Shown here piece after piece: positions 1 through 64,000 of a stretch of 64,000 nt of DNA (its first letter is position 1; every line of letters starts with the position of its first letter). Source of the DNA: Haliotis rufescens (taxonomy: Eukaryota); the NCBI RefSeq assembly GCF_023055435.1, contig NW_025963824.1, positions 32,674,001 to 32,738,000 on the forward strand, read 5' to 3'. The notes below the pieces were generated by a model, which had not been told where the DNA came from, did not search any database, and saw only the letters and a program-made list of their open reading frames with translations. Both the position numbers and the translations under genes were made by a program.

Positions 1-465
1 AGCAGCCCTTGTTGCCTCCGGGAAGGTCCAGGTTGGAATTGGTCTTCAGCAACCCTTGTTGCCTCCGGGAAGATCCAGGTTTGGATTGGTCTTCAGCAAC
101 CCATACTTGTTCCCCGGGAAGATCCAGGTTTGGATTGGTCTTCAGCAACCCATACTTGTTCCCCGGGAAGATCCAGGTTTGGATTGGTCTTCAGCAACCC
201 TTGTTGCCTCCTGAAAGATCCATGTTGGAATGGTTTCCAGCAATCCATGCTTCTTCCCCGTTAAGATCCGTGTTGGAATTGGTCTTCAGCAACCAATGTT
301 GCCTCCGGGAAGATCCAGGTTTGGATTGGTCTTCAGCAACCCTTGTTGCCTCCGGGAAGATCCAGGTTGGAATTGGTCTTCAGCAACCCAGGCTTGTTCC
401 CCGGGAAGATCCAGGTTAGAATTGGTCTTCAACAACCCATGCTTGTACCCTGTGAAGATCCATGT
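1..465 (+). repeat. ~48-bp tandem repeat derived from the family 3 5' end
   Basis: gggaagatccaggtttggattggtcttcagcaaccc... Confidence 0.9.
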
Positions 466-1469
466 CACATGTCCCACAACATTTGGGATTATCTACAGAT
501 CATTCACATGCCTGTATAAAACTTGTGGAAACTTGTACACCGATTAAACTACACCTTAATGACTTAAAGAAACCACATTGATTAACAACATCTGGTTCAT
601 GTGATTCACACTGTATGTTGGTTAATTACGCACTCAGCAATATTCCAGCTCTATGACGGGGGTCTGTAAATAATCGAGTCTGGACCAGACAACCCAGTGA
701 TTGACATCATGAGCATCGATCCACGCAATTGGGATCGATGACATGCATCAAGGTAGTCAGCAAGTCTGACCACCCGACCCTGTTAGTCGCCTCTTACGAC
801 AAGCATAGTCGCCTCTTACGGCAAGCATGGATTGCTGAAGACCAATTCTACCCTGCATCTTAACCGGTCTGATTCACGCTGATTTCATTACGTGGAGTAT
901 CAAAATATAGTGGATTGCGCTGCAATACGTTGACATAGATCAATGAAAGTTTTTATATAAAAAGAAACTCTGTGTCATTGAAGTGAAGTTTCATTTCTTT
1001 CCAATGGTTCAAAAAAGAGTGTTCTTATACTTATAACAATAAGGAGGTAGCATATACTACCCAGGTAGCGTTGGGCAATAGGGGTTGGGTACCCGGGTTG
1101 TATCGTACAGTTCGCACCTTTTTTAAAAAAAACCCAGCTGTCTAGAAGGGGGTGCGCATTATACACGCAATAATGAGTTTTGATGTTTTTTCCCCCCAAC
1201 GGAAAGACATTACCTTGAGCATGTAACGCCGGAAATACCATGTCAACAAATCCATACTGAAGTACGCAAATTAATCATGTAATTACACACTCTGGCTATA
1301 AAATGAGTTATTTGTATATCTGGACTTATGTTTGTTACTTATTTCATTAATTTTATTCAAAATTCCTTTTAATATTGTTTTAATTCATTTCGGCGAAATT
1401 GTCTGTGAAGCAACTGTGTCATGATTTTACATAAATTAATGATGTATTGCTGTAAAATGTACATGTTTG

Positions 1470-1765
1470 ATTTTATGCCGCTTTTAGCAATATTCCAGCA
1501 GTATCACAGCGGGGGTTACACATTGTACCCATATTGGGAATCGAGCCCGGGTCTTCCGGTGTGATGAGCGAACTCTTTAAACACCAGCGGGGAGGTCGGG
1601 TAGCCTAGTGGTTAAAGCGTTTGCTCGTCACACCGAAGACCCGGGTTCGATTCCAGACATGGGTACAATGTGTGAAGCCCATTTCTGGTGTCCCCCACCG
1701 TGATATTGCTGGAATATTGCTAAAAGCAGCGTAAAACCATACTCACTCACTCACTTTAAACACTA
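1470..1765. mobile_element. Family 1 SINE (+, 1587-1754) nested in an older minus-strand family 1 copy
   Basis: ctttaaacac duplicated either side of the + copy. Confidence 0.8.
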
Positions 1766-3530
1766 GGCTAACATAATCTTGAAGGACCAAAGCTACTTTG
1801 TTCACTGTTCTTGTCCTTTAATAGATTTATTCTTGAAACACATGCTGTATTCCAATAAAATAAGATGATGAATTATTGTCTGGATACTAAATAAGAGTTA
1901 CGTGATGAAAGCATAGCAAATTCACACTGATGTCATCGGGGCGGTCGGGTGATTCGGTCAGGTGACATCAGGGGTAGATTTAACAGCAAATTTGTGTGTA
2001 GCTAGCAGGGTATGCTCCTTTTTAAAGTTACTGGCATTTCTCCGAACTAACTGAACCAGAAATAAATGTTTGACTTGGAGGCCACAAGTGTGTTACCCAG
2101 GGGGCCACACTCCGTCGCAGTGGTGACTCGGCATAACACCACTGCCACAGGCTAATTTGCATATCACGTGACCGGACTTTTCTCTTGTTTGTAAACAAAT
2201 GCGCTTTTTCAGAAATCAGTATAGAACGGACTAATGCAAGTATTTGGGGGCGCTTTACATATTGTTTTGCATAACTATATATATATGCTACTACAACTGC
2301 GACAGTGAGTTGCATGACAATATATATTTATGCATCAAAGTGACCGTGTCGCTAGCTCTCTGTTGGGCTTCGATTACACCACGTGGAGCCGTACAACCAA
2401 TGTAAACATAGGATAACTACGCAAAAACAAGTAGATATTTACGTAGTTGCATACTTTCTAAATGAAAGTTAACCATTCTTTGACATTTGTTTATGAAAAT
2501 GTGTAGACTTGTCAAACATGAAACGGATGAAAAGCATATACAAATCTTGAATGGACTGTGAAAGATGTGACGAATCGTCACATGGCGCTGGCCTGTGGCA
2601 GAGGTACTATGCTAGCTGGCTGCCGGCCTCATGGAACTCTTGGTAGGAGAGTGCTCAGAGGGCTCCAAAGATTTTAGAACTCCCCACCCCTAAAACATAA
2701 TTTCCTGCATTCTGAGATTTCATCTTGGCTTACATTTGCCTCATTTCATGGCAATTTTATGAGCAAATATAGATGTTGTTGTACACAACATAACAAAATG
2801 GCCGCCGGTCGTGTCCTTCTACCGAGATGATCTTTGTAGTTTGGATGAGTTGGTTAGGTGACTTGGTTGACAATGGGGGATCTTGCTCATGCTGTCAATC
2901 ACTGGTTTGTCTGGTTCAAATTCTGTAAAGACGAGTTCAGCGTTAACATACATTGTGATAGTCGGTGACAGTCGATAAATTGATCCATACAAAGTAGTCA
3001 TATCTTTGCTCATTAATCATTGAGTAATTAATAAAAAGTGGATTTATGTTTACAAAGTATGTCTTCTTAATGCTTGCATGCTTGCCGTAAAAGGCGACTA
3101 TGCACGTCATAAGAGGCGATTAGCCGGATCGGGTGGTCAAGCTCGCTGACTTGTTTTGATGCATGTCATTATATCACAGTTGTGTAGATCACTGGATTAT
3201 CTGGTCCAGACTCGATTATTTGCAGACCACTGTCATATAGCTGGAATATTGCTGTGTGCAGCATTAAGCAACAAACAAGCAAACTGAATGCTTGCCTTAC
3301 CGTGGAGATTCTTGTTCAAAATTGTCCTCAATACTTCATAATTATTTCCATGGGAATAACAATGAAACTTCTTGCACTGATTGTTGCTCATGCTGTCAAC
3401 CACTAGTTATCATGGTTATTGTGGCAGAGCCTAGCTAGATGACTGGTGTGTGTGATATGGTTGTAATGTGAGCAGATGTACAGTGAGCGGGAGGATGTCG
3501 CTGTCAGTATGTCACCTACTGTAGCAACTG

Positions 3531-3812
3531 GGGGCACGGGTGGCCCAGTCGTCTAAGGCGCCGCGATTCGCTGTGCAGAGTTGCGTCCCTTGGGCATGCC
3601 AGAAACCTATGATTGTGGGTGCGAATCCCGGTTCGCCCCGATTATGTTTCTAGGTTTATCAGCACCGTACCCATGCTCGTGGGTTTCACCGAAGTGGTAA
3701 ACGTCTGAGACCTGCATCACTTCGGGCTTTCCTCCCACATTAAGCTGACACGCCGTGATATAACTGGAATACTGTTAAAAGCGGCGTTAAACCCAACTCA
3801 CTCACTCACTCA
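3531..3812 (+). mobile_element. SINE family 4 (long tRNA-Leu-like head, ~280 bp, (ACTC)n tail)
   Basis: 15-bp TSD ctactgtagcaactg. Further copies near 16863+, 25420+, 27359+, 36925+ (partial), 48362- (head only), 51960+, 52500-, 55140+. Confidence 0.9.
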
Positions 3813-3950
3813 CTACTGTAGCAACTGAAACATCCTCAACAGGGTGCACACACCTCACCTGGTCACATGGCTGAATCTGTTGCTGTATGGACAGATGGAC
3901 ACAGTAGGAGACAATGTCACATGTTTGATAATGACCAATGTGACATGTTT

Positions 3951-4278
3951 GAGATGAGGTGAAACGGGGTTTAACGTCGCGTCCATGATTATTGCACTTA
4001 TATAGCGACGTGCATGTTCGTGTGTGTGTGTGTGTGTGGCTGCTTGTACTAGTCCGGACTGATGCCGATTTATAGTGCTAGCACTCTGAGATACCATGAC
4101 ACAGTATACTGACTCTGAGCTGACCAGTCCTTGTTTTAGCCCCTCAATGCCAAGCCCCAGACAGGGTAACAACAAATCGCATCTTTTGACGTCTTTTGGT
4201 ATGACGCGGCCGGGGATCGAACCCCAGACCTTCCGCTGTCTGGGCGAACGCTTAACCACTAGACCACGGAGGCGGTCG
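3951..4278 (-). mobile_element. SINE family 2 copy
   Basis: TSD gacatgtttga within a minisatellite. Confidence 0.88.
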
Positions 4279-4349
4279 ACATGTTTGATAATACTTGATG
4301 TGATATATGTTTGATAATGACCCATGTGACATGTTTGATAATGCCCTAT

Positions 4350-4449
4350 CAGGCCTCAAAGTTGCGACTAAAACGGTAGTCAATGCGACCTGAATTTCAG
4401 TTTGTCTATTGTCTAAAATTCAGAGGTGGCCAAATGACTTTGAGGCCTG
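4350..4449. mobile_element. ~100-bp mini-MITE
   Basis: caggcctcaaagt ... actttgaggcctg TIRs interrupting a minisatellite. Confidence 0.65.
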
Positions 4450-5519
4450 CCTTTGTGACATATGTGATAATGCACTATATGACATGTTTGATAATGCCCT
4501 ATGTGATATGGTTGATAATGCCCTACGTCATATGTTTGATAATGTCCTATGTGATATGGTTGATAATGCCCTATGGCACATGTTTGATAATGCCCTAAGA
4601 GATATATTTTTTATCGTAACCGATGATCCTATGTGTTATGTTTCATTTTGCCATATGTGAAATATGTTATCAAATAGTGTTTTCAATGTAGAGCTGGGTT
4701 ACCTGTAGATTTAACCATGCTAACTTGAATTAGGAACCGAATTGCAGCTGAGGTTTCAAATGTTAAATTTGACAGGGTTAAAACTACTGGTAAACTAGCT
4801 CTACATTGAAAACACAGTATGTTTATCTCCATTCTACCATGACTAAATAAAAACGTGAACTCTTTGGAGCTAGCAAATATATTGAGTGAAGCGGCATCGG
4901 TTGAGTCCAGTGTTTTGAGAGAGCTGTCGATCTGAATTACGGAATCACCAACAACAGCCTTTAAACAAAGTATATCGCTGTATATGCTCAAGCAGTCTGT
5001 TTACACCGTAATATTTCACTCGAACATGACAGGCATTGAAAGCATATAAGCACAGCAACTTGGTAAGCTAACATGAAGTGGGTACTCCTAAAGAAAACTT
5101 AGCCAGCTTTGCAAAGCTTTCGTTCTACACCGCATGTCACCATTATGACATCATATCGCACATTATGACACAAAAGATATGATGTCACAGCCAGATTCCA
5201 AGCTCTCTGATGTCCTCAAAACTTAAGATACATTCTCTATGTAGATGTCTATCGTGTTTTCTGCACAAAATGTGTTGCCACACATCCCATGAATATTGTA
5301 GTAACCACAACTTTTCATTTTGTAAGTTATAATTGTAGATATAATTATTCTAATATGCAAATAACTAAATAACTGAAAATGAAGTTCTATTTTATAAATA
5401 TAAGCTTCCATGGTGATGTGACCATAAAATTGGCTATATCTACACAGGGGGTTTATTGTGATTTTGACAACCTCTGATTGACCATTCAGAATCGAGTAAT
5501 TTCCAAATTCATGGTAGAA

Positions 5520-6188
5520 TGTTTGATAATGCCCCATGTAATATATTTTTGATAATGCCCCATGTAATATATTTTTGATAATGTCCCATGTAATATATTT
5601 TTGATAATGCCCCATGTAATATATTTTTGATAATGCCCCATGTAATATATTTTTGATAATGCCCCAAATGATTATTGTTAATGTCCCATGTGATGTTTGA
5701 TAATGCCCCATGTGATACATGTTTGGTAATGCCCCATGTGATGTTTGATAATGCCCCATGTGATGTTTGATAATGTCCCATGTGATGTTTGATAATGCCC
5801 CATGTGATACATGTTTGATAATGCCCCATGTGATGTGTGATAATGCCCCATGTGATGTTTGATAATGTCCCATGTTATATTTGGTAATGCCCCATGTGAT
5901 GTTTGATAATGCACCATGTGATGTTTGATGATGCCCCGTGGGATTTTTGGTAATGCCCCATGTGATATATGTTATGTAAAGCCCCATGTGATATATGTTT
6001 GGTAATATCCCATGTGATATATGCTTGGTAATGCCCCATGTGATATATATGTTTGGTAATGCTCCATGTGATATATGCTTGGTAATGTCCCATGTGATAT
6101 ATGCTTGGTAATGCCCCATGTGATATATGCTTGGTAATGCCCCATGTGATATATGTTTGGTAATGCACCATGTGATATATGTTTGATA
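5520..6188 (+). repeat. 22-28-bp minisatellite abutting exon A acceptor (related units at 3915-4600)
   Basis: cccatgtgatatatgtttggtaatgc. Confidence 0.92.
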
Positions 6189-6208
6189 TCTCCCTCTCTG
6201 TGTTGCAG

Positions 6209-6541
6209 CCAATGGGGAGGACTCTGCAGGGTTTGAGGCAGGAATACGGGTGTACCAAGACGTAGATGTAGTTGTTACACAGAAGAACGGACAGTTGTTG
6301 CTCAACTGCTCTGTCAAAGCCACTTCAGACTTTGGGCCTTTCCAATACGAGTGGCTAAAGGATGACAAACTTATAGAATTTGAAGAAGTCAACCCCAAAA
6401 TAAAACTGCTTTCAAATGGGTCACTATATTTCAAAAAGTTCAGGAAACGAAAACGTCGAACGGACGAAGGAGATTACACATGTATTGTCAAGAACAGCAT
6501 TGGAAGTGTTATAGCTAACCATGTACACGTTCAAGTTGCAA
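6209..6541 (+). CDS. Exon A: Ig domain 1
   Basis: tgttgcag|CC ... GCA A|gtaagt, phase 1/1; LLLNC...W...LSNGSL...DEGDYTC. Confidence 0.9.
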
Positions 6542-9500
6542 GTAAGTACTACTTTGTATTCTTTGAGAACTGTTTTTTATATATTTGTTCAGAGTACCAA
6601 TGTTAGGCCACAATTAATTGATTATTACATTTTCATCCATTTGTTTGGCCTCAGTCAAATCTTATGCAGAATGTTAAGGTCAAAACGATGTCACACTAGA
6701 AATGACATCACAGCTGAATATTGTTGCGGTCATTCGACAGATATGGTTTTCTAAGACGGCGGTCGTGATCGGTGCATTTTTGTATTGGGGAGCTCAAAAG
6801 GATTACGAAATAATAGGTAATAAAGAAATTATTACACTGACATGTCTGTCTTACTAATATCACATAACTCATGCAAAAATTCATGTATTACCCTCGCTTT
6901 GACTCAGGAATTACTAGGGTGTGACACTTGTTTCATAAAATCAGTATGACACACAAGCTCATATAATAATCCCAATATGTCATGGCGCATTGTATTTCAT
7001 TAGCTTTTGTATGTACTTCTCAAACTTGGAGGCCTATGAAGCCTAACTGTATATTCATGATTCAAGCTAGGGTGTGTCTGAAACAAGCTCACAGAATTCT
7101 GATCACATCTGATCATTTTAAACAAGGCCTTAATGCTTTAAATTTACGTTTTCGTCAGTGGTATTCTTGATGAACAAGGGCGGTGAGGTAACCTTGTGGT
7201 TAAAGTGTTTGTCGTCACACCGAAGTCCCATTTTTGATTTTGTTTTTGAGGTACAATGTATGAAGCCCATTTCTAGTGTCCCCTGGTTTAAGCGTTCACT
7301 TGTCACGCCGGGGACCCGTGTTCGATTCCCAACATGGGTACAATGTATGAAGCCCATTTCTAGTTTCCCCTGGTTACAGCGTTCGCTCGTCACCCCGAGG
7401 ACCCGGGTTCGAATCCCAACATGGGTACATTGTATGAAGCCCATTTCTAGTGTCCCCTGCCATGATATTGCTACAATAGTGCTCAAAGCGGCTGAAAACA
7501 ATATGCACTCACTCGTGTTGAACATTCATTTTTGGCCCTCTGCTTTGCCAGTTGTGTTATATTTGTTGTGACAGTTAACGTGCTGTGAGAATGCCAGTTT
7601 CTGTTATTATCCTTCTCTTGCCCTTCATGATCTTTCTGAACCGACAAAATATTCCAGAACATTTTTTGCCGAGCTGGAGTGTTGTTGATCTGATTTTTAA
7701 AATGATATGCCAGGAGGCAATTTGTTTTGTCTTTTATCTTTTAGATTTTATTTTATTTTATTGTTTTGTACCAATTGTTCATGGACAAATGATGGAGTCT
7801 GTGTACATTTGTGTCCGTGTGGTTAATCAGAACTCGAATCGGGAATGTTGGGTGGGACAACTCTAGGTCATTACTAGGATTTATTTGTTTTTGTTTTGAG
7901 AAAGTTACATTGTGGATGAGTAATAGTTGGAAAGATATAAACAAACTTTGAAAGAAAGTTTATCTTTGTCTCACATACGTATAATGATATGCATACATAC
8001 AAAATGTATCAATAAATTATGAAAATATTTTTAAGAACATTCCTTATTGTGCATAATTGCCTAAACATGTTTGTGTTCCTTGGAGTGAGTGAGTGAGTGA
8101 GTGAGTATGGTTTTACGCCGCTTTTAGCAATATTCCAGCAATATCACGGCGGGGGTCACCAGAAATGGGCTTCACACATTGTACCCATGTCGGGAATCGA
8201 ACCCGGGTCTTCGGCGTGACGAGCGAACGCTTTAACCACTCGGCTACCCGACCGCCCTCCTTGGAACAATTATATGAGGGAGACACGTTCTGTTCTGACC
8301 GCCTCCGTGGTCTAGTGGTAGAGCGTCCGCCCGGAGAGCGGAAGGTCCAGGGTTCGATCCCGGGCTGCGTCATACAAAAAGACGTTAAAAGATTGTACTT
8401 GTTGTTACCCTGTCTGGCGCTCAGCATTAAGGGGCTAAAACAAGGACTGGTCTGCTCGGAGTCAGTATACGGTGTCTGAGTGGGGTATTCATGTTAAACT
8501 GCGGCATGGTATCTCAGTGAGCTAGCACTATAAATCAGCATCAGTCCGGACTAGTACAAGCAGCCACACACACACATACACGTACATGCACGTCGCTATA
8601 TAAGTGCAATAATCTTGGACGCGACGTTAAACCCCATTTCACCTCACCTCACCTCACGTTCTGTCCTAGACCTTCCCCAGAGTGTTTGCGCTGCCCACCT
8701 GCAGCCGTTAGGAGGGGAGAGACAGGGTACCAGTCTAGCTCTATCCCACCTATTTCCCCATACAGCATTTCGCTGCGGTGAAACGTTGACCCATTTCCGT
8801 GTAACGGGTATATCCGTCGAGAGGAACGGTGACAGGCCAACAGAAAATCGCTGTGCGAGGAAAATGTTATTAAAATTAAAGTTAGAATCTGTACCCCCCC
8901 ATTCTAAAAATCCCTTTTATCCAGACTCGTATGGGGATTTTCTGCCATATATATTTTTGTCTAAAATATGAACCATGTATAGCAGTACTCAGACCAGACG
9001 AATACTTATCTTGATACAAACAACACGTTCAATGTATGACAAATCAAGATCATTCGGCATCATCCATAATGGTATTATGATTGTGAATTATTGAAGGACT
9101 TCAGTAATATAATGAGGATAAGTAATGGAAAAAAAATGCCAATTGGTATTGTACTAATTGGGACATATTATCGTGGCATTTTGTCTGGCATTCAATTATA
9201 CCACTAGTACCGAATCGTGCACACCCAAGCATAATGCACCCCCACAGGGAATGTGGGTGTTTGGGAAAAATGCTTTTTCGAGTTTTATGTGCAGGAAAAA
9301 AAGTACATTGTATTGCTTCATGTGAATGAGGGGTGGTCGGGTAGCCTTGTGGTTAAACCGTTCGCTCGTCGTGCCGAAGACCTGGGTTCGATTCCCGACA
9401 TGGGTACAATGTGTGAAGCCCATTTCTGGTGTCCCTCGCCTTGATATTGCTGGAATATTGCTAAAAGCAGCGTAAAACCATACTCACGCACTCACTCACT

Positions 9501-12500
9501 CATTGCAATTAAATTCCCAATTAAGTACGTTTTTAATTTACTAGGCTTAGTTTTGTTTAACTGTCAACGTGTTTATTCAACAGTCTCCAGTACACACCTT
9601 CTCCAACACTTGCTGATAGTTGTAAAAACAGAGGGAATTGATTTCAGCTTTTCCAGTTAGATATCACGTGTTACGTTACGTGAGTTGATCACGTTGTCTC
9701 AAGTTCAGAAACTGTAATTTCATTATTGGTTATTTTATTTCTACTTTGTTGCTTATTTCAATGCAACCATATAATTAGATAGTTATTGATGGAAACATGA
9801 AATGAAATATATATATATAAAACTGTTATACTAAAGGTGTATCAGATAATTCTAGATGATCCCACTGATGCTTACTTCCGGCTCCGGCTCCGGCTCCCTA
9901 CCGACGGATATTGATTTTTTTTTACTGTGTCAGCTGGGTTGACAATCTAGATCTAGGTGAGGGTCTTTTAAACTCTTTTGCCGAAAACATGGAGTATGAA
10001 CAGTTTCAGTTTCATGTTGTTTAACGCCACACTTAACAATATTCCAGCCATATATCGAGTCTGGACCAGACAATCCAGTGATTGATAGTATGAACAAGGC
10101 AGTCTGATACAATTGGTGTATATATACAAGAATAGTTCTTGGAACAGTTGTTACAGATGAAATACATAGTTTTGTAGTCAGCGACAGGCTCGCTATCAGA
10201 GTGAGTGAGTGAGTGAGTATGGTTTTACGCCGCTTTTAGCAATATTCCAGCAATATCACGGCGGGGGACACCAGAAATGGGCTTCACACATTGTACCCAT
10301 GTCGGGAATCGAACCCGGGTCTTCGGCGTGACGAGCGCATGCTTTAACCACTAGGCTACCCGACCGCCCCTCGCTATCAGAGGCTGGTGGACATTGCCAG
10401 TGGAACCTGATAGTAATACAGCTATACAAAACTGTGAGATGTTCTACCCTACATGCACACTTCCACCCATCCCCCATCATACACCCCCCACTCCCACCCT
10501 CTTAAAGCAGTGTTAATCCCAACTTACTTACTCACTCACTCACTCATACCACTAATAATGTGATAAATCATATCACGTCCACGTGTCATACCACTAGGAA
10601 TGTGATAAATCATATCATGTCCATATGTCATACCACTAGGAATGTTATAAATCATATCACGTCCACGTGTCATACCACAAGGAATGTGATAAATCATATC
10701 ACGTCCACGTGTCATACCACTAGGAATGTGATAAATCATATCATGTCCATATGTCATACCACTAGGAATGTAATAAATCATATCACGTCCACGTGTCATA
10801 CCACAAGGAATGTGATAAATCATATCACGTCCATGTGTCATACCACTAGGAATGTGATAAATCATATCATGTCCATATGTCATACCACTAGGAATGTGAT
10901 AAATCATATCACGTCCACGTGTCATACCACAAGGAATGTGATAAATCATATCATGTCCACGTGTCATACCACAAGGAATGAGATAAGATAAAATAAGATA
11001 AGATAATATTTATTGCAGAAACGTTCCATTACGGGACAGATGAAATTTTAAAAGACAAGACATTATGATTCATATATACATATATACAGACATACATAAT
11101 TTACATTCCTGTAGACACATACAAAAACAAAATAATCAATCTTACATATTTGATGATATTTTTATACATGAAACGTCAACGGTTGATTATGAAGGGGTAT
11201 TTATTGTTTAAAATTATAGATATGGAAACAAATGCAGTTGATATTGACTGCTTCATTATTTGACAGGATGTAGTGAAATAATTTATCTTCATGACTGTGA
11301 ACATTTACATTTACATTTTGTCTGGATAATTTTTCAAAGAGTTTATTTCTTTCTTGAGTGTGTTTAATACAGTGAAGTAAGTAGTGATTTTCGTCATCAA
11401 TGGTTGAACATGTAGAGCATAGCCTCTGATGTAGTGGGGTTGGTGGCTTTGTATGTCTTCCAAGTTCAATATTTAATTTATGGTTACTTAATCTTAGTTT
11501 AGAAAAGTGAACTCGATATTTTTTTACTTTACAGTGACTGAGATAGGGTTCTAATTTTATTTCATTTTAACTATCCTATATGTCCTAAGTTTGTTTCCTG
11601 TGCGTCTTGTTGCATTTACATCTTGAAGAGATTCCTCGAAGAGGGAGTTGAATTTAGATTTGATTGTCTCTTTGAATATTGGTGATAGGAAAGCTGAAGT
11701 ACTCAAATTGTGTTTCCCTAAGAATAGATTGAGCTGGTAAACCCATCCTAATCGTTTTTTCACCAAATATGTACTTTCTGTAAAAGCGTTCTGAAGTATT
11801 ATGTTTTTGGAAGAACATACATGGTGATAAAAATTTGCTATTTTGATTAATACTGTGTAGATAAGAGGGTAGAGTCCAAGTTCTGCTTGGCTTGCCCAGT
11901 TGTGTGTTGTTTTGTTGACACCTAATATGGATTTACAAAATTTGAGCTGCAGTTTTTCGGGGATAAATGAATCAAAGTTGTTCAGGAGGATTGATTCTAC
12001 ACCCCAGATTTCACTATTATATAAAATTACCTCAAGAGAGGTTTAGCACTGTTTTTAAGTTTACCATTAGCGTATTCCTAAATAATTATAACTATCTGTA
12101 ACTGGTATTTTTGTATCACCCATGGTCCAAGTATTCTTTTCTTCTGTTTTAATTGATTTTCCAAACACTACAAGATTTGTTTTATCACTATTAATCTTAA
12201 GGTTATTTGTGGCACAAAATACCTTTAGTCCATCAAGTAACACTTGTAGTTTTTAGGGGGAATCGGCAAATAGAACTAAATCATCGGCAAACAACAAATG
12301 ACAAATGTTGAAACCATTGAGTGTTATATTTTTGCTATCAGATTTGATATAATGTGGAAGGTCATTGAGGAATATATTAAATAATGTGGGAGACAAAATG
12401 CACCTTTGCCGTACCCCAATGTTGGATTTAAAGGATTGTGAAATGCCCTTGTCAGTTTTCACTTTATAAGAGATATCACTGTATAGTGATGATATTATTT

Positions 12501-15500
12501 TAAATATGTTTCCTGAGATTTTATTTGATAATACCTTTGTTAGGAGTAGTGATCTGTCAACTGAATCAAAGGCCTTTTGAAAATGTACAAAGCAAGTGTA
12601 TAGTTTTATCTTTTTACTTTTTGTAGAATCTATTAATGTTTATATATTAGAATGTGATATATTATATCATGACTACGAATTGTACCATTAGTAATGTTAT
12701 ATATCATATCATACACCTCCCCCCCCCTATATCATGACCCCTATATCACATCACTAGTCATGAGATATTCCTGTTGAGAGTGAACACCGTCAACTGGTCA
12801 TTGTTCAGCTGTGACTCATGTCGGGTCATATGACCAGTAGCCTCTGGAAGTAACCCACATGGCATTGTGCCAAGTCCCTAGTCCCCACAGATGGTCATCT
12901 GCTCTCCAGGATATAACTTTGTTATAGTCCAGCAGAGTATGTACATGGGGTTATCAAGGCCATAGTTAACTTTTTTTGACAGGGGGGGCAAATATTTGTA
13001 CAAGTATTACTTGTCCCCAACTTGATTCAAATAAACCTGTTTTCTATGAAAAATCTAGAGGGGCAACTGCCCCCACTGCCTCCCCCCCCCGCTGGCTACG
13101 GCACTGGTTATACATGGTATAGATTGAGCACCATTTTTTTTCTAGTGTGATTCAATATAGATAAATTGTATTGGTGAATTGTAAGGATAAAAAGTTGTCA
13201 AATACGAATGGATTGTAAATTACAACCATACCAAATATTCAGGCAAACAATACTACACTCTCTCATAATTATTTGTTGTCATACCTTGTCTATTTATTCC
13301 CCAATATGTTCTTCAAAACAGTGTTCACATTCAATTTATCAAACGGGCAATACCCTCCACTTAAATGGGAATATATCATTTTGCGTTAGCATCAAATGGA
13401 ATTCCTCCCTATCCTGCACTGCCTTTGGCCGATAACACACATGAATTCTCGTCTCAGTTATGTTTATGTTAGTTTCGCACCATTTAACCCACTAGTTGCA
13501 GGTGTGATATGATCCACTAGTTGCAGGTGTGATAAGGTCCACTAGTTGCAGGGGGGGCGGTCGGGTAGCCGAAGACCTGGGTTCGATTCCCGACGTGGGT
13601 ACAATGTGTGAAGCCCATTTCTGGTGTCCCCATGATATTGCTGGAATATTGCTAAAAGCGGCATAAAACCATACTCACTCACTCACTCACTCGATAGATG
13701 CAGGTGTGTGATATGATCTACAAGTTGCAGGTTTGTGATGTAAGCCCCTAGTTGCAGGTGTGTGATATGATCCACTAGTTGCAGGTGTGTGATAAGGTCA
13801 ACTTGCTGCAGGTGTGTGATATGATCCATCTTGTTGCAGGTGTGATTTGATCCACTAGTTGCAGGTGTGATATGATCCACTAGTTGCAGGTGTGTGATAT
13901 GATCCACAAGTTGCAGGTTTTTGATGTAAGCCTCTAGTTGCAGGTGTGTGATATGATCCACTAGTTGCAGGTGTGTGATATGATCCACTAGTTGCAGGTG
14001 TGTGATATGATCCACCTTGTTGCAGGTGTGATATGATCCACTAGTTGCAGGTGTCTGATATGAGAGAGAGAGAGAGAGACCCAACTCACTCACTCACTAA
14101 CCATTTCAAACTCAGTTCGTTCAATAAAAACATGTCTTTGCATGTACAAATACTGATTTATGTCTGTATAAACTAGCTTTATGAGTTACATGAATGTAAA
14201 TGAGCTAACAATGTCATATTTAAGTTTCATTTATATATAAGCTAACAACATTATCATTTAATCAATATATCAGCTGATAATACAATGATTACATCTAAAT
14301 ATATCAGCTAACACTGTCAGGTGTTACATGCATATACATTGTGCGCCTTTTTCAGTGAATGAGAGTTGAACAATGTTTCTGTCATGTCTAGTACTGGTGT
14401 ATCATATGAACATGGTATTTTAGGTATTGGAACATTGATACCTGCCTGCAGAGCTATAGATACGTTTTTGGTTATTTGGTTATTTTACCCAGGGGTTTGA
14501 TTTTGATTGGGCATCCACAAGTTTTAGAGGGTATTTAATTTTTTTACCCCCCTGTTTCTTCACATTTGGGTATTTAAATTAAAACCTGTTTCGTAACAGT
14601 CCCTGTAAATCATTTGAAAATATGTGAATAGTAGTATACATGCATCTGCTTGCAGGTCCCACTCCATCTTTTGTTAATTTGTTTATTTCTTTAATCACCA
14701 ATAAGCGACTACTTAAGAGTCAACATGTACATTGACTAGGCATGATGTGCTTTTAAACTGGCATCTATCAGTATGTTTGTCGCAGATGCTTTTCCGAATG
14801 TAACTGTTGGTAAGTGAATTTGGCGATCGGCTGATACACAATCATTTTTTCTTTTCAATAGCGTATTTAGATTTTTGGGAGCGTATTTGATACGCTGGGA
14901 TTTGATTTGTCTGCGTATTTCAGTTTATTTAATGCATATTTTACACAAATACGAGCTCTGTCCCTATATTGTCATTTTCTCCAAGCGTTGTTGCTGTTAT
15001 TTTACTGGGACAAGTATTGACCAAGGAATTAACAGTGAGAACCCGATGTAGCTGTTGTATGTGTGAATATGTATCTTGTAAAGAAACGTAAGTCACACTG
15101 CATTGCATTGTTTGGGGTAGAGGGAAGTCATGGGATGATAATGGTCGTATATACCCAGGTGCTATTACAATGTTGAACAAAGACTTATGGATGCACTGCT
15201 TCAGAATGCCAGTAGAGAGATGGGATACAAGCTGTGTTTCAACCTTGTGTTATAGCAGGGCAGGTGACCACCTAATATCCCTGGCAGTCTGCCAGCTGCC
15301 CACTGACAATGTATACTCCCATAATGCACTGGTGTAGTGGCTATTGAGGTCAACTTCATACCAGGGTGAGTGGTCAGTAGAGGCTGACCAATCAGTGATC
15401 AGGACACTGCCTGAAGGTCACTGTGTGGTACTGCGCAGTTATGGCCAGGTCGGCCTCCCAAGCCAGCAGGCTATGTAGGATTTAGGCCGCAACCGGGCGA

Positions 15501-18500
15501 TGCGAGATTTAGGACACAGGAGTTGAATGCACCAAGCTAGAGTCCAGTCTTCTGAAATCTATTGGTGCTAGTTGGAGCAGTACATTGCCTCACAAGCACA
15601 GGGCTTATTGTCATCACTATAATAAAAACTCAATATTAGTCTCTTGAACCTGGTTTTGAATGAGGTCAGTTATAGCGAATGTTAACCCGAGCTGGCTTAT
15701 GTTGTGTGTGAGGACTGAGAATAGCAGCTGACCTATCAATATCGGATCGTAGATGGGGAAGGAAGGAAAGATGGTTATGTTGAAATAAGTACCCATCAAT
15801 TAGAGGTGTGCAATACTTGAAATAATAATTAATACACATCACAATACGTTTGGAAAATACTGGTACAGTAAACGACGGTTATAACGAACTCAAAGGGACC
15901 ACTAATTTTAGTTCGTAATAACCATAGTTCATTATTAGCATATAAACAGCATATACATGACCGGGACTAAAAAATAAGTTTGTTATATTGGTCAGTTCAT
16001 TATAAGCATTTTCGTTATAAACGTAGTTTACTGTATATTGTTTTTTAAAAAATCATTCATATTTTCATCTTGTTGGCAAGGTTTAGGTAAATGACACGTC
16101 AAAATAAGATTATGGAATTCAGACACGTCAAAATGAAATTATGGAATTCAGAAAATAGCAACTGATTCCTGTGATTGAAAAAGAAAAACTATTTGTGACT
16201 AGCTTCCTGTATATGATGCCTATTACGCATACGTTCTGACCATAGCAACATCCAACAAAATGGCGGACGACTAAGCGTCCAAAACGTTGTGGAGGGTTCG
16301 AAGTATGGGCCAGTCTGGGTTATTTTTATTCAGGTGCAAAACAAATTACAGATGAGAGAATGCATTCAATATATTGTGGTATGTATCGCAATGCATAAAT
16401 CATTATAACAAAAATTGCAGTCTGGCCAATACCCATCACTGCATCCGTGGAGCACAAGGATACTGAACAATCCCTGTAAAACACTGATGATTCTTGGCCT
16501 TCCCACCAGAAGAAGCACCAACAGTTGATACTGTCAATGATTGATTTTTATGTCGTTGAAGACAAATTTTAATAATTATTATTGAAATGGAAATAGACAA
16601 TTTTGAATTAATGGCCATCCCTCTCCACCTGAATTACAGCATTAAAAAAACCCTGGGACTGTAATGATGATAAATGAGCTTGCACGAAGCCTCTAATGCT
16701 GTATGATCAACTACAAAATGCGGCTTCCCAGTCGCATTACATCTGTCAAAACAGTGTTCTATCACTCTGTTGAAATGAAACAGGATTCTTGCAACATATT
16801 TCCCTGCCCATTGTCCTTTCAGAAGGCATCTGATGGTACAACTATCCTTCTGTACCAGAACAGGGGGCTCAAGGGACCCACTTGTCTAAGGTGCTGCAAT
16901 TCACTGTGCAGAGTTGCATCCCTTTGGGATGCCAGAAACTTACGACATGGGTTCGAATCCTGGTTCAGTCTGTTATGTCCTAGGTTTGTTAACACCATAC
17001 CTGTTGTGGTGGGTTTCACCAAAGCAGTAAACGTCTCATTGAAGCTGACATACCGTCATTTAACTGGAATACTTCTCGAGCAGTGTTCCCTGTTGTACAA
17101 TATACAATATTCTCTGATATACAATATACAATATTCCCTGATATACAATATACAATATTCTATGATATACAATATACCCTGTTATACAATAAATAATATT
17201 CCCTGATATACAATATACAATATTCTATGATATACAATATACAATATTCTATGATATACAATATACAATATTCTATGATATACAATATACACTATACTCT
17301 GTTATACAATATACAATATTCCCTGATATACAATATACAATATTCTATGATATACAATATACACTATTCTCTGATATACAATATACATTATTCTCTGATA
17401 TACAATATTCCCTGATATACAATATACAATATTCTATGATATACAATATACAATATTCTCTGATATACAATATACAATATTTCCTGATATACAATATACA
17501 ATATTCTCTGATATACAATATACAATATTCTGTGACATGCAATACTCTGTCCCTGAATTAATCATTCCTGTGTATTCCGTCTTCGTGTTTCAGGCAAACA
17601 TATTCATTTTGGTGTACCCTAATCAGCAGTAGTATTAAAAACTATCTCCAAGACTCAAGAACATTTAGACAAATGGAAATGATTGATTTGCTCATCACAT
17701 TTCTTCTTGTTGTTGTGTGGACATGTCAGTTAATGATCCCTGTTGTAATTCAATGTAAAAAAAATCCTAAGTCATTGTTATGCTAATGCCTGAAGCCCAG
17801 TCCCCAAATGACAACAATATGTCAGCCAATGTTTTTATTTAATCAACTCAGAAATAGGAGCTGCATTTTGGACTCAAATGTAAATCAATAAAACATGAGG
17901 GACGAGCAGTCAGCATCTATGTCCGAGGATTATTGTAGTGTTGACCTGAAACAAGTGAGACGACGTAAATACGGGAAAACTTGTCTTCCGTCCACATTGC
18001 TATGGCTCATTAATATAAATGACTTGAGAATGAGGTCAAGAGATTCCTGGCATCTATTTGTTCAGGAGGCGGAGGGAAAATCAATAAAGTTCCTGTAGCA
18101 GATTGTTGAAGCAGAGGCAGTGACTTGTACCACTGTGTTGTCCTATCTCGATAGATGGCTGCCCTGCCCGACTGGCGGATAACACCCTCTACACACCTAC
18201 AGCTGGGGATAACATTGTATATACACCAACAGCTGGGGATAACATTGTATATACACCAACAGCTGGGGATAACACCAGATATACATCTACAGCTGGGGAT
18301 AACATGGTATATACACCTACAGGCAGGGATAACATGGTATATACACCAACAGCTGGGGATAACATGGTATATACATCTACAGCTGGGGATAACATGGTAT
18401 ATACACCTACAGGCGGGGATAACATGGTATATACACCAACAACTGGGGATATTATTAGATATACACCAACAGCTGGGGATATTATTAGATATACACCAAC

Positions 18501-21500
18501 AGCTGGGGATAACACCATATATACACCAACAGCTGGAGATAACATCATATTTACACCTACTGCTGGGGATAACATTGTATATACTCCTACAGGTGGGGAT
18601 AACATGATATATACACCTACAGGTGGGGATAACATGGTATATACACCTACAGGTGGGGATAACATGGTATATACACCAACAGCTGGGGATAACATGGTAT
18701 ATACACCAACAGCTGGGGATAACATGGTATATACACCAACAGCTGGGGATAACATGGTATATACACCTACAGCTGGGGATAACATGGTATATACACCAAC
18801 AGCTGGGAATAACATCATACTTACACCTACTGCTGGGGATAACATTAAATATACACCTACAGCTGGGGTTAACATGGTATATACACCTACAGCTGGGGAT
18901 AACATGGTATATACACCAACAGCTTGGGATATTATTAGATATACACCATCAGCTGGGGATAACACCATATACACTTTCAGGCAGGTATAATACCATTTAT
19001 CATACCTCCATGTCAGAATGATGAGATCTGATTGGTCCACGTGATCTTGATAAAATACTGTGTCACCCCCGCCTTGGAGGGTAGTAGATTTCTCAGGGGA
19101 GGTAATAAATCCCTTATACCCCGCCACGAGCAATACAAGCTGCACAGGGATTTTATACCCTTATACCCAGCTTCAAAGCAAAAAGCTGCACTCTTTTTCC
19201 GAGTCAATGGAAGTCACATGACATCGCGCAAGTTAACCTCAGCTCAATCTAACAGCTGTTTTCTATCAATTTTGATTTTGTGTTAATTCTTTTACAATGT
19301 CACTTTGAAACATGTCCAGAGATAAATTCCTTGAAGCAGGATCACTCAGGGTACATGGGCCTGTACGTGCTCTGCGTTAGGTTTGATAAAACGAGCCGGA
19401 GGATAATACCATATGTACACCTACAGCTGGGGACACCACCATGTATACATTTACAGACTGATAATATGATATATACACATAGAAGTGGCGATAACACCAT
19501 ATATCCACCTAGCGGTGAAGATAACACCATATGTACACCTGAAGCTGGGGATAAAGCTATACCTACACCTAGAGACTTGGATGATATCATATGTGCGCCT
19601 TGCTTTGGAGATTACACCATATACACACCTTCAGCTTGGGAAAACAAATACTGGTTGCATAACACCCATTGTGCATTTTACTGGTGCTAAAGTTACGCTC
19701 CATTTCTAAGCCTACACTTGCATTATACAGTCTATCATCATGAATCCTTGCATTGTTGCACACACTGCAACAATTATGTAGATCATGTAGGTTCAACACA
19801 TTAACTAGTTACATGATGTCTTTAAACTAGCCTAATATTATTTTTACTGTTATACTGTGTATTGTTGTAGTTCAGGCTTGTGCTGTATACATCACTATGG
19901 TGGGAGTCTGGGACCAATACAGTCACTCTAGTGGCAGTCTGGGTCCCCTCACTCTAGTGGCAGTGTGGTCCCCTCACTCTAGTGGCAGTCTGGGTCCCCT
20001 CACTCTAGTGGCAGTCTGGGTCCCCTCACTCTAGTGGCAGTCTGGTCCCCTCACTCTAGTGGCAGTGTGGTCCCCTCACTCTAGTGGCAGTCTGGGTCCC
20101 CTCACTCTAGTGGCAGTCTGGGTCCCCTCACTCTAGTGGCAGTCTGGGTCCCCTCACTCTAGTGGCAGTGTGGTCCCCTCACTCTAGTGGCAGTCTGGGT
20201 CCCCTCACTCTAGTGGCAGTCTGGGTCCCCTCACTCTAGTGGCAGTCTGGGTCCCCTCACTCTAGTGGCAGTCTGGGACCCCTCACTCTAGTGGCAGTCT
20301 GGGTCCCCTCACTCTAGTGTCAGTCTGGGTCCCCTCACTCTAGTGTCAGTCTGGGTCCCCTCACTCTAGTGGCAGTCTGGGTCCCCTCACTCTAGTGGCA
20401 GTCTGGGTCCCCTCACTCTAGTGGCAGTCTGGATCCCCTCACTCTAGTGGCAGTCTGGGTCCCCTCACACTAGTGGCAGTCTAGGGTCCCCTCACACTAG
20501 TGGCAGTCTGGGTCCCCTCACACTAGTCGCAGTCTGGGTCCCCTCACTCTAGTGGCAGTCTGGGTCCCCTCACTCTGGTGGCAGTCGAGGTTCCATCACT
20601 CTAGTTGCAGTCTGGGACCCCTCACTCTAGTGGCAGTCTGGGTCCCCTCACTCTAGTGGCAGTCTGGGTCCCCTCACACTAGTGGCAGTCTAGGGTCCCA
20701 GTACAGTCAGTCAGCTACTTTGGCCACCAGTTAGAAGCCTTAGTCAGGTTAAGTCGTGTTGGGTCTGGTATGCTCGGCTAGTTGATGTCAATTATTAACA
20801 TGTTACAATTTACTGAATTTACCACCCACTCACGCAACCACTCAAACATCCACCAAGAGTGTGCTATGGGCCAGATCTAATTGTTACATAAGAATATTTT
20901 ACCCAAGGTTGGTAATGTCACTGTTGCATTATAAAAGTGAATTTTCCAGGCGTATGAAGGAGGAATGTGCGTAATGATTCCAGTGATTGATATGAGCTGT
21001 CGGGGTTATGATGACAATCGACCAAGTCACCTAGGCTTACCACCAGCCCCATATTGTCACCTCTTGTGTCAAGCATGGGTTTGTTGGGACCTATATTCTA
21101 ACCTAGAAGTCTCACAAGAGAACAGAGCTTGATCTGAGAACACCCTCGTTTACACCACTAAGGATTAATTTTCAATTTTCTGAGAATTAAGTCTTTAAAA
21201 GGCGTTTAGAAGTGATACACATAAGGAAGAGAATTTGTGGATGTCAACTTCTGTATTACGAGGAACACAACATTTTGGAGTACATGCTTACTGATGAAGA
21301 AGTAAAAAATGCTCCGAAATGTTGTGTTCCTCGTAATAAAGAAATTGACATCCATAAATTCTCTTTCCTAATAAGAGAATTGTTGTGTATTTTTCAAGAT
21401 TTATTAAGTTGATTTTTTTTGTAGCATTAGGGATTGGTCAATAATAATAAGATGGATGGGATTGCCTCTTAGGACCGTATCATATTTTACAGCCCCCAAT

Positions 21501-24500
21501 GATCCACCCCCCTCCAATTTTATTTAACATTTTAAAACAGGTTAAAGCCCACCCATCACCACCCCCTAATCTCACTGGCCCTCACACTCCCTATCTTCAA
21601 TTCACAGACCTTAAAGAATGTTCAAGTTTAGATATAAAGAAATAATATAGCTGGGTCATTTTCCCATGATAAGTGGTAGTATAAGTGGGTTATGTTCCAG
21701 TCAGTTTAGTGTTTTATCTCCTACCCAACCCACAACTCCCTCCACCTTGATTCCACTTACTCCCTCTCATGGTCATCTGTAGTATAAGTGGGTTATGTTC
21801 CAGTCATTATAGTGTTTTATCTCCCACCCAACCCACAACTCCCTCCACCTTGATTCCACTTACTCCCTCTCATGGTCATCTGTAGTATAAGTGGGTTATG
21901 TTCCAGTCATTATAGTGTTTTATCTCCCACCCAACCCACACAACGCCCTCCATCTTGATTCCACTTACTCCCTCTCATGGTCAGCTGTAGTATAAGTGGG
22001 TTATGTTCCAGTCATTATAGTGTTTTATCTCCTACCCAACCCACAACTCCCTCCACCTTGATTCCACTTACTCCCTCTCATGGTCAGCTGTAGTATAAGT
22101 GGGTTATGTTCCAGTCATTATAGTGTTTTATCTCCTACCCAACCCACAACTCCCTCCACCTTGATTCCACTTACTCCCTCAACCTTGATTCCACTTACTC
22201 CCTCCACCTTGATTCCACTTACTCCCTCTCATGGTCATCTGTAGTATAAGTGGGTTATGTTCCAGTCATTATAGTGTTTTATCTCCCACCCAACCCACAC
22301 AACGCCCTCCATCTTGATTCCACTTACTCCCTCTCATGGTCAGCTGTAGTATAAGTGGGTTATGTTCCAGTCATTATAGTGTTTTATCTCCTACCCAACC
22401 CACAACTCCCTCCACCTTGATTCCACTTACTCCCTCTCATGGTCAGCTGTAGTATAAGTGGGTTATGTTCCAGTCATTATAGTGTTTTATCTCCTACCCA
22501 ACCCACAACTCCCTCCACCTTGATTCCACTTACTCCCTCTCATGGTCATCTGTAGTATAAGTGGGTTATGTTCCAGTCATTATAGTGTTTTATCTCCTAC
22601 CCAACCCACAACTCCCTCCACCTTGATTCCACTTACTCCCTCCACCTTGATTCCACTTACTCCCTCCACCTTGATTCCACTTACTCCCTCTCATGGTCAT
22701 CTGTAGTATAAGTGGGTTATGTTCCAGTCATTATAGTGTTTTATCTCCTACCCAACCCACAACTCCCTCCACCTTGATTCCACTTACTCCCTCCACCTTG
22801 ATTCCACTTACTCCCTCCACCTTGATTCCACTTACTCCCTCTCATGGTCATCTGTAGTATAAGTGGGTTATGTTCCAGTCATTATAGTGTTTTATCTCCT
22901 ACCCAACCCACAACTCCCTCCACCTTGATTCCACTTACTCCCTCAACCTTGATTCCACTTACTCCCTCCACCTTGATTCCACTTACTCCCTCTCATGGTC
23001 ATCTGTAGTATAAGTGGGTTATGTTCCAGTCATTATAGTGTTTTATCTCCCACCCAACCCACACAACGCCCTCCATCTTGATTCCACTTACTCCCTCTCA
23101 TGGTCAGCTGTAGTATAAGTGGGTTATGTTCCAGTCATTATAGTGTTTTATCTCCTACCCAACCCACAACTCCCTCCACCTTGATTCCACTTACTCCCTC
23201 TCATGGTCAGCTGTAGTATAAGTGGGTTATGTTCCAGTCATTATAGTGTTTTATCTCCTACCCAACCCACAACTCCCTCCACCTTGATTCCACTTACTCC
23301 CTCTCATGGTCATCTGTAGTATAAGTGGGTTATGTTCCAGTCATTATAGTGTTTTATCTCCTACCCAACCCACAACTCCCTCCACCTTGATTCCACTTAC
23401 TCCCTCCACCTTGATTCCACTTACTCCCTCCACCTTGATTCCACTTACTCCCTCCACCTTGATTCCACTTACTCCCTCCACCTTGATTCCACTTACTCCC
23501 TCCACCTTGATTCCACTTACTCCCTCCACCTTGATTCCACTTACTCCCTCCACCTTGATTCCACTTACTCCCTCCACCTTGATTCCACTTACTCCCTCCA
23601 CCTTGATTCCACTTACTCCCTCTCATGGTCAGCTGTAGTATAAGTGGGTTATGTTCCAGTCATTATAGTGTTTTATCTCCCACCCAACCCACACAACGCC
23701 CTCCATCTTGAATCCACTTACTTCCTCCCATGGTCAGCTGTAGTATAAGTGGGTTACGTTCCAGTCATTATAGTGTTTTATCTCCCACCCAACCCACACA
23801 ACGCCCTCCATCTTGAATCCACTTACTTCCTCTCATGGTCAGCTGTAGTATAAGTGGGTTACGTTCCAGTCATTATAGTGTTTTATCTCCCACCCAACCC
23901 ACACAACGCCTTCCATCTTGATTCCACTTACTTCCTCTCATGGTCAGCTGTAGTATAAGTGGGTTACGTTCCAGTCATTATAGTGTTTTATCTCCCACCC
24001 AACCCACACAACGCCCTCCACCTTGATTCCACTTACTCCCTCTCATGGTCAGCTGTAGTATAAGTGGGTTACGTTCCAGTCATTATAGTGTTTTATCTCC
24101 CACCCAACCCACACAACGCCCTCCATCTTGAATCCACTTACTCCCTCTCATGGTCATCTGTAGTATAAGTGGGTTATGTTCCATTTATTAAAGTGTTTTA
24201 TCTCCTACCCAACACCTCCCATGGCCAGGGGGCCATGCTTCTACTAGCCAGTGTTGGTAAACAACAAACTATGTGTTATATCCTAGTGAGTCAGCCTGTT
24301 TTATAGCCCCCCCCCCCCCCCTCCCCTGCTGACAGCTTCATCCCACATCCCCGTCCTACCAACTGACTGACAGACTGTGGAAGCTGATCTCGGCCTGCTT
24401 GCTGCCCGCCCTATTTTGGACTTCAGTAACCCATCGTGACCTATTTTTTTCTGGTACTGAGAACAAAGACAGCTTCTCTACTGCAGCAGGCGGAAAGTAG

Positions 24501-27500
24501 TGCTGGGGTCACATGACCAGCTGGCCAGCCAATAAGGGGCTGATTCTGCCCACTAGATCAATGAGAAAACAGTGATCATGATGTTATGCTGCTGCTGCAG
24601 TGGGCAGTTGGGAGGAGGGAGCTGAGGGGGGATGTAGGAATCCTGCTTTACACAGGGACTATTTCTTTCTCCCCTCTACTGACCCTTGAGTTGTGTGTGG
24701 AGCTCACACTGGCCAGTGCTTGATGCTTGATGCTTGATGCCTGGTCCAGCCACAGTGTAACACTTGTTTGTTAACACACCGTATCTCATCTTTAGCCATG
24801 TAGTACGTAGTTATATACTGGCTTGTATCCCCCAGCTGGCAGCCTACTGATCCACTGGCCTGGGATGACACAGTTTCATGAATGTTTCATACTGACAGCC
24901 TTAAACAGACTCGCATCTGTGCTGAGTACTTGACTTGTTTGTAAGCTGTTCCCCCATTGGTACGGTCACATGTTGGTTGCAGTCGATCAAAGAGTGGCTT
25001 GATTTGGGTTGGGTCACCTGTTCTGATTTATGCTGCCAACATTTGGCAATGTTAATAATCTAAGGATTACCTGTTGTCGATATCTGAGATGGAATAAGAA
25101 CATTTGAAAGAGCGTACGGAGCAGAGTGTCGGGAGGGGTGGATGGGTGGGGATTTTTCTTAGCCTCAGCATATTTTGTTTCTCTCATTGTTTCAAGACAT
25201 GCATTTTCTCTCTGAAAATAGGAAACTCACAATTTGTGTTTAACAATAGGATTATTTACAGAGCATCCAGCATTCTTGGCGAACATTTTTGTTGTTGTAA
25301 AGCTAGAGCCAACTCTTTTTCAATATTTGCAAGTTATTTTTGAAACTTTAATACTTTTGCAAAAATAGATGGTAATTCATCTGTAAAATATGACAATAAG
25401 TTGCTTTCTCCTTTAGGTTGGGGGGACATGGGTGGCCCAGTCGCCTAAGGCACTGATATTCACTGTGTAGAGTTGTGTCCCTTGGGCATGCCAGAAGCCT
25501 ATGATTGTGGGTTCGAATTCCGGTTTGCCCTGATTATGTTTCTAGGTTTGTCAGTACCATACCTGTGCTCGTGGGTTTCACTGAAGTGGTAAACATCTGA
25601 GACCTTCTGGCTTTCCTCCCACATTAAGCTGACATGCCGTGATATAACTGGAATACTGTTAAAAGTGGAGTTAAACCCAACTCACTCACTCACTCCCTCG
25701 TTTAGGTTGGGCCTTGATTGCTCTATTGATAAGCACATGTGGATACCAATCCTCTGTTGTATTGACATCATTAGTATCATTGTTATCCTTCGCTGGACTA
25801 ACATTTAGTTTCTGAAATGGAAAGATTTTTCAGAAAAAAAAATGTCCTTATCTTATCTTAAGAAAATATGATGAAAAGGAGCCAAGAGAGACTCATTTTC
25901 AGAAACTCCAGTAATCTAGACTTGCCAACTATTTTCTCCCCCTCCTTAAAAATACTTAATATGCCTGTGAAGAAATTGAGGCCATTTGAGATGCATTGCT
26001 GGTCAAATTGAAAGAATTGGNNNNNNNNNNNNNNNNNNNNNNNNNNNNNNNNNNNNNNNNNNNNNNNNNNNNNNNNNNNNNNNNNNNNNNNNNNNNNNNN
26101 NNNNNNNNNNNNNNNNNNNNNNNNNNNNNNNNNNNNNNNNNNNNNNNNNNNNNNNNNNNNNNNNNNNNNNNNNNNNNNNNNNNNNNNNNNNNNNNNNNNN
26201 NNNNNNNNNNNNNNNNNNNNCTCGTGTTAGGTTCATTTCATGAAAAGTAACTAATAATTAAATACACCCAGCCAAAGGAACCTACTGATTTATTCATCAC
26301 GACTGGAATGAAGCACTGCATTGGGGTTGTACAGCTGGTGCCGGTGCCTTCGTCAAGTCATTCAAGACTTACTGCATACCATTGACAAAGTCCTACTGAC
26401 AGCAATCTTTGTTTATCTTGTTCTGTTTTTTTTATGTATTTGCAAAAAGTCTTTTGGGGGGACATTCCACATGTGAAATGTGAGTCAGCCCACACAGGTT
26501 TACAAAGAAACAAACCTGAAATTTATGGAGGAATTAACCTTTGTGAAAATGAGAACCATGACAGTCATTGCATGACAGCCTGCTGGGAGAAGTAGGCTGG
26601 CACTTACTCACAGACATAGTTCCCTCCTTTAAAAATATATGCCTGCTAAAAAGAGAAAAATCCAAATCCAAGAAAAATATTTTTTTACACTGTTTTTTTT
26701 AATGATTATTTTCTGTTGCATGTAACAATATCATTTTATCATGATTCTATTACTAATAACACTGGACATAGTAATGTATACTTGCTACACAAACTAAACA
26801 GTTATCAGCTAAACAATGAATGACAATTTGATAAAAAGTTGTTAAAAGAAGTTCGACCATCATACAGCACAAGCGCTGATCCATATTTTAGGGGTACAAT
26901 GACACACAGTGTTTGTTTGTTTGTTTGTTTGTTGTTTAAAGCAGCACTCAACAATTTTCTAGCTATATGGCGGCGGTCTGTAAATAATCGAGTCTGGACC
27001 AGACAATCGAGTGATCGATGTCATGATCATTGATCCACACAATTGGAATACGATGACATGCATCAACCAAGTCAGCAAGACTGACCACGTCGCCCCTTAC
27101 GGCAAGCAGAGTCACCTTTACGCAAGCGTGGGTTGCTGAAGACCTATTCTAACCAGGATCTTCACGGGTGTTAGTGTATATTGATGTAGAGTATTTAGTC
27201 GTGTAATGTTGTTGTGTGATCTCTTCTTTTAAGTTGGTTAAAATAAATATATCCATCAATCATGTACTTTAATTTTTTGGTTGTAGTTCCGTGCTCGAAA
27301 CCTGCTATGACAACGTCTTTAGTCATTTTAATTTCGAACTGTGTTTTATTTAATATCCGGGGGGGCACAGGTGGCCCAGTCGTCTAAGGCGCCGCGATTC
27401 GCTGTGCAGAGTTGCATCCCTTGGGGATGCCAGAAACCTATGATTGTGGGTTTGAATCCCGGTTCGCCCCGATTATGTTTCTAGGTTTGTCAGCACCATA

Positions 27501-30500
27501 CCCGTGGCCGTGGGTTTCACTGAAGTGGTAAACGTCTGAGACCTGCATCACTTCAGGCTTTCCTCCCACATTAAGCTGACACGCTGTGATATAACTGGAA
27601 TACTGTTAAGAGCGGCGTTAAACCCAACTCACTCACTCACCCACTATTTAATATCCATTTTTTTCGTTGACAGTGAGTAATTGTGGCCTAGAGCTGAGGC
27701 AATCTAGACTTGCCAAAGTATTATGGACTTGATTTGGAATAAATTTTGATTAGTCTAGGCTCTTGGAGACAGATAGGCGAAGGGTTTCCAAACCAGATTA
27801 TGTGTGTGCTTTACAGAGAGCTTTGGGGGTCAGTTGCTATGCAGAGTTGTGCCCTTGGGCATGACATAAATGGTTTACTTGACTTGTGTGTTTGAATCCC
27901 CGTATTCCCTGATACATCTTCCTGAGGCAAGGGAGTTAACTGACCATAAATCGACATCCAACTGCTGTGCAGTACCGCCAACTCAGCATCAACAGATATT
28001 TTTCAAATCTTTTCGTGTTTTTTATCAAGGTGCTCATGTTATTTGATGCACTTCGTGAATAAGACACGTTTTATCACATTATAGATTTTGATTATTGATC
28101 AGATCGTTTTGACTGGGTGCCGCCATTTTGTTTGAAGCAAATGCAGGTGATAACAGGGACATAACTTATAACAGTCACTGGTGGCGCTTTGATTCCCCAG
28201 AAATTCCAGCCTAGTTTGGCAGGGGTCTTTTACATAAATTGCCATCAGTCTGGACTAGTACAAACAGCCACACACGCACGTGCATGCACATCGTATAGAA
28301 GTGCAATAATCTTGGACGCAAGTTAAACCCCACCTCACCTCACCTCACCTCACCTCACCTCACCTCACCTCACCTCACCATCTTCCAGAGGCAAGAGAGT
28401 TAACTGACTATAAAAGTCCAGTGTCCACCCTTGCCGAACTAGGCTGGTATTATGGAGTTACATTTTGGCTGGACTAATGAGTCTATGCATAGTCCATAGT
28501 GATACGAGAGGTGCAATTTGATTTGTCTATAGGAGAGACTTAGAAGGGACATAACTGGTAATAGCCTCTGGTGGCGCTAGAATCGAGCCCAGTAATTCCA
28601 GCCTGGTTTGGCAAGGGTGGAAACTGGACTTTTAAAGTCAGTTAACTCCCTTGCCTCGGGAAGATGCACCTCACCTCACAAATGAACTTCTGTATACCAT
28701 TTGTGCTACAGGCAACAGAAATTGGCCCAATCATTCAATGTAACTATTTCACCTTTTTGTGAAATATACTAAGAGACTCCTTATGTGTCCTCCTCATTGG
28801 TTTTTTAATTTATCATTTCTGAAATATAGGATCCATAAACCAATGAAAATAAGAAAATTAATTAAACCCTGATTACGTCAGCCATGTTTATTCGGTGGTG
28901 AGGTAGCTTAGTGGTTAAGGCGTTAGCTCAGCTTCCTGCAGGCTTGGGTTGAATTCTCCCACATGGGTACAATGTAGGAAGCCCATGTCTGGTACCACCA
29001 CCACCCCCCCCCCCCCCCAAAAAAAAAATATGATATTTCTGGAATGTTGGGCCCCTGAACATCCGGGGTAGAATAGGTCTTCAGCAACCCATGCTTGCCA
29101 TAAAAGGCGACTATGCTTGATGTAGGAGGCGACTAATAGGATCAGGTGGTCAGGCTTGCTGACTTGGTTGATGCATGTCATCAATCCAAATTGCATGGAT
29201 CGATGCCCTTGATGTCAATCACAGGATTGTCTGGTCCAGACTCGATTATTTACAGACCGCTTTTATATTGCTGGAATATCGCTGAGCGCGGAGATAAACA
29301 ACAAACAAACAAACAAATCTGGAATGTTGCTAAAAGTAGCAAAGAAAATACCTACTCACTCACTCAGCCATGCACCCCTGAGGGGACTGGGAACAGGGCA
29401 GATGGTGTTATCACTCCTGTCAATGCCTCCTGTATAGAACAGTCAATAAACACTCAACCTTGCCTGGTATGTCACACCCCAGGCCACAGGGCACTCATTA
29501 CAACTGTGTTTCCTCTGCCATAAATAACATTTACAGCCCAGTTGGAAATAGGGTAGCAGTGTGTTGTTGTGTGACATTGTAGCACTCGGTGAATAACACA
29601 GATACAGATATTGTTGGAAATAATGGTAGCAGTGTGTTGTTGTGTGACATTGTAACACTCGGTGAATAACACAGATACAGATATTGTTGGAAATAGGGTA
29701 GCAGTGTGTTGTTGTGTGACATTGTAACACTCGGTGAATAACACAGATACAGATATTGTTGGAAATAAAGGTAGCAGTGTGTTGTTGTGTGACATTGTAA
29801 CACTCGGTGAATAACACAGATATGGCCTGGTTGGAAATAAGGGTAGAAGTGTCTTGTGTGACATTGTAGCACTCGGTGAATAACACAGATATAGATATAG
29901 TTGGAAATAAGTGTAGCAGTATGTTGTTGTGGGAGATTGTAACACTCGATGAATAACACAAATATAGCCCAGTTGGAAATAAGGGTGGCAGTGTATTGTT
30001 GTGGGAGATTGTAACACTCGGTGAATAACACAAATATAGCCAAGTTGGAAATAAGGGTAGCAGTGTGTTGTTGTGTGACATTGTAACACTCGGTGAATAA
30101 CACAAATATAGCCAAGTTGGAAATAAGGGTAGCAGTGTGTTGTTGTGTGACATTGTAACACTTGGTGAATAACACAGATATAGCCAAGTTGGAAATAAGG
30201 GTAGCAGTGTGTTGTTGTGTGACATTGTAACACTCGGTGAATAACACAGATATAGATATAGTTGGAAATAAGTGTAGCAGTATGTTGTTGTGGGAGATTG
30301 TAACACTCGATGAATAACACAAATATAGCCCAGTTGGAAATAAGGGTGGCAGTGTATTGTTGTGGGAGATTGTAACACTCGGTGAATAACACAAATATAG
30401 CCCAGTTGGAAATAAGGGTAGCAGTGTATTGTTGTGGGAAACTGTAACACTCTGTGAGTAACTTCCCATACGTTAACACAGACTTATGGCCACCGTTATG

Positions 30501-33500
30501 GCGCTAAAGTTGCTCTTTGGAACATGTTACATCATTTAGGAATGCATATATCTAAAGTTAGGCACAGGTTGCAAATATTTTATGGTAATACAGTTTAAAA
30601 ATCATTTTATTGTTCTGTGTCTTGTTTACACACATTAAGTTTGCATCAATTTACAAGTATTCAATTTAAGTGATGTTACATGAATGGTCCAGCAGGTGCT
30701 CAATGTTGCTTTGATAAAAAAAATGTATTTTGCACATTCACTAATTTAGTTTCATCTGTTTGATGACAGATTTATGGGAGAAAAACTTTACTGGACTTGT
30801 TGAACTACTGCAAGAGATGCTCTACTTGTCCGACAGGCTGTTGTACTAGACTCGGGCCTTGGACAAGTGGCTAACGTGACAGACTGTTTATGTTTGACAA
30901 GGGGAGATGTTTATGTGGCAGCAGTACAAATGATACATCGATGGTTGTTTGCGCTTGGTCGGGCAGCACAAATATACAGTTTTACGTTACATCTCAATAA
31001 TCATTGTACAGGATAATTTCATTTTGAATATTGAGCGATCGATGCCTTTGTTGTATTTTGAATTATATGTGGAAAGCAGGGATTGTGATTGTTTTTCGCA
31101 GGCTTATTTCTATACTGCCCAACTTTACTAAGGAACAAATTAGTCATCATTAGTCAAAGGTGTGCTAAATGTTGAGCAGCATTGTAGTTATAGATTAGGT
31201 GTATGTTGACTATTTTATCATTGTTTATTAGTTGAGCTTACGAGACCAAAGACACATTTAATAGACTCGTGCTTCAGACTATTCAACTGTCTTATGCTGT
31301 TGTAATTGCATTTCTGAGCGACAATCGTTGTAAACGATGTAAATTACATATAACAAGGAATAAAAAAATCATGAGATGTTCTTGTCAGCCTCCGTTTAGG
31401 AGATGTTCTTGTCAGCCTCTGTTTAGATGTTCCTTTCAGCCTCTGTTTAGGAGATGTTCCTTGCAGCCTCTGTTTAGGAGATGTTCCTTGCAGCCTCTGT
31501 TTAGGAGATGTTCCTTGCAGCCTCTGTTTAGGAGATGTTCTTGTCAGCCTCTGTTTAGGAGATGTTCTTGCAGCCTCTGTTTAGATGTTCCTTTCAGCCT
31601 CTGTTTAGGAGATGTTCCTTGCAGCCTCTGTTTAGATGTTCCTTTCAGCCTCTGTTTAGGAGATGTTCTTGTCAGCCTCTGTTTAGGAGATGTTCTTGTC
31701 AGCCTCTGTTTAGATGTTCCTTTCAGCCTCTGTTTAGGAGATGTTCCTTTCAGTCTCTGTTTAAGTCCTATGTTATTACACCTGGTGTCGTCACTGTTAT
31801 GTCCGGCCTCCCTCTACCACAGGATTAAGTCCTGTGTTATTTTATCTGGTGTCATCACTGTTGTGTCCGGCCTCCCTCTACCACAGGATTAAGTCCTCTG
31901 TTATTTTATCTGGTGTCATCACTGTTGTGTCTGGCCTCCCTCAACCACAGGATTAAGTCCTATGTTATTACACCTGGTGTCATCACTGTTGTGTCCGGCC
32001 TCCCTCAACCACAGGATTAAGTCCTGTGTTATTACATCTTGTGTCATCACTGTTGTGTCCGGCCTCCCTCTACCACAGGATTAAGTCCTCTGTCATTACA
32101 TCTTGTGTCATCACTGTTGTGTCCGGCCTCCCTCAACCACAGGATTAAGTCCTATGTTATTACATCTTGGATCGTCACTGTTGTGTCCGGCCTCCCTCAA
32201 CCACAGGATTAAGTCCTCTGTAATTACATCTGGTGTCATCACTGTTGTGTCCGGCCTCCCTCTACCACAGGATTAAGTCCTCTGTTATTTTATCTTGTGT
32301 CATCACTGTTATGTCCGGCCTCCCTCAACCACAGGATTAAGTCCTGTGTTATTACATCTGGTGTCATCACTGTTGTGTCCGGCCTCCCTCTACCACAGGA
32401 TTAAGTCCTCTGTTATTTTATCTGGTGTCATCACTGTTGTGTCCGGCCTCCCTCAACCACAGGATTAAGTCCTGTGTTATTACATCTGGTGTCATCACTG
32501 TTGTGTCCGGCCTCCCTCAACCACAGGATTAAGTCCTGTGTTATTACATCTGGTGTCATCACTGTTATGTCCGGCCTCCCTCAACCACAGGATTAAGTCC
32601 TGTGTTATTACATCTGGTTTCATCACTGTTGTGTCCGGCCTCCCTCTACCACAGGATTAAGTCCTGTGTTATTACATCTTGTGTCATCACTGTTGTGTCC
32701 GGCTTCCCTCAACCACAGGATTAAGTCCTCTGTTATTACGATGCAGAAATACTACAGAGCAAAATCATCAACAGTATTTTTTGTTATGGTGAGGTGAAAA
32801 TCAATAACGTGGTGTATAAGACGGGGCCTTGCTAGCGATGGTGCTCTCTATGGGAGGTTGTTTCCAGGAAGGCCAGTGAGATGAGGAAGTGCTATGTTTG
32901 GATTTGCTGCCTACGTGGGCTATATATAGATGGAATATTGATCACAGACAGGCTGAGATACTCAAACATACGATCACAGAGGTGCACGTGATCACAGAGT
33001 TTGGTCACATGATTGTTGTGGTGCACATGTGATCACTTTTGTTCACATAATGACAGCAGCGCATGTGGTCACAGATGTTCACATGTGATCTCAGAGTTTG
33101 GTCACATGATGCTTGTAGTCACAGTGATCACATGTACACCTCAGTGATCATGTGACCAAACTCTGTGATCACTTGTCACCATCTGTGATCACCAGAATTT
33201 GGTCACATAATCCTTACCGAAGTGATGCATGATCAATACTAGTTTTTTGTTCCACCCCTAATGGCTTCTGAGCCCCTTTTTTTTGAAGCAACCCATGCAT
33301 GATGTGAAAGGCGGGATAGGGTGGTCAGGCTCGCTGACTTGGTTGATGCATGTCATCATATCCTAATTGCGTAGATCAATGCTTATGATTTCTATCACCA
33401 TGATCACTGGATTGTCTGGTCCAGACACGATTATTTGCAGAACACAATAATGTAGCTGAAATATTGCGGAGTGTAAAACAAACAAACAAACAAACAAACA

Positions 33501-36500
33501 AACAAACAAACAAACAGGCTCGCTAACATGGTTTATGCATCACAATTGCGTAGATCAATTATTCATGATGTCAATCACTGGAGACCTCCTCCGTGGTCTG
33601 GTGGTAGAGCGTCCGCCTGGAGAGCGGAAGGTCCGGAGTTTGATCCCCGGCCACGTCATACCAAAAGATGTTAAAAGATGGTACTTGTTGTTACCCTGTC
33701 TGGCGCTCGGCATTAAGGGGCTAAAACAAGGACTGGTCGGCTCGGAGTCAGTATACTGTGTCTGAGTGGGGTATTCATGTTAAACTGCGGCATGGTATCT
33801 CAGTGAGCTAGCACTATAAATCGGCATCAGTCCTGACTAGTACAAGCAGCCACACAAACACACACACGTGCATGCACGTCACTATATAAGTGCAATAATC
33901 TTGGACGCTACGATAAACCCCATTTCACCTCACCTCACCTCACCGTCAATCACTGGATTGTCAGTCCAGACTCCATTATTTGCACTCCAGCATCATATAG
34001 CTGGAATATTGCTGAGTGCAGCGTTAAACAACAAACATACAAACTGGGAGAATGCTGGTTGGGTGTATCAGTGCACTGAGTCAGTCTCCACTGGGGGATG
34101 TTGGATAGTGTGTACCATCTCCTGTTCCTCCTGGCTCCCGCCATTGCTCGAATGAATGCGGTATTGATTCAGTTAAGAGACATCTTTCACAGTTCTCTGT
34201 TGTGGACGTTTCACAATTTGGTGAGCTCTCCAGGAACTGATACTCCCAAACACACCGAGGCAGGCCGTGGTCTTGACCCAGTGCACATGCACTTGGCGTC
34301 AACACAACAGACAAGGGCAACATTAGCTATGAATGCAAGACCACTCATTCAAAGGTTCTAGGAGGTTCAAGGCATAGAAGGCTCAGGCTTGAAAAAGCCT
34401 TAAGTTTGAAAAGGTCTTAATGTTAAGGTTATGACATGACTAAGGGTTTGGTTGAAAATGTAAAGCCATGAGCTTGGGAATTGGAGTTATGTGTGGAAAT
34501 ACTGGAAAGAATAACATCATTGGGATACCTTAAGGTGAAACAATACATTAGTCACAGTATGACAGTGATGCAAGAGAACGATGATGTGCAGCATGCAGAC
34601 AACTGAAGCCAGTGGCATGTCAGATTGAAGACCCTTTTATCTCCTGCCCTTGTGGATCAGTGGGTTACAATACTAAACATGATACGCGAGGTTGCAGGTT
34701 TGATTCTCGTTGTGGAATTTTCATGTGAAATAAATTGTGACTTTTAGCCAGACTAAAATCAGTGTTAGAGACATATTTATAGAATGATTTTACATCTTTG
34801 GTGATGTAACACTCTTCATGTAAGTTAGAAAGTCAAGGGCACTCTCTCAGAGTACAAGCAACTTGTTTGTGGACTTTCCACTATTTGAGGAAACCTTAAG
34901 AACAATATTCCTGACTTTTGTGCCATTGCTGGTCAGGTGACACAGGTCACATTCCAAGCTATTGTGCCATTGCTGGTCAGGTGACACAGGTCACATTCCA
35001 AGCTATTGTGCCATTGCTGGTCAGGGGATACAGGTAATATTTCTGGCTATTGTGCCATTGCTTGTCAGGGGATACAGGTCATATTCCTGGCTATTATGCC
35101 ATTGCTGGTCAGGGGATACAGGTCATATTCCTGGCTATTGTGCCATTGCTTGTCAGGGGATACAGGTCATATTCCTGGCTATTGTGCCATTGCTTGTCAG
35201 GGGATACAGGTCATATTCCTGGCTATTGTGCCATTGCTGGTCAGGGGATACAGGTCATATTCCTGGCTATTGTGCAATTGCTGGGCAGGTGATACGGATT
35301 ATATTCACCATGTTTATGTAATAATCAATGTATATACTTTACACAAGGTTATATTTGGAAATTATTGTGTGGCAGTTTTCATATCATACTCGATATCAAC
35401 CTGAGACCCCTATATCAGCCATTTTATTATATACCACAACAGGGCTCCAGATAACTTTTGAGCAGTTGAGTCTTTACTCTAGGGTTTCTATTTTCATTGG
35501 GTAACCAATACTGTTTCACTCATCTATTCATCACTCTATAATTAGTGAACTTTTTCAGATTTAAAAAAACAACGGAAATAATGTTTTTGATATATAAAAC
35601 TGTTTTAAATATATTGGCTTGACTCGGACAGTAAATCATCTCGTAATTGCGTTTCGGAAATTAGCTCTTTTGTACGCATGCTGGAAAAGCTCCATTGGGT
35701 ATTTAGGCAAGCTGTTTTTATACGTTTGAGTTTTTCATTTAATGCATGTGTTTCTGTACGCAAGTTATTTGAAAGTAATTGGGTTTGGAATATGGAATAT
35801 TTGAGTATTTTACACAAATATGGTGATTATCCTCAAACCATATTAGCGCTGGAAGGGGGTGCAGTACGGGTCTGGTTATTACACCCCCTGTGATATGACC
35901 ATTTCGATGTTGGCTCAGGTATATGATAACAACAGAGACACCATACTGAATAGTTGGGGTGGTTATGCCATGTTATGACAGTTTATAAATGTTCTCCTTA
36001 TTTTCAGATGCGTATAATGAGCCGTACCAAATGGTATATGATATAACTGTTTTGTCAACATTAGGTTTATTGTTTGTTTTTTCTTCTCATTGCAGATGTT
36101 GCAAAAAACTTTACACGCGAGCCACTTTCTCAGGAAGCTTTTGTAGGAGGCTCCGCTCGATTTGAATGCCGCATAGACGCTTTCCCTGCCCCAATCTTTA
36201 AATGGGAGAAAGCTCGCACAGATCTACCTCAAGATAGTGAAAAGTAAGTATCTTTGCAGGAATATCCCAGCAGTTGTTGGCTGTGATCCCCTTGTTTGCT
36301 GTGATCCCCTTGTTAGCTGTGACCCCCTTGTTAGCTGTGATCCCCTTGTTGGCTGTGATCCCCTTGTTAGCTGTGATCCCCTTGTTAGCTGTGATCCCCT
36401 TGTTAGCTGTGACCCCCTTGTTAACTGTGACCACCTTGTTAGCTGTGACCCCCTTGTTAGCTGTGACCACCTTGTTAGCTGTGACCCCCTTGTTAGCTGT

Positions 36501-39500
36501 GACCCCCTTGTTAGCTGTGACCCCCTTGTTAGCTGTGACCCCCTTGTTAGCTGTGATCGATCCCCTTGTTGGCTGTGATCCCCTTGTTAGCTGTGATCCC
36601 CTTGTTAGCTGTGACCCCCTTGTTAGCTGTGACCCCCTTGTTAGCTGTGACCACCTTGTTAGCTGTGACCCCCTTGTTAGCTGTGACCCCCTTGTTAGCT
36701 GTGACCCCCTTGTTAGCTGTGATCGATCCCCTTGTTGGCTGTGATCCCCTTGTTAGCTGTGATCCCCTTGTTAGCTGTGACCCCCTTGTTAGCTGTGACC
36801 CCCTTGTTAGCTGTGATCCCCTTGTTAGCAGTGATCCCCTCATCCATGTGGCCCAGCAGTTGTCATCCATCTGGCCCAGCGGTTGTTAGCTGTGATTACT
36901 TTATGCCTCATCCATGTATCTTATGGGTTTGAGTTCTGGTTCGCCCCAATTATGTTCTTAGGTTTGTCAGCACCATACCCGTGCTTGTGGGTTTCACCAA
37001 AGTGGTAAGCATCTGAAACCTGCATCTATTCCCGACATGGGTACAATGTGTGTTGCCCATTCCTGGTGTCCCCTGCCGTGATATTGCTGGAATATTGCTA
37101 AAAGCGGCGTAAAACCATACTCACTCACTCCCTCACTCATTGTGTTTCAGATATATTCTATTCCGCTCTGGAGTTCTTCACATAAACAACCTCACACTAG
37201 AAGATACGGGTCTTTACCGATGCATTACCTCTCATGGGGAACTACATACGCTCCCTGACGTCATTGACACCATACGCTGGCGCCACAGTCGAGAAGCTGC
37301 TCTCACAGTCAAAACGGGTAAGTTTAAAGGGAGACGACTCTGGACATTGTGGCTTGTATTCACCACTGATACACAGGTAAAGGGAGGTAACTCTGGACAT
37401 TGTGGGTTGTATTCGCCACTGATACATAGGTGAAGGGAGGTAACTCTAGGCTTTGTGGGTTGTATTCACACCAAGCTCCTCACAGCGATATCCCGTTCGC
37501 AGAGCTGTCTATGCTATCGCTGCCACCAGTCAAATCTCCCCACTGTGAATAGGTGGCCCCAACCATGCTTGGAGTTGAACTGGCAACCGAATGACCGTTA
37601 TGTTTACAAACAAGTGACAACTGTCGTGACGCCGAATACCCTTATTGCTGCTAAAGTACTTTCTTCGTTTGTCAATTTGAATTTCTGTTTCATTAAAACT
37701 ATCGTGTTATTGATATAGTAAGAATGTAAGGGAGAAGTTGGTTAATTTTCCGTTAGTCTGCAATCTCGAACCAATCTGATTATCAAAACAACAAAGTAAA
37801 TTCATCTGGAAAACATGGTCAGTCGTAAACCTTTTCAAATTGAAATATGATGGCATTCCCAAAAACATAAGCAAAAGTATAAATGTTACTAAATATGGGG
37901 TTGGGAGGGCAAATTTCAAGATTCTTGTAATGGCCGCGCCCACACTGGTGGCAGCGATGTTACCGAGAGTATAACGAAGGTGTCACACACTGGGAAGGAG
38001 CTTGCTGATACACAGGTAAAGGGAGGTAACTCTGGACATTGTGGGTTGTATTTGCACTGATCCAGAGTGCAGCAAATGATCAAAGGGAGATAACTCTAGT
38101 ATACAGGATTTCCAGGAGGAGGATGCCTTATTTGGTTCATCCAACTATTTTAGCAATTTTTACTTGTGTCATCTATGATTAGCCTCATATGGGCATGGTG
38201 TGATTTCAGGCGAAGCAAGACGTAAACCAAGAATTATTGACGGCAACTTAAATGTGACAACGAAGACAGGAGAGACGGCCATCCTTGAATGCCTGGTCGA
38301 TGGCTCTCCACTGCCCAATGTCACCTGGCATCGACAGGGTGAGTCACTGCTCGCGTTGAAAGCAAAATTACGGGAATATCTTATATATATGCGACCAGAA
38401 ATGTATAACAAATTTGTAATTCAGCTATAAAAATCTAGCTATCTGATTCCAGTCGCTTGTTTGTAAAAACCCATAAAGACAGCTGTCTATAAGGATATCA
38501 TCATAATATGATTGTTGATGTGACGTCGTCATGTGTCCTTGAGTTCATGCATCATGTTGAATGTTCAATTTTCACATTTGTACAATGTGTGGAGCCAATG
38601 TGTGGAGCCAATATTTGGAGCCAATATTTGGTGTTCCTGTCATTAATTTTCTGGAATATTGCCAAAAGCTTGAAAACCCTCACTCACCTAAATGTGGACA
38701 TGTTTCAGATCGTAAATCCCTCATTTCTACTATGTGGGCCCATATTTGGTGTTTCAGTCATTAATTTGCTGGAATATTGTGCAAAACTTAAGAACCCTGG
38801 CTCACCTAATTGTTGCCGTGTTTCAGATCGTAAATCCCTCATTTCTACTATGTGGGCCCATATTTAGTGTTCCAGTCGTTAATTTGCTGGAATATTGTGA
38901 AAAACTCACCTAATTGTTGACGTGTTTCAGATCGTAAATCCCTCATTTCTACTATATGGGCCCATATTTGGTGTTCCAGTCGTTAATTTGTTGGAATATT
39001 GTGAAAAACTCACCTAATTGTTGCCGTGTTTCAGATCGTAAATCCCTCAGTCAGTATGTCTCCTATGTTGGACACAAGAACCTCAAGATCCGCTCTGTCC
39101 AAAAGGAGGATGCAGGGACGTACGTCTGCACTGCCAGTAGTCGGGGCTTCAAGGATGTCAGTGTCTACGTGACTCTCACTGTCAACAGTAAGTCATCATT
39201 ACCATCTCTGTCTCCTCCCCCCCCCCCCCCCCTAATTGCCCATAATTAAGGGTGATATAACACAAGAGTGCGTATTATTCACGAATAAATAAGTCTTGTG
39301 TACATTGATCAATCGGAAGGGGTGCTGATTCGGATTGTTCACTCGCCAATATATTAGCAAATATCACCGTGGGCGCTTATTAGAGCGGGGCGCTTATTAC
39401 GTCGAATACGGTGGTAACACTCCTTTCCGATTGATCAATGTACACAAGGCGTATGTATACCCTTAAAAAAAGTAGGAGATGCTCAGAAATAACTGAACAT

Positions 39501-42500
39501 TTCCAAAACGGTCAACAGTTATCGTTTTTCTAATACTTGGTATTAATGTTTATATTTCATGATCCTCAACTTTTTTTAAAGAGTATATAACTAATAATTG
39601 GTGTATTTTGTGATACAGCAATTCATGGTCAGGTATGTAATATTCTTGAAAACATTCATCGAGTTAGTCCTAGTGTTGTTATTCTTTACTGTAAGTATGC
39701 CAAATATCCTATATCATTCCCGAATGTATCAATAAGGTACATAGCTGCCCTGGTGCTAGATCTGTGTATGGCTGCGGACAGACTCTGCAAGTGACCTTGA
39801 CCTTTCAGTGTCCCCAATCATCACCACACCACCGCAGACCCAACGATGGCCACGGGCGAGGACTGTCATCCTCAAATGTGAGGTGGATGCGTTACCCGAG
39901 GCGACGGTCCGTTGGTACAGGGACGGAGAGTTGATCAAGCCTGGCCAACCCTTTGAGGTGAGTTTCGTCATAGAGTAGGGGGATACTTATTGGTGCACCT
40001 GAATCTACTCCAAATGACTGCACCGCAACAGGCATCATAAAAAAATTCTTAGTAATGCGACCCGTGAAGATTCCGGAATAGAATAGGTCTTCAGCAACCC
40101 ATGCTTGCCGTAAAAAGCGACTATGCTTGTCGTAAGAGGCGACTAATGGGATTGGGTGGTCAGGCTCGCTGACTTGGTTGATGCATGTCATCGATGTCAA
40201 TTGCGTGGATTGATGCACATGATGTCCATCACTGGATTGTCTGGACCCGATTCAATGATTTACAGACTGCTATCATATAGCTGGAATACTGCTGAGTAAG
40301 GCGTTAAAAAACAAACAAACAAACAAACAAATATTACTAATTCAGGTGAGCTCTAGAAAAAAACATGCAATAAGTATTGTTCAAAAGCATATTGCTGTGT
40401 ACCAGTAACTGCTGCAGTCCTAGAAACATGTGTGTTCTGTGCATAAGTTATCCTCTATTCTTCTGCTTCAGTTCCGTTCGAGTTCTTTGGTCATCTACAA
40501 CGTGGAGCTGAAGCATGATGGGTACTACCAGTGTATCGCAGAGAATAGTGTCGGGCGGGACACGGCCTTCGCCAGACTCGAGATCTTCGAAAACAGTAAG
40601 TAGAAGAGGAAGAAGAATACTGACACTCTGAGGGAATGTCAAGTGTAGATTAGCCCTAAACCAATGAGGGAATATCAAGTGTATTTCCACTGAATCCCTG
40701 AGGGAATATCAAGTGTAGATTGGCCACTGAACTGATGAGGGAATCATTGGGACAGAATAGCAAGAATATTGAATTTTGGTTATGTGGCACAGAATGCTGA
40801 ATATCTGACCCTGGCCGGTTTGTGTATAAAACTTCACATGGGAGACGACCCGTAAAGATTCCGGGGTAGAATTGGTCTTCAGCAACCCATGCTTGCCGTA
40901 AAAGGTGACTCTGCTTGTCGTAAAAGGCGACTAACGGGATCGGGTGGTCAGGCTCGCTGACTTGGTTGATGCATGTCATCGGTCCCGATTGTGTGGATCG
41001 ATGCTCATGATACTAATCACTGGATTGTCTGGTCCAGACTCGATTATTTACAGACCGCCATCATTTAGCTTGAATTTTGCTGAGTGCGGCGTTAAACAAC
41101 AAACCAAACCGAAAATGTTATGTAGGTATGAGTGTTGTCATGTAGGTATCAGATTGGTTATTAAAATCAAATGGGAGACTGAATGTTTGTAAATCTAATA
41201 ACTTGACAGCATGAGTGGCACTGAGTGTAATGTCTGTCTGATGTGTTGCAGACGGTTCCCCTAAGCCTCCACAAGGCTTGAAGGCTCACGCACTCACCAG
41301 CAAGAAGATCTTCGTCCAGTGGAACAAGTCGGAGTCACCGCCCGAACTGCCGATCCTCACCTACGTTGTGTCTGTTGTAGCCTTCAATGGTACGTAGTCA
41401 TGCTTCCTGTCTCAGTCTTCTTGAACTTCTACATACCAGTGAAAGGTCTTGGTACTTAGATCATCTCGGCTTCTTACTACGATTTTACTACGATTGAGAG
41501 GTCTTGGTTCTCAGATCATCCCTCCTGTCTTGTAATCGGCTTCTTATCGGCAACAGTGAATAATACCCACTAACTCTCATGAGACGTGCTAAGGACATGT
41601 GTTCATGACATTCAGGGGTCTGTTCCACAAAGCTGTCGTAGTGCTAATGTGATCATAACTCCAATAGTTTGCAATAGACTTACAACAGTTCTTGAGCTAA
41701 GGTGATCATAACTCCTGTGCTTTGACATAGACTTATGGCAGTCGTTGCGCTAAGGTGATCATAACTCCTATACTTTGACAGACTTACGACAGTTGTGCTA
41801 AGGTGATCATTTTTCCTTTACTTTGTTATAGACTTACGACAGTCGTTGTGCTAATGTGATCGTAGCTTGCATACTTTGACATAGACTTACCACAGTTGTT
41901 GTGCTAAGGTTATTGTAGCTCACATACTTTGATGTAGACTTATGACAGTCAATGTGCTAAGGTGATCGTAGCTTGCATACTTTGATATAGACTTACGACA
42001 GTCGTTGTGCTAATGTGATCGTAGCTTGCATACCTTGATATAGACTTATGACAGTTGTTGTGCTAATGTGATCGTAGCTTGCATACTTTGACATAGACTT
42101 ACCACAGTCATTGTGCAAAGGTGATCGTAACTCCCGTACTTTGATATAGACTTACCACAGTCATTGTGCTGTGATCGCTTTGTGGTACGGGGCCAGGTTT
42201 GTGTTACAGTGTACATTGTGTTGTGCAGGAGCGGAGGCGCTGGACACGGACTTTGTGATCGGGGAGGAGGCCATCCTGAACACGACCATGGACCAGCTGA
42301 AGCCGTTCACCAACTACTCCGTGTACGTCAAGGCCTTCAACAAGAAGGGGGCCAGCCCTCGCTCTGTCAACGTCAGAGTCCAGACACTTGAGGATAGTGA
42401 GTCGACTCCTTATTCAATCCTAGTTAGGGGCAGTCGGGTAGCCTTGTGGTTAAAGTGTTTGTTCATCACACCGAAGCCCTGGGTTTGATTCCCGACATGC

Positions 42501-45500
42501 GTACAATGTGTGAAGCCCATTTCTGGTGTCCCCCGCCGTGATAGTGCTGGAATATTGCTAAAAGCGGCGTTAAACCATACTCACTCACTCCTTTAAGTAC
42601 AAGCTCAAGCCCACAATGCATTGCCTCACATGTTTAAAGCTCATTTCTGGTGTGCTAGAATATTGCTGGAATATTGCTAGAAGTGACGTAAAACCTCACT
42701 CACTCACTCAATCCTAGTTTTTACAAGTTGTGTAGTACAATATCATGTGAGATTAGGTTTATTTCCATTCTACAATGACTAAAGGGGCGGTCGGGTAGCC
42801 TAGTGGTTAAAGTGTTCGCTCTTCACGCCGAAGACCCGGGTTCGATTCCCGACATGGGTACAATGTGTGAAGCCCATTTCTGGTGTCCCCCGCCGTGATA
42901 TTGTTGGAATATTGCTAAAAGCGGCATAAAACCATACTCACTCACTCACTCACTCACTACAATGACTAAAATGTGTTTTTAATTCGGACTATTTTTCCTG
43001 CACAATTCAATGCAGTGATTGTTGGTCCTATACAGCTAGACCACAGCTCAATTCGGACGAGCTGTAAATGTGAAATATATATTTTACGAAAATCAACTAG
43101 TCCCTCTAGACTTTGACTAGTCTCGGACTAACAGAATAGTGGCTATGTCTAACCCCATTAAGGTATATTTTGACTACTATGACTAAGAAATTCTCATCAT
43201 TTCTTACCGTTGCAGTGATGCATACTGCAAATCTTGAAATTACTGTGAGCGTGAATTAAATGCGAAAAATGCGAGTGGTCTTTTTTAGCATTTATCTGTA
43301 GCTCCCAAATGACTATCAACAATAAGACAGCCTCACGGCACACTTTGGATAGCAGAAATACCAACTTGAATATGAATTTAAACACGAATACGGTTTATTG
43401 AGCAGCAGTAACAAGTGTATAACCAAGTCATTCAAAGAATAGGAATAGGTATCCAGAGAGTTATCACTGCTGGGTTCAAGAGTTCTTCCCACTCGTGTCA
43501 AACTAGTACTCCAGTAGTCCAGACAGACGCCATGTGAGGTACATTAACATGAATTTGATACCTGTTATTTAAGTAGTGTAAAATATTCATTTCCTAGTTT
43601 AAGAGAACCTTGATGAGTTGATCTCACACTGTTGTGCTGCTTGCTTTAGTTCCGGTGGCTTGCCCCGAGATTATCCTATCGACCAACACGCCCAACACCA
43701 TCCAGGTTGAGTGGAAGGAGATGCTGCCGTCTCTGCGCAACGGCATCATCACAGAGTACGAGGTGCACTACAAGACAAAGGATGCGGGGGAGATGGTTGA
43801 TGCAGTCGAGTCCAAGTCCTTCTACACAATCAGAGGTTTGTGATGAATTTGTTGTGTGCGACTTTAAATTTTAACTTGATACTCCACTTACTCATAAATT
43901 TGTCCTGATTACTTGGGAATATTTGTCTTACTTGGGAAACCGTAGCAACTGCAGATGTTACTTTGGTAACTGAATGGAATGTGGATGTTACTATGGAAAC
44001 TGAAGGGGATGTTGATGTTACTATGGAAAATGAAGGGGAATACTGATGTTACTATGGAAACTGAAGGGGAATACCGATGTTACTATGGAAACTGAAGGGG
44101 ATGTTGATGTTACTATGGAAACTGAAGGGGAATACCAATGTTACTATGGAAACTGAAGGGGATGTTGATGTTACTATGGAAATGTGAGCGAATACTGATG
44201 TTTCTATGGGAACGGAAGGCGATGTTGATGTTTCTGTGGAAACAAGGGGAATACTGATCTTACTATGGAAACTAAAGGAGATGTTGATGTTTCTATGGAA
44301 ACTGAAAGGGATGTTGATGTTTCTATGGAAACTGAAGGGGATGTTGATGTTTATCTTGAAACTGAAGGGATGTTGAAGTTTCTGTGCAAACATAAGGGGA
44401 TGCTGATGTTTCTGTGGAAACTGTAGGTACTGGAGATACTATGGAAACTGGATGGATTGTAGATGTTACTATGGAAACTGGATGGATTGTAGATGTAACT
44501 ATGGAAACTGAAGGGACTGTAGATGTGTTACTATGGAAACTTAATGGATATCTCTATGGCGATGTGACATGTTACTGTTGCAGATGTACAGCCAGATGAG
44601 GAGTACTATGTTCGAGTTTTGGCTAGGACGAAGAAGGGCTATCCTGTTCTGTCCGATGCCCAATGGCCTTGGGTCTCCATCCGGACGTCCAGACTCATCT
44701 CCTCCTGTAAGTCTCATGGCCGCCATTCATACACAAATGTTGACAATCTTTCAACAATGTTTGCACAAACTTGAAATTGCTTCAAATTGAACACTGTTCA
44801 ATTGTAAGTAGACCGCCTCCGTGGTCTAATGGTAGAGCGTCCGCCCGGAGAGCGGAAGGTCCGGGGTTCGATCCCCAGCCGCGTCATACCAAAAGACGTT
44901 AAAATATGGTACTTGTTGTTACCCTGTCTGGCGCTCGGCATTAAGGGGCTAAAACAAGGACTGGTCGGCTCGGAGTCAGTATACTGTGTCTGAGTGGGGT
45001 ATTCATGTTAAAACTGCGGTATCTCAGTGTGCTAGCACTATAAATCGGCATCAGTCCGGACTAGTACAAGCAGCCACACACACACACATACACGTGCATG
45101 CACGTCGCTACATAAGTGCAATAATCTTGGACGCAACGTTAAACCCCATTTCACCTCACCTCACCTCAATTGTAAGTTTATTGATCAAGACATGAACAAG
45201 TGCTTGAAAGGGCTGTATTTGTGATGGACATAAACCTTATCTTGAAAGACGTACAGAAATATACCAAACATTTACTATAGGTCACACCTTTGACTAAGAT
45301 AAATACTTTTGTCCTCAGCGAGTATTAGAGTAATAACCAGTCTACTACCAAACTGTTTGCTTCGCTCTCACTGTGATGTTACATTCACTTGTTAGAAGGT
45401 GTTTGGTGTTGTTAGCAGCGGCCATGAAGATCTGAGTAAGACTTGGTCTTCTGCAACCCATGCTTGTCGTAAAAGGCGACTATGCTTGTCGTAAAAGGCG

Positions 45501-48500
45501 ACTACGCTTGTCGTAAAAGGCAACTGATGGGATCAGGTGGTCAGGCTCGCTGACTTGGTTGATGCATGTCATCGTATTCCAAATACTGATGATGTCAATC
45601 ACTGGATTGTCTGGCCCAGACTTATTTTCAGACTTCACATAGCTGGAATATTGCTGAGTGTGGCGTGGCACAACGTACAGTCAATCAAAGAGTAAATAGC
45701 AAAAGTAGTCCACATGGTGAGTTGCCTCCATAAGTTGTTTCATAGACCTTTTGAACAGGTTAACTAGAAATGTGGTTTGATAGCTTGGATTTGGGTGTCA
45801 CCATTCTAAGTGTCGAAGACCTGTATCACTTGGGGCCTTCCTCCCCAGGTGACAAGCTGTGATAGGACTAAATACTTTTCAAAGCAGTGTTAAACATAAC
45901 TCACTTGCAATCCTTTTCCATTGTGTACAGTCCCGATGCCCCACCTCCACATTGTGCGTAAGAATGCCTCAGTGGTTGTTGTCAAGTGGGCCATTGACGA
46001 TCAGCAGGGCAAGGTGGAGACGTACCAGATTCAGTTGAAGAACCTGCAGGATAAGGGCACTGTTCTACATACCGACACCATCACGGGACCAGCTGAACAA
46101 TATGTCCTTACAGACCTAGGTAAGTACCCAGACAATATTTCCTCACTGACCTAGGTAGGTTCACAGACAATACGTCCTAACTGACCTAGGTAGGTACTCA
46201 GACAATACATCCTCACTGACCTAGGTAGGTTCACAGACAATACTTCCTCATTGTCCTTGGTAGGTACTCAGACAATACGTCCTAACTGACCTAGGTAGGT
46301 ACCCAGACAATATGTCCTTACAGACCTAGGTAGGTACTCAGACAATACATCCTCACTGACCTAGAGAGGTTCACAGACAATACGTCCTAACTGACCTAGG
46401 TAGGTACTCAGACAATACGTCCTAACTGACCTAGGTAGGTACTCCGACAATACGTCCTCACTGACCTAGGTAGGTACACAGACAATACGTCCTCACTGAC
46501 CTAGGTAGGTACACCGACAATATGTCCTTACAGACCTAGGTAGGTACTCAGACAATACATCCTCACTGACCTAGAGAGGTTCACAGACAATACGTCCTAA
46601 CTGACCTAGGTAGGTACTCAGACAATACGTCCTAACTGACCTAGGTAGGTACTCCGACAATACGTCCTCACTGACCTAGGTAGGTACACAGACAATACGT
46701 CCTCACTGACCTAGGTAGGTTCACAGACAATACATCCTCACTGACCTAGGTAGGTACACAGACAAAACGTCCTCACTGACCTAGGTAGGTACACAGACAA
46801 TACGTCCTCACTGACCTAGGTAGGTACACCGACAATACGTCCTCACTGACCTAGGTAGGTACACTGACAATACGTCCTCACTGACCTAGGTAGGTACTCA
46901 GACAATACGTCCTCATTGGCCTTGGTAGGTTCACGGACAATACATCCTCACTGACCTAGGTAGGTTCACGGACAATACGTCCTCATTGGCCTTGGTAGGT
47001 ACTCAGACAATACGTCCTCATTGGCCTTGGTAGGTACTCAGACAATACGTCCTCATTGGCATTGGTAGGTTCACGGACAATACGTCCTCACTGACCTAGG
47101 TAGGTTCACGGACAATACGTCCTCATTGGCCATGGTAGGTACTCAGACAATACGTCCTCACTGACCTAGGTAGGTACTCAGACAAAACGTCCTCACTGAC
47201 CTAGGTAGGTACTCCGACAATACGTCCTCACTGAACTAGGTAGGTAATCAGACAATATTTCCTCACTGACCTAGGTAGGTACACACAATACGCCCTGACT
47301 GACCTAGGTAGCTACACAGACATTGCATACTCACTGACCTAGGTAGGTTCACAGACAATACGTCCTCACTGACCTTGCCATGTCCTCACTGACGTAGGTG
47401 GTACATGGACAATACCTGTGCTCGATTCTCTACATGGGTGCACAATGTGAATCCCATTTCATTCAAACCCCATCCCTGATATTATTGGAATATTGCTAAT
47501 AGCAAAGTAAAACCAACCTCTCTCCCTCAATGTTGTTACTGTCGTTGTTTCAGACAACAGCACAGAGTACGAAGTAACGATCACCGCAAGGGGAAATGGA
47601 GAATCATCTGGCCCCGTTGCCATGGAGTTCCGGACAACGGAAGATGGCCCTGTTTTTGCAGCCAAGGTTCTCAGCGCAAGGACGCTGAACAAGGCAACCA
47701 TCTTGTTGACTTGGATGCAGCCCGGCTCACCGCACCGAATCAAGCAGTTCGACGTGTGCTACCAGATAGAGATGGGAAAAACCCAGACTTGCAAGAAGAG
47801 GTGTGTTTATCTTTCATACCTGTAATATTGCCCAGCCCCTTCCTTAAAGAGATCATGGCGTTAGACTATCATATGTCTTCGTTAACATATGGGAGTAACG
47901 ATCACTTTGTGTTACGACTGTTGAAAGCCTATGTTAAAGTATTGCAGTCACGATGTGTCGAAAGCCTATGTTAAAGTATGGGAGTCATGATGTGTCGAAA
48001 GCCTATGTTTAAGTATGGGAGTCATGTGTTGAAAGCCTATGTTAAAGTATGGGAGTCACGATGTGTCGAAAGCCTATGTTAAAGTATGGGAGTAACGATG
48101 TGTTGAAAGACTATGTTAAAGTATTGGAGTCACAATGTGTCGAAAGCCTATGTTAAAGTATTGGAGTCACGATGTGTCGAAAGCCTATGTTAAAGTATGG
48201 GAGTCATCATGTGTTGAAAGCCTATGTTTAAGTATGGGAGTCATGATGTGTCGAAAGCCTATGTTTAAGTATGGGAGTCACAATGTGTTGAAAGCCTCTG
48301 TGAAAGTATGGGAGTCACGATGTGTCGAAAGCCTATGATAAAGTATGGGAGTCATGATGTGAATCGCGGCACCTTAGACGACTGGGCAACCCATGCCCCC
48401 GCTGGTCATAAGAAGTGAAAGTGACTTGGTTGATTGTGTGTCATTGTAGCCTGACGACGTGGATCGATGTTCATAATATCGATCACAAGATTGTCTGGTC

Positions 48501-51500
48501 CAGACTCTATTATTTACAGGCTGCTGTCATATAGCAGGAATACTGCTAAGTGCGGCGTTAAACAACAATTAAATCAAACAAAACAGTAAATCTTTGTTTG
48601 TTGAACAACGTTGAGTTGCCAAATTATGTTTTTAATAGGGGATTGTGTGGCCTAGTTGTCAAAGTTGCCACAATGCACTGTGCGATCGTGTAAGACGTGC
48701 ATGGATTATGATACTGTGGTGTTACATCTCAATCCAACCATGAAGATCCAGGGTAGAATAGGTCTTCAGTTACCCATGCTTGCCGTAAAAGGCGATTATG
48801 CTTGTCATACGAGGCGACTAACGGGATCGGGTGGTCAGGGTCGCTGACTTGGTTGATGCATGTCATCGTGTCCGAATTGCGTGGATCAATGCTCATGTTG
48901 TCAGTCACTGAATTGTCTGGTCCAGACTCGATTAATTACAGACCACAAAAAATCATATAGCTGGAATATTGCTGAGGTCGGTGTTAAACAAAAAAAACAA
49001 AACAAATAAAACATCTCACTCCCCCCTCTGTTGTTTCCAGCCTGTCCCCAAGTGTCAGCATTGCCGGACTGAAGCCGTTTACCAAGTACAAGTTCACTGT
49101 ACGTACGCACTTCCAGAACAACGATGTCAAGGTCAGCAGCCCGCTCATTGCTCAGACTCAGGAAGACAGTAAGTGTTTCGCCTAGGGCTGTTACCATGGT
49201 TACGATTCACTCACGTATTCGGTGAATCGAGCCGTATCCATTCACGAATTGAATTCGTTTTTCGTGGTCACTAGAATCGAATATTCATGAATATGCAGTT
49301 ATATGCATTTACATACCCTGACCCTTAAAATATCCATAAGAACATATTATATGCATACATTTCTTGAGTGAAAGTATTTTAGTCACTGGTCATTGTCGCA
49401 TTTGAACAGACACTAGTACCTGGATAAGTGAAGTATATTAATGTATAATAAATTAATAATTTACAAGCCATGTCAAATAATTAATTTTGTTATTGTTTCA
49501 CTGAATATCATAAATAATACATCAACTGCTGAATAAATTTTCGTATTCGTTACCCTATATTCATTATACGAATCATATTCGCCTTATAGTGGATGAAAGT
49601 AATTTGACCTTTGGTTTCATGCTGGATGACCGTATTTATTTGTGAAAAACATTGGGTTCTGCCTGTTATGTCTTTGTTTGGCACAGCATTTGTTTTTGAC
49701 TTTAGTAGTCAGTGAAAAATATTCTCTCTAACAAAATTCCCAGGCTCCATGTCCTCAAGTATTAGTGGCGGGTCGTCCCTCTCTGTCAACTCGGTCTTTA
49801 TGCTACAGCTTCTAAATGCAAGTTAAATGAATGTAATGCAAGGGAGATAACTCTGTGTCTCTCCTCCAGTCCCCAGTGCACCCACCAACATCACGTGGAT
49901 CGTGGTGTCTCCGGGCACTGTGGAGCTTCACTGGAAGCCTCCAGCCTCCCCCAACGGCGTCATCACATCCTACATCATCTTCTACAACAACAACAACAAG
50001 GTTCCTGACACCATGTGGCGCAACCTCACCCAGACAGGTAAGACCCTTGCCCAAACCTCACCCAGACAGGTAAGACCCTCGCCCAAACCTCACCCAGACA
50101 GGTAAGACCCTTGCCCAAACCTCACCCAATCAGGTAAGACCCTCGCCCAAACCTCACCCAGACAGGTAAGACCCTCGCCCAAACCTCACCCAGACAGGTA
50201 AGACCCTCGCCCAAACCTCACCCAGACAGGTAAGACCCTCGCCCAAACCTCACCCAGACAGTAGTTAGAAACAGTGCATTAAAAACATGTTTTGTTTGAA
50301 ATCTTTTAAGCAAAATCTTTTAAAAAATATCATTTGTACCATTAAGATGTTTTTATTAACTGGTGCATCAATATTTTAGAAAACCTGGGTTAGATTCCCC
50401 ACAATATTACAGAGCGTGAAACATTGTGTTTGAAATAGCGCCCGTCTGTTAGCCCTAGGCCCGTAAATCTTACGTCGGGCACATAGTTTAAAATTTGTAT
50501 GGGTCCTTATAACCTGCAGTAAATTTACGTGTCAATTTATATGTCACAATAAGCTGCAGTTTTTTAGAATGAGGATCTGAAGAGTTTGGTCAGGGCCTGC
50601 AGCTTCTAAAGTCTGTGGGTCCTGATGGCAGCCACACAATTTTGCTTATTTCAAGTACTGTCGTAAAGCCCTTGTGTCCTCACTGTTTATCTTGCTGGAA
50701 ATTAAAAACAATCTCGCCCAAGTAGACAAAAACAAACTAACCCAAGTAGATGAAACGATCCAAGAAGATCAGCTGGTCAGTTTCAAGAAGAGTTCTTTCA
50801 AAAGTCAATAACTCATTGCAATAGAAATGACCTTGACCCCTGATGTTTGTGTGCAGGGGGGCTGACACAGGCTACCGTGGATGAACTGACTGCCGCCTCC
50901 TACTTCTTCAAACTCCGAGCGTGTACCCGAGCAGGTCAAGGTCGTCCGTCACAGATCGTCGTGGTCTACCCGAACATCAAATGCACTAGCCAGACTCAGC
51001 AGCAGGAGCGATGCCGACCAGACACCATCGTCGGACCTGGTGCAAACACAGGTCAGTAGCAGTGTGTCAACGGAATAATCCTTGAAGACACGAAACTTCA
51101 GTACCCTGAAATGTTGTTACAAACAATTAAGTTGATCCGCAAGAGTTGCATCTGTTCATTGCCCTAATTTTAAGACCACCTCTGTGGGTTCGATCCCCAA
51201 CTGTGTCATACCAAAAGATGTTAAAAGATGGTACTTGTTGTTACCCTGTCTGGCGCTCGGTATTCAGGGGCTAAAACAAGGACTGGTCGGCTCGGAGTCA
51301 GCATTCTGTGTCTGAGTGGGGTATTCATGTTAAATTGCAGCATGGTATCTCAGTGAGCTAGCACCAAAATCTGCATCAGTCCTGACTAGTACAAGCAGCC
51401 CCACACACACACACACGTGCATGCACGTCGCAATATAAGTGCAATAATCTTGGACGTGACGTTAAAGTGGTAGAGCGTCCCAATTTCACTTCACATCACT

Positions 51501-54500
51501 GAATGACTTGGGGCTAAAAATAGCGAGGGAAATTCTGTGCTCAGTTTGTGAATAGAGAGATGGTGACGTTACTTCTGGAATGGTGCAATAGTGGAAATGG
51601 GACGGTGGTACTGGTCATAAGTGAGTGAATAAGTTAGGGTGTGAAACCAATGTTGAGATTTGATTGATGTGAAATTGTTATTTCAGGTCGACGAGACAAA
51701 CAGCTGGGAATAATTGTTGGTGTCACCATCGGCATTGTCTGCATCGTCATCTGCATTGTCGTCATTGTTTTTCGCAACAGGTAGGTGTGAGAGTCTCTCT
51801 GTAGGGAGTCGGGGAGGTGGGGTAGCCCAGTGGTTAAAGTGTTCGCTCATCACGCTGAAGACCTGGGTTCGATTCCCAAAATGGGTTCAATGTGTGAAGG
51901 CCATTTCTGGTGTACACGCCGGAATATTGCTAAAACCTGCCTAAAACCATACTTACTGTAGGGAGTCAGAGTTGCTTCCCTTTCGTGTTCCATGGACCTA
52001 TGATTGTGGGTGTAAATCCATTTTTGTAAGTTCATCAACACCATATGTGTGCTTGTGGGTTTCTAAGTCTTTATCTGTGAAGAGCTGGTTAGAATAGGCC
52101 TTTAGCCAGACATGCTTGCCGTAAAAGGCAACTATGCTTGTTGTTAGAAGCGAATTACGGGATCGGGTTTTCAGGCTCGCTGACTTGGTTCATGCATGTC
52201 ATCGTATCCGAGTTGCATATAGATTGATGCTCATGATGTCAATCACTGGATTGTCCGGTCCTGATGTGGTTGTTTACACACAGCTGTTATAGTTGGAATA
52301 TTTCTGAGTGTGGCGTTAAACAACAAGTAGACACTGTGTATCATCATACCCCAACAATATGGATCAGTGCTTGTGCTGTATCATGGTCAAGCACTTGTCT
52401 GCGATGATGCAGCCTCATTGTTGCACACTGGTGTTAACAAGATTAACTCCCTGTGTGACATCGAAACCCTTACAAGTACTCATTCTGTATGAGTGAGTGA
52501 TCGAGTGAGTGAGTTTGGTTTAACACGACTTTTAACAGTATTCCAGTTATATCGCGGCGTGTCAGCTTAATGTGGGAGGGGAGCACGAAGTGATGCAGGT
52601 TTCAGTCACTTACCACTTTGGTGAAACCCACGAGCATGGGTATGGTGCTGACAAACCTAGAAATGTATCGGGGCGAACCGGGATTCACACCCACAATCAT
52701 AGGTTTCTGGTGTGCCCAAGGGACGCAACTCTGCATAGCGTATGACAGTGGAGCACTGGTTTGTGATGATGACACAGCTGGAATGTAGCACAACACTGTG
52801 TCTTATAACAACATTCACTAACTCACGAGCAATCGTTCCTCTCTGCACTTTTAAAAGAAAAAATATGAAAAGAACAATTTATTAGTTTGCTCTTGTTTTC
52901 CCGATTACAGTGAGATTTGTCAGTATGCTTGACCTTTCTCTGTGTCGGTACTTTTGGCGACCTGGCACTGCTGATTGGATGTTTTTCTTTACAGATGTTT
53001 CAGATCCCGCGAACCTCCGCCTATTTACCATGGTAACGGCCACCTTCCAGGCCATGGCAATGGTCATGCTGTCCACGTGACGACCAACCGCCTCTCGGTG
53101 CCGAGCTCGGATATCGAGGCTCTCACACCTATGTTAAACTCACTGCAAGAGAACACTGAGTCGGATTCTAAGGTACGAATAGAAAGTTGGGTGTGGCATC
53201 CGCCGCATGAAAAAGTCATTCAGTTGCTTCTTAAGTTATTTAATCAGAAAATTGGTTTGAATAGGCTCCCAGAACTGTATTTCTAGTTGCAAGTTTTGGA
53301 TCAAGTGGACAAGGTTGGTTGTTTGAGTGTCATCAAATCCAGAAGGTTTGGGACATTGATCTTGGGGAATATGTACAATCATATTTCATGCATCTTCCCG
53401 AGGCAAGAGAGTTAACTGACTTGAAAAGTCCAGTTTCCACCCTTGCCGAACTAGACTGGAATTCCTGGGTTATGTCCCTTCCATGCCTCTCCTATGGACC
53501 AATCAGATTCAACCTGTCGTATCACTTGCATTTGCTTCAAACAAAATGGTGGTCCCAGTCAATACGATATGAATGATAACCAAGATCTATTTTGTGATGA
53601 AATGAGTCGTACATCTCTAAGTGCATCAAATCATGTGAACACCTTGATTAAAAACATGAAAAGATTTAGAAAATGCCTGTTGACAACGAGTTGGCGGTGC
53701 ACATGCTTTGCAAATCCTGCAATCGACAGAAATCGGTATTACGGTTTACGAATCGGATTTCGATTTCGTTGCCCGATTTTGATTGGACTATGCATAGACT
53801 CATTTGTCCAGCCAGAATGTAACTCCATAATACCAGCCTAGTTTGGCTTTTATAGTCAGTTTACTCCCTTGCCTCGGGCAGATGTATTTCATGGGGCCGG
53901 TGCTCTTGTTGTGACGTTGACACATGTTCTGTTTTAGGGAGATCGCAGTGTTAGAAATAAGAAAGATTGTCTGGCTGCCATCAGGACCAACTATCTTTAG
54001 AACCTGCAGGCCCTGACCAAACTCTTCAGGCCGTCGTTTAAAAAATGGACTTTCACATGTATTGATGCACTAGTCAATAGAATCATTGGTACAAATGAAT
54101 ACTTATCAAAAACATTTTGCTGAACCAGTTTTGAAAAAAATATTTTTTGAATCCACTATTTTTAACCAATGTCTGGGTGAGGTTTGGGTGAGTGTTTTAT
54201 CTGTCTGGGTGAGGTTTGGGCCAGTTTCTTACCTGTCTGGGTGAGGTTTTGGAGATTGTCTTATCTGTATGGGTGAGGTTTGGGAAAGTGTCTTATCTGT
54301 CTGGGTGAGGTCTGGGAGATTGTCTTATCTGTCTGGGTGAGGTTTGGGAGATTGTCTTATCTGTCTGGGTGAGGTCTGGGAGATTGTCTTATCTGTATGA
54401 GTGAGGTTTTGGAGATTGTCTTATCTGTCTGGGTGAGGTTTTGGTGATTGTCTTATCTGTATGGGTGAGGTTTGGGAAAGTGTCTTATCTGTCTGGGTGA

Positions 54501-56850
54501 GGTCTGGGAGATTGTCTTATCTGTCTGGGTGAGGTTTGGGAGATTGTCTTATCTGTCTGGGTGAGGTCTGGGAGATTGTCTTATCTGTCTGGGTGAGGTT
54601 TGGGAGATTGTCTTATCTGTCTGGGTGAGGTTTTGGAGATTGTCTTATCTGTCTGGGTGAGGTTTCGGAAAGTGTCTTATCTGTCTGAGGTTTGGGATAG
54701 TGTCTTATCTGTCTGGGCGAGGTTGTGCCACATGGTGTCGGGAACCTTGTTGTTGTAAAAGATGATGTAGGAGATGGGGAGACTCAGGGCTTCCAGTGCA
54801 GTTCCGCTGTGCCCGGAGACATGAGATCCACCTGCCACGGGCCTACAGGCAGGCACATTTTGAAAATTTGGGGATGGTACGCTGATTGTAAAGACCCAAC
54901 TCATCGCCTTCTGTGTTTTGTTTCAGGGGGGTGGAACACTGATCGTGACGCCGAACGGCGTGCGAATGAACGGGATCAGTCAGAGTTTGCAGAATGGACA
55001 TGTGCCCAATGGTCATGTGACCAGGCGAGAGGGTAATGTGCATCTTGGCAACCGGGGCAGCTCAGAGGTAAGGACTGTTGCTATGGTTACTTGCAGGGGT
55101 TCTGTTACTATGGTTATGGAGCATGTTGCTCCAAATATCTAAGATGCCTCTATTTGCTAGGCAGAGTTTCACCCCTTTGATTATGGGTTCGAAAACCGGG
55201 TCTCACTGATTATTTTTGTTTGTTTACCAGCACCATAACCCTGTTCTTGGGTTTCACCAAAGTGGTAAACGTCGACAACCTCCATCACTCAGGGTTTTCC
55301 TCCCCCGTCAAGCTGGCATATATTGATATAACTGGAATACTGTTCGAAGCAGCGTTACTTAGTGCTAAGATTACTTTGTGCAATGGGCCCCAGGTTAGAA
55401 CTGCTAGTTACGATCGTCTTAGCACTAAGAATACTTTGTGGAATGGGCCCCAGGTTAGAACTGCTAGTTACGATCGTCTTGGCACTAAGATTACTTTGTG
55501 CAATGGGTCCCAGGTTAGAACTGCAAGTTACGATTGTTTTATCACTAAGATCACTTTGTGGAATGGGCCCCAGGTTAAAACTGCTAGTTACGATCGTCTT
55601 GGCACTAAGATCACTTTGTGGAATGGCCCCAGGTAATGTTAGAACTGCTAGTTATGATCGTCTTGGCACAAAGATCACTTTGAGGAACAAGCCCCAGGTA
55701 ATGTTAGAACTGCTAGTTATGATCATCTTGGCACAAAGATTACTTTGTGGAATGGGCCCCAGGTTAGAACTGCTAGTTACGATCATCTTGGCACAAAGAT
55801 CACTTTGAGGAACGAGCCCCAGGTAATGTTAGAACTGCTAGTTACGATCGTCTTGGCACAAAGATTACTTTGTGGAATGGCCCCAGGTAATGTTAGAACT
55901 GCTAGTTACGATCATCTTGGCACAAAGATCACTTTGAGGAACGAGCCCCAGGTAATGTTAGAACTGCTAGTTACGATCGTCTTGGCACAAAGATTACTTT
56001 GTGGAATGGCCCCAGGTAATGTTAGAACAGCTAGTTACGATCATCTTGGCACAAAGGTCACTTTGAGGAACGAGCCTCAGGTAATGTTAGAACTGCTAGT
56101 TACGATCGTCTTGGCACAAAGATTACACTTTGGAATGGCCCCAGGTAATTTTATCAATTGGAGTAAGATCGTCACAGGATCCAGGTTTGATGTAAGTGTT
56201 TCCCTCAGATGATGCAATGTTGACTTGTTTGTTTCTACAAAATGTCTGTGTTTTCCTTTCAGGAGCATCATGGGCTCATTGCTGCCATCCAGGCCTCGTC
56301 TGAGAGTAGCCCTGGATCCACTGGCCGGGAGATGTCCACATACGCGGGGGAAAGTCTGGAGGAGATTGACGGGAGTCTGGAGGACGAGAGTCAAATGACA
56401 TCTGTTGTCACGGCACCCAATGGGGAGGCAGCCATGTTGAAGGTGACCGCCAGTGAAGGGGGAGACAAACCCCGTATCTCTCCATCTCGCCGCGGCAACG
56501 GCGGCACAGGGGCAGCTCAGGCAGCATCTTCATCCCCAACACTCAGGAACAACGGCAGCGGCGGCGGCGGCAGCAGCAACGCAGCTGACAGCACTACCTC
56601 ATCTCACCTGCCAAGCAGCAACACAACCTTGAGGCGGGATCAAGGTCAAGGTCACGAGGACCTACCTCCAACCCCTCCTCCACCTCTCGCAAGCAGCACC
56701 CAGAGCAGTACCTCTACTCAGGAATGTCCGGAGGCCCCGGGGACACATGTTGACAGTCTGCCCCCAAGAGTCGGGGCAGGGATATTACCTCATATGTTTG
56801 TACGTGATGGGACATGGGCAGGTTTAGAGCAATCTGACTCCGTGGTGTAG
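6209..56850 (+). CDS. PRTG: Protogenin-like (DCC/neogenin/IGDCC family) type I membrane receptor, 20 coding exons visible, 5' signal-peptide exon outside window
   Basis: Hand-spliced exons give one continuous frame (3746 nt plus 1 upstream base) with 4 Ig, 5 FN3, a TM helix and a tail. Five FN3 domains rather than six, and motifs RWPRARTVILKC, VQTLEDIPVACPEI and GIIVGVTIGIVCIVIC, resemble protogenin/IGDCC more than DCC/neogenin (recalled family knowledge, not a search). Confidence 0.8.
8085..8258 (-). mobile_element. SINE family 1 copy
   Basis: Full reverse-complement copy; TSD tccttgga. Confidence 0.9.
8298..8657 (+). mobile_element. SINE family 2 (tRNA head, ~350 bp, internal (CA)n, (CACCT)n tail)
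   Basis: Head GACCGCCTCCGTGGTCTAGTGG...GGTTCGATCCC; TSD cacgttctgt. Confidence 0.9.
9329..9501 (+). mobile_element. SINE family 1 copy
   Basis: A and B boxes, shared tail, (ACTC)n. Confidence 0.88.
10199..10370 (-). mobile_element. SINE family 1 copy
   Basis: TSD tcgctatcaga. Confidence 0.9.
10545..10981 (+). repeat. 42-bp minisatellite, ~10 copies
   Basis: tcataccactaggaatgtgataaatcatatcacgtccacgtg. Confidence 0.95.
10981..12650 (-). mobile_element. 5'-truncated decayed non-LTR retrotransposon (CR1/L2-group-like) reverse transcriptase fragment
   Basis: FQKAFDSVDR, GVRQRCILSPTLFNIFLNDL, LLFADDLVL, C-terminal LRLSNHKLNIELGRH...LCSTCSTIDDENH; (TTATC)n-type tail at ~10981-11005; inserted in the 42-bp minisatellite. 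Confidence 0.88.
13488..14056 (+). repeat. 25-27-bp minisatellite interrupted by a family 1 SINE
   Basis: gatccactagttgcaggtgtgtgatat. Confidence 0.9.
15866..16033. mobile_element. Tc1/mariner(pogo)-type MITE
   Basis: TA|CAGTAAACGACGGTTATAACGAA ... TTCGTTATAAACGTAGTTTACTG|TA. Confidence 0.8.
17095..17530 (+). repeat. 24-bp AT-rich minisatellite
   Basis: tgatatacaatatacaatattctc. Confidence 0.92.
18179..18975 (+). repeat. 30-bp minisatellite (~26 copies; degenerate continuation 19400-19640)
   Basis: atacacctacagctggggataacatggtat. Confidence 0.95.
19905..20700 (+). repeat. 27-bp minisatellite
   Basis: cctcactctagtggcagtctgggtccc. Confidence 0.95.
21675..24215 (+). repeat. ~103-bp satellite with nested variable 24-bp subrepeat
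   Basis: gtagtataagtgggttatgttccagtcattatagtg... plus (ccaccttgattccacttactccct) repeated 1-10 times. Confidence 0.95.
25420..25694 (+). mobile_element. SINE family 4 copy
   Basis: tttaggttgg flanks both sides. Confidence 0.85.
26021..26220. other. Assembly gap (200 N)
   Basis: Run of N. Confidence 1.
26910..27168 (-). mobile_element. Family 3 copy
   Basis: Reverse complement with (GTTT)n end. Confidence 0.85.
27359..27643 (+). mobile_element. SINE family 4 copy
   Basis: TSD tatttaatatcc. Confidence 0.9.
28379..28666. mobile_element. Shorter member of the CATCTTCC MITE family inserted in (CACCT)n; truncated opposite-orientation copy at 27915-28225
   Basis: ~70-bp near-perfect TIRs. Confidence 0.85.
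29536..30460 (+). repeat. 72-73-bp minisatellite
   Basis: gttggaaataagggtagcagtgtgttgttgtgtgacattgtaacactcgg... Confidence 0.95.
31373..32738 (+). repeat. Two abutting arrays: 25-29-bp (31373-31762) and 64-bp (31762-32738)
   Basis: cagcctctgtttaggagatgttc; ttaagtcctgtgttattacatctggtgtcatcactg... Confidence 0.95.
33581..33943 (+). mobile_element. SINE family 2 copy nested in a family 3 element
   Basis: TSD gtcaatcactgga; family 3 resumes at 33945. Confidence 0.88.
34905..35300 (+). repeat. 44-bp minisatellite
   Basis: attgtgccattgctggtcaggggatacaggtcatattcctggct. Confidence 0.92.
36096..36243 (+). CDS. Exon B: Ig2 N-half
   Basis: cattgcag|AT ... GAA AA|gtaagt, phase 1/2; FTREPLSQEAFVGGSARFECRIDAFPAPIFKW; not in the ORF track. 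Confidence 0.92.
36275..36840 (+). repeat. 21-bp minisatellite just after exon B donor
   Basis: ccccttgttagctgtgac. Confidence 0.95.
37151..37317 (+). CDS. Exon C: Ig2 C-half
   Basis: gtttcag|A ... ACG G|gtaagt, phase 2/1; SGVLHINNLTLEDTGLYRC. Confidence 0.92.
37472..38004. mobile_element. Second copy of the CAAGCTCCT MITE, inside a 51-bp minisatellite
   Basis: End-to-end similarity to 59734-60263; no clear TSD. Confidence 0.85.
38210..38338 (+). CDS. Exon D: Ig3 N-half
   Basis: atttcag|GC ... CAG G|gtgagt; GETAILECLVDGSPLPNVTW. Confidence 0.92.
38580..39050 (+). repeat. 104-120-bp tandem repeat containing exon E's 3' splice site
   Basis: gtttcag|atcgtaaatccctca four times (AG ending 38708, 38826, 38930, 39034). 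Confidence 0.92.
39035..39187 (+). CDS. Exon E: Ig3 C-half
   Basis: gtttcag|AT ... AAC A|gtaagt; NLKIRSVQKEDAGTYVC. Confidence 0.9.
39250..39462. mobile_element. MITE flanked by TTAA (GGGT...ACCC termini, Kolobok-like)
   Basis: ttaa|gggt...accc|ttaa; inverted cttgtgtacattgatcaatcggaa. Confidence 0.7.
39809..39957 (+). CDS. Exon F: Ig4 N-half
   Basis: ctttcag|TG ... GAG|gtgagt, phase 1/0; PIITTPPQTQRWPRARTVILKCEVDALPEATVRWYRDG. Confidence 0.92.
40058..40330 (+). mobile_element. Family 3 copy
   Basis: Full-length match to 40847. Confidence 0.85.
40472..40595 (+). CDS. Exon G: Ig4 C-half
   Basis: gcttcag|TTC ... AAC A|gtaagt, phase 0/1; SLVIYNVELKHDGYYQCIAENSVG. Confidence 0.92.
40847..41110 (+). 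mobile_element. SINE-like family 3 (~270 bp, (AAAC)n tail, no clear tRNA boxes)
   Basis: CGACCCGTGAAGATCC...GGTCTTCAGCAACCCATGCTTG...GCTGGAATATTGCTGAGTGCGGCGTTAAAC. Further copies near 620-, 3075+, 9950-, 26910-, 29055+, 33285+, 40058+, 45420+, 48400+, 48737+, 52075+. Confidence 0.85.
41252..41389 (+). CDS. Exon H: FN3-1 N-half
   Basis: gttgcag|AC ... AAT G|gtacgt; PKPPQGLKAHALTSKKIFVQW. Confidence 0.9.
41630..42180 (+). repeat. ~56-bp degenerate minisatellite
   Basis: tagacttacgacagtcgttgtgctaaggtgatcgtagc... Confidence 0.88.
42229..42396 (+). CDS. Exon I: FN3-1 C-half
   Basis: tgtgcag|GA ... GAT A|gtgagt; LKPFTNYSVYVKAFNKKGAS...VQTLED. Confidence 0.92.
42784..42955 (+). mobile_element. 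SINE family 1 (tRNA-derived, ~170 bp, (ACTC)n tail), intact copy
   Basis: A box TAGCCTAGTGG, B box GGTTCGATTCC; TSD ctacaatgactaaa. Other copies near 1587+, 1470-, 7178-7515+ (tandem), 8085-, 9329+, 10199-, 13551+, 28895+, 37028+, 42427+, 47420+, 51808+. Confidence 0.9.
43650..43835 (+). CDS. Exon J: FN3-2 N-half
   Basis: gctttag|TT ... AGA G|gtttgt; IQVEW...RNGIITEYEVHY. Confidence 0.9.
43960..44545 (+). repeat. 30-bp minisatellite
   Basis: gatgttactatggaaactgaaggggatgtt. Confidence 0.9.
44584..44706 (+). CDS. Exon K: FN3-2 C-half
   Basis: gttgcag|AT ... TCC T|gtaagt; VQPDEEYYVRVLARTKKGYP...WPW. Confidence 0.88.
44811..45167 (+). mobile_element. SINE family 2 copy
   Basis: TSD caattgtaagt. 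Confidence 0.9.
45931..46119 (+). CDS. Exon L: FN3-3 N-half
   Basis: tgtacag|TC ... CTA G|gtaagt; NASVVVVKW...YQI...YVLTDL. Confidence 0.88.
46097..47415 (+). repeat. 35-bp minisatellite made of exon L end plus donor
   Basis: First unit acaatatgtccttacagacctag|gtaagtacccag; ~37 units. Confidence 0.95.
47554..47800 (+). CDS. Exon M: FN3-3 C-half and FN3-4 N-half
   Basis: gtttcag|AC ... AAG AG|gtgtgt, phase 1/2; STEYEVTITARGNG...ILLTW. Confidence 0.87.
47915..48360 (+). repeat. ~37-bp minisatellite
   Basis: atgtgtcgaaagcctatgttaaagtatgggagtcacg. Confidence 0.92.
48737..49012 (+). mobile_element. Family 3 copy directly upstream of exon N acceptor
   Basis: Full-length match. Confidence 0.85.
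49041..49168 (+). CDS. Exon N: FN3-4 C-half
   Basis: tttccag|C ... GAC A|gtaagt, phase 2/1; GLKPFTKYKFTVR...QTQED. Confidence 0.9.
49870..50037 (+). CDS. Exon O: FN3-5 N-half
   Basis: cctccag|TC ... ACA G|gtaaga; PSAPTN...LHWKPPASPNGVITSYIIFY. Confidence 0.93.
50022..50260 (+). repeat. 32-bp minisatellite made of exon O end plus donor
   Basis: aacctcacccagacag|gtaagaccctcgccca, ~7.5 units. Confidence 0.95.
50857..51051 (+). CDS. Exon P: FN3-5 C-half and stalk
   Basis: gtgcag|GG ... ACA G|gtcagt; YFFKLRACTRAGQGRPS. Confidence 0.9.
51174..51498 (+). mobile_element. SINE family 2 copy with rearranged head
   Basis: Body matches 8298 and 44811; the head fragment agtggtagagcgtcc appears displaced to ~51466. 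Confidence 0.8.
51687..51780 (+). CDS. Exon Q: transmembrane helix
   Basis: tttcag|GT ... AAC AG|gtaggt, phase 1/2; LGIIVGVTIGIVCIVICIVVIVF followed by RNR. Confidence 0.93.
52490..52745 (-). mobile_element. SINE family 4 copy, antisense
   Basis: Reverse-complement match to 3531. Confidence 0.85.
52995..53172 (+). CDS. Exon R: cytoplasmic 1
   Basis: tttacag|A ... AAG|gtacga, phase 2/0; CFRSREPPP...LTPML...SDSK. Confidence 0.85.
53391..53884. mobile_element. MITE with CATCTTCCCGAGGCAAG termini and 9-bp TSD
   Basis: TSD tatttcatg on both sides; long TIRs. Confidence 0.88.
53943..54831 (-). pseudogene. Inverted pseudo-copy of exon O plus downstream intron (source ~49895-50663)
   Basis: Reverse complement reads WI..SPGTAELHWKP*...SYIIFYNNKVPDTMWHNLAQT with a TGA, indels and donor gtaag changed to ataag. 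It continues into the 32-bp array and collinear intronic sequence. Confidence 0.93.
54170..54725 (-). repeat. Antisense version of the 32-bp array, ~17 units
   Basis: ttatctgtctgggtgaggtttgggagattgtc. Confidence 0.93.
54927..55067 (+). CDS. Exon S: cytoplasmic 2
   Basis: gtttcag|GGG ... GAG|gtaagg, phase 0/0, 141 nt; GGGTLIVTPNG. Confidence 0.85.
55360..56150 (+). repeat. 60-65-bp minisatellite
   Basis: ccccaggt(aatgt)tagaactgctagttacgatcgtcttggcac... Confidence 0.92.
56263..56850 (+). CDS. Exon T: last coding exon, Ser/Pro-rich tail ending QSDSVV*
   Basis: ctttcag|GAG in frame with ORF 56242-56850; GC-rich coding-like composition. Confidence 0.85.
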   Translation, partial: EHHGLIAAIQASSESSPGSTGREMSTYAGESLEEIDGSLEDESQMTSVVTAPNGEAAMLKVTASEGGDKPRISPSRRGNGGTGAAQAASSSPTLRNNGSGGGGSSNAADSTTSSHLPSSNTTLRRDQGQGHEDLPPTPPPPLASSTQSSTSTQECPEAPGTHVDSLPPRVGAGILPHMFVRDGTWAGLEQSDSVV

Positions 56851-57444
56851 TGGTGTTGCACCACCCTGGCTAATGATAAACTTGTGTTGTCTACAGACCG
56901 ACCTCATTCATAACGTGGCAACCGCCCACTCACCCACCTTCCGTCTCTCTGTCACCTGCAGTGGCAGGATACATGAACAGACGAACAGAGCCACAGAGGG
57001 TGGGTGTGGTGCCTGCGGCCACGATGCGATGTACTACTATCTTCCTGTGATGCGGGTATTATATATACACACTTTTTTACTTCTCCTTTTAAGAGTGATC
57101 AAGTGGCAAACGTGAACAGATGATACCTCATTTTTAACTACCAACAACTTCTGGAACTGTTGCTATGGAAACAGATCATCTCCTCAGAGACTTGTTTTAT
57201 ATTGTACCTCTTCAGCTGTTTCCATGGCGATGTGTCATGGGGCAGCCAACAGCAATTCATTTGGACTGAGGTGCAAAGGGTAATGTTGCCAATGGTGTTG
57301 CTATGGACATGATGGGTGTTGCTAAGCTCAGGTCAACTGTTGCCATGGAGACTGAAGGTATAGTGTGGACTATGTGATGCACGAGGATGGGGAAAGGGCA
57401 GCTCCTTCTACCTCGATACGGCTATGTATGTATACAGAGCTTTT

Positions 57445-57562
57445 GAACTTCAGGATCAGCATTGCCCGTGGTTGAGGCCACGGGATCTTCAGGGCCTGTG
57501 GTCGAGGCCACAGGATCTTCAGGGCCTGTGGTCAAGGCCACAGGATTTTCAGGGCCTGTGGT
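57445..57562 (+). repeat. 30-bp repeat, ~4 copies, in probable 3' UTR
   Basis: caggatcttcagggcctgtggtcgaggcca. Confidence 0.8.
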
Positions 57563-58731
57563 GTGGTCCACACTACACAATCACCACCAGGACTACGGTG
57601 TTCCCATGCCACACTACCATCGGACTCAAACCACTGCTGCAAAAGACCTGCAAGGGACGTACGGCGGCAGCTAGCGGTGTCGTATCCTACGTGTTTTTCG
57701 TCAACGGTTGCAGGAAGAGGCTGCTGCCATTGCTCCTCCTCCTCCAGACAGACGGCAGCTCATTGGGGAACTCAACTCATAGTTGTAGTGTATTCCATTT
57801 TTGCTATATGACAGTATTTTACTAAACAAATCATGTTACGGTCAAATAAGGTCTAGTTGTCGCTGCTCCTGTCAGGAACGATCCTGCTCTGTGTCGTCGC
57901 GTGTGAGGACTCGTCGACATTGGAGCCATCATTGTGTTTTGTGTATGATGTCACTTCCTGTTTGGAACTGGTACTACTTTTTGTGTATGATGTCATGACT
58001 TCCTGTGTGGAAGCTGTTTTATGTGTATGATGTCACTTCCTCCAGTGGGACATGCTAGTTACCTCATAAGTATCTACCTCACTTCTGCAGTGGCGGCGAT
58101 GTGCTGTGGGCGAGCGTGGAGGGGAAGCAGAGATGGTGACATGGTGGGCGTTGTCTTGAACTCGGTCTATCTCAGGGAGTATCTAAGTCACTATAAACCG
58201 CGAGTCAAAAACTGACGCCTCACTTTGTCCACAGCTGCAGCTGCCACAGGTCGTCGCCATAGCAACTTGGCTGATTAGTCACCTTGCACCCGATGAAGGT
58301 GAAGGTCGACTAATAGCCGGTGCGTACCTCGAAGAGACTGACCTGCATCTGGTGGCCGACCATGACTGTCGACTACAACAGCAACATCTCCGGCTGACGC
58401 TGTTGCGGGATGTCAATGTCAACCGTCTGCTGATTTAACTAGAGTGGGTCAGAATCTGCTAACTATACCTCGGGAGGGGGCGGAATGTTAGTTTCCATGG
58501 TTACTGTCATACCAATCTATATCAGCGTAGTCTTCACGGAGGGGACAAACACGTGGTGGGAGCCAGGGCGGGGTTGGGATCCGGTCTGAAGCAACTACCT
58601 CTGACGTACCTACCGGTTTATTTACAACCATGGTATGCATGCTAAAAACCACATGCAAAACTCACTATAGAACCCAACATAACTCAACACAGACCAACCT
58701 CACCATGTTGGTTTAGCGTAGTCGGTGAGAG

Positions 58732-58762
<31 letters not shown>

Positions 58763-59733
58763 CAGCTGCATCAGGGGGAGGGGGGAGGGTGTGTTTGTGT
58801 TGTCACTAGCTGATGGCAAGACTTGCTGTTGTGGGCTGAGTTTGTTTCGTGTTCCGCGAGGATCTTTCACGCTCAAGAAAAACCACCATTAGTGTCTTTA
58901 TATTAGATTATGAGAAACTCAAATCCAAATTTATTTTATAGAAAACAATTTTCTAGTTTCTATGGCAACTGTACTTTAGGGGGGGAAGGAATCTTTCCCT
59001 GGGAAAATGTAGCAACAGCAAGAAATTCAAGCTGATGACACACAGACAGACATAGCCATATTTGGCTCTCAGTGTTACTTAAACATGGCAGCATTTCTCA
59101 TCTTCAGGTCTGTGTTTTAAACCAAATGGCGATGCAGTTTTTAATTTTTTTAGAAAACTGATAATTTTTCCAATATGTTTACCATTATATACCTCATCAC
59201 AACTCGGGTTTCATAACCCTTCACCCCTTTGCTATGTTATTGGTACAATCCTGGAATATAAGAGGGAGCGTACACTCCAACATAGAGGGGTGACAGGTAA
59301 CTCATGGCAGGAATTGTTGGTTATTTTCATTAGTTTTATGATTTCACATCAGCGATCCCTGGCTCCCCCATCGTGTGATTCTGTAAATAACCTTGTCCCC
59401 CATGTGACAACGGAGATGCACCTGATATGCATGTCTTGTGTTCACTGTTCAGCAGCAAGGATTGTCGAGTGGGTGTGTCTCCCGCTCTCTTCCTCGCCCA
59501 CACTACTCACCCCCAAGAGTAGGTGGTCGAGGAATGGGGAGGGACTGCCGCCATTCAAACCTCAGCTGGGAAAGGGAGGCAACTCTATATAAACTGAAAA
59601 TGTACATGTTGTATGAAAATATGCCAATATCTTCTTCGATTTGTGTTACCTCCAGTTTTGTCCAAGCATATTATTCCAATCTGACGAATGTTGGTTGATT
59701 AGATGCAGTTGCCTCCCCCGCCAGAGAATCGAT

Positions 59734-60263
59734 CAAGCTCCTCACAGCGATAGCCCGTTTGCTGAGCTCTCTTTACTATCGCTGCCACCAGTCAAAACTC
59801 CCCACTGTGAATAGGTGGCCCCAAGCATGTTTGGAGTTGAACTCGCAACCGAATGACCGTTATGTTTACAAAAAGTGACGACTGTCGTGACGCCGAATAC
59901 ACTTATCGCTGCTAAATTACTTTCTTCGTCTGTCAATTTGAATTTCTGTTTCATTAAAACATTCGTGTTGTATATATAGTAAGAATGTAAGAGAGAAGTT
60001 GGTTGATTTCTGTTAGTCTACAATCTCGAACCAATCTGATTATGCAAACAACAAAGTAGATTCATCTGGAAAATATGGTCAGTCGTAAACCTTTTCAAAA
60101 TGAAATATGATGGCATTCCCAAAGACATAAACAAAAGTATAAACGTTACTACATTTGGGGTTAGAGGGCAAATTTCAAGATTCTTGTAATGGCCCCGCCC
60201 ACACTGGTGGCAGCGATGTTACGGAGAGTGTAACGAAGGTGTCACGCGCTGGGAAGGAGCTTG
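59734..60263. mobile_element. ~530-bp MITE, CAAGCTCCT termini, 9-bp TSD (MULE-like), in probable 3' UTR
   Basis: Imperfect ~60-bp TIRs (caagctcct...atcgctgccaccagt); TSD agaatcgat at 59725-59733 and 60264-60272. Confidence 0.88.
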
Positions 60264-63200
60264 AGAATCGATTTTTAAATGTGTCTGTTGTAGGATTTCT
60301 ATGTAAAGCGTGTACGGTGTTTTAACGTATTGTACAGGCACTTGCTAAGCTGATTTATAATAATAATAATAATAACAATAATATTGAATTATGTACGTGG
60401 CAAGACAATTAGTAATGTATACATTCTTACTGTTTTCTCCCCTGTCTTATTGTTTGTGATAACTTTGTGAGACCGGTGAAATCTCTGTACTATTTTCTTT
60501 GGACAACAAATGTAGTAAACATTTCTGCATCTGATGGATGTGTATTTGAACAAGCGACGGGTTGTTCTCGGTGTGGTCGCTATAGTCGTACTTCAGGAGA
60601 TGGTTGTTGTAGGTTAACCCCCTGTGGAAAATATCCCATAATTGTCTTGCCACCAGCGTGTTGACCATATAAGGAAGGACTTGTATTCTACAATTAGTGG
60701 CTGTGACGGTACCTCATGTTTGGTGCTGCCACCTGCAGGGCTAGCTGTTGGTGCGCACCCTGTTGGTGGCTTAGAGAGTTTACTTGGTTTGTTGCCATAG
60801 TAACAAGACCTGCTCTCTGCGGAAGGGTACAGTTTCTTCAGAGTGTATGGTGTAATGGTTCCTTCCAATTTGAAGAATTAATGGTGACAAAAAAGTCTGA
60901 AGAGCGATTTGTAACGCGGAAATGTTAACTGGCACATGAAAATGCATGTTCCACTTTTTTAGATTTTTGGCAAACTGGCCACAATAATGAAATTAAGTTT
61001 TGTTTGGCATGAAATAATCGAGCAGAAAAAGACATCTTGCGTCTTCATTGCGCGTCAGTAAAATTGATAGATCATATTGCAAAGAACAAAGATTTACAGC
61101 AGAACCAAAGAACTTAATTTTACTAAAGTCTCATATTAGAAATAATAATAATAATGTGTGATTTTGTTTCTTTTATTTGACAGAATAAGAAAAATTTCAC
61201 AGGTGTCCATTTTTGACAAAGGGATTTAATACCGTCAAAAACGATTTTATTAAAATCTTGAAGTGTATTTTTCTGTCAACAAGCGGCTTGGCTACCCCAC
61301 CCTACTACACTTATATGCTCTGAGGAAACTTTGCATGCATGAAATTCAGCTCTATTATGTTACCTATTGCCATGGTTACGGTTTAGCGAATACATTTTTT
61401 GAAACAGAAAATAGCAACATTGAAAACCTGTCCAAGGATTACTATGAATTCAATTTTAAAATCTCTTTTTAACTGATTTTAGCGTTTTAACGGTTGCCCC
61501 CTTATTCGGGCTTATTTTATATACACATGCATTTGTACGGGATGTTTTGGCATTGAGCGGAACCTGCAGAGTACCTGTTCTTCGTTGGAGCCACTTGGCT
61601 CTGCCTACGGAAATTGTGGACTGATCCAGTTGTTTTCAATGTGGAACACTGTTACTCAGATCATCAAAACATAGTGCTATAGATATTTAACTTATACGAG
61701 TAATAGTTTTAAACTATTATGTTGATATTATATTATGGAACCTTTTTAACTATTGTTCCCAAGGTCCTTTGGACTGATTGATTTTGTGAAGTTATTGTTG
61801 ATATTTGTCTTCAGGACGATATTGTTGAGCTAAGATAAAACTGTCTAGCTAGTGTCTATGTTATTGTAACAAGTATTGACAATTGATATGGTCAGAGTTG
61901 TCTCCCTTATCTGGTTCTACAATGCCAAGGTTACTAATGGATTTTGAATCGGTAGTACAGGTTTTGACTAAATAACTGCATTTTTGTGTGACTATTTTTG
62001 AAACAAAAGAGCATTTACTCTTTGTGCTGACAGACTTACAACAATCAGCTGGACAACACGTTTGGACAAATGTGATACTACCTCTATTAAATACTGGTAT
62101 TTTATTTTGTTTTGACTCGGGAAGCCAGATTCTTGACTTTGACTGGACTCGGTATCTTACCTCTGCTGGCGAAGTATGCTCCCCAACATAAGCTAAGGAC
62201 CACAACTTTGACTAAACAGGACTATTTTAGCCCTTAGCAAATGTTGAGTAGTATGTCTAACCTCTACAACTCTCCAATCCACTTAGCAAAAGAAACCATT
62301 TGAAGATTGATGTTTGCTAGAGAATACCATGTGCCATATTGTTGATGTCTTGCAGAGAGGAGAGCAGGAAAGGTTGCATTGTTGAACAATGTTTGTATGC
62401 CTACTGATGGTATTCCAGCGAATTTTTCCTCAAATTCTTCCATGTTAACTTTTGTCTTGTTGAAAGTCGCCAGCAAAGCATACACTGAAATATTCAAAGG
62501 CCATGTGTGTCATCCTTAAATTATGTCCCTGTGAACAATACTGCTGGATCTGTAACCTGCTTTCTTCTCTGTAGGAGATGCAACACCTTAAGGAGTAGAA
62601 CCACTGGTGTGATACATTAGTTATCGACCTTGTATTGCCTTGTGGACTGCTGCTTAATTTCTAGTGCTATAGTTATGTTTAATTGAAATTTTGCCAAACA
62701 GATTATTTTGGGGCTACTGTGGAGTGAGTGAGGGAAGGGTTTGCTCTGCTCTTGACTGTATCAGTGTTGTGTCTAACCACTACCTCCTCCTGATTGTAAC
62801 TATTTGGTTTAACCACACATACACTGATAAAGTTAAGGGCTTGAGCATTTGCTGCTTAGGGGATGGGATCATGGATAATGGCCTGTTTATTTGTTGGGAG
62901 GTGGGGTGGTTGGGGGGTTGGAGGGCAGGTAGGGAACCTTGTCCTATATTGTTCTGTTGTAGGGTAAGTCATGTAAGGGATTTATACCAAAACGGTAAGG
63001 TGGGTATGCCAGACTATAATAACCTGACCGGGTAGATTTTGTGATCAAAGGGGATGGGTGGGGATATTTCAATACTGAATACAATTTATGTCAACTGGTT
63101 TTTAATCGGTGTGACTTGCCATCAACCACCCAGTCTGTTCATCCTGAAGCAGAACATTTCAAAATAAAATGTTCAAAATTAACATGAAAGCACAACAAAT

Positions 63201-64000
63201 GACTTAGTTTATACTGACAAAAATAAACCTTTTGACAATTATCAGTAATATCTCCAGCTTATGTTTTTGAAACGTTAAATGATATTTATTAAGGCAAATG
63301 TTTATTTATAGATTCCTTAAGACTATAACACTGGTATGAATGTAATATATGCCCCTCATTAACTCCACAGAAAGCTAACTTCCAGCTTCCTTATTGGTTC
63401 CTCCATAAAAGGCTGAAATATGTGTTCTAATTGGTGGGTTATCTCCCTTGGATATTTCAGGACCGTGATCTGAATTTTTCTCAACGTATTTAAGCGTTTA
63501 TTTGAAATCGTTCAGTGATACATTTCCAGCGTTACGTTACCTCAGAAATCAGCAAACTATAAAAACAAGCTGGATCTTCTATCCTTCGTCCTTCATTACA
63601 AGGGGGAGATAACTCAGCTTGTGTTCAAGTTGGGAAGCCATTGTTTCAGTGTAATTTCTGCAAACCTGTACCTCGAGCATGCAGCAGGAGCTGATCTGCT
63701 GCACCTTGGCTGACGGACGGACGGACGGACGGACGCGACTGACTTCAATTGGTAGTCGTACCTAAAGAAGGTGAAAGTTGCCGGTGGGGGCAGGACTGAA
63801 GCGGGTGGGGGCGTGGCTATGACTGTGTGTGATTAGCCTCTCCTCTGCTCACCCCTCCTGTTTTTACCGGCAGACAGAAGTTCCTGTATTAAAGGAATAC
63901 TCACGTACACAGTCACTTGTTTTGTTGTCTTTTTGAGTCTGAAAGTCAATCATTCAGCCTTATAACACATCACTCCCTTGAGAGGCATTTAGAAGTTGGA

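Follow-up and report, generated by a model that had tools for sequence, protein, structure and literature searches.

The intron between exons R and S of a protogenin-like gene of the red abalone (Haliotis rufescens) contains an antisense copy of part of the gene's own exon O, together with its splice donor, a 32-bp minisatellite and downstream intron sequence. The two ends of one MITE (MITE2) enclose this non-transposon insert (54046-54823). The copy, which forms the downstream of two inverted arms, is probably a single-copy "Pack-TIR" that arose by gap-filling repair within the resident, hAT-type MITE2 (53946-54869, minus strand). Coordinates of all features are summarized in Table 1; the window refers to the whole stretch of 64,000 nucleotides that was analysed.

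Table 1. Exons, repeats and captured segments at the exon O and R-S intron sites (positions in the window)
Feature	Position	Strand	Description and basis
Exon O	49870-50037, 168 nt	+	N-terminal half of fifth FN3 domain; seen in spliced RNA contigs
Parental segment	49895-50373	+	5' arm of predicted duplex; alignments, genome search
Sense 32-bp minisatellite	50022-50261, ~7.5 units	+	Repeat search of window
MITE1	50422-50660	+	Full-length copy of the 237-bp MITE (hAT-type by its ends); directly 3' of parental segment
Exon P	50857-51051, 195 nt	+	C-terminal half of FN3-5; RNA contigs, splice sites, translation
Exon Q	51687-51780, 94 nt	+	Encodes transmembrane helix
Exon R	52995-53172, 178 nt	+	Juxtamembrane cytoplasmic segment; RNA contigs, splice sites, translation
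MITE2 right-hand TSD	53938-53945	-	6/8 positions same as partner
MITE2 right part	53946-54045	-	Consensus 138-237, 87% identity
Filler at junction 2	54046-54059, 14 bp	-	Between MITE2 right part and captured intron
Antisense intron copy	54060-54168	-	Copy of 50262-50373, 82-84% identity
Antisense 32-bp array	54170-54724, ~17 units	-	Repeat search
Pseudo-exon O'	54709-54823	-	Decayed copy of exon O 49902-50037, 87% identity; alignment and sequence reading
MITE2 left part	54824-54869	-	Consensus 6-48 aligned at 54864-54824, 38/41 positions (93%); degenerate terminus probably extends to 54869
MITE2 left-hand TSD	54870-54877	-	Partner of 53938-53945
Exon S	54927-55067, 141 nt	+	Acceptor AG at 54925-54926; RNA contigs, splice sites

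A host-gene segment between two MITE ends

Exons were searched and translated individually, and spliced RNA was represented by the assembled contigs of two runs (X15 and X17) from two studies. The exon translations matched XP_046334848.1 exactly. Exon O matched the Pfam fn3 family (E=6e-8), while Pfam returned no family for exons P, Q, R and S or for the last exon. Translation of exon Q revealed a 23-residue hydrophobic run with basic residues on either side; in the RNA, this exon was listed in X17 record 16, and an unlisted 93-nt block in X15 record 9 is of matching size. The donor of exon O reads CAG/GTAAGA at 50037/50038.

The parental segment starts within exon O, of which it contains the final 143 nt, and continues through the donor and the 32-bp array into 112 nt of intron. 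The sense array derives from the exon-intron junction, each unit combining 16 nt from the 3' end of exon O with 16 nt from the start of the intron; CAGGTAAGA is present in each of the 7 full units, and the RNA contigs show that the first of these donors is the one in use. MITE1, which follows, is 86% identical to positions 3-237 of its family consensus.

A repeat search and gapped alignments matched the reverse complement of 53946-54834 to 49895-50660 with 82-87% identity. A sequence-only reading of the window had proposed an inverted duplicate of the exon O region at 53943-54831, derived from ~49895-50663, and our alignments agree with it both in extent and in content, namely part of exon O, its 5' splice site, the 32-bp array and intron. 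Between the end of the copy and the exon S acceptor (54926/54927) there are 95 nt, as that reading had stated, and MITE-derived sequence extends to 54869, 57 nt from the acceptor. Likewise, RNA contigs and translations place exons P, Q (transmembrane) and R between the arms. The alignment comprised three blocks, covering sense positions 49892-50030 (87% identity, 4 indels), 50242-50373 (84%) and 50561-50660 (83%), and the 187 bp at sense 50374-50560 had no counterpart in the antisense copy. The sense and antisense arrays are 82-87% complementary. Pseudo-exon O' bears an in-frame TGA as well as indels that break the frame, and the donor GT is replaced by AT in 15 of the ~17 antisense array units. 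A whole-genome search, whose counts are lower bounds, yielded the exon/array/intron segment at no site other than the parental one and the antisense copy (local antisense matches with E = 3e-89 and 1e-87). The parent lies upstream on the same chromosome, in inverted orientation, at a distance of about 3.7-4.9 kb.

The suspicion that the distal ~120 bp of the copy might be a shared MITE end proved correct, as 50422-50660 is a dispersed MITE and fragments of its family flank both ends of the copy. With its 237-bp, non-coding consensus, 15-bp terminal inverted repeats (TIRs) starting CAGTG (CAGTGTTCGAAATAA and its complement), 8-bp TSDs and hundreds of copies, the family resembles MITEs of the hAT superfamily, and it is classed as hAT-type from TSD length and TIR start alone. 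The TSDs are perfect in five copies (L005, L009, L022, L024 and L025) and near-perfect in five more; in the whole-genome search, at least 40 copies were scored from 851 candidates. At junction 1, where the captured exon meets the left part of MITE2, exon and MITE consensus have a 7-bp microhomology, which reads GTGGATC in the former and GTAGATC in the latter. Junction 2 displayed T-rich similarity beside the 14-bp filler. The earlier view, which set a copied exon of the gene itself against a SINE pair, has to be amended: the repeat consists of two inverted MITEs, of which one has captured the flank of the other.

The order of repair steps that we infer is as follows. MITE2 would first have been resident in the R-S intron, and its consensus positions ~49-137 would then have been swapped for host-gene sequence located 3.9-4.9 kb upstream. 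The event would have started with a break inside MITE2, after which one broken end would have primed on exon O via the GTGGATC microhomology, with repair synthesis passing through the array and intron into the adjacent MITE1. The new strand would have been recaptured by MITE homology, probably supplied for this second-end capture by the adjoining MITE1, and such recapture would account for arm homology that reaches precisely to the end of the MITE. To explain the 187-bp gap, a further event or another route has to be assumed: either a subsequent deletion would have taken out the equivalent of 50374-50560, or a template switch at the T-rich stretch would have left the 14-bp filler. After capture, the sense and antisense arrays were homogenised independently.

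Predicted pairing and spliced RNA

The inverted copy might instead be a working cis-regulatory RNA element that sequesters the exon O donor in a duplex and moves the N/O region close to the exon S acceptor, leading to regulated skipping of O/P-Q-R (and thus a secreted ectodomain), to a P-Q-R circular RNA or to ADAR editing of exon O. Folding predictions are in keeping with such a role. The arms cofolded with a ddG of about -429 kcal/mol, compared to -9 to -39 for six control segments, and the global MFE structure of 49800-54960 contained 508 long-range pairs linking 49895-50670 to 53938-54831, with the exon O donor paired. Exon O alone paired with the pseudo-exon at a ddG of -125 kcal/mol, compared to -16 +/- 4 for shuffles. 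Pairing of the arms over several hundred bp with burial of the donor, as the sequence-only reading had envisaged, was thus borne out in silico: the pre-mRNA arms could in principle form an imperfect ~500-bp duplex around P-Q-R and, given its extreme predicted stability, some co-transcriptional pairing may be possible. The arms also occupy introns on either side of P-Q-R, an arrangement that is classical for back-splicing and loop-out skipping. Inverted Alu pairs so placed have been shown to promote loop-out skipping (PMC13019027). Furthermore, either skip (O>S or N>S) would shift the frame by +1 and add a 35-36-residue tail with a stop at 55034-55036; since 31 nt separate this stop from the 3' end of exon S, the 50-nt rule predicts that the skipped mRNA would escape NMD.

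The RNA data argue against this role. In contigs of both runs exons O-P-Q-R-S were joined canonically, from the first donor. Neither the exon skipping and back-splicing nor the ADAR editing anticipated from the sequence was evident in these contigs: no O>S, N>S or R>P joint was present among the joints listed, in assemblies that drop rare isoforms and back-splices, and exon O displayed no A>G change, with 0 other letters over 49870-50034 (X15 record 9 and X17 record 15), low-level editing being invisible in contigs. At steady state, the mRNA is thus spliced canonically (O-P-Q-R-S) and unedited; the probable reason is that the 819-nt O-P intron leaves before the 3' arm, located 4 kb downstream, is transcribed. 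The NCBI models for three abalones each comprise a single protein, none of them labelled as an isoform. One miRNA-seq run yielded 2 reads on the stretch and 0 on the arms, a count that is informative only if the gene was expressed in that sample. A 202-aa Logan protein from an ortholog cluster (P0175) was considered as isoform evidence and set aside, as it represents only the last-exon ORF and is silent on isoforms.

Sequence divergence is likewise at odds with a working element. The arms differ from each other by 13-18% (K2P 0.15-0.21), to a similar degree across the pseudo-exon, intron and MITE parts. Transitions comprised 15 that are G-U-compatible and 11 of the A-C type, alongside 21 transversions and 9 indel events, and comparison of the two transition counts over both arms gave no signal of selection for pairing. 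Judged by these substitutions, both arms are drifting apart like neutral DNA. The corresponding locus in short-read contigs of a differently labelled abalone (X13) is ~2.8% diverged from the window and already contains the insert. Although two taxa have therefore kept the copy, neutral DNA would also be expected to persist over 2.8% divergence, and the many other inverted repeat pairs in these introns would compete for pairing. Taken together, these findings make a working regulatory element unlikely; any putative influence of the arms on splicing, circular RNA formation or editing would be a minor by-product at most. It is likewise improbable that, in some tissue or stage with fast elongation or slow O-P splicing, the duplex forms on nascent RNA and yields both a P-Q-R circle and an O>S or N>S skip encoding an NMD-escaping secreted ectodomain, perhaps with editing of exon O.

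Other routes to the inverted copy

The same arrangement could have resulted from a plain local inverted segmental duplication of 49895-50660, MITE1 included, through a replication-fork or fold-back error that happened to place the copy adjacent to an unrelated MITE fragment, unless such a fragment came to flank it afterwards. Inverted duplications a few kb apart can form without transposons, and the right part of MITE2 has 4 derived bases in common with MITE1, all of them rare elsewhere (1-5 of 26 other copies each), so that this part was probably copied along; the comparison copies were picked for likeness to MITE1, and four shared derived sites are a small number. The left part behaves differently. 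It has only one derived base in common with MITE1, and that base is frequent in other copies, while the two sequences bear 9 and 8 private differences, arguing that the left fragment (consensus 6-48) is not derived from MITE1. Moreover, this fragment occupies the very place expected for the missing half of one MITE, the outer flanks match at 6/8 TSD positions, and fragments of the same family on both sides by chance would be improbable. We accordingly consider a segmental duplication quite unlikely, and favour capture of the host segment by repair within MITE2. The homology ending at the end of a repeat had also suggested a retro-copy of pre-mRNA primed at a SINE tail; this was ruled out, as the repeat is a TIR element with 8-bp TSDs whose left half lies beyond the insert.

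The short-read contigs of the second abalone span all junctions of both arms except the array interiors, including 53946, 54045-54060 and 54823-54869, and the edges of the copy are the same in the two. Its presence in this differently labelled abalone indicates that the capture event is older than the split of the two taxa. While long-read assemblies are known to fail by producing inverted duplicates separated by a few kb, an assembly artefact in which chimeric or fold-back long reads produced a false inverted copy, a concern raised by the sequence-only reading itself, is ruled out, since false copies would be near-identical whereas these arms are unlike by 13-18% and in array length, and since independent short-read contigs under another organism label span the junctions.

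Comparison with known systems and significance

Single-copy Pack-TIRs of animals are TIR transposons carrying nearby host sequence acquired by transposition-independent gap filling; most lie <5 kb from their parent, and 68% display microhomology at one breakpoint or at both (Tan et al. 2021, PMC8277862). Their plant counterpart is the Pack-MULE. A Pack-TIR insert is expected to have a parental copy at another genomic site, usually in cis and no more than 15 kb away. Like these elements, the abalone chimera has TIR termini around a non-TE insert, breakpoints internal to the TE, a parent on the same chromosome at <5 kb and microhomology at a breakpoint, and it is present as a single copy within a host gene. 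Unlike them, its insert was taken from the element's own host gene and lies antisense to that gene, contains a splice donor and a minisatellite that went on expanding (7 vs ~17 units), and derives from a segment directly beside another copy of the same MITE. The gap also amounts to ~38% of the element, compared to a published median of 4.6% (PMC8277862), and the element resides in a mollusc.

Inverted intronic repeat pairs promote circular RNA formation, and this locus resembles them in several respects. Inverted Alu pairs in introns flanking exons promote loop-out skipping (PMC13019027). As in those pairs, the abalone gene bears inverted complements in introns around an exon block, a stable stem is predicted and both arms hold copies of one transposon family. 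In contrast to the Alu pairs, no skipped or circular isoform was observed in the abalone contigs, one arm takes in an exon and its donor besides intron, and the complementarity consists mostly of captured gene sequence and minisatellite and less of the transposon. A second parallel is the editing-site complementary sequence (ECS) of ADAR substrates, exemplified by the GRIA2 Q/R exon and the intronic ECS with which it pairs. Here too, a coding exon is imperfectly complementary to sequence in an intron further downstream in its own pre-mRNA; unlike an ECS, however, the complement is 4.7 kb away with three exons between, exon O lacked A>G changes in two RNA data sets, and pairing displayed no signal of selection.

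The locus would represent a clean, datable mollusc case of a DNA transposon copying part of a host gene through break repair, in which an exon, its splice donor and a growing minisatellite were put back antisense into the same gene, with long intronic complementarity of the kind that Alu pairs provide in primates as the result. As the RNA data show normal splicing, its value is mainly that of an annotated case, and it serves as a warning that a highly favourable predicted duplex alone does not imply an effect on splicing. If pairing did alter splicing, Pack-TIR formation would be tied directly to the way in which a soluble receptor isoform, or else a circular RNA, came about; were a skip encoding the secreted ectodomain to occur in some tissue or stage, an accident of transposon repair would have provided a receptor gene with a soluble decoy.

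Structure and origin of the inverted repeat

A repeat search of the window and a gapped alignment of both arms confirmed that the inverted repeat is real. The search returned 300-nt arms (50022-50321 and 54109-54408) with 82% complementarity, many shifted versions of this pair arising from a 32-bp tandem array on either side, and a separate 100-nt inverted pair (50561-50660 and 53946-54045). Upon gapped alignment, the reverse complement of the downstream arm formed three blocks against the upstream arm, and 50374-50560 had no counterpart in the antisense copy. Each of the 7 full units in the sense array (50022-50261) joins the final 16 nt of exon O to the initial 16 nt of the intron; since the unit spans this boundary, every one carries CAGGTAAGA. 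The antisense array (54170-54724) holds ~17 units, with GT changed to AT in 15. The 89-96% unit-to-unit identity inside each array, the fixed differences between them (GT>AT, CCC>ACA) and a higher-order pattern of 3-4 units in the antisense array indicate that the two underwent separate concerted evolution and expansion following capture.

A whole-genome search (1.33 Gb, 615 contigs) found no sites for exon O, the array or the proximal intron beyond these two, and identified 50419-50662 as a dispersed repeat (at least 40 scored copies, 851 candidates). Alignment of 26 genomic copies gave a 237-bp consensus with mutually inverted termini, CAGTGTTCGAAATAA and TTATTTCAAACACTG, and ten copies bear perfect or near-perfect 8-bp target-site duplications. 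Judged by these sequence hallmarks, the repeat is a hAT-type MITE. Two copies matter here, MITE1 and MITE2; the left part of MITE2, beyond the decayed antisense exon O (pseudo-exon), was missed by the sequence-only reading. Because MITE parts lie on both sides of the insert and the outer flanks agree at 6/8 positions, MITE2 spans 53946-54869 on the minus strand, its middle replaced by the captured gene segment.

Features of the host gene and the inverted repeat
Feature	Position	Description	Basis
Exon O	49870-50037		RNA contigs, GT-AG placement
Exon P	50857-51051		RNA contigs, GT-AG placement
Exon Q	51687-51780	transmembrane helix	RNA contigs, GT-AG placement
Exon R	52995-53172		RNA contigs, GT-AG placement
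Exon S	54927-55067		RNA contigs, GT-AG placement
Block 1	49892-50030	87% identity, indels	gapped alignment to downstream arm reverse complement
Block 2	50242-50373	84% identity	gapped alignment to downstream arm reverse complement
Block 3	50561-50660	83% identity	gapped alignment to downstream arm reverse complement
MITE1	50422-50660	full copy, just downstream of parental segment	
MITE2 right part	54045-53946	consensus 138-237, minus strand	
MITE2 left part	54864-54824	consensus 6-48, minus strand, far side of pseudo-exon	

The first junction lies within GTGGATC (exon O 49895-49901), which the MITE has with one mismatch, and the second contains a 14-bp filler. The right part of MITE2 shares with MITE1 four rare derived bases, carried by 1-5 of 26 family copies each, and the left part only one, a common variant. 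This anatomy, displayed directly by the alignments, agrees with what has been published on single-copy animal Pack-TIRs (TIR transposons with captured host sequence) made by gap-filling repair: a cis bias with most distances <5 kb, breakpoints inside the element, and microhomology (PMC8277862). We infer the following order of events: a break inside MITE2 would have left an end that primed on exon O via microhomology, synthesis would have crossed the array and intron and entered MITE1, the new strand would have been recaptured by annealing in MITE homology, and a later deletion would have removed 187 bp. The downstream arm is most aptly seen as an exon-intron junction of the host gene captured by a transposon residing in that gene, at once a Pack-TIR case and one further intronic inverted repeat.

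Contigs of X13, a run from a differently labelled abalone, cover 49562-50047, 50232-50605, 53849-54024, 54006-54226 and 54681-55050, and differ from the window at 70 of 2485 aligned positions (~2.8%). They cross all downstream-arm junctions, the array interior excepted. Divergence between the arms (K2P 0.15, 0.21 and 0.17 for the exon-derived, intron and MITE parts, respectively) is several times that between taxa. Thus, the antisense copy is evidently real DNA and, by this comparison, much older than the split from the X13 taxon.

Host gene and its splicing

Exon O matched Pfam fn3 (E = 6e-8), and fn3 halves and Ig domains lie upstream. A single-exon profile-free search returned XP_046543737.1 ("protogenin-like", Haliotis rubra), which as a query retrieved a cluster with H. 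cracherodii, H. asinina and H. rufescens proteins; vertebrate IGDCC4 and protogenin were the next relatives. Exons O, P, Q, R and S and the last exon, translated from the window, each occur verbatim in the H. rufescens protein XP_046334848.1, which marks the window as red abalone or something that cannot be told apart from it. The H. rubra protein has only 878 aa and ends with exon O in the +1 frame (WKPPASP to TASSPPTSSSTTTTTRF). The likely cause is a 1-nt difference within the C5 run (window 49948-49952), either genuine or a homopolymer error of the assembly, that truncates the annotated protein. None of the three NCBI abalone proteins carries an isoform label, which in NCBI naming practice denotes one model per gene.

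Runs X15 and X17 are RNA, as shown by their spliced contigs, among them X15 record 9 (5816 nt). Together with X17 records 15 and 16 it joins 49870-50034, 50854-51048, 51684-51776, 52991-53170 and 54925 onward; exon edges were set by GT-AG placement. Exon O has seven tandem donors with identical 16-nt context per side; RNA contigs use only the first. Given the 32-nt period, the second or third donor would shift the frame.

Arm pairing and its proposed effect on splicing

The sequence-only reading held that the arms could pair, bury the exon O donor and drive exon skipping, back-splicing and editing. The pairing holds thermodynamically: cofolding 49885-50380 with 54055-54840 formed 408 intermolecular pairs at a ddG of -429 kcal/mol, versus -9 to -39 for six control segments from this pre-mRNA. 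Exon O by itself with the pseudo-exon gave -125, versus -16 +/- 4 for shuffles. The MFE structure of 49800-54960 kept 508 pairs between 49895-50670 and 53938-54831 and paired the donor (50037/50038), consistent with its predicted burial.

Spliced contigs of X15 and X17 showed only normal joints; those listed include none of the type O>S, N>S or R>P. Their exon O contained 0 other letters, and hence no consensus A>G change. Of the reads in one miRNA-seq run, 2 mapped to the whole stretch and 0 to the arms. Since contigs drop rare variants, the assembled RNA excludes a major effect of pairing, not a minor one.

These RNA results argue against a working element, as do several other points. The arms diverge at a neutral rate, with 21 transversions, 9 indel events and 15 pair-preserving versus 11 pair-breaking transitions, and the pseudo-exon has an in-frame stop and frame-breaking indels. 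As far as kinetics go, what is generally known of co-transcriptional splicing implies that the O-P intron (819 nt) can be removed well before polymerase gets to the arm, 4 kb on. The same introns are, moreover, filled with other high-copy repeats.

For those at 51090-51487, 51790-52880 and 53279-53875, contig depth is 1e4-6e5 in the RNA runs; in DNA it goes up to 6e6. The tRNA-like GGTTCGATCCC motif at their loose ends points to tRNA-derived SINEs. Several occur in inverted pairs (for example, 51967-52019 with 52681-52733; 52521-52663 with 55215-55357) that could compete with arm pairing. Elsewhere, a long tandem array (55332-56209, period ~60 bp) lies in the S-T intron, with two units at 55358-55477 in the repeat search and the motif recurring in translations to ~56200. 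A 200-N run (assembly gap or masked) occupies 26021-26220.

Both candidate skips would shift the frame, as P+Q+R totals 467 nt and O through R 635 nt. Exon S in the shifted frame encodes 35 residues before a stop at 55034-55036, 31 nt before the exon end at 55067. The predicted product would be a secreted ectodomain that likely escapes NMD. Taken together, the sequence-only interpretation is supported in part: the pairing potential stands, and any effect of it on splicing is probably minor.
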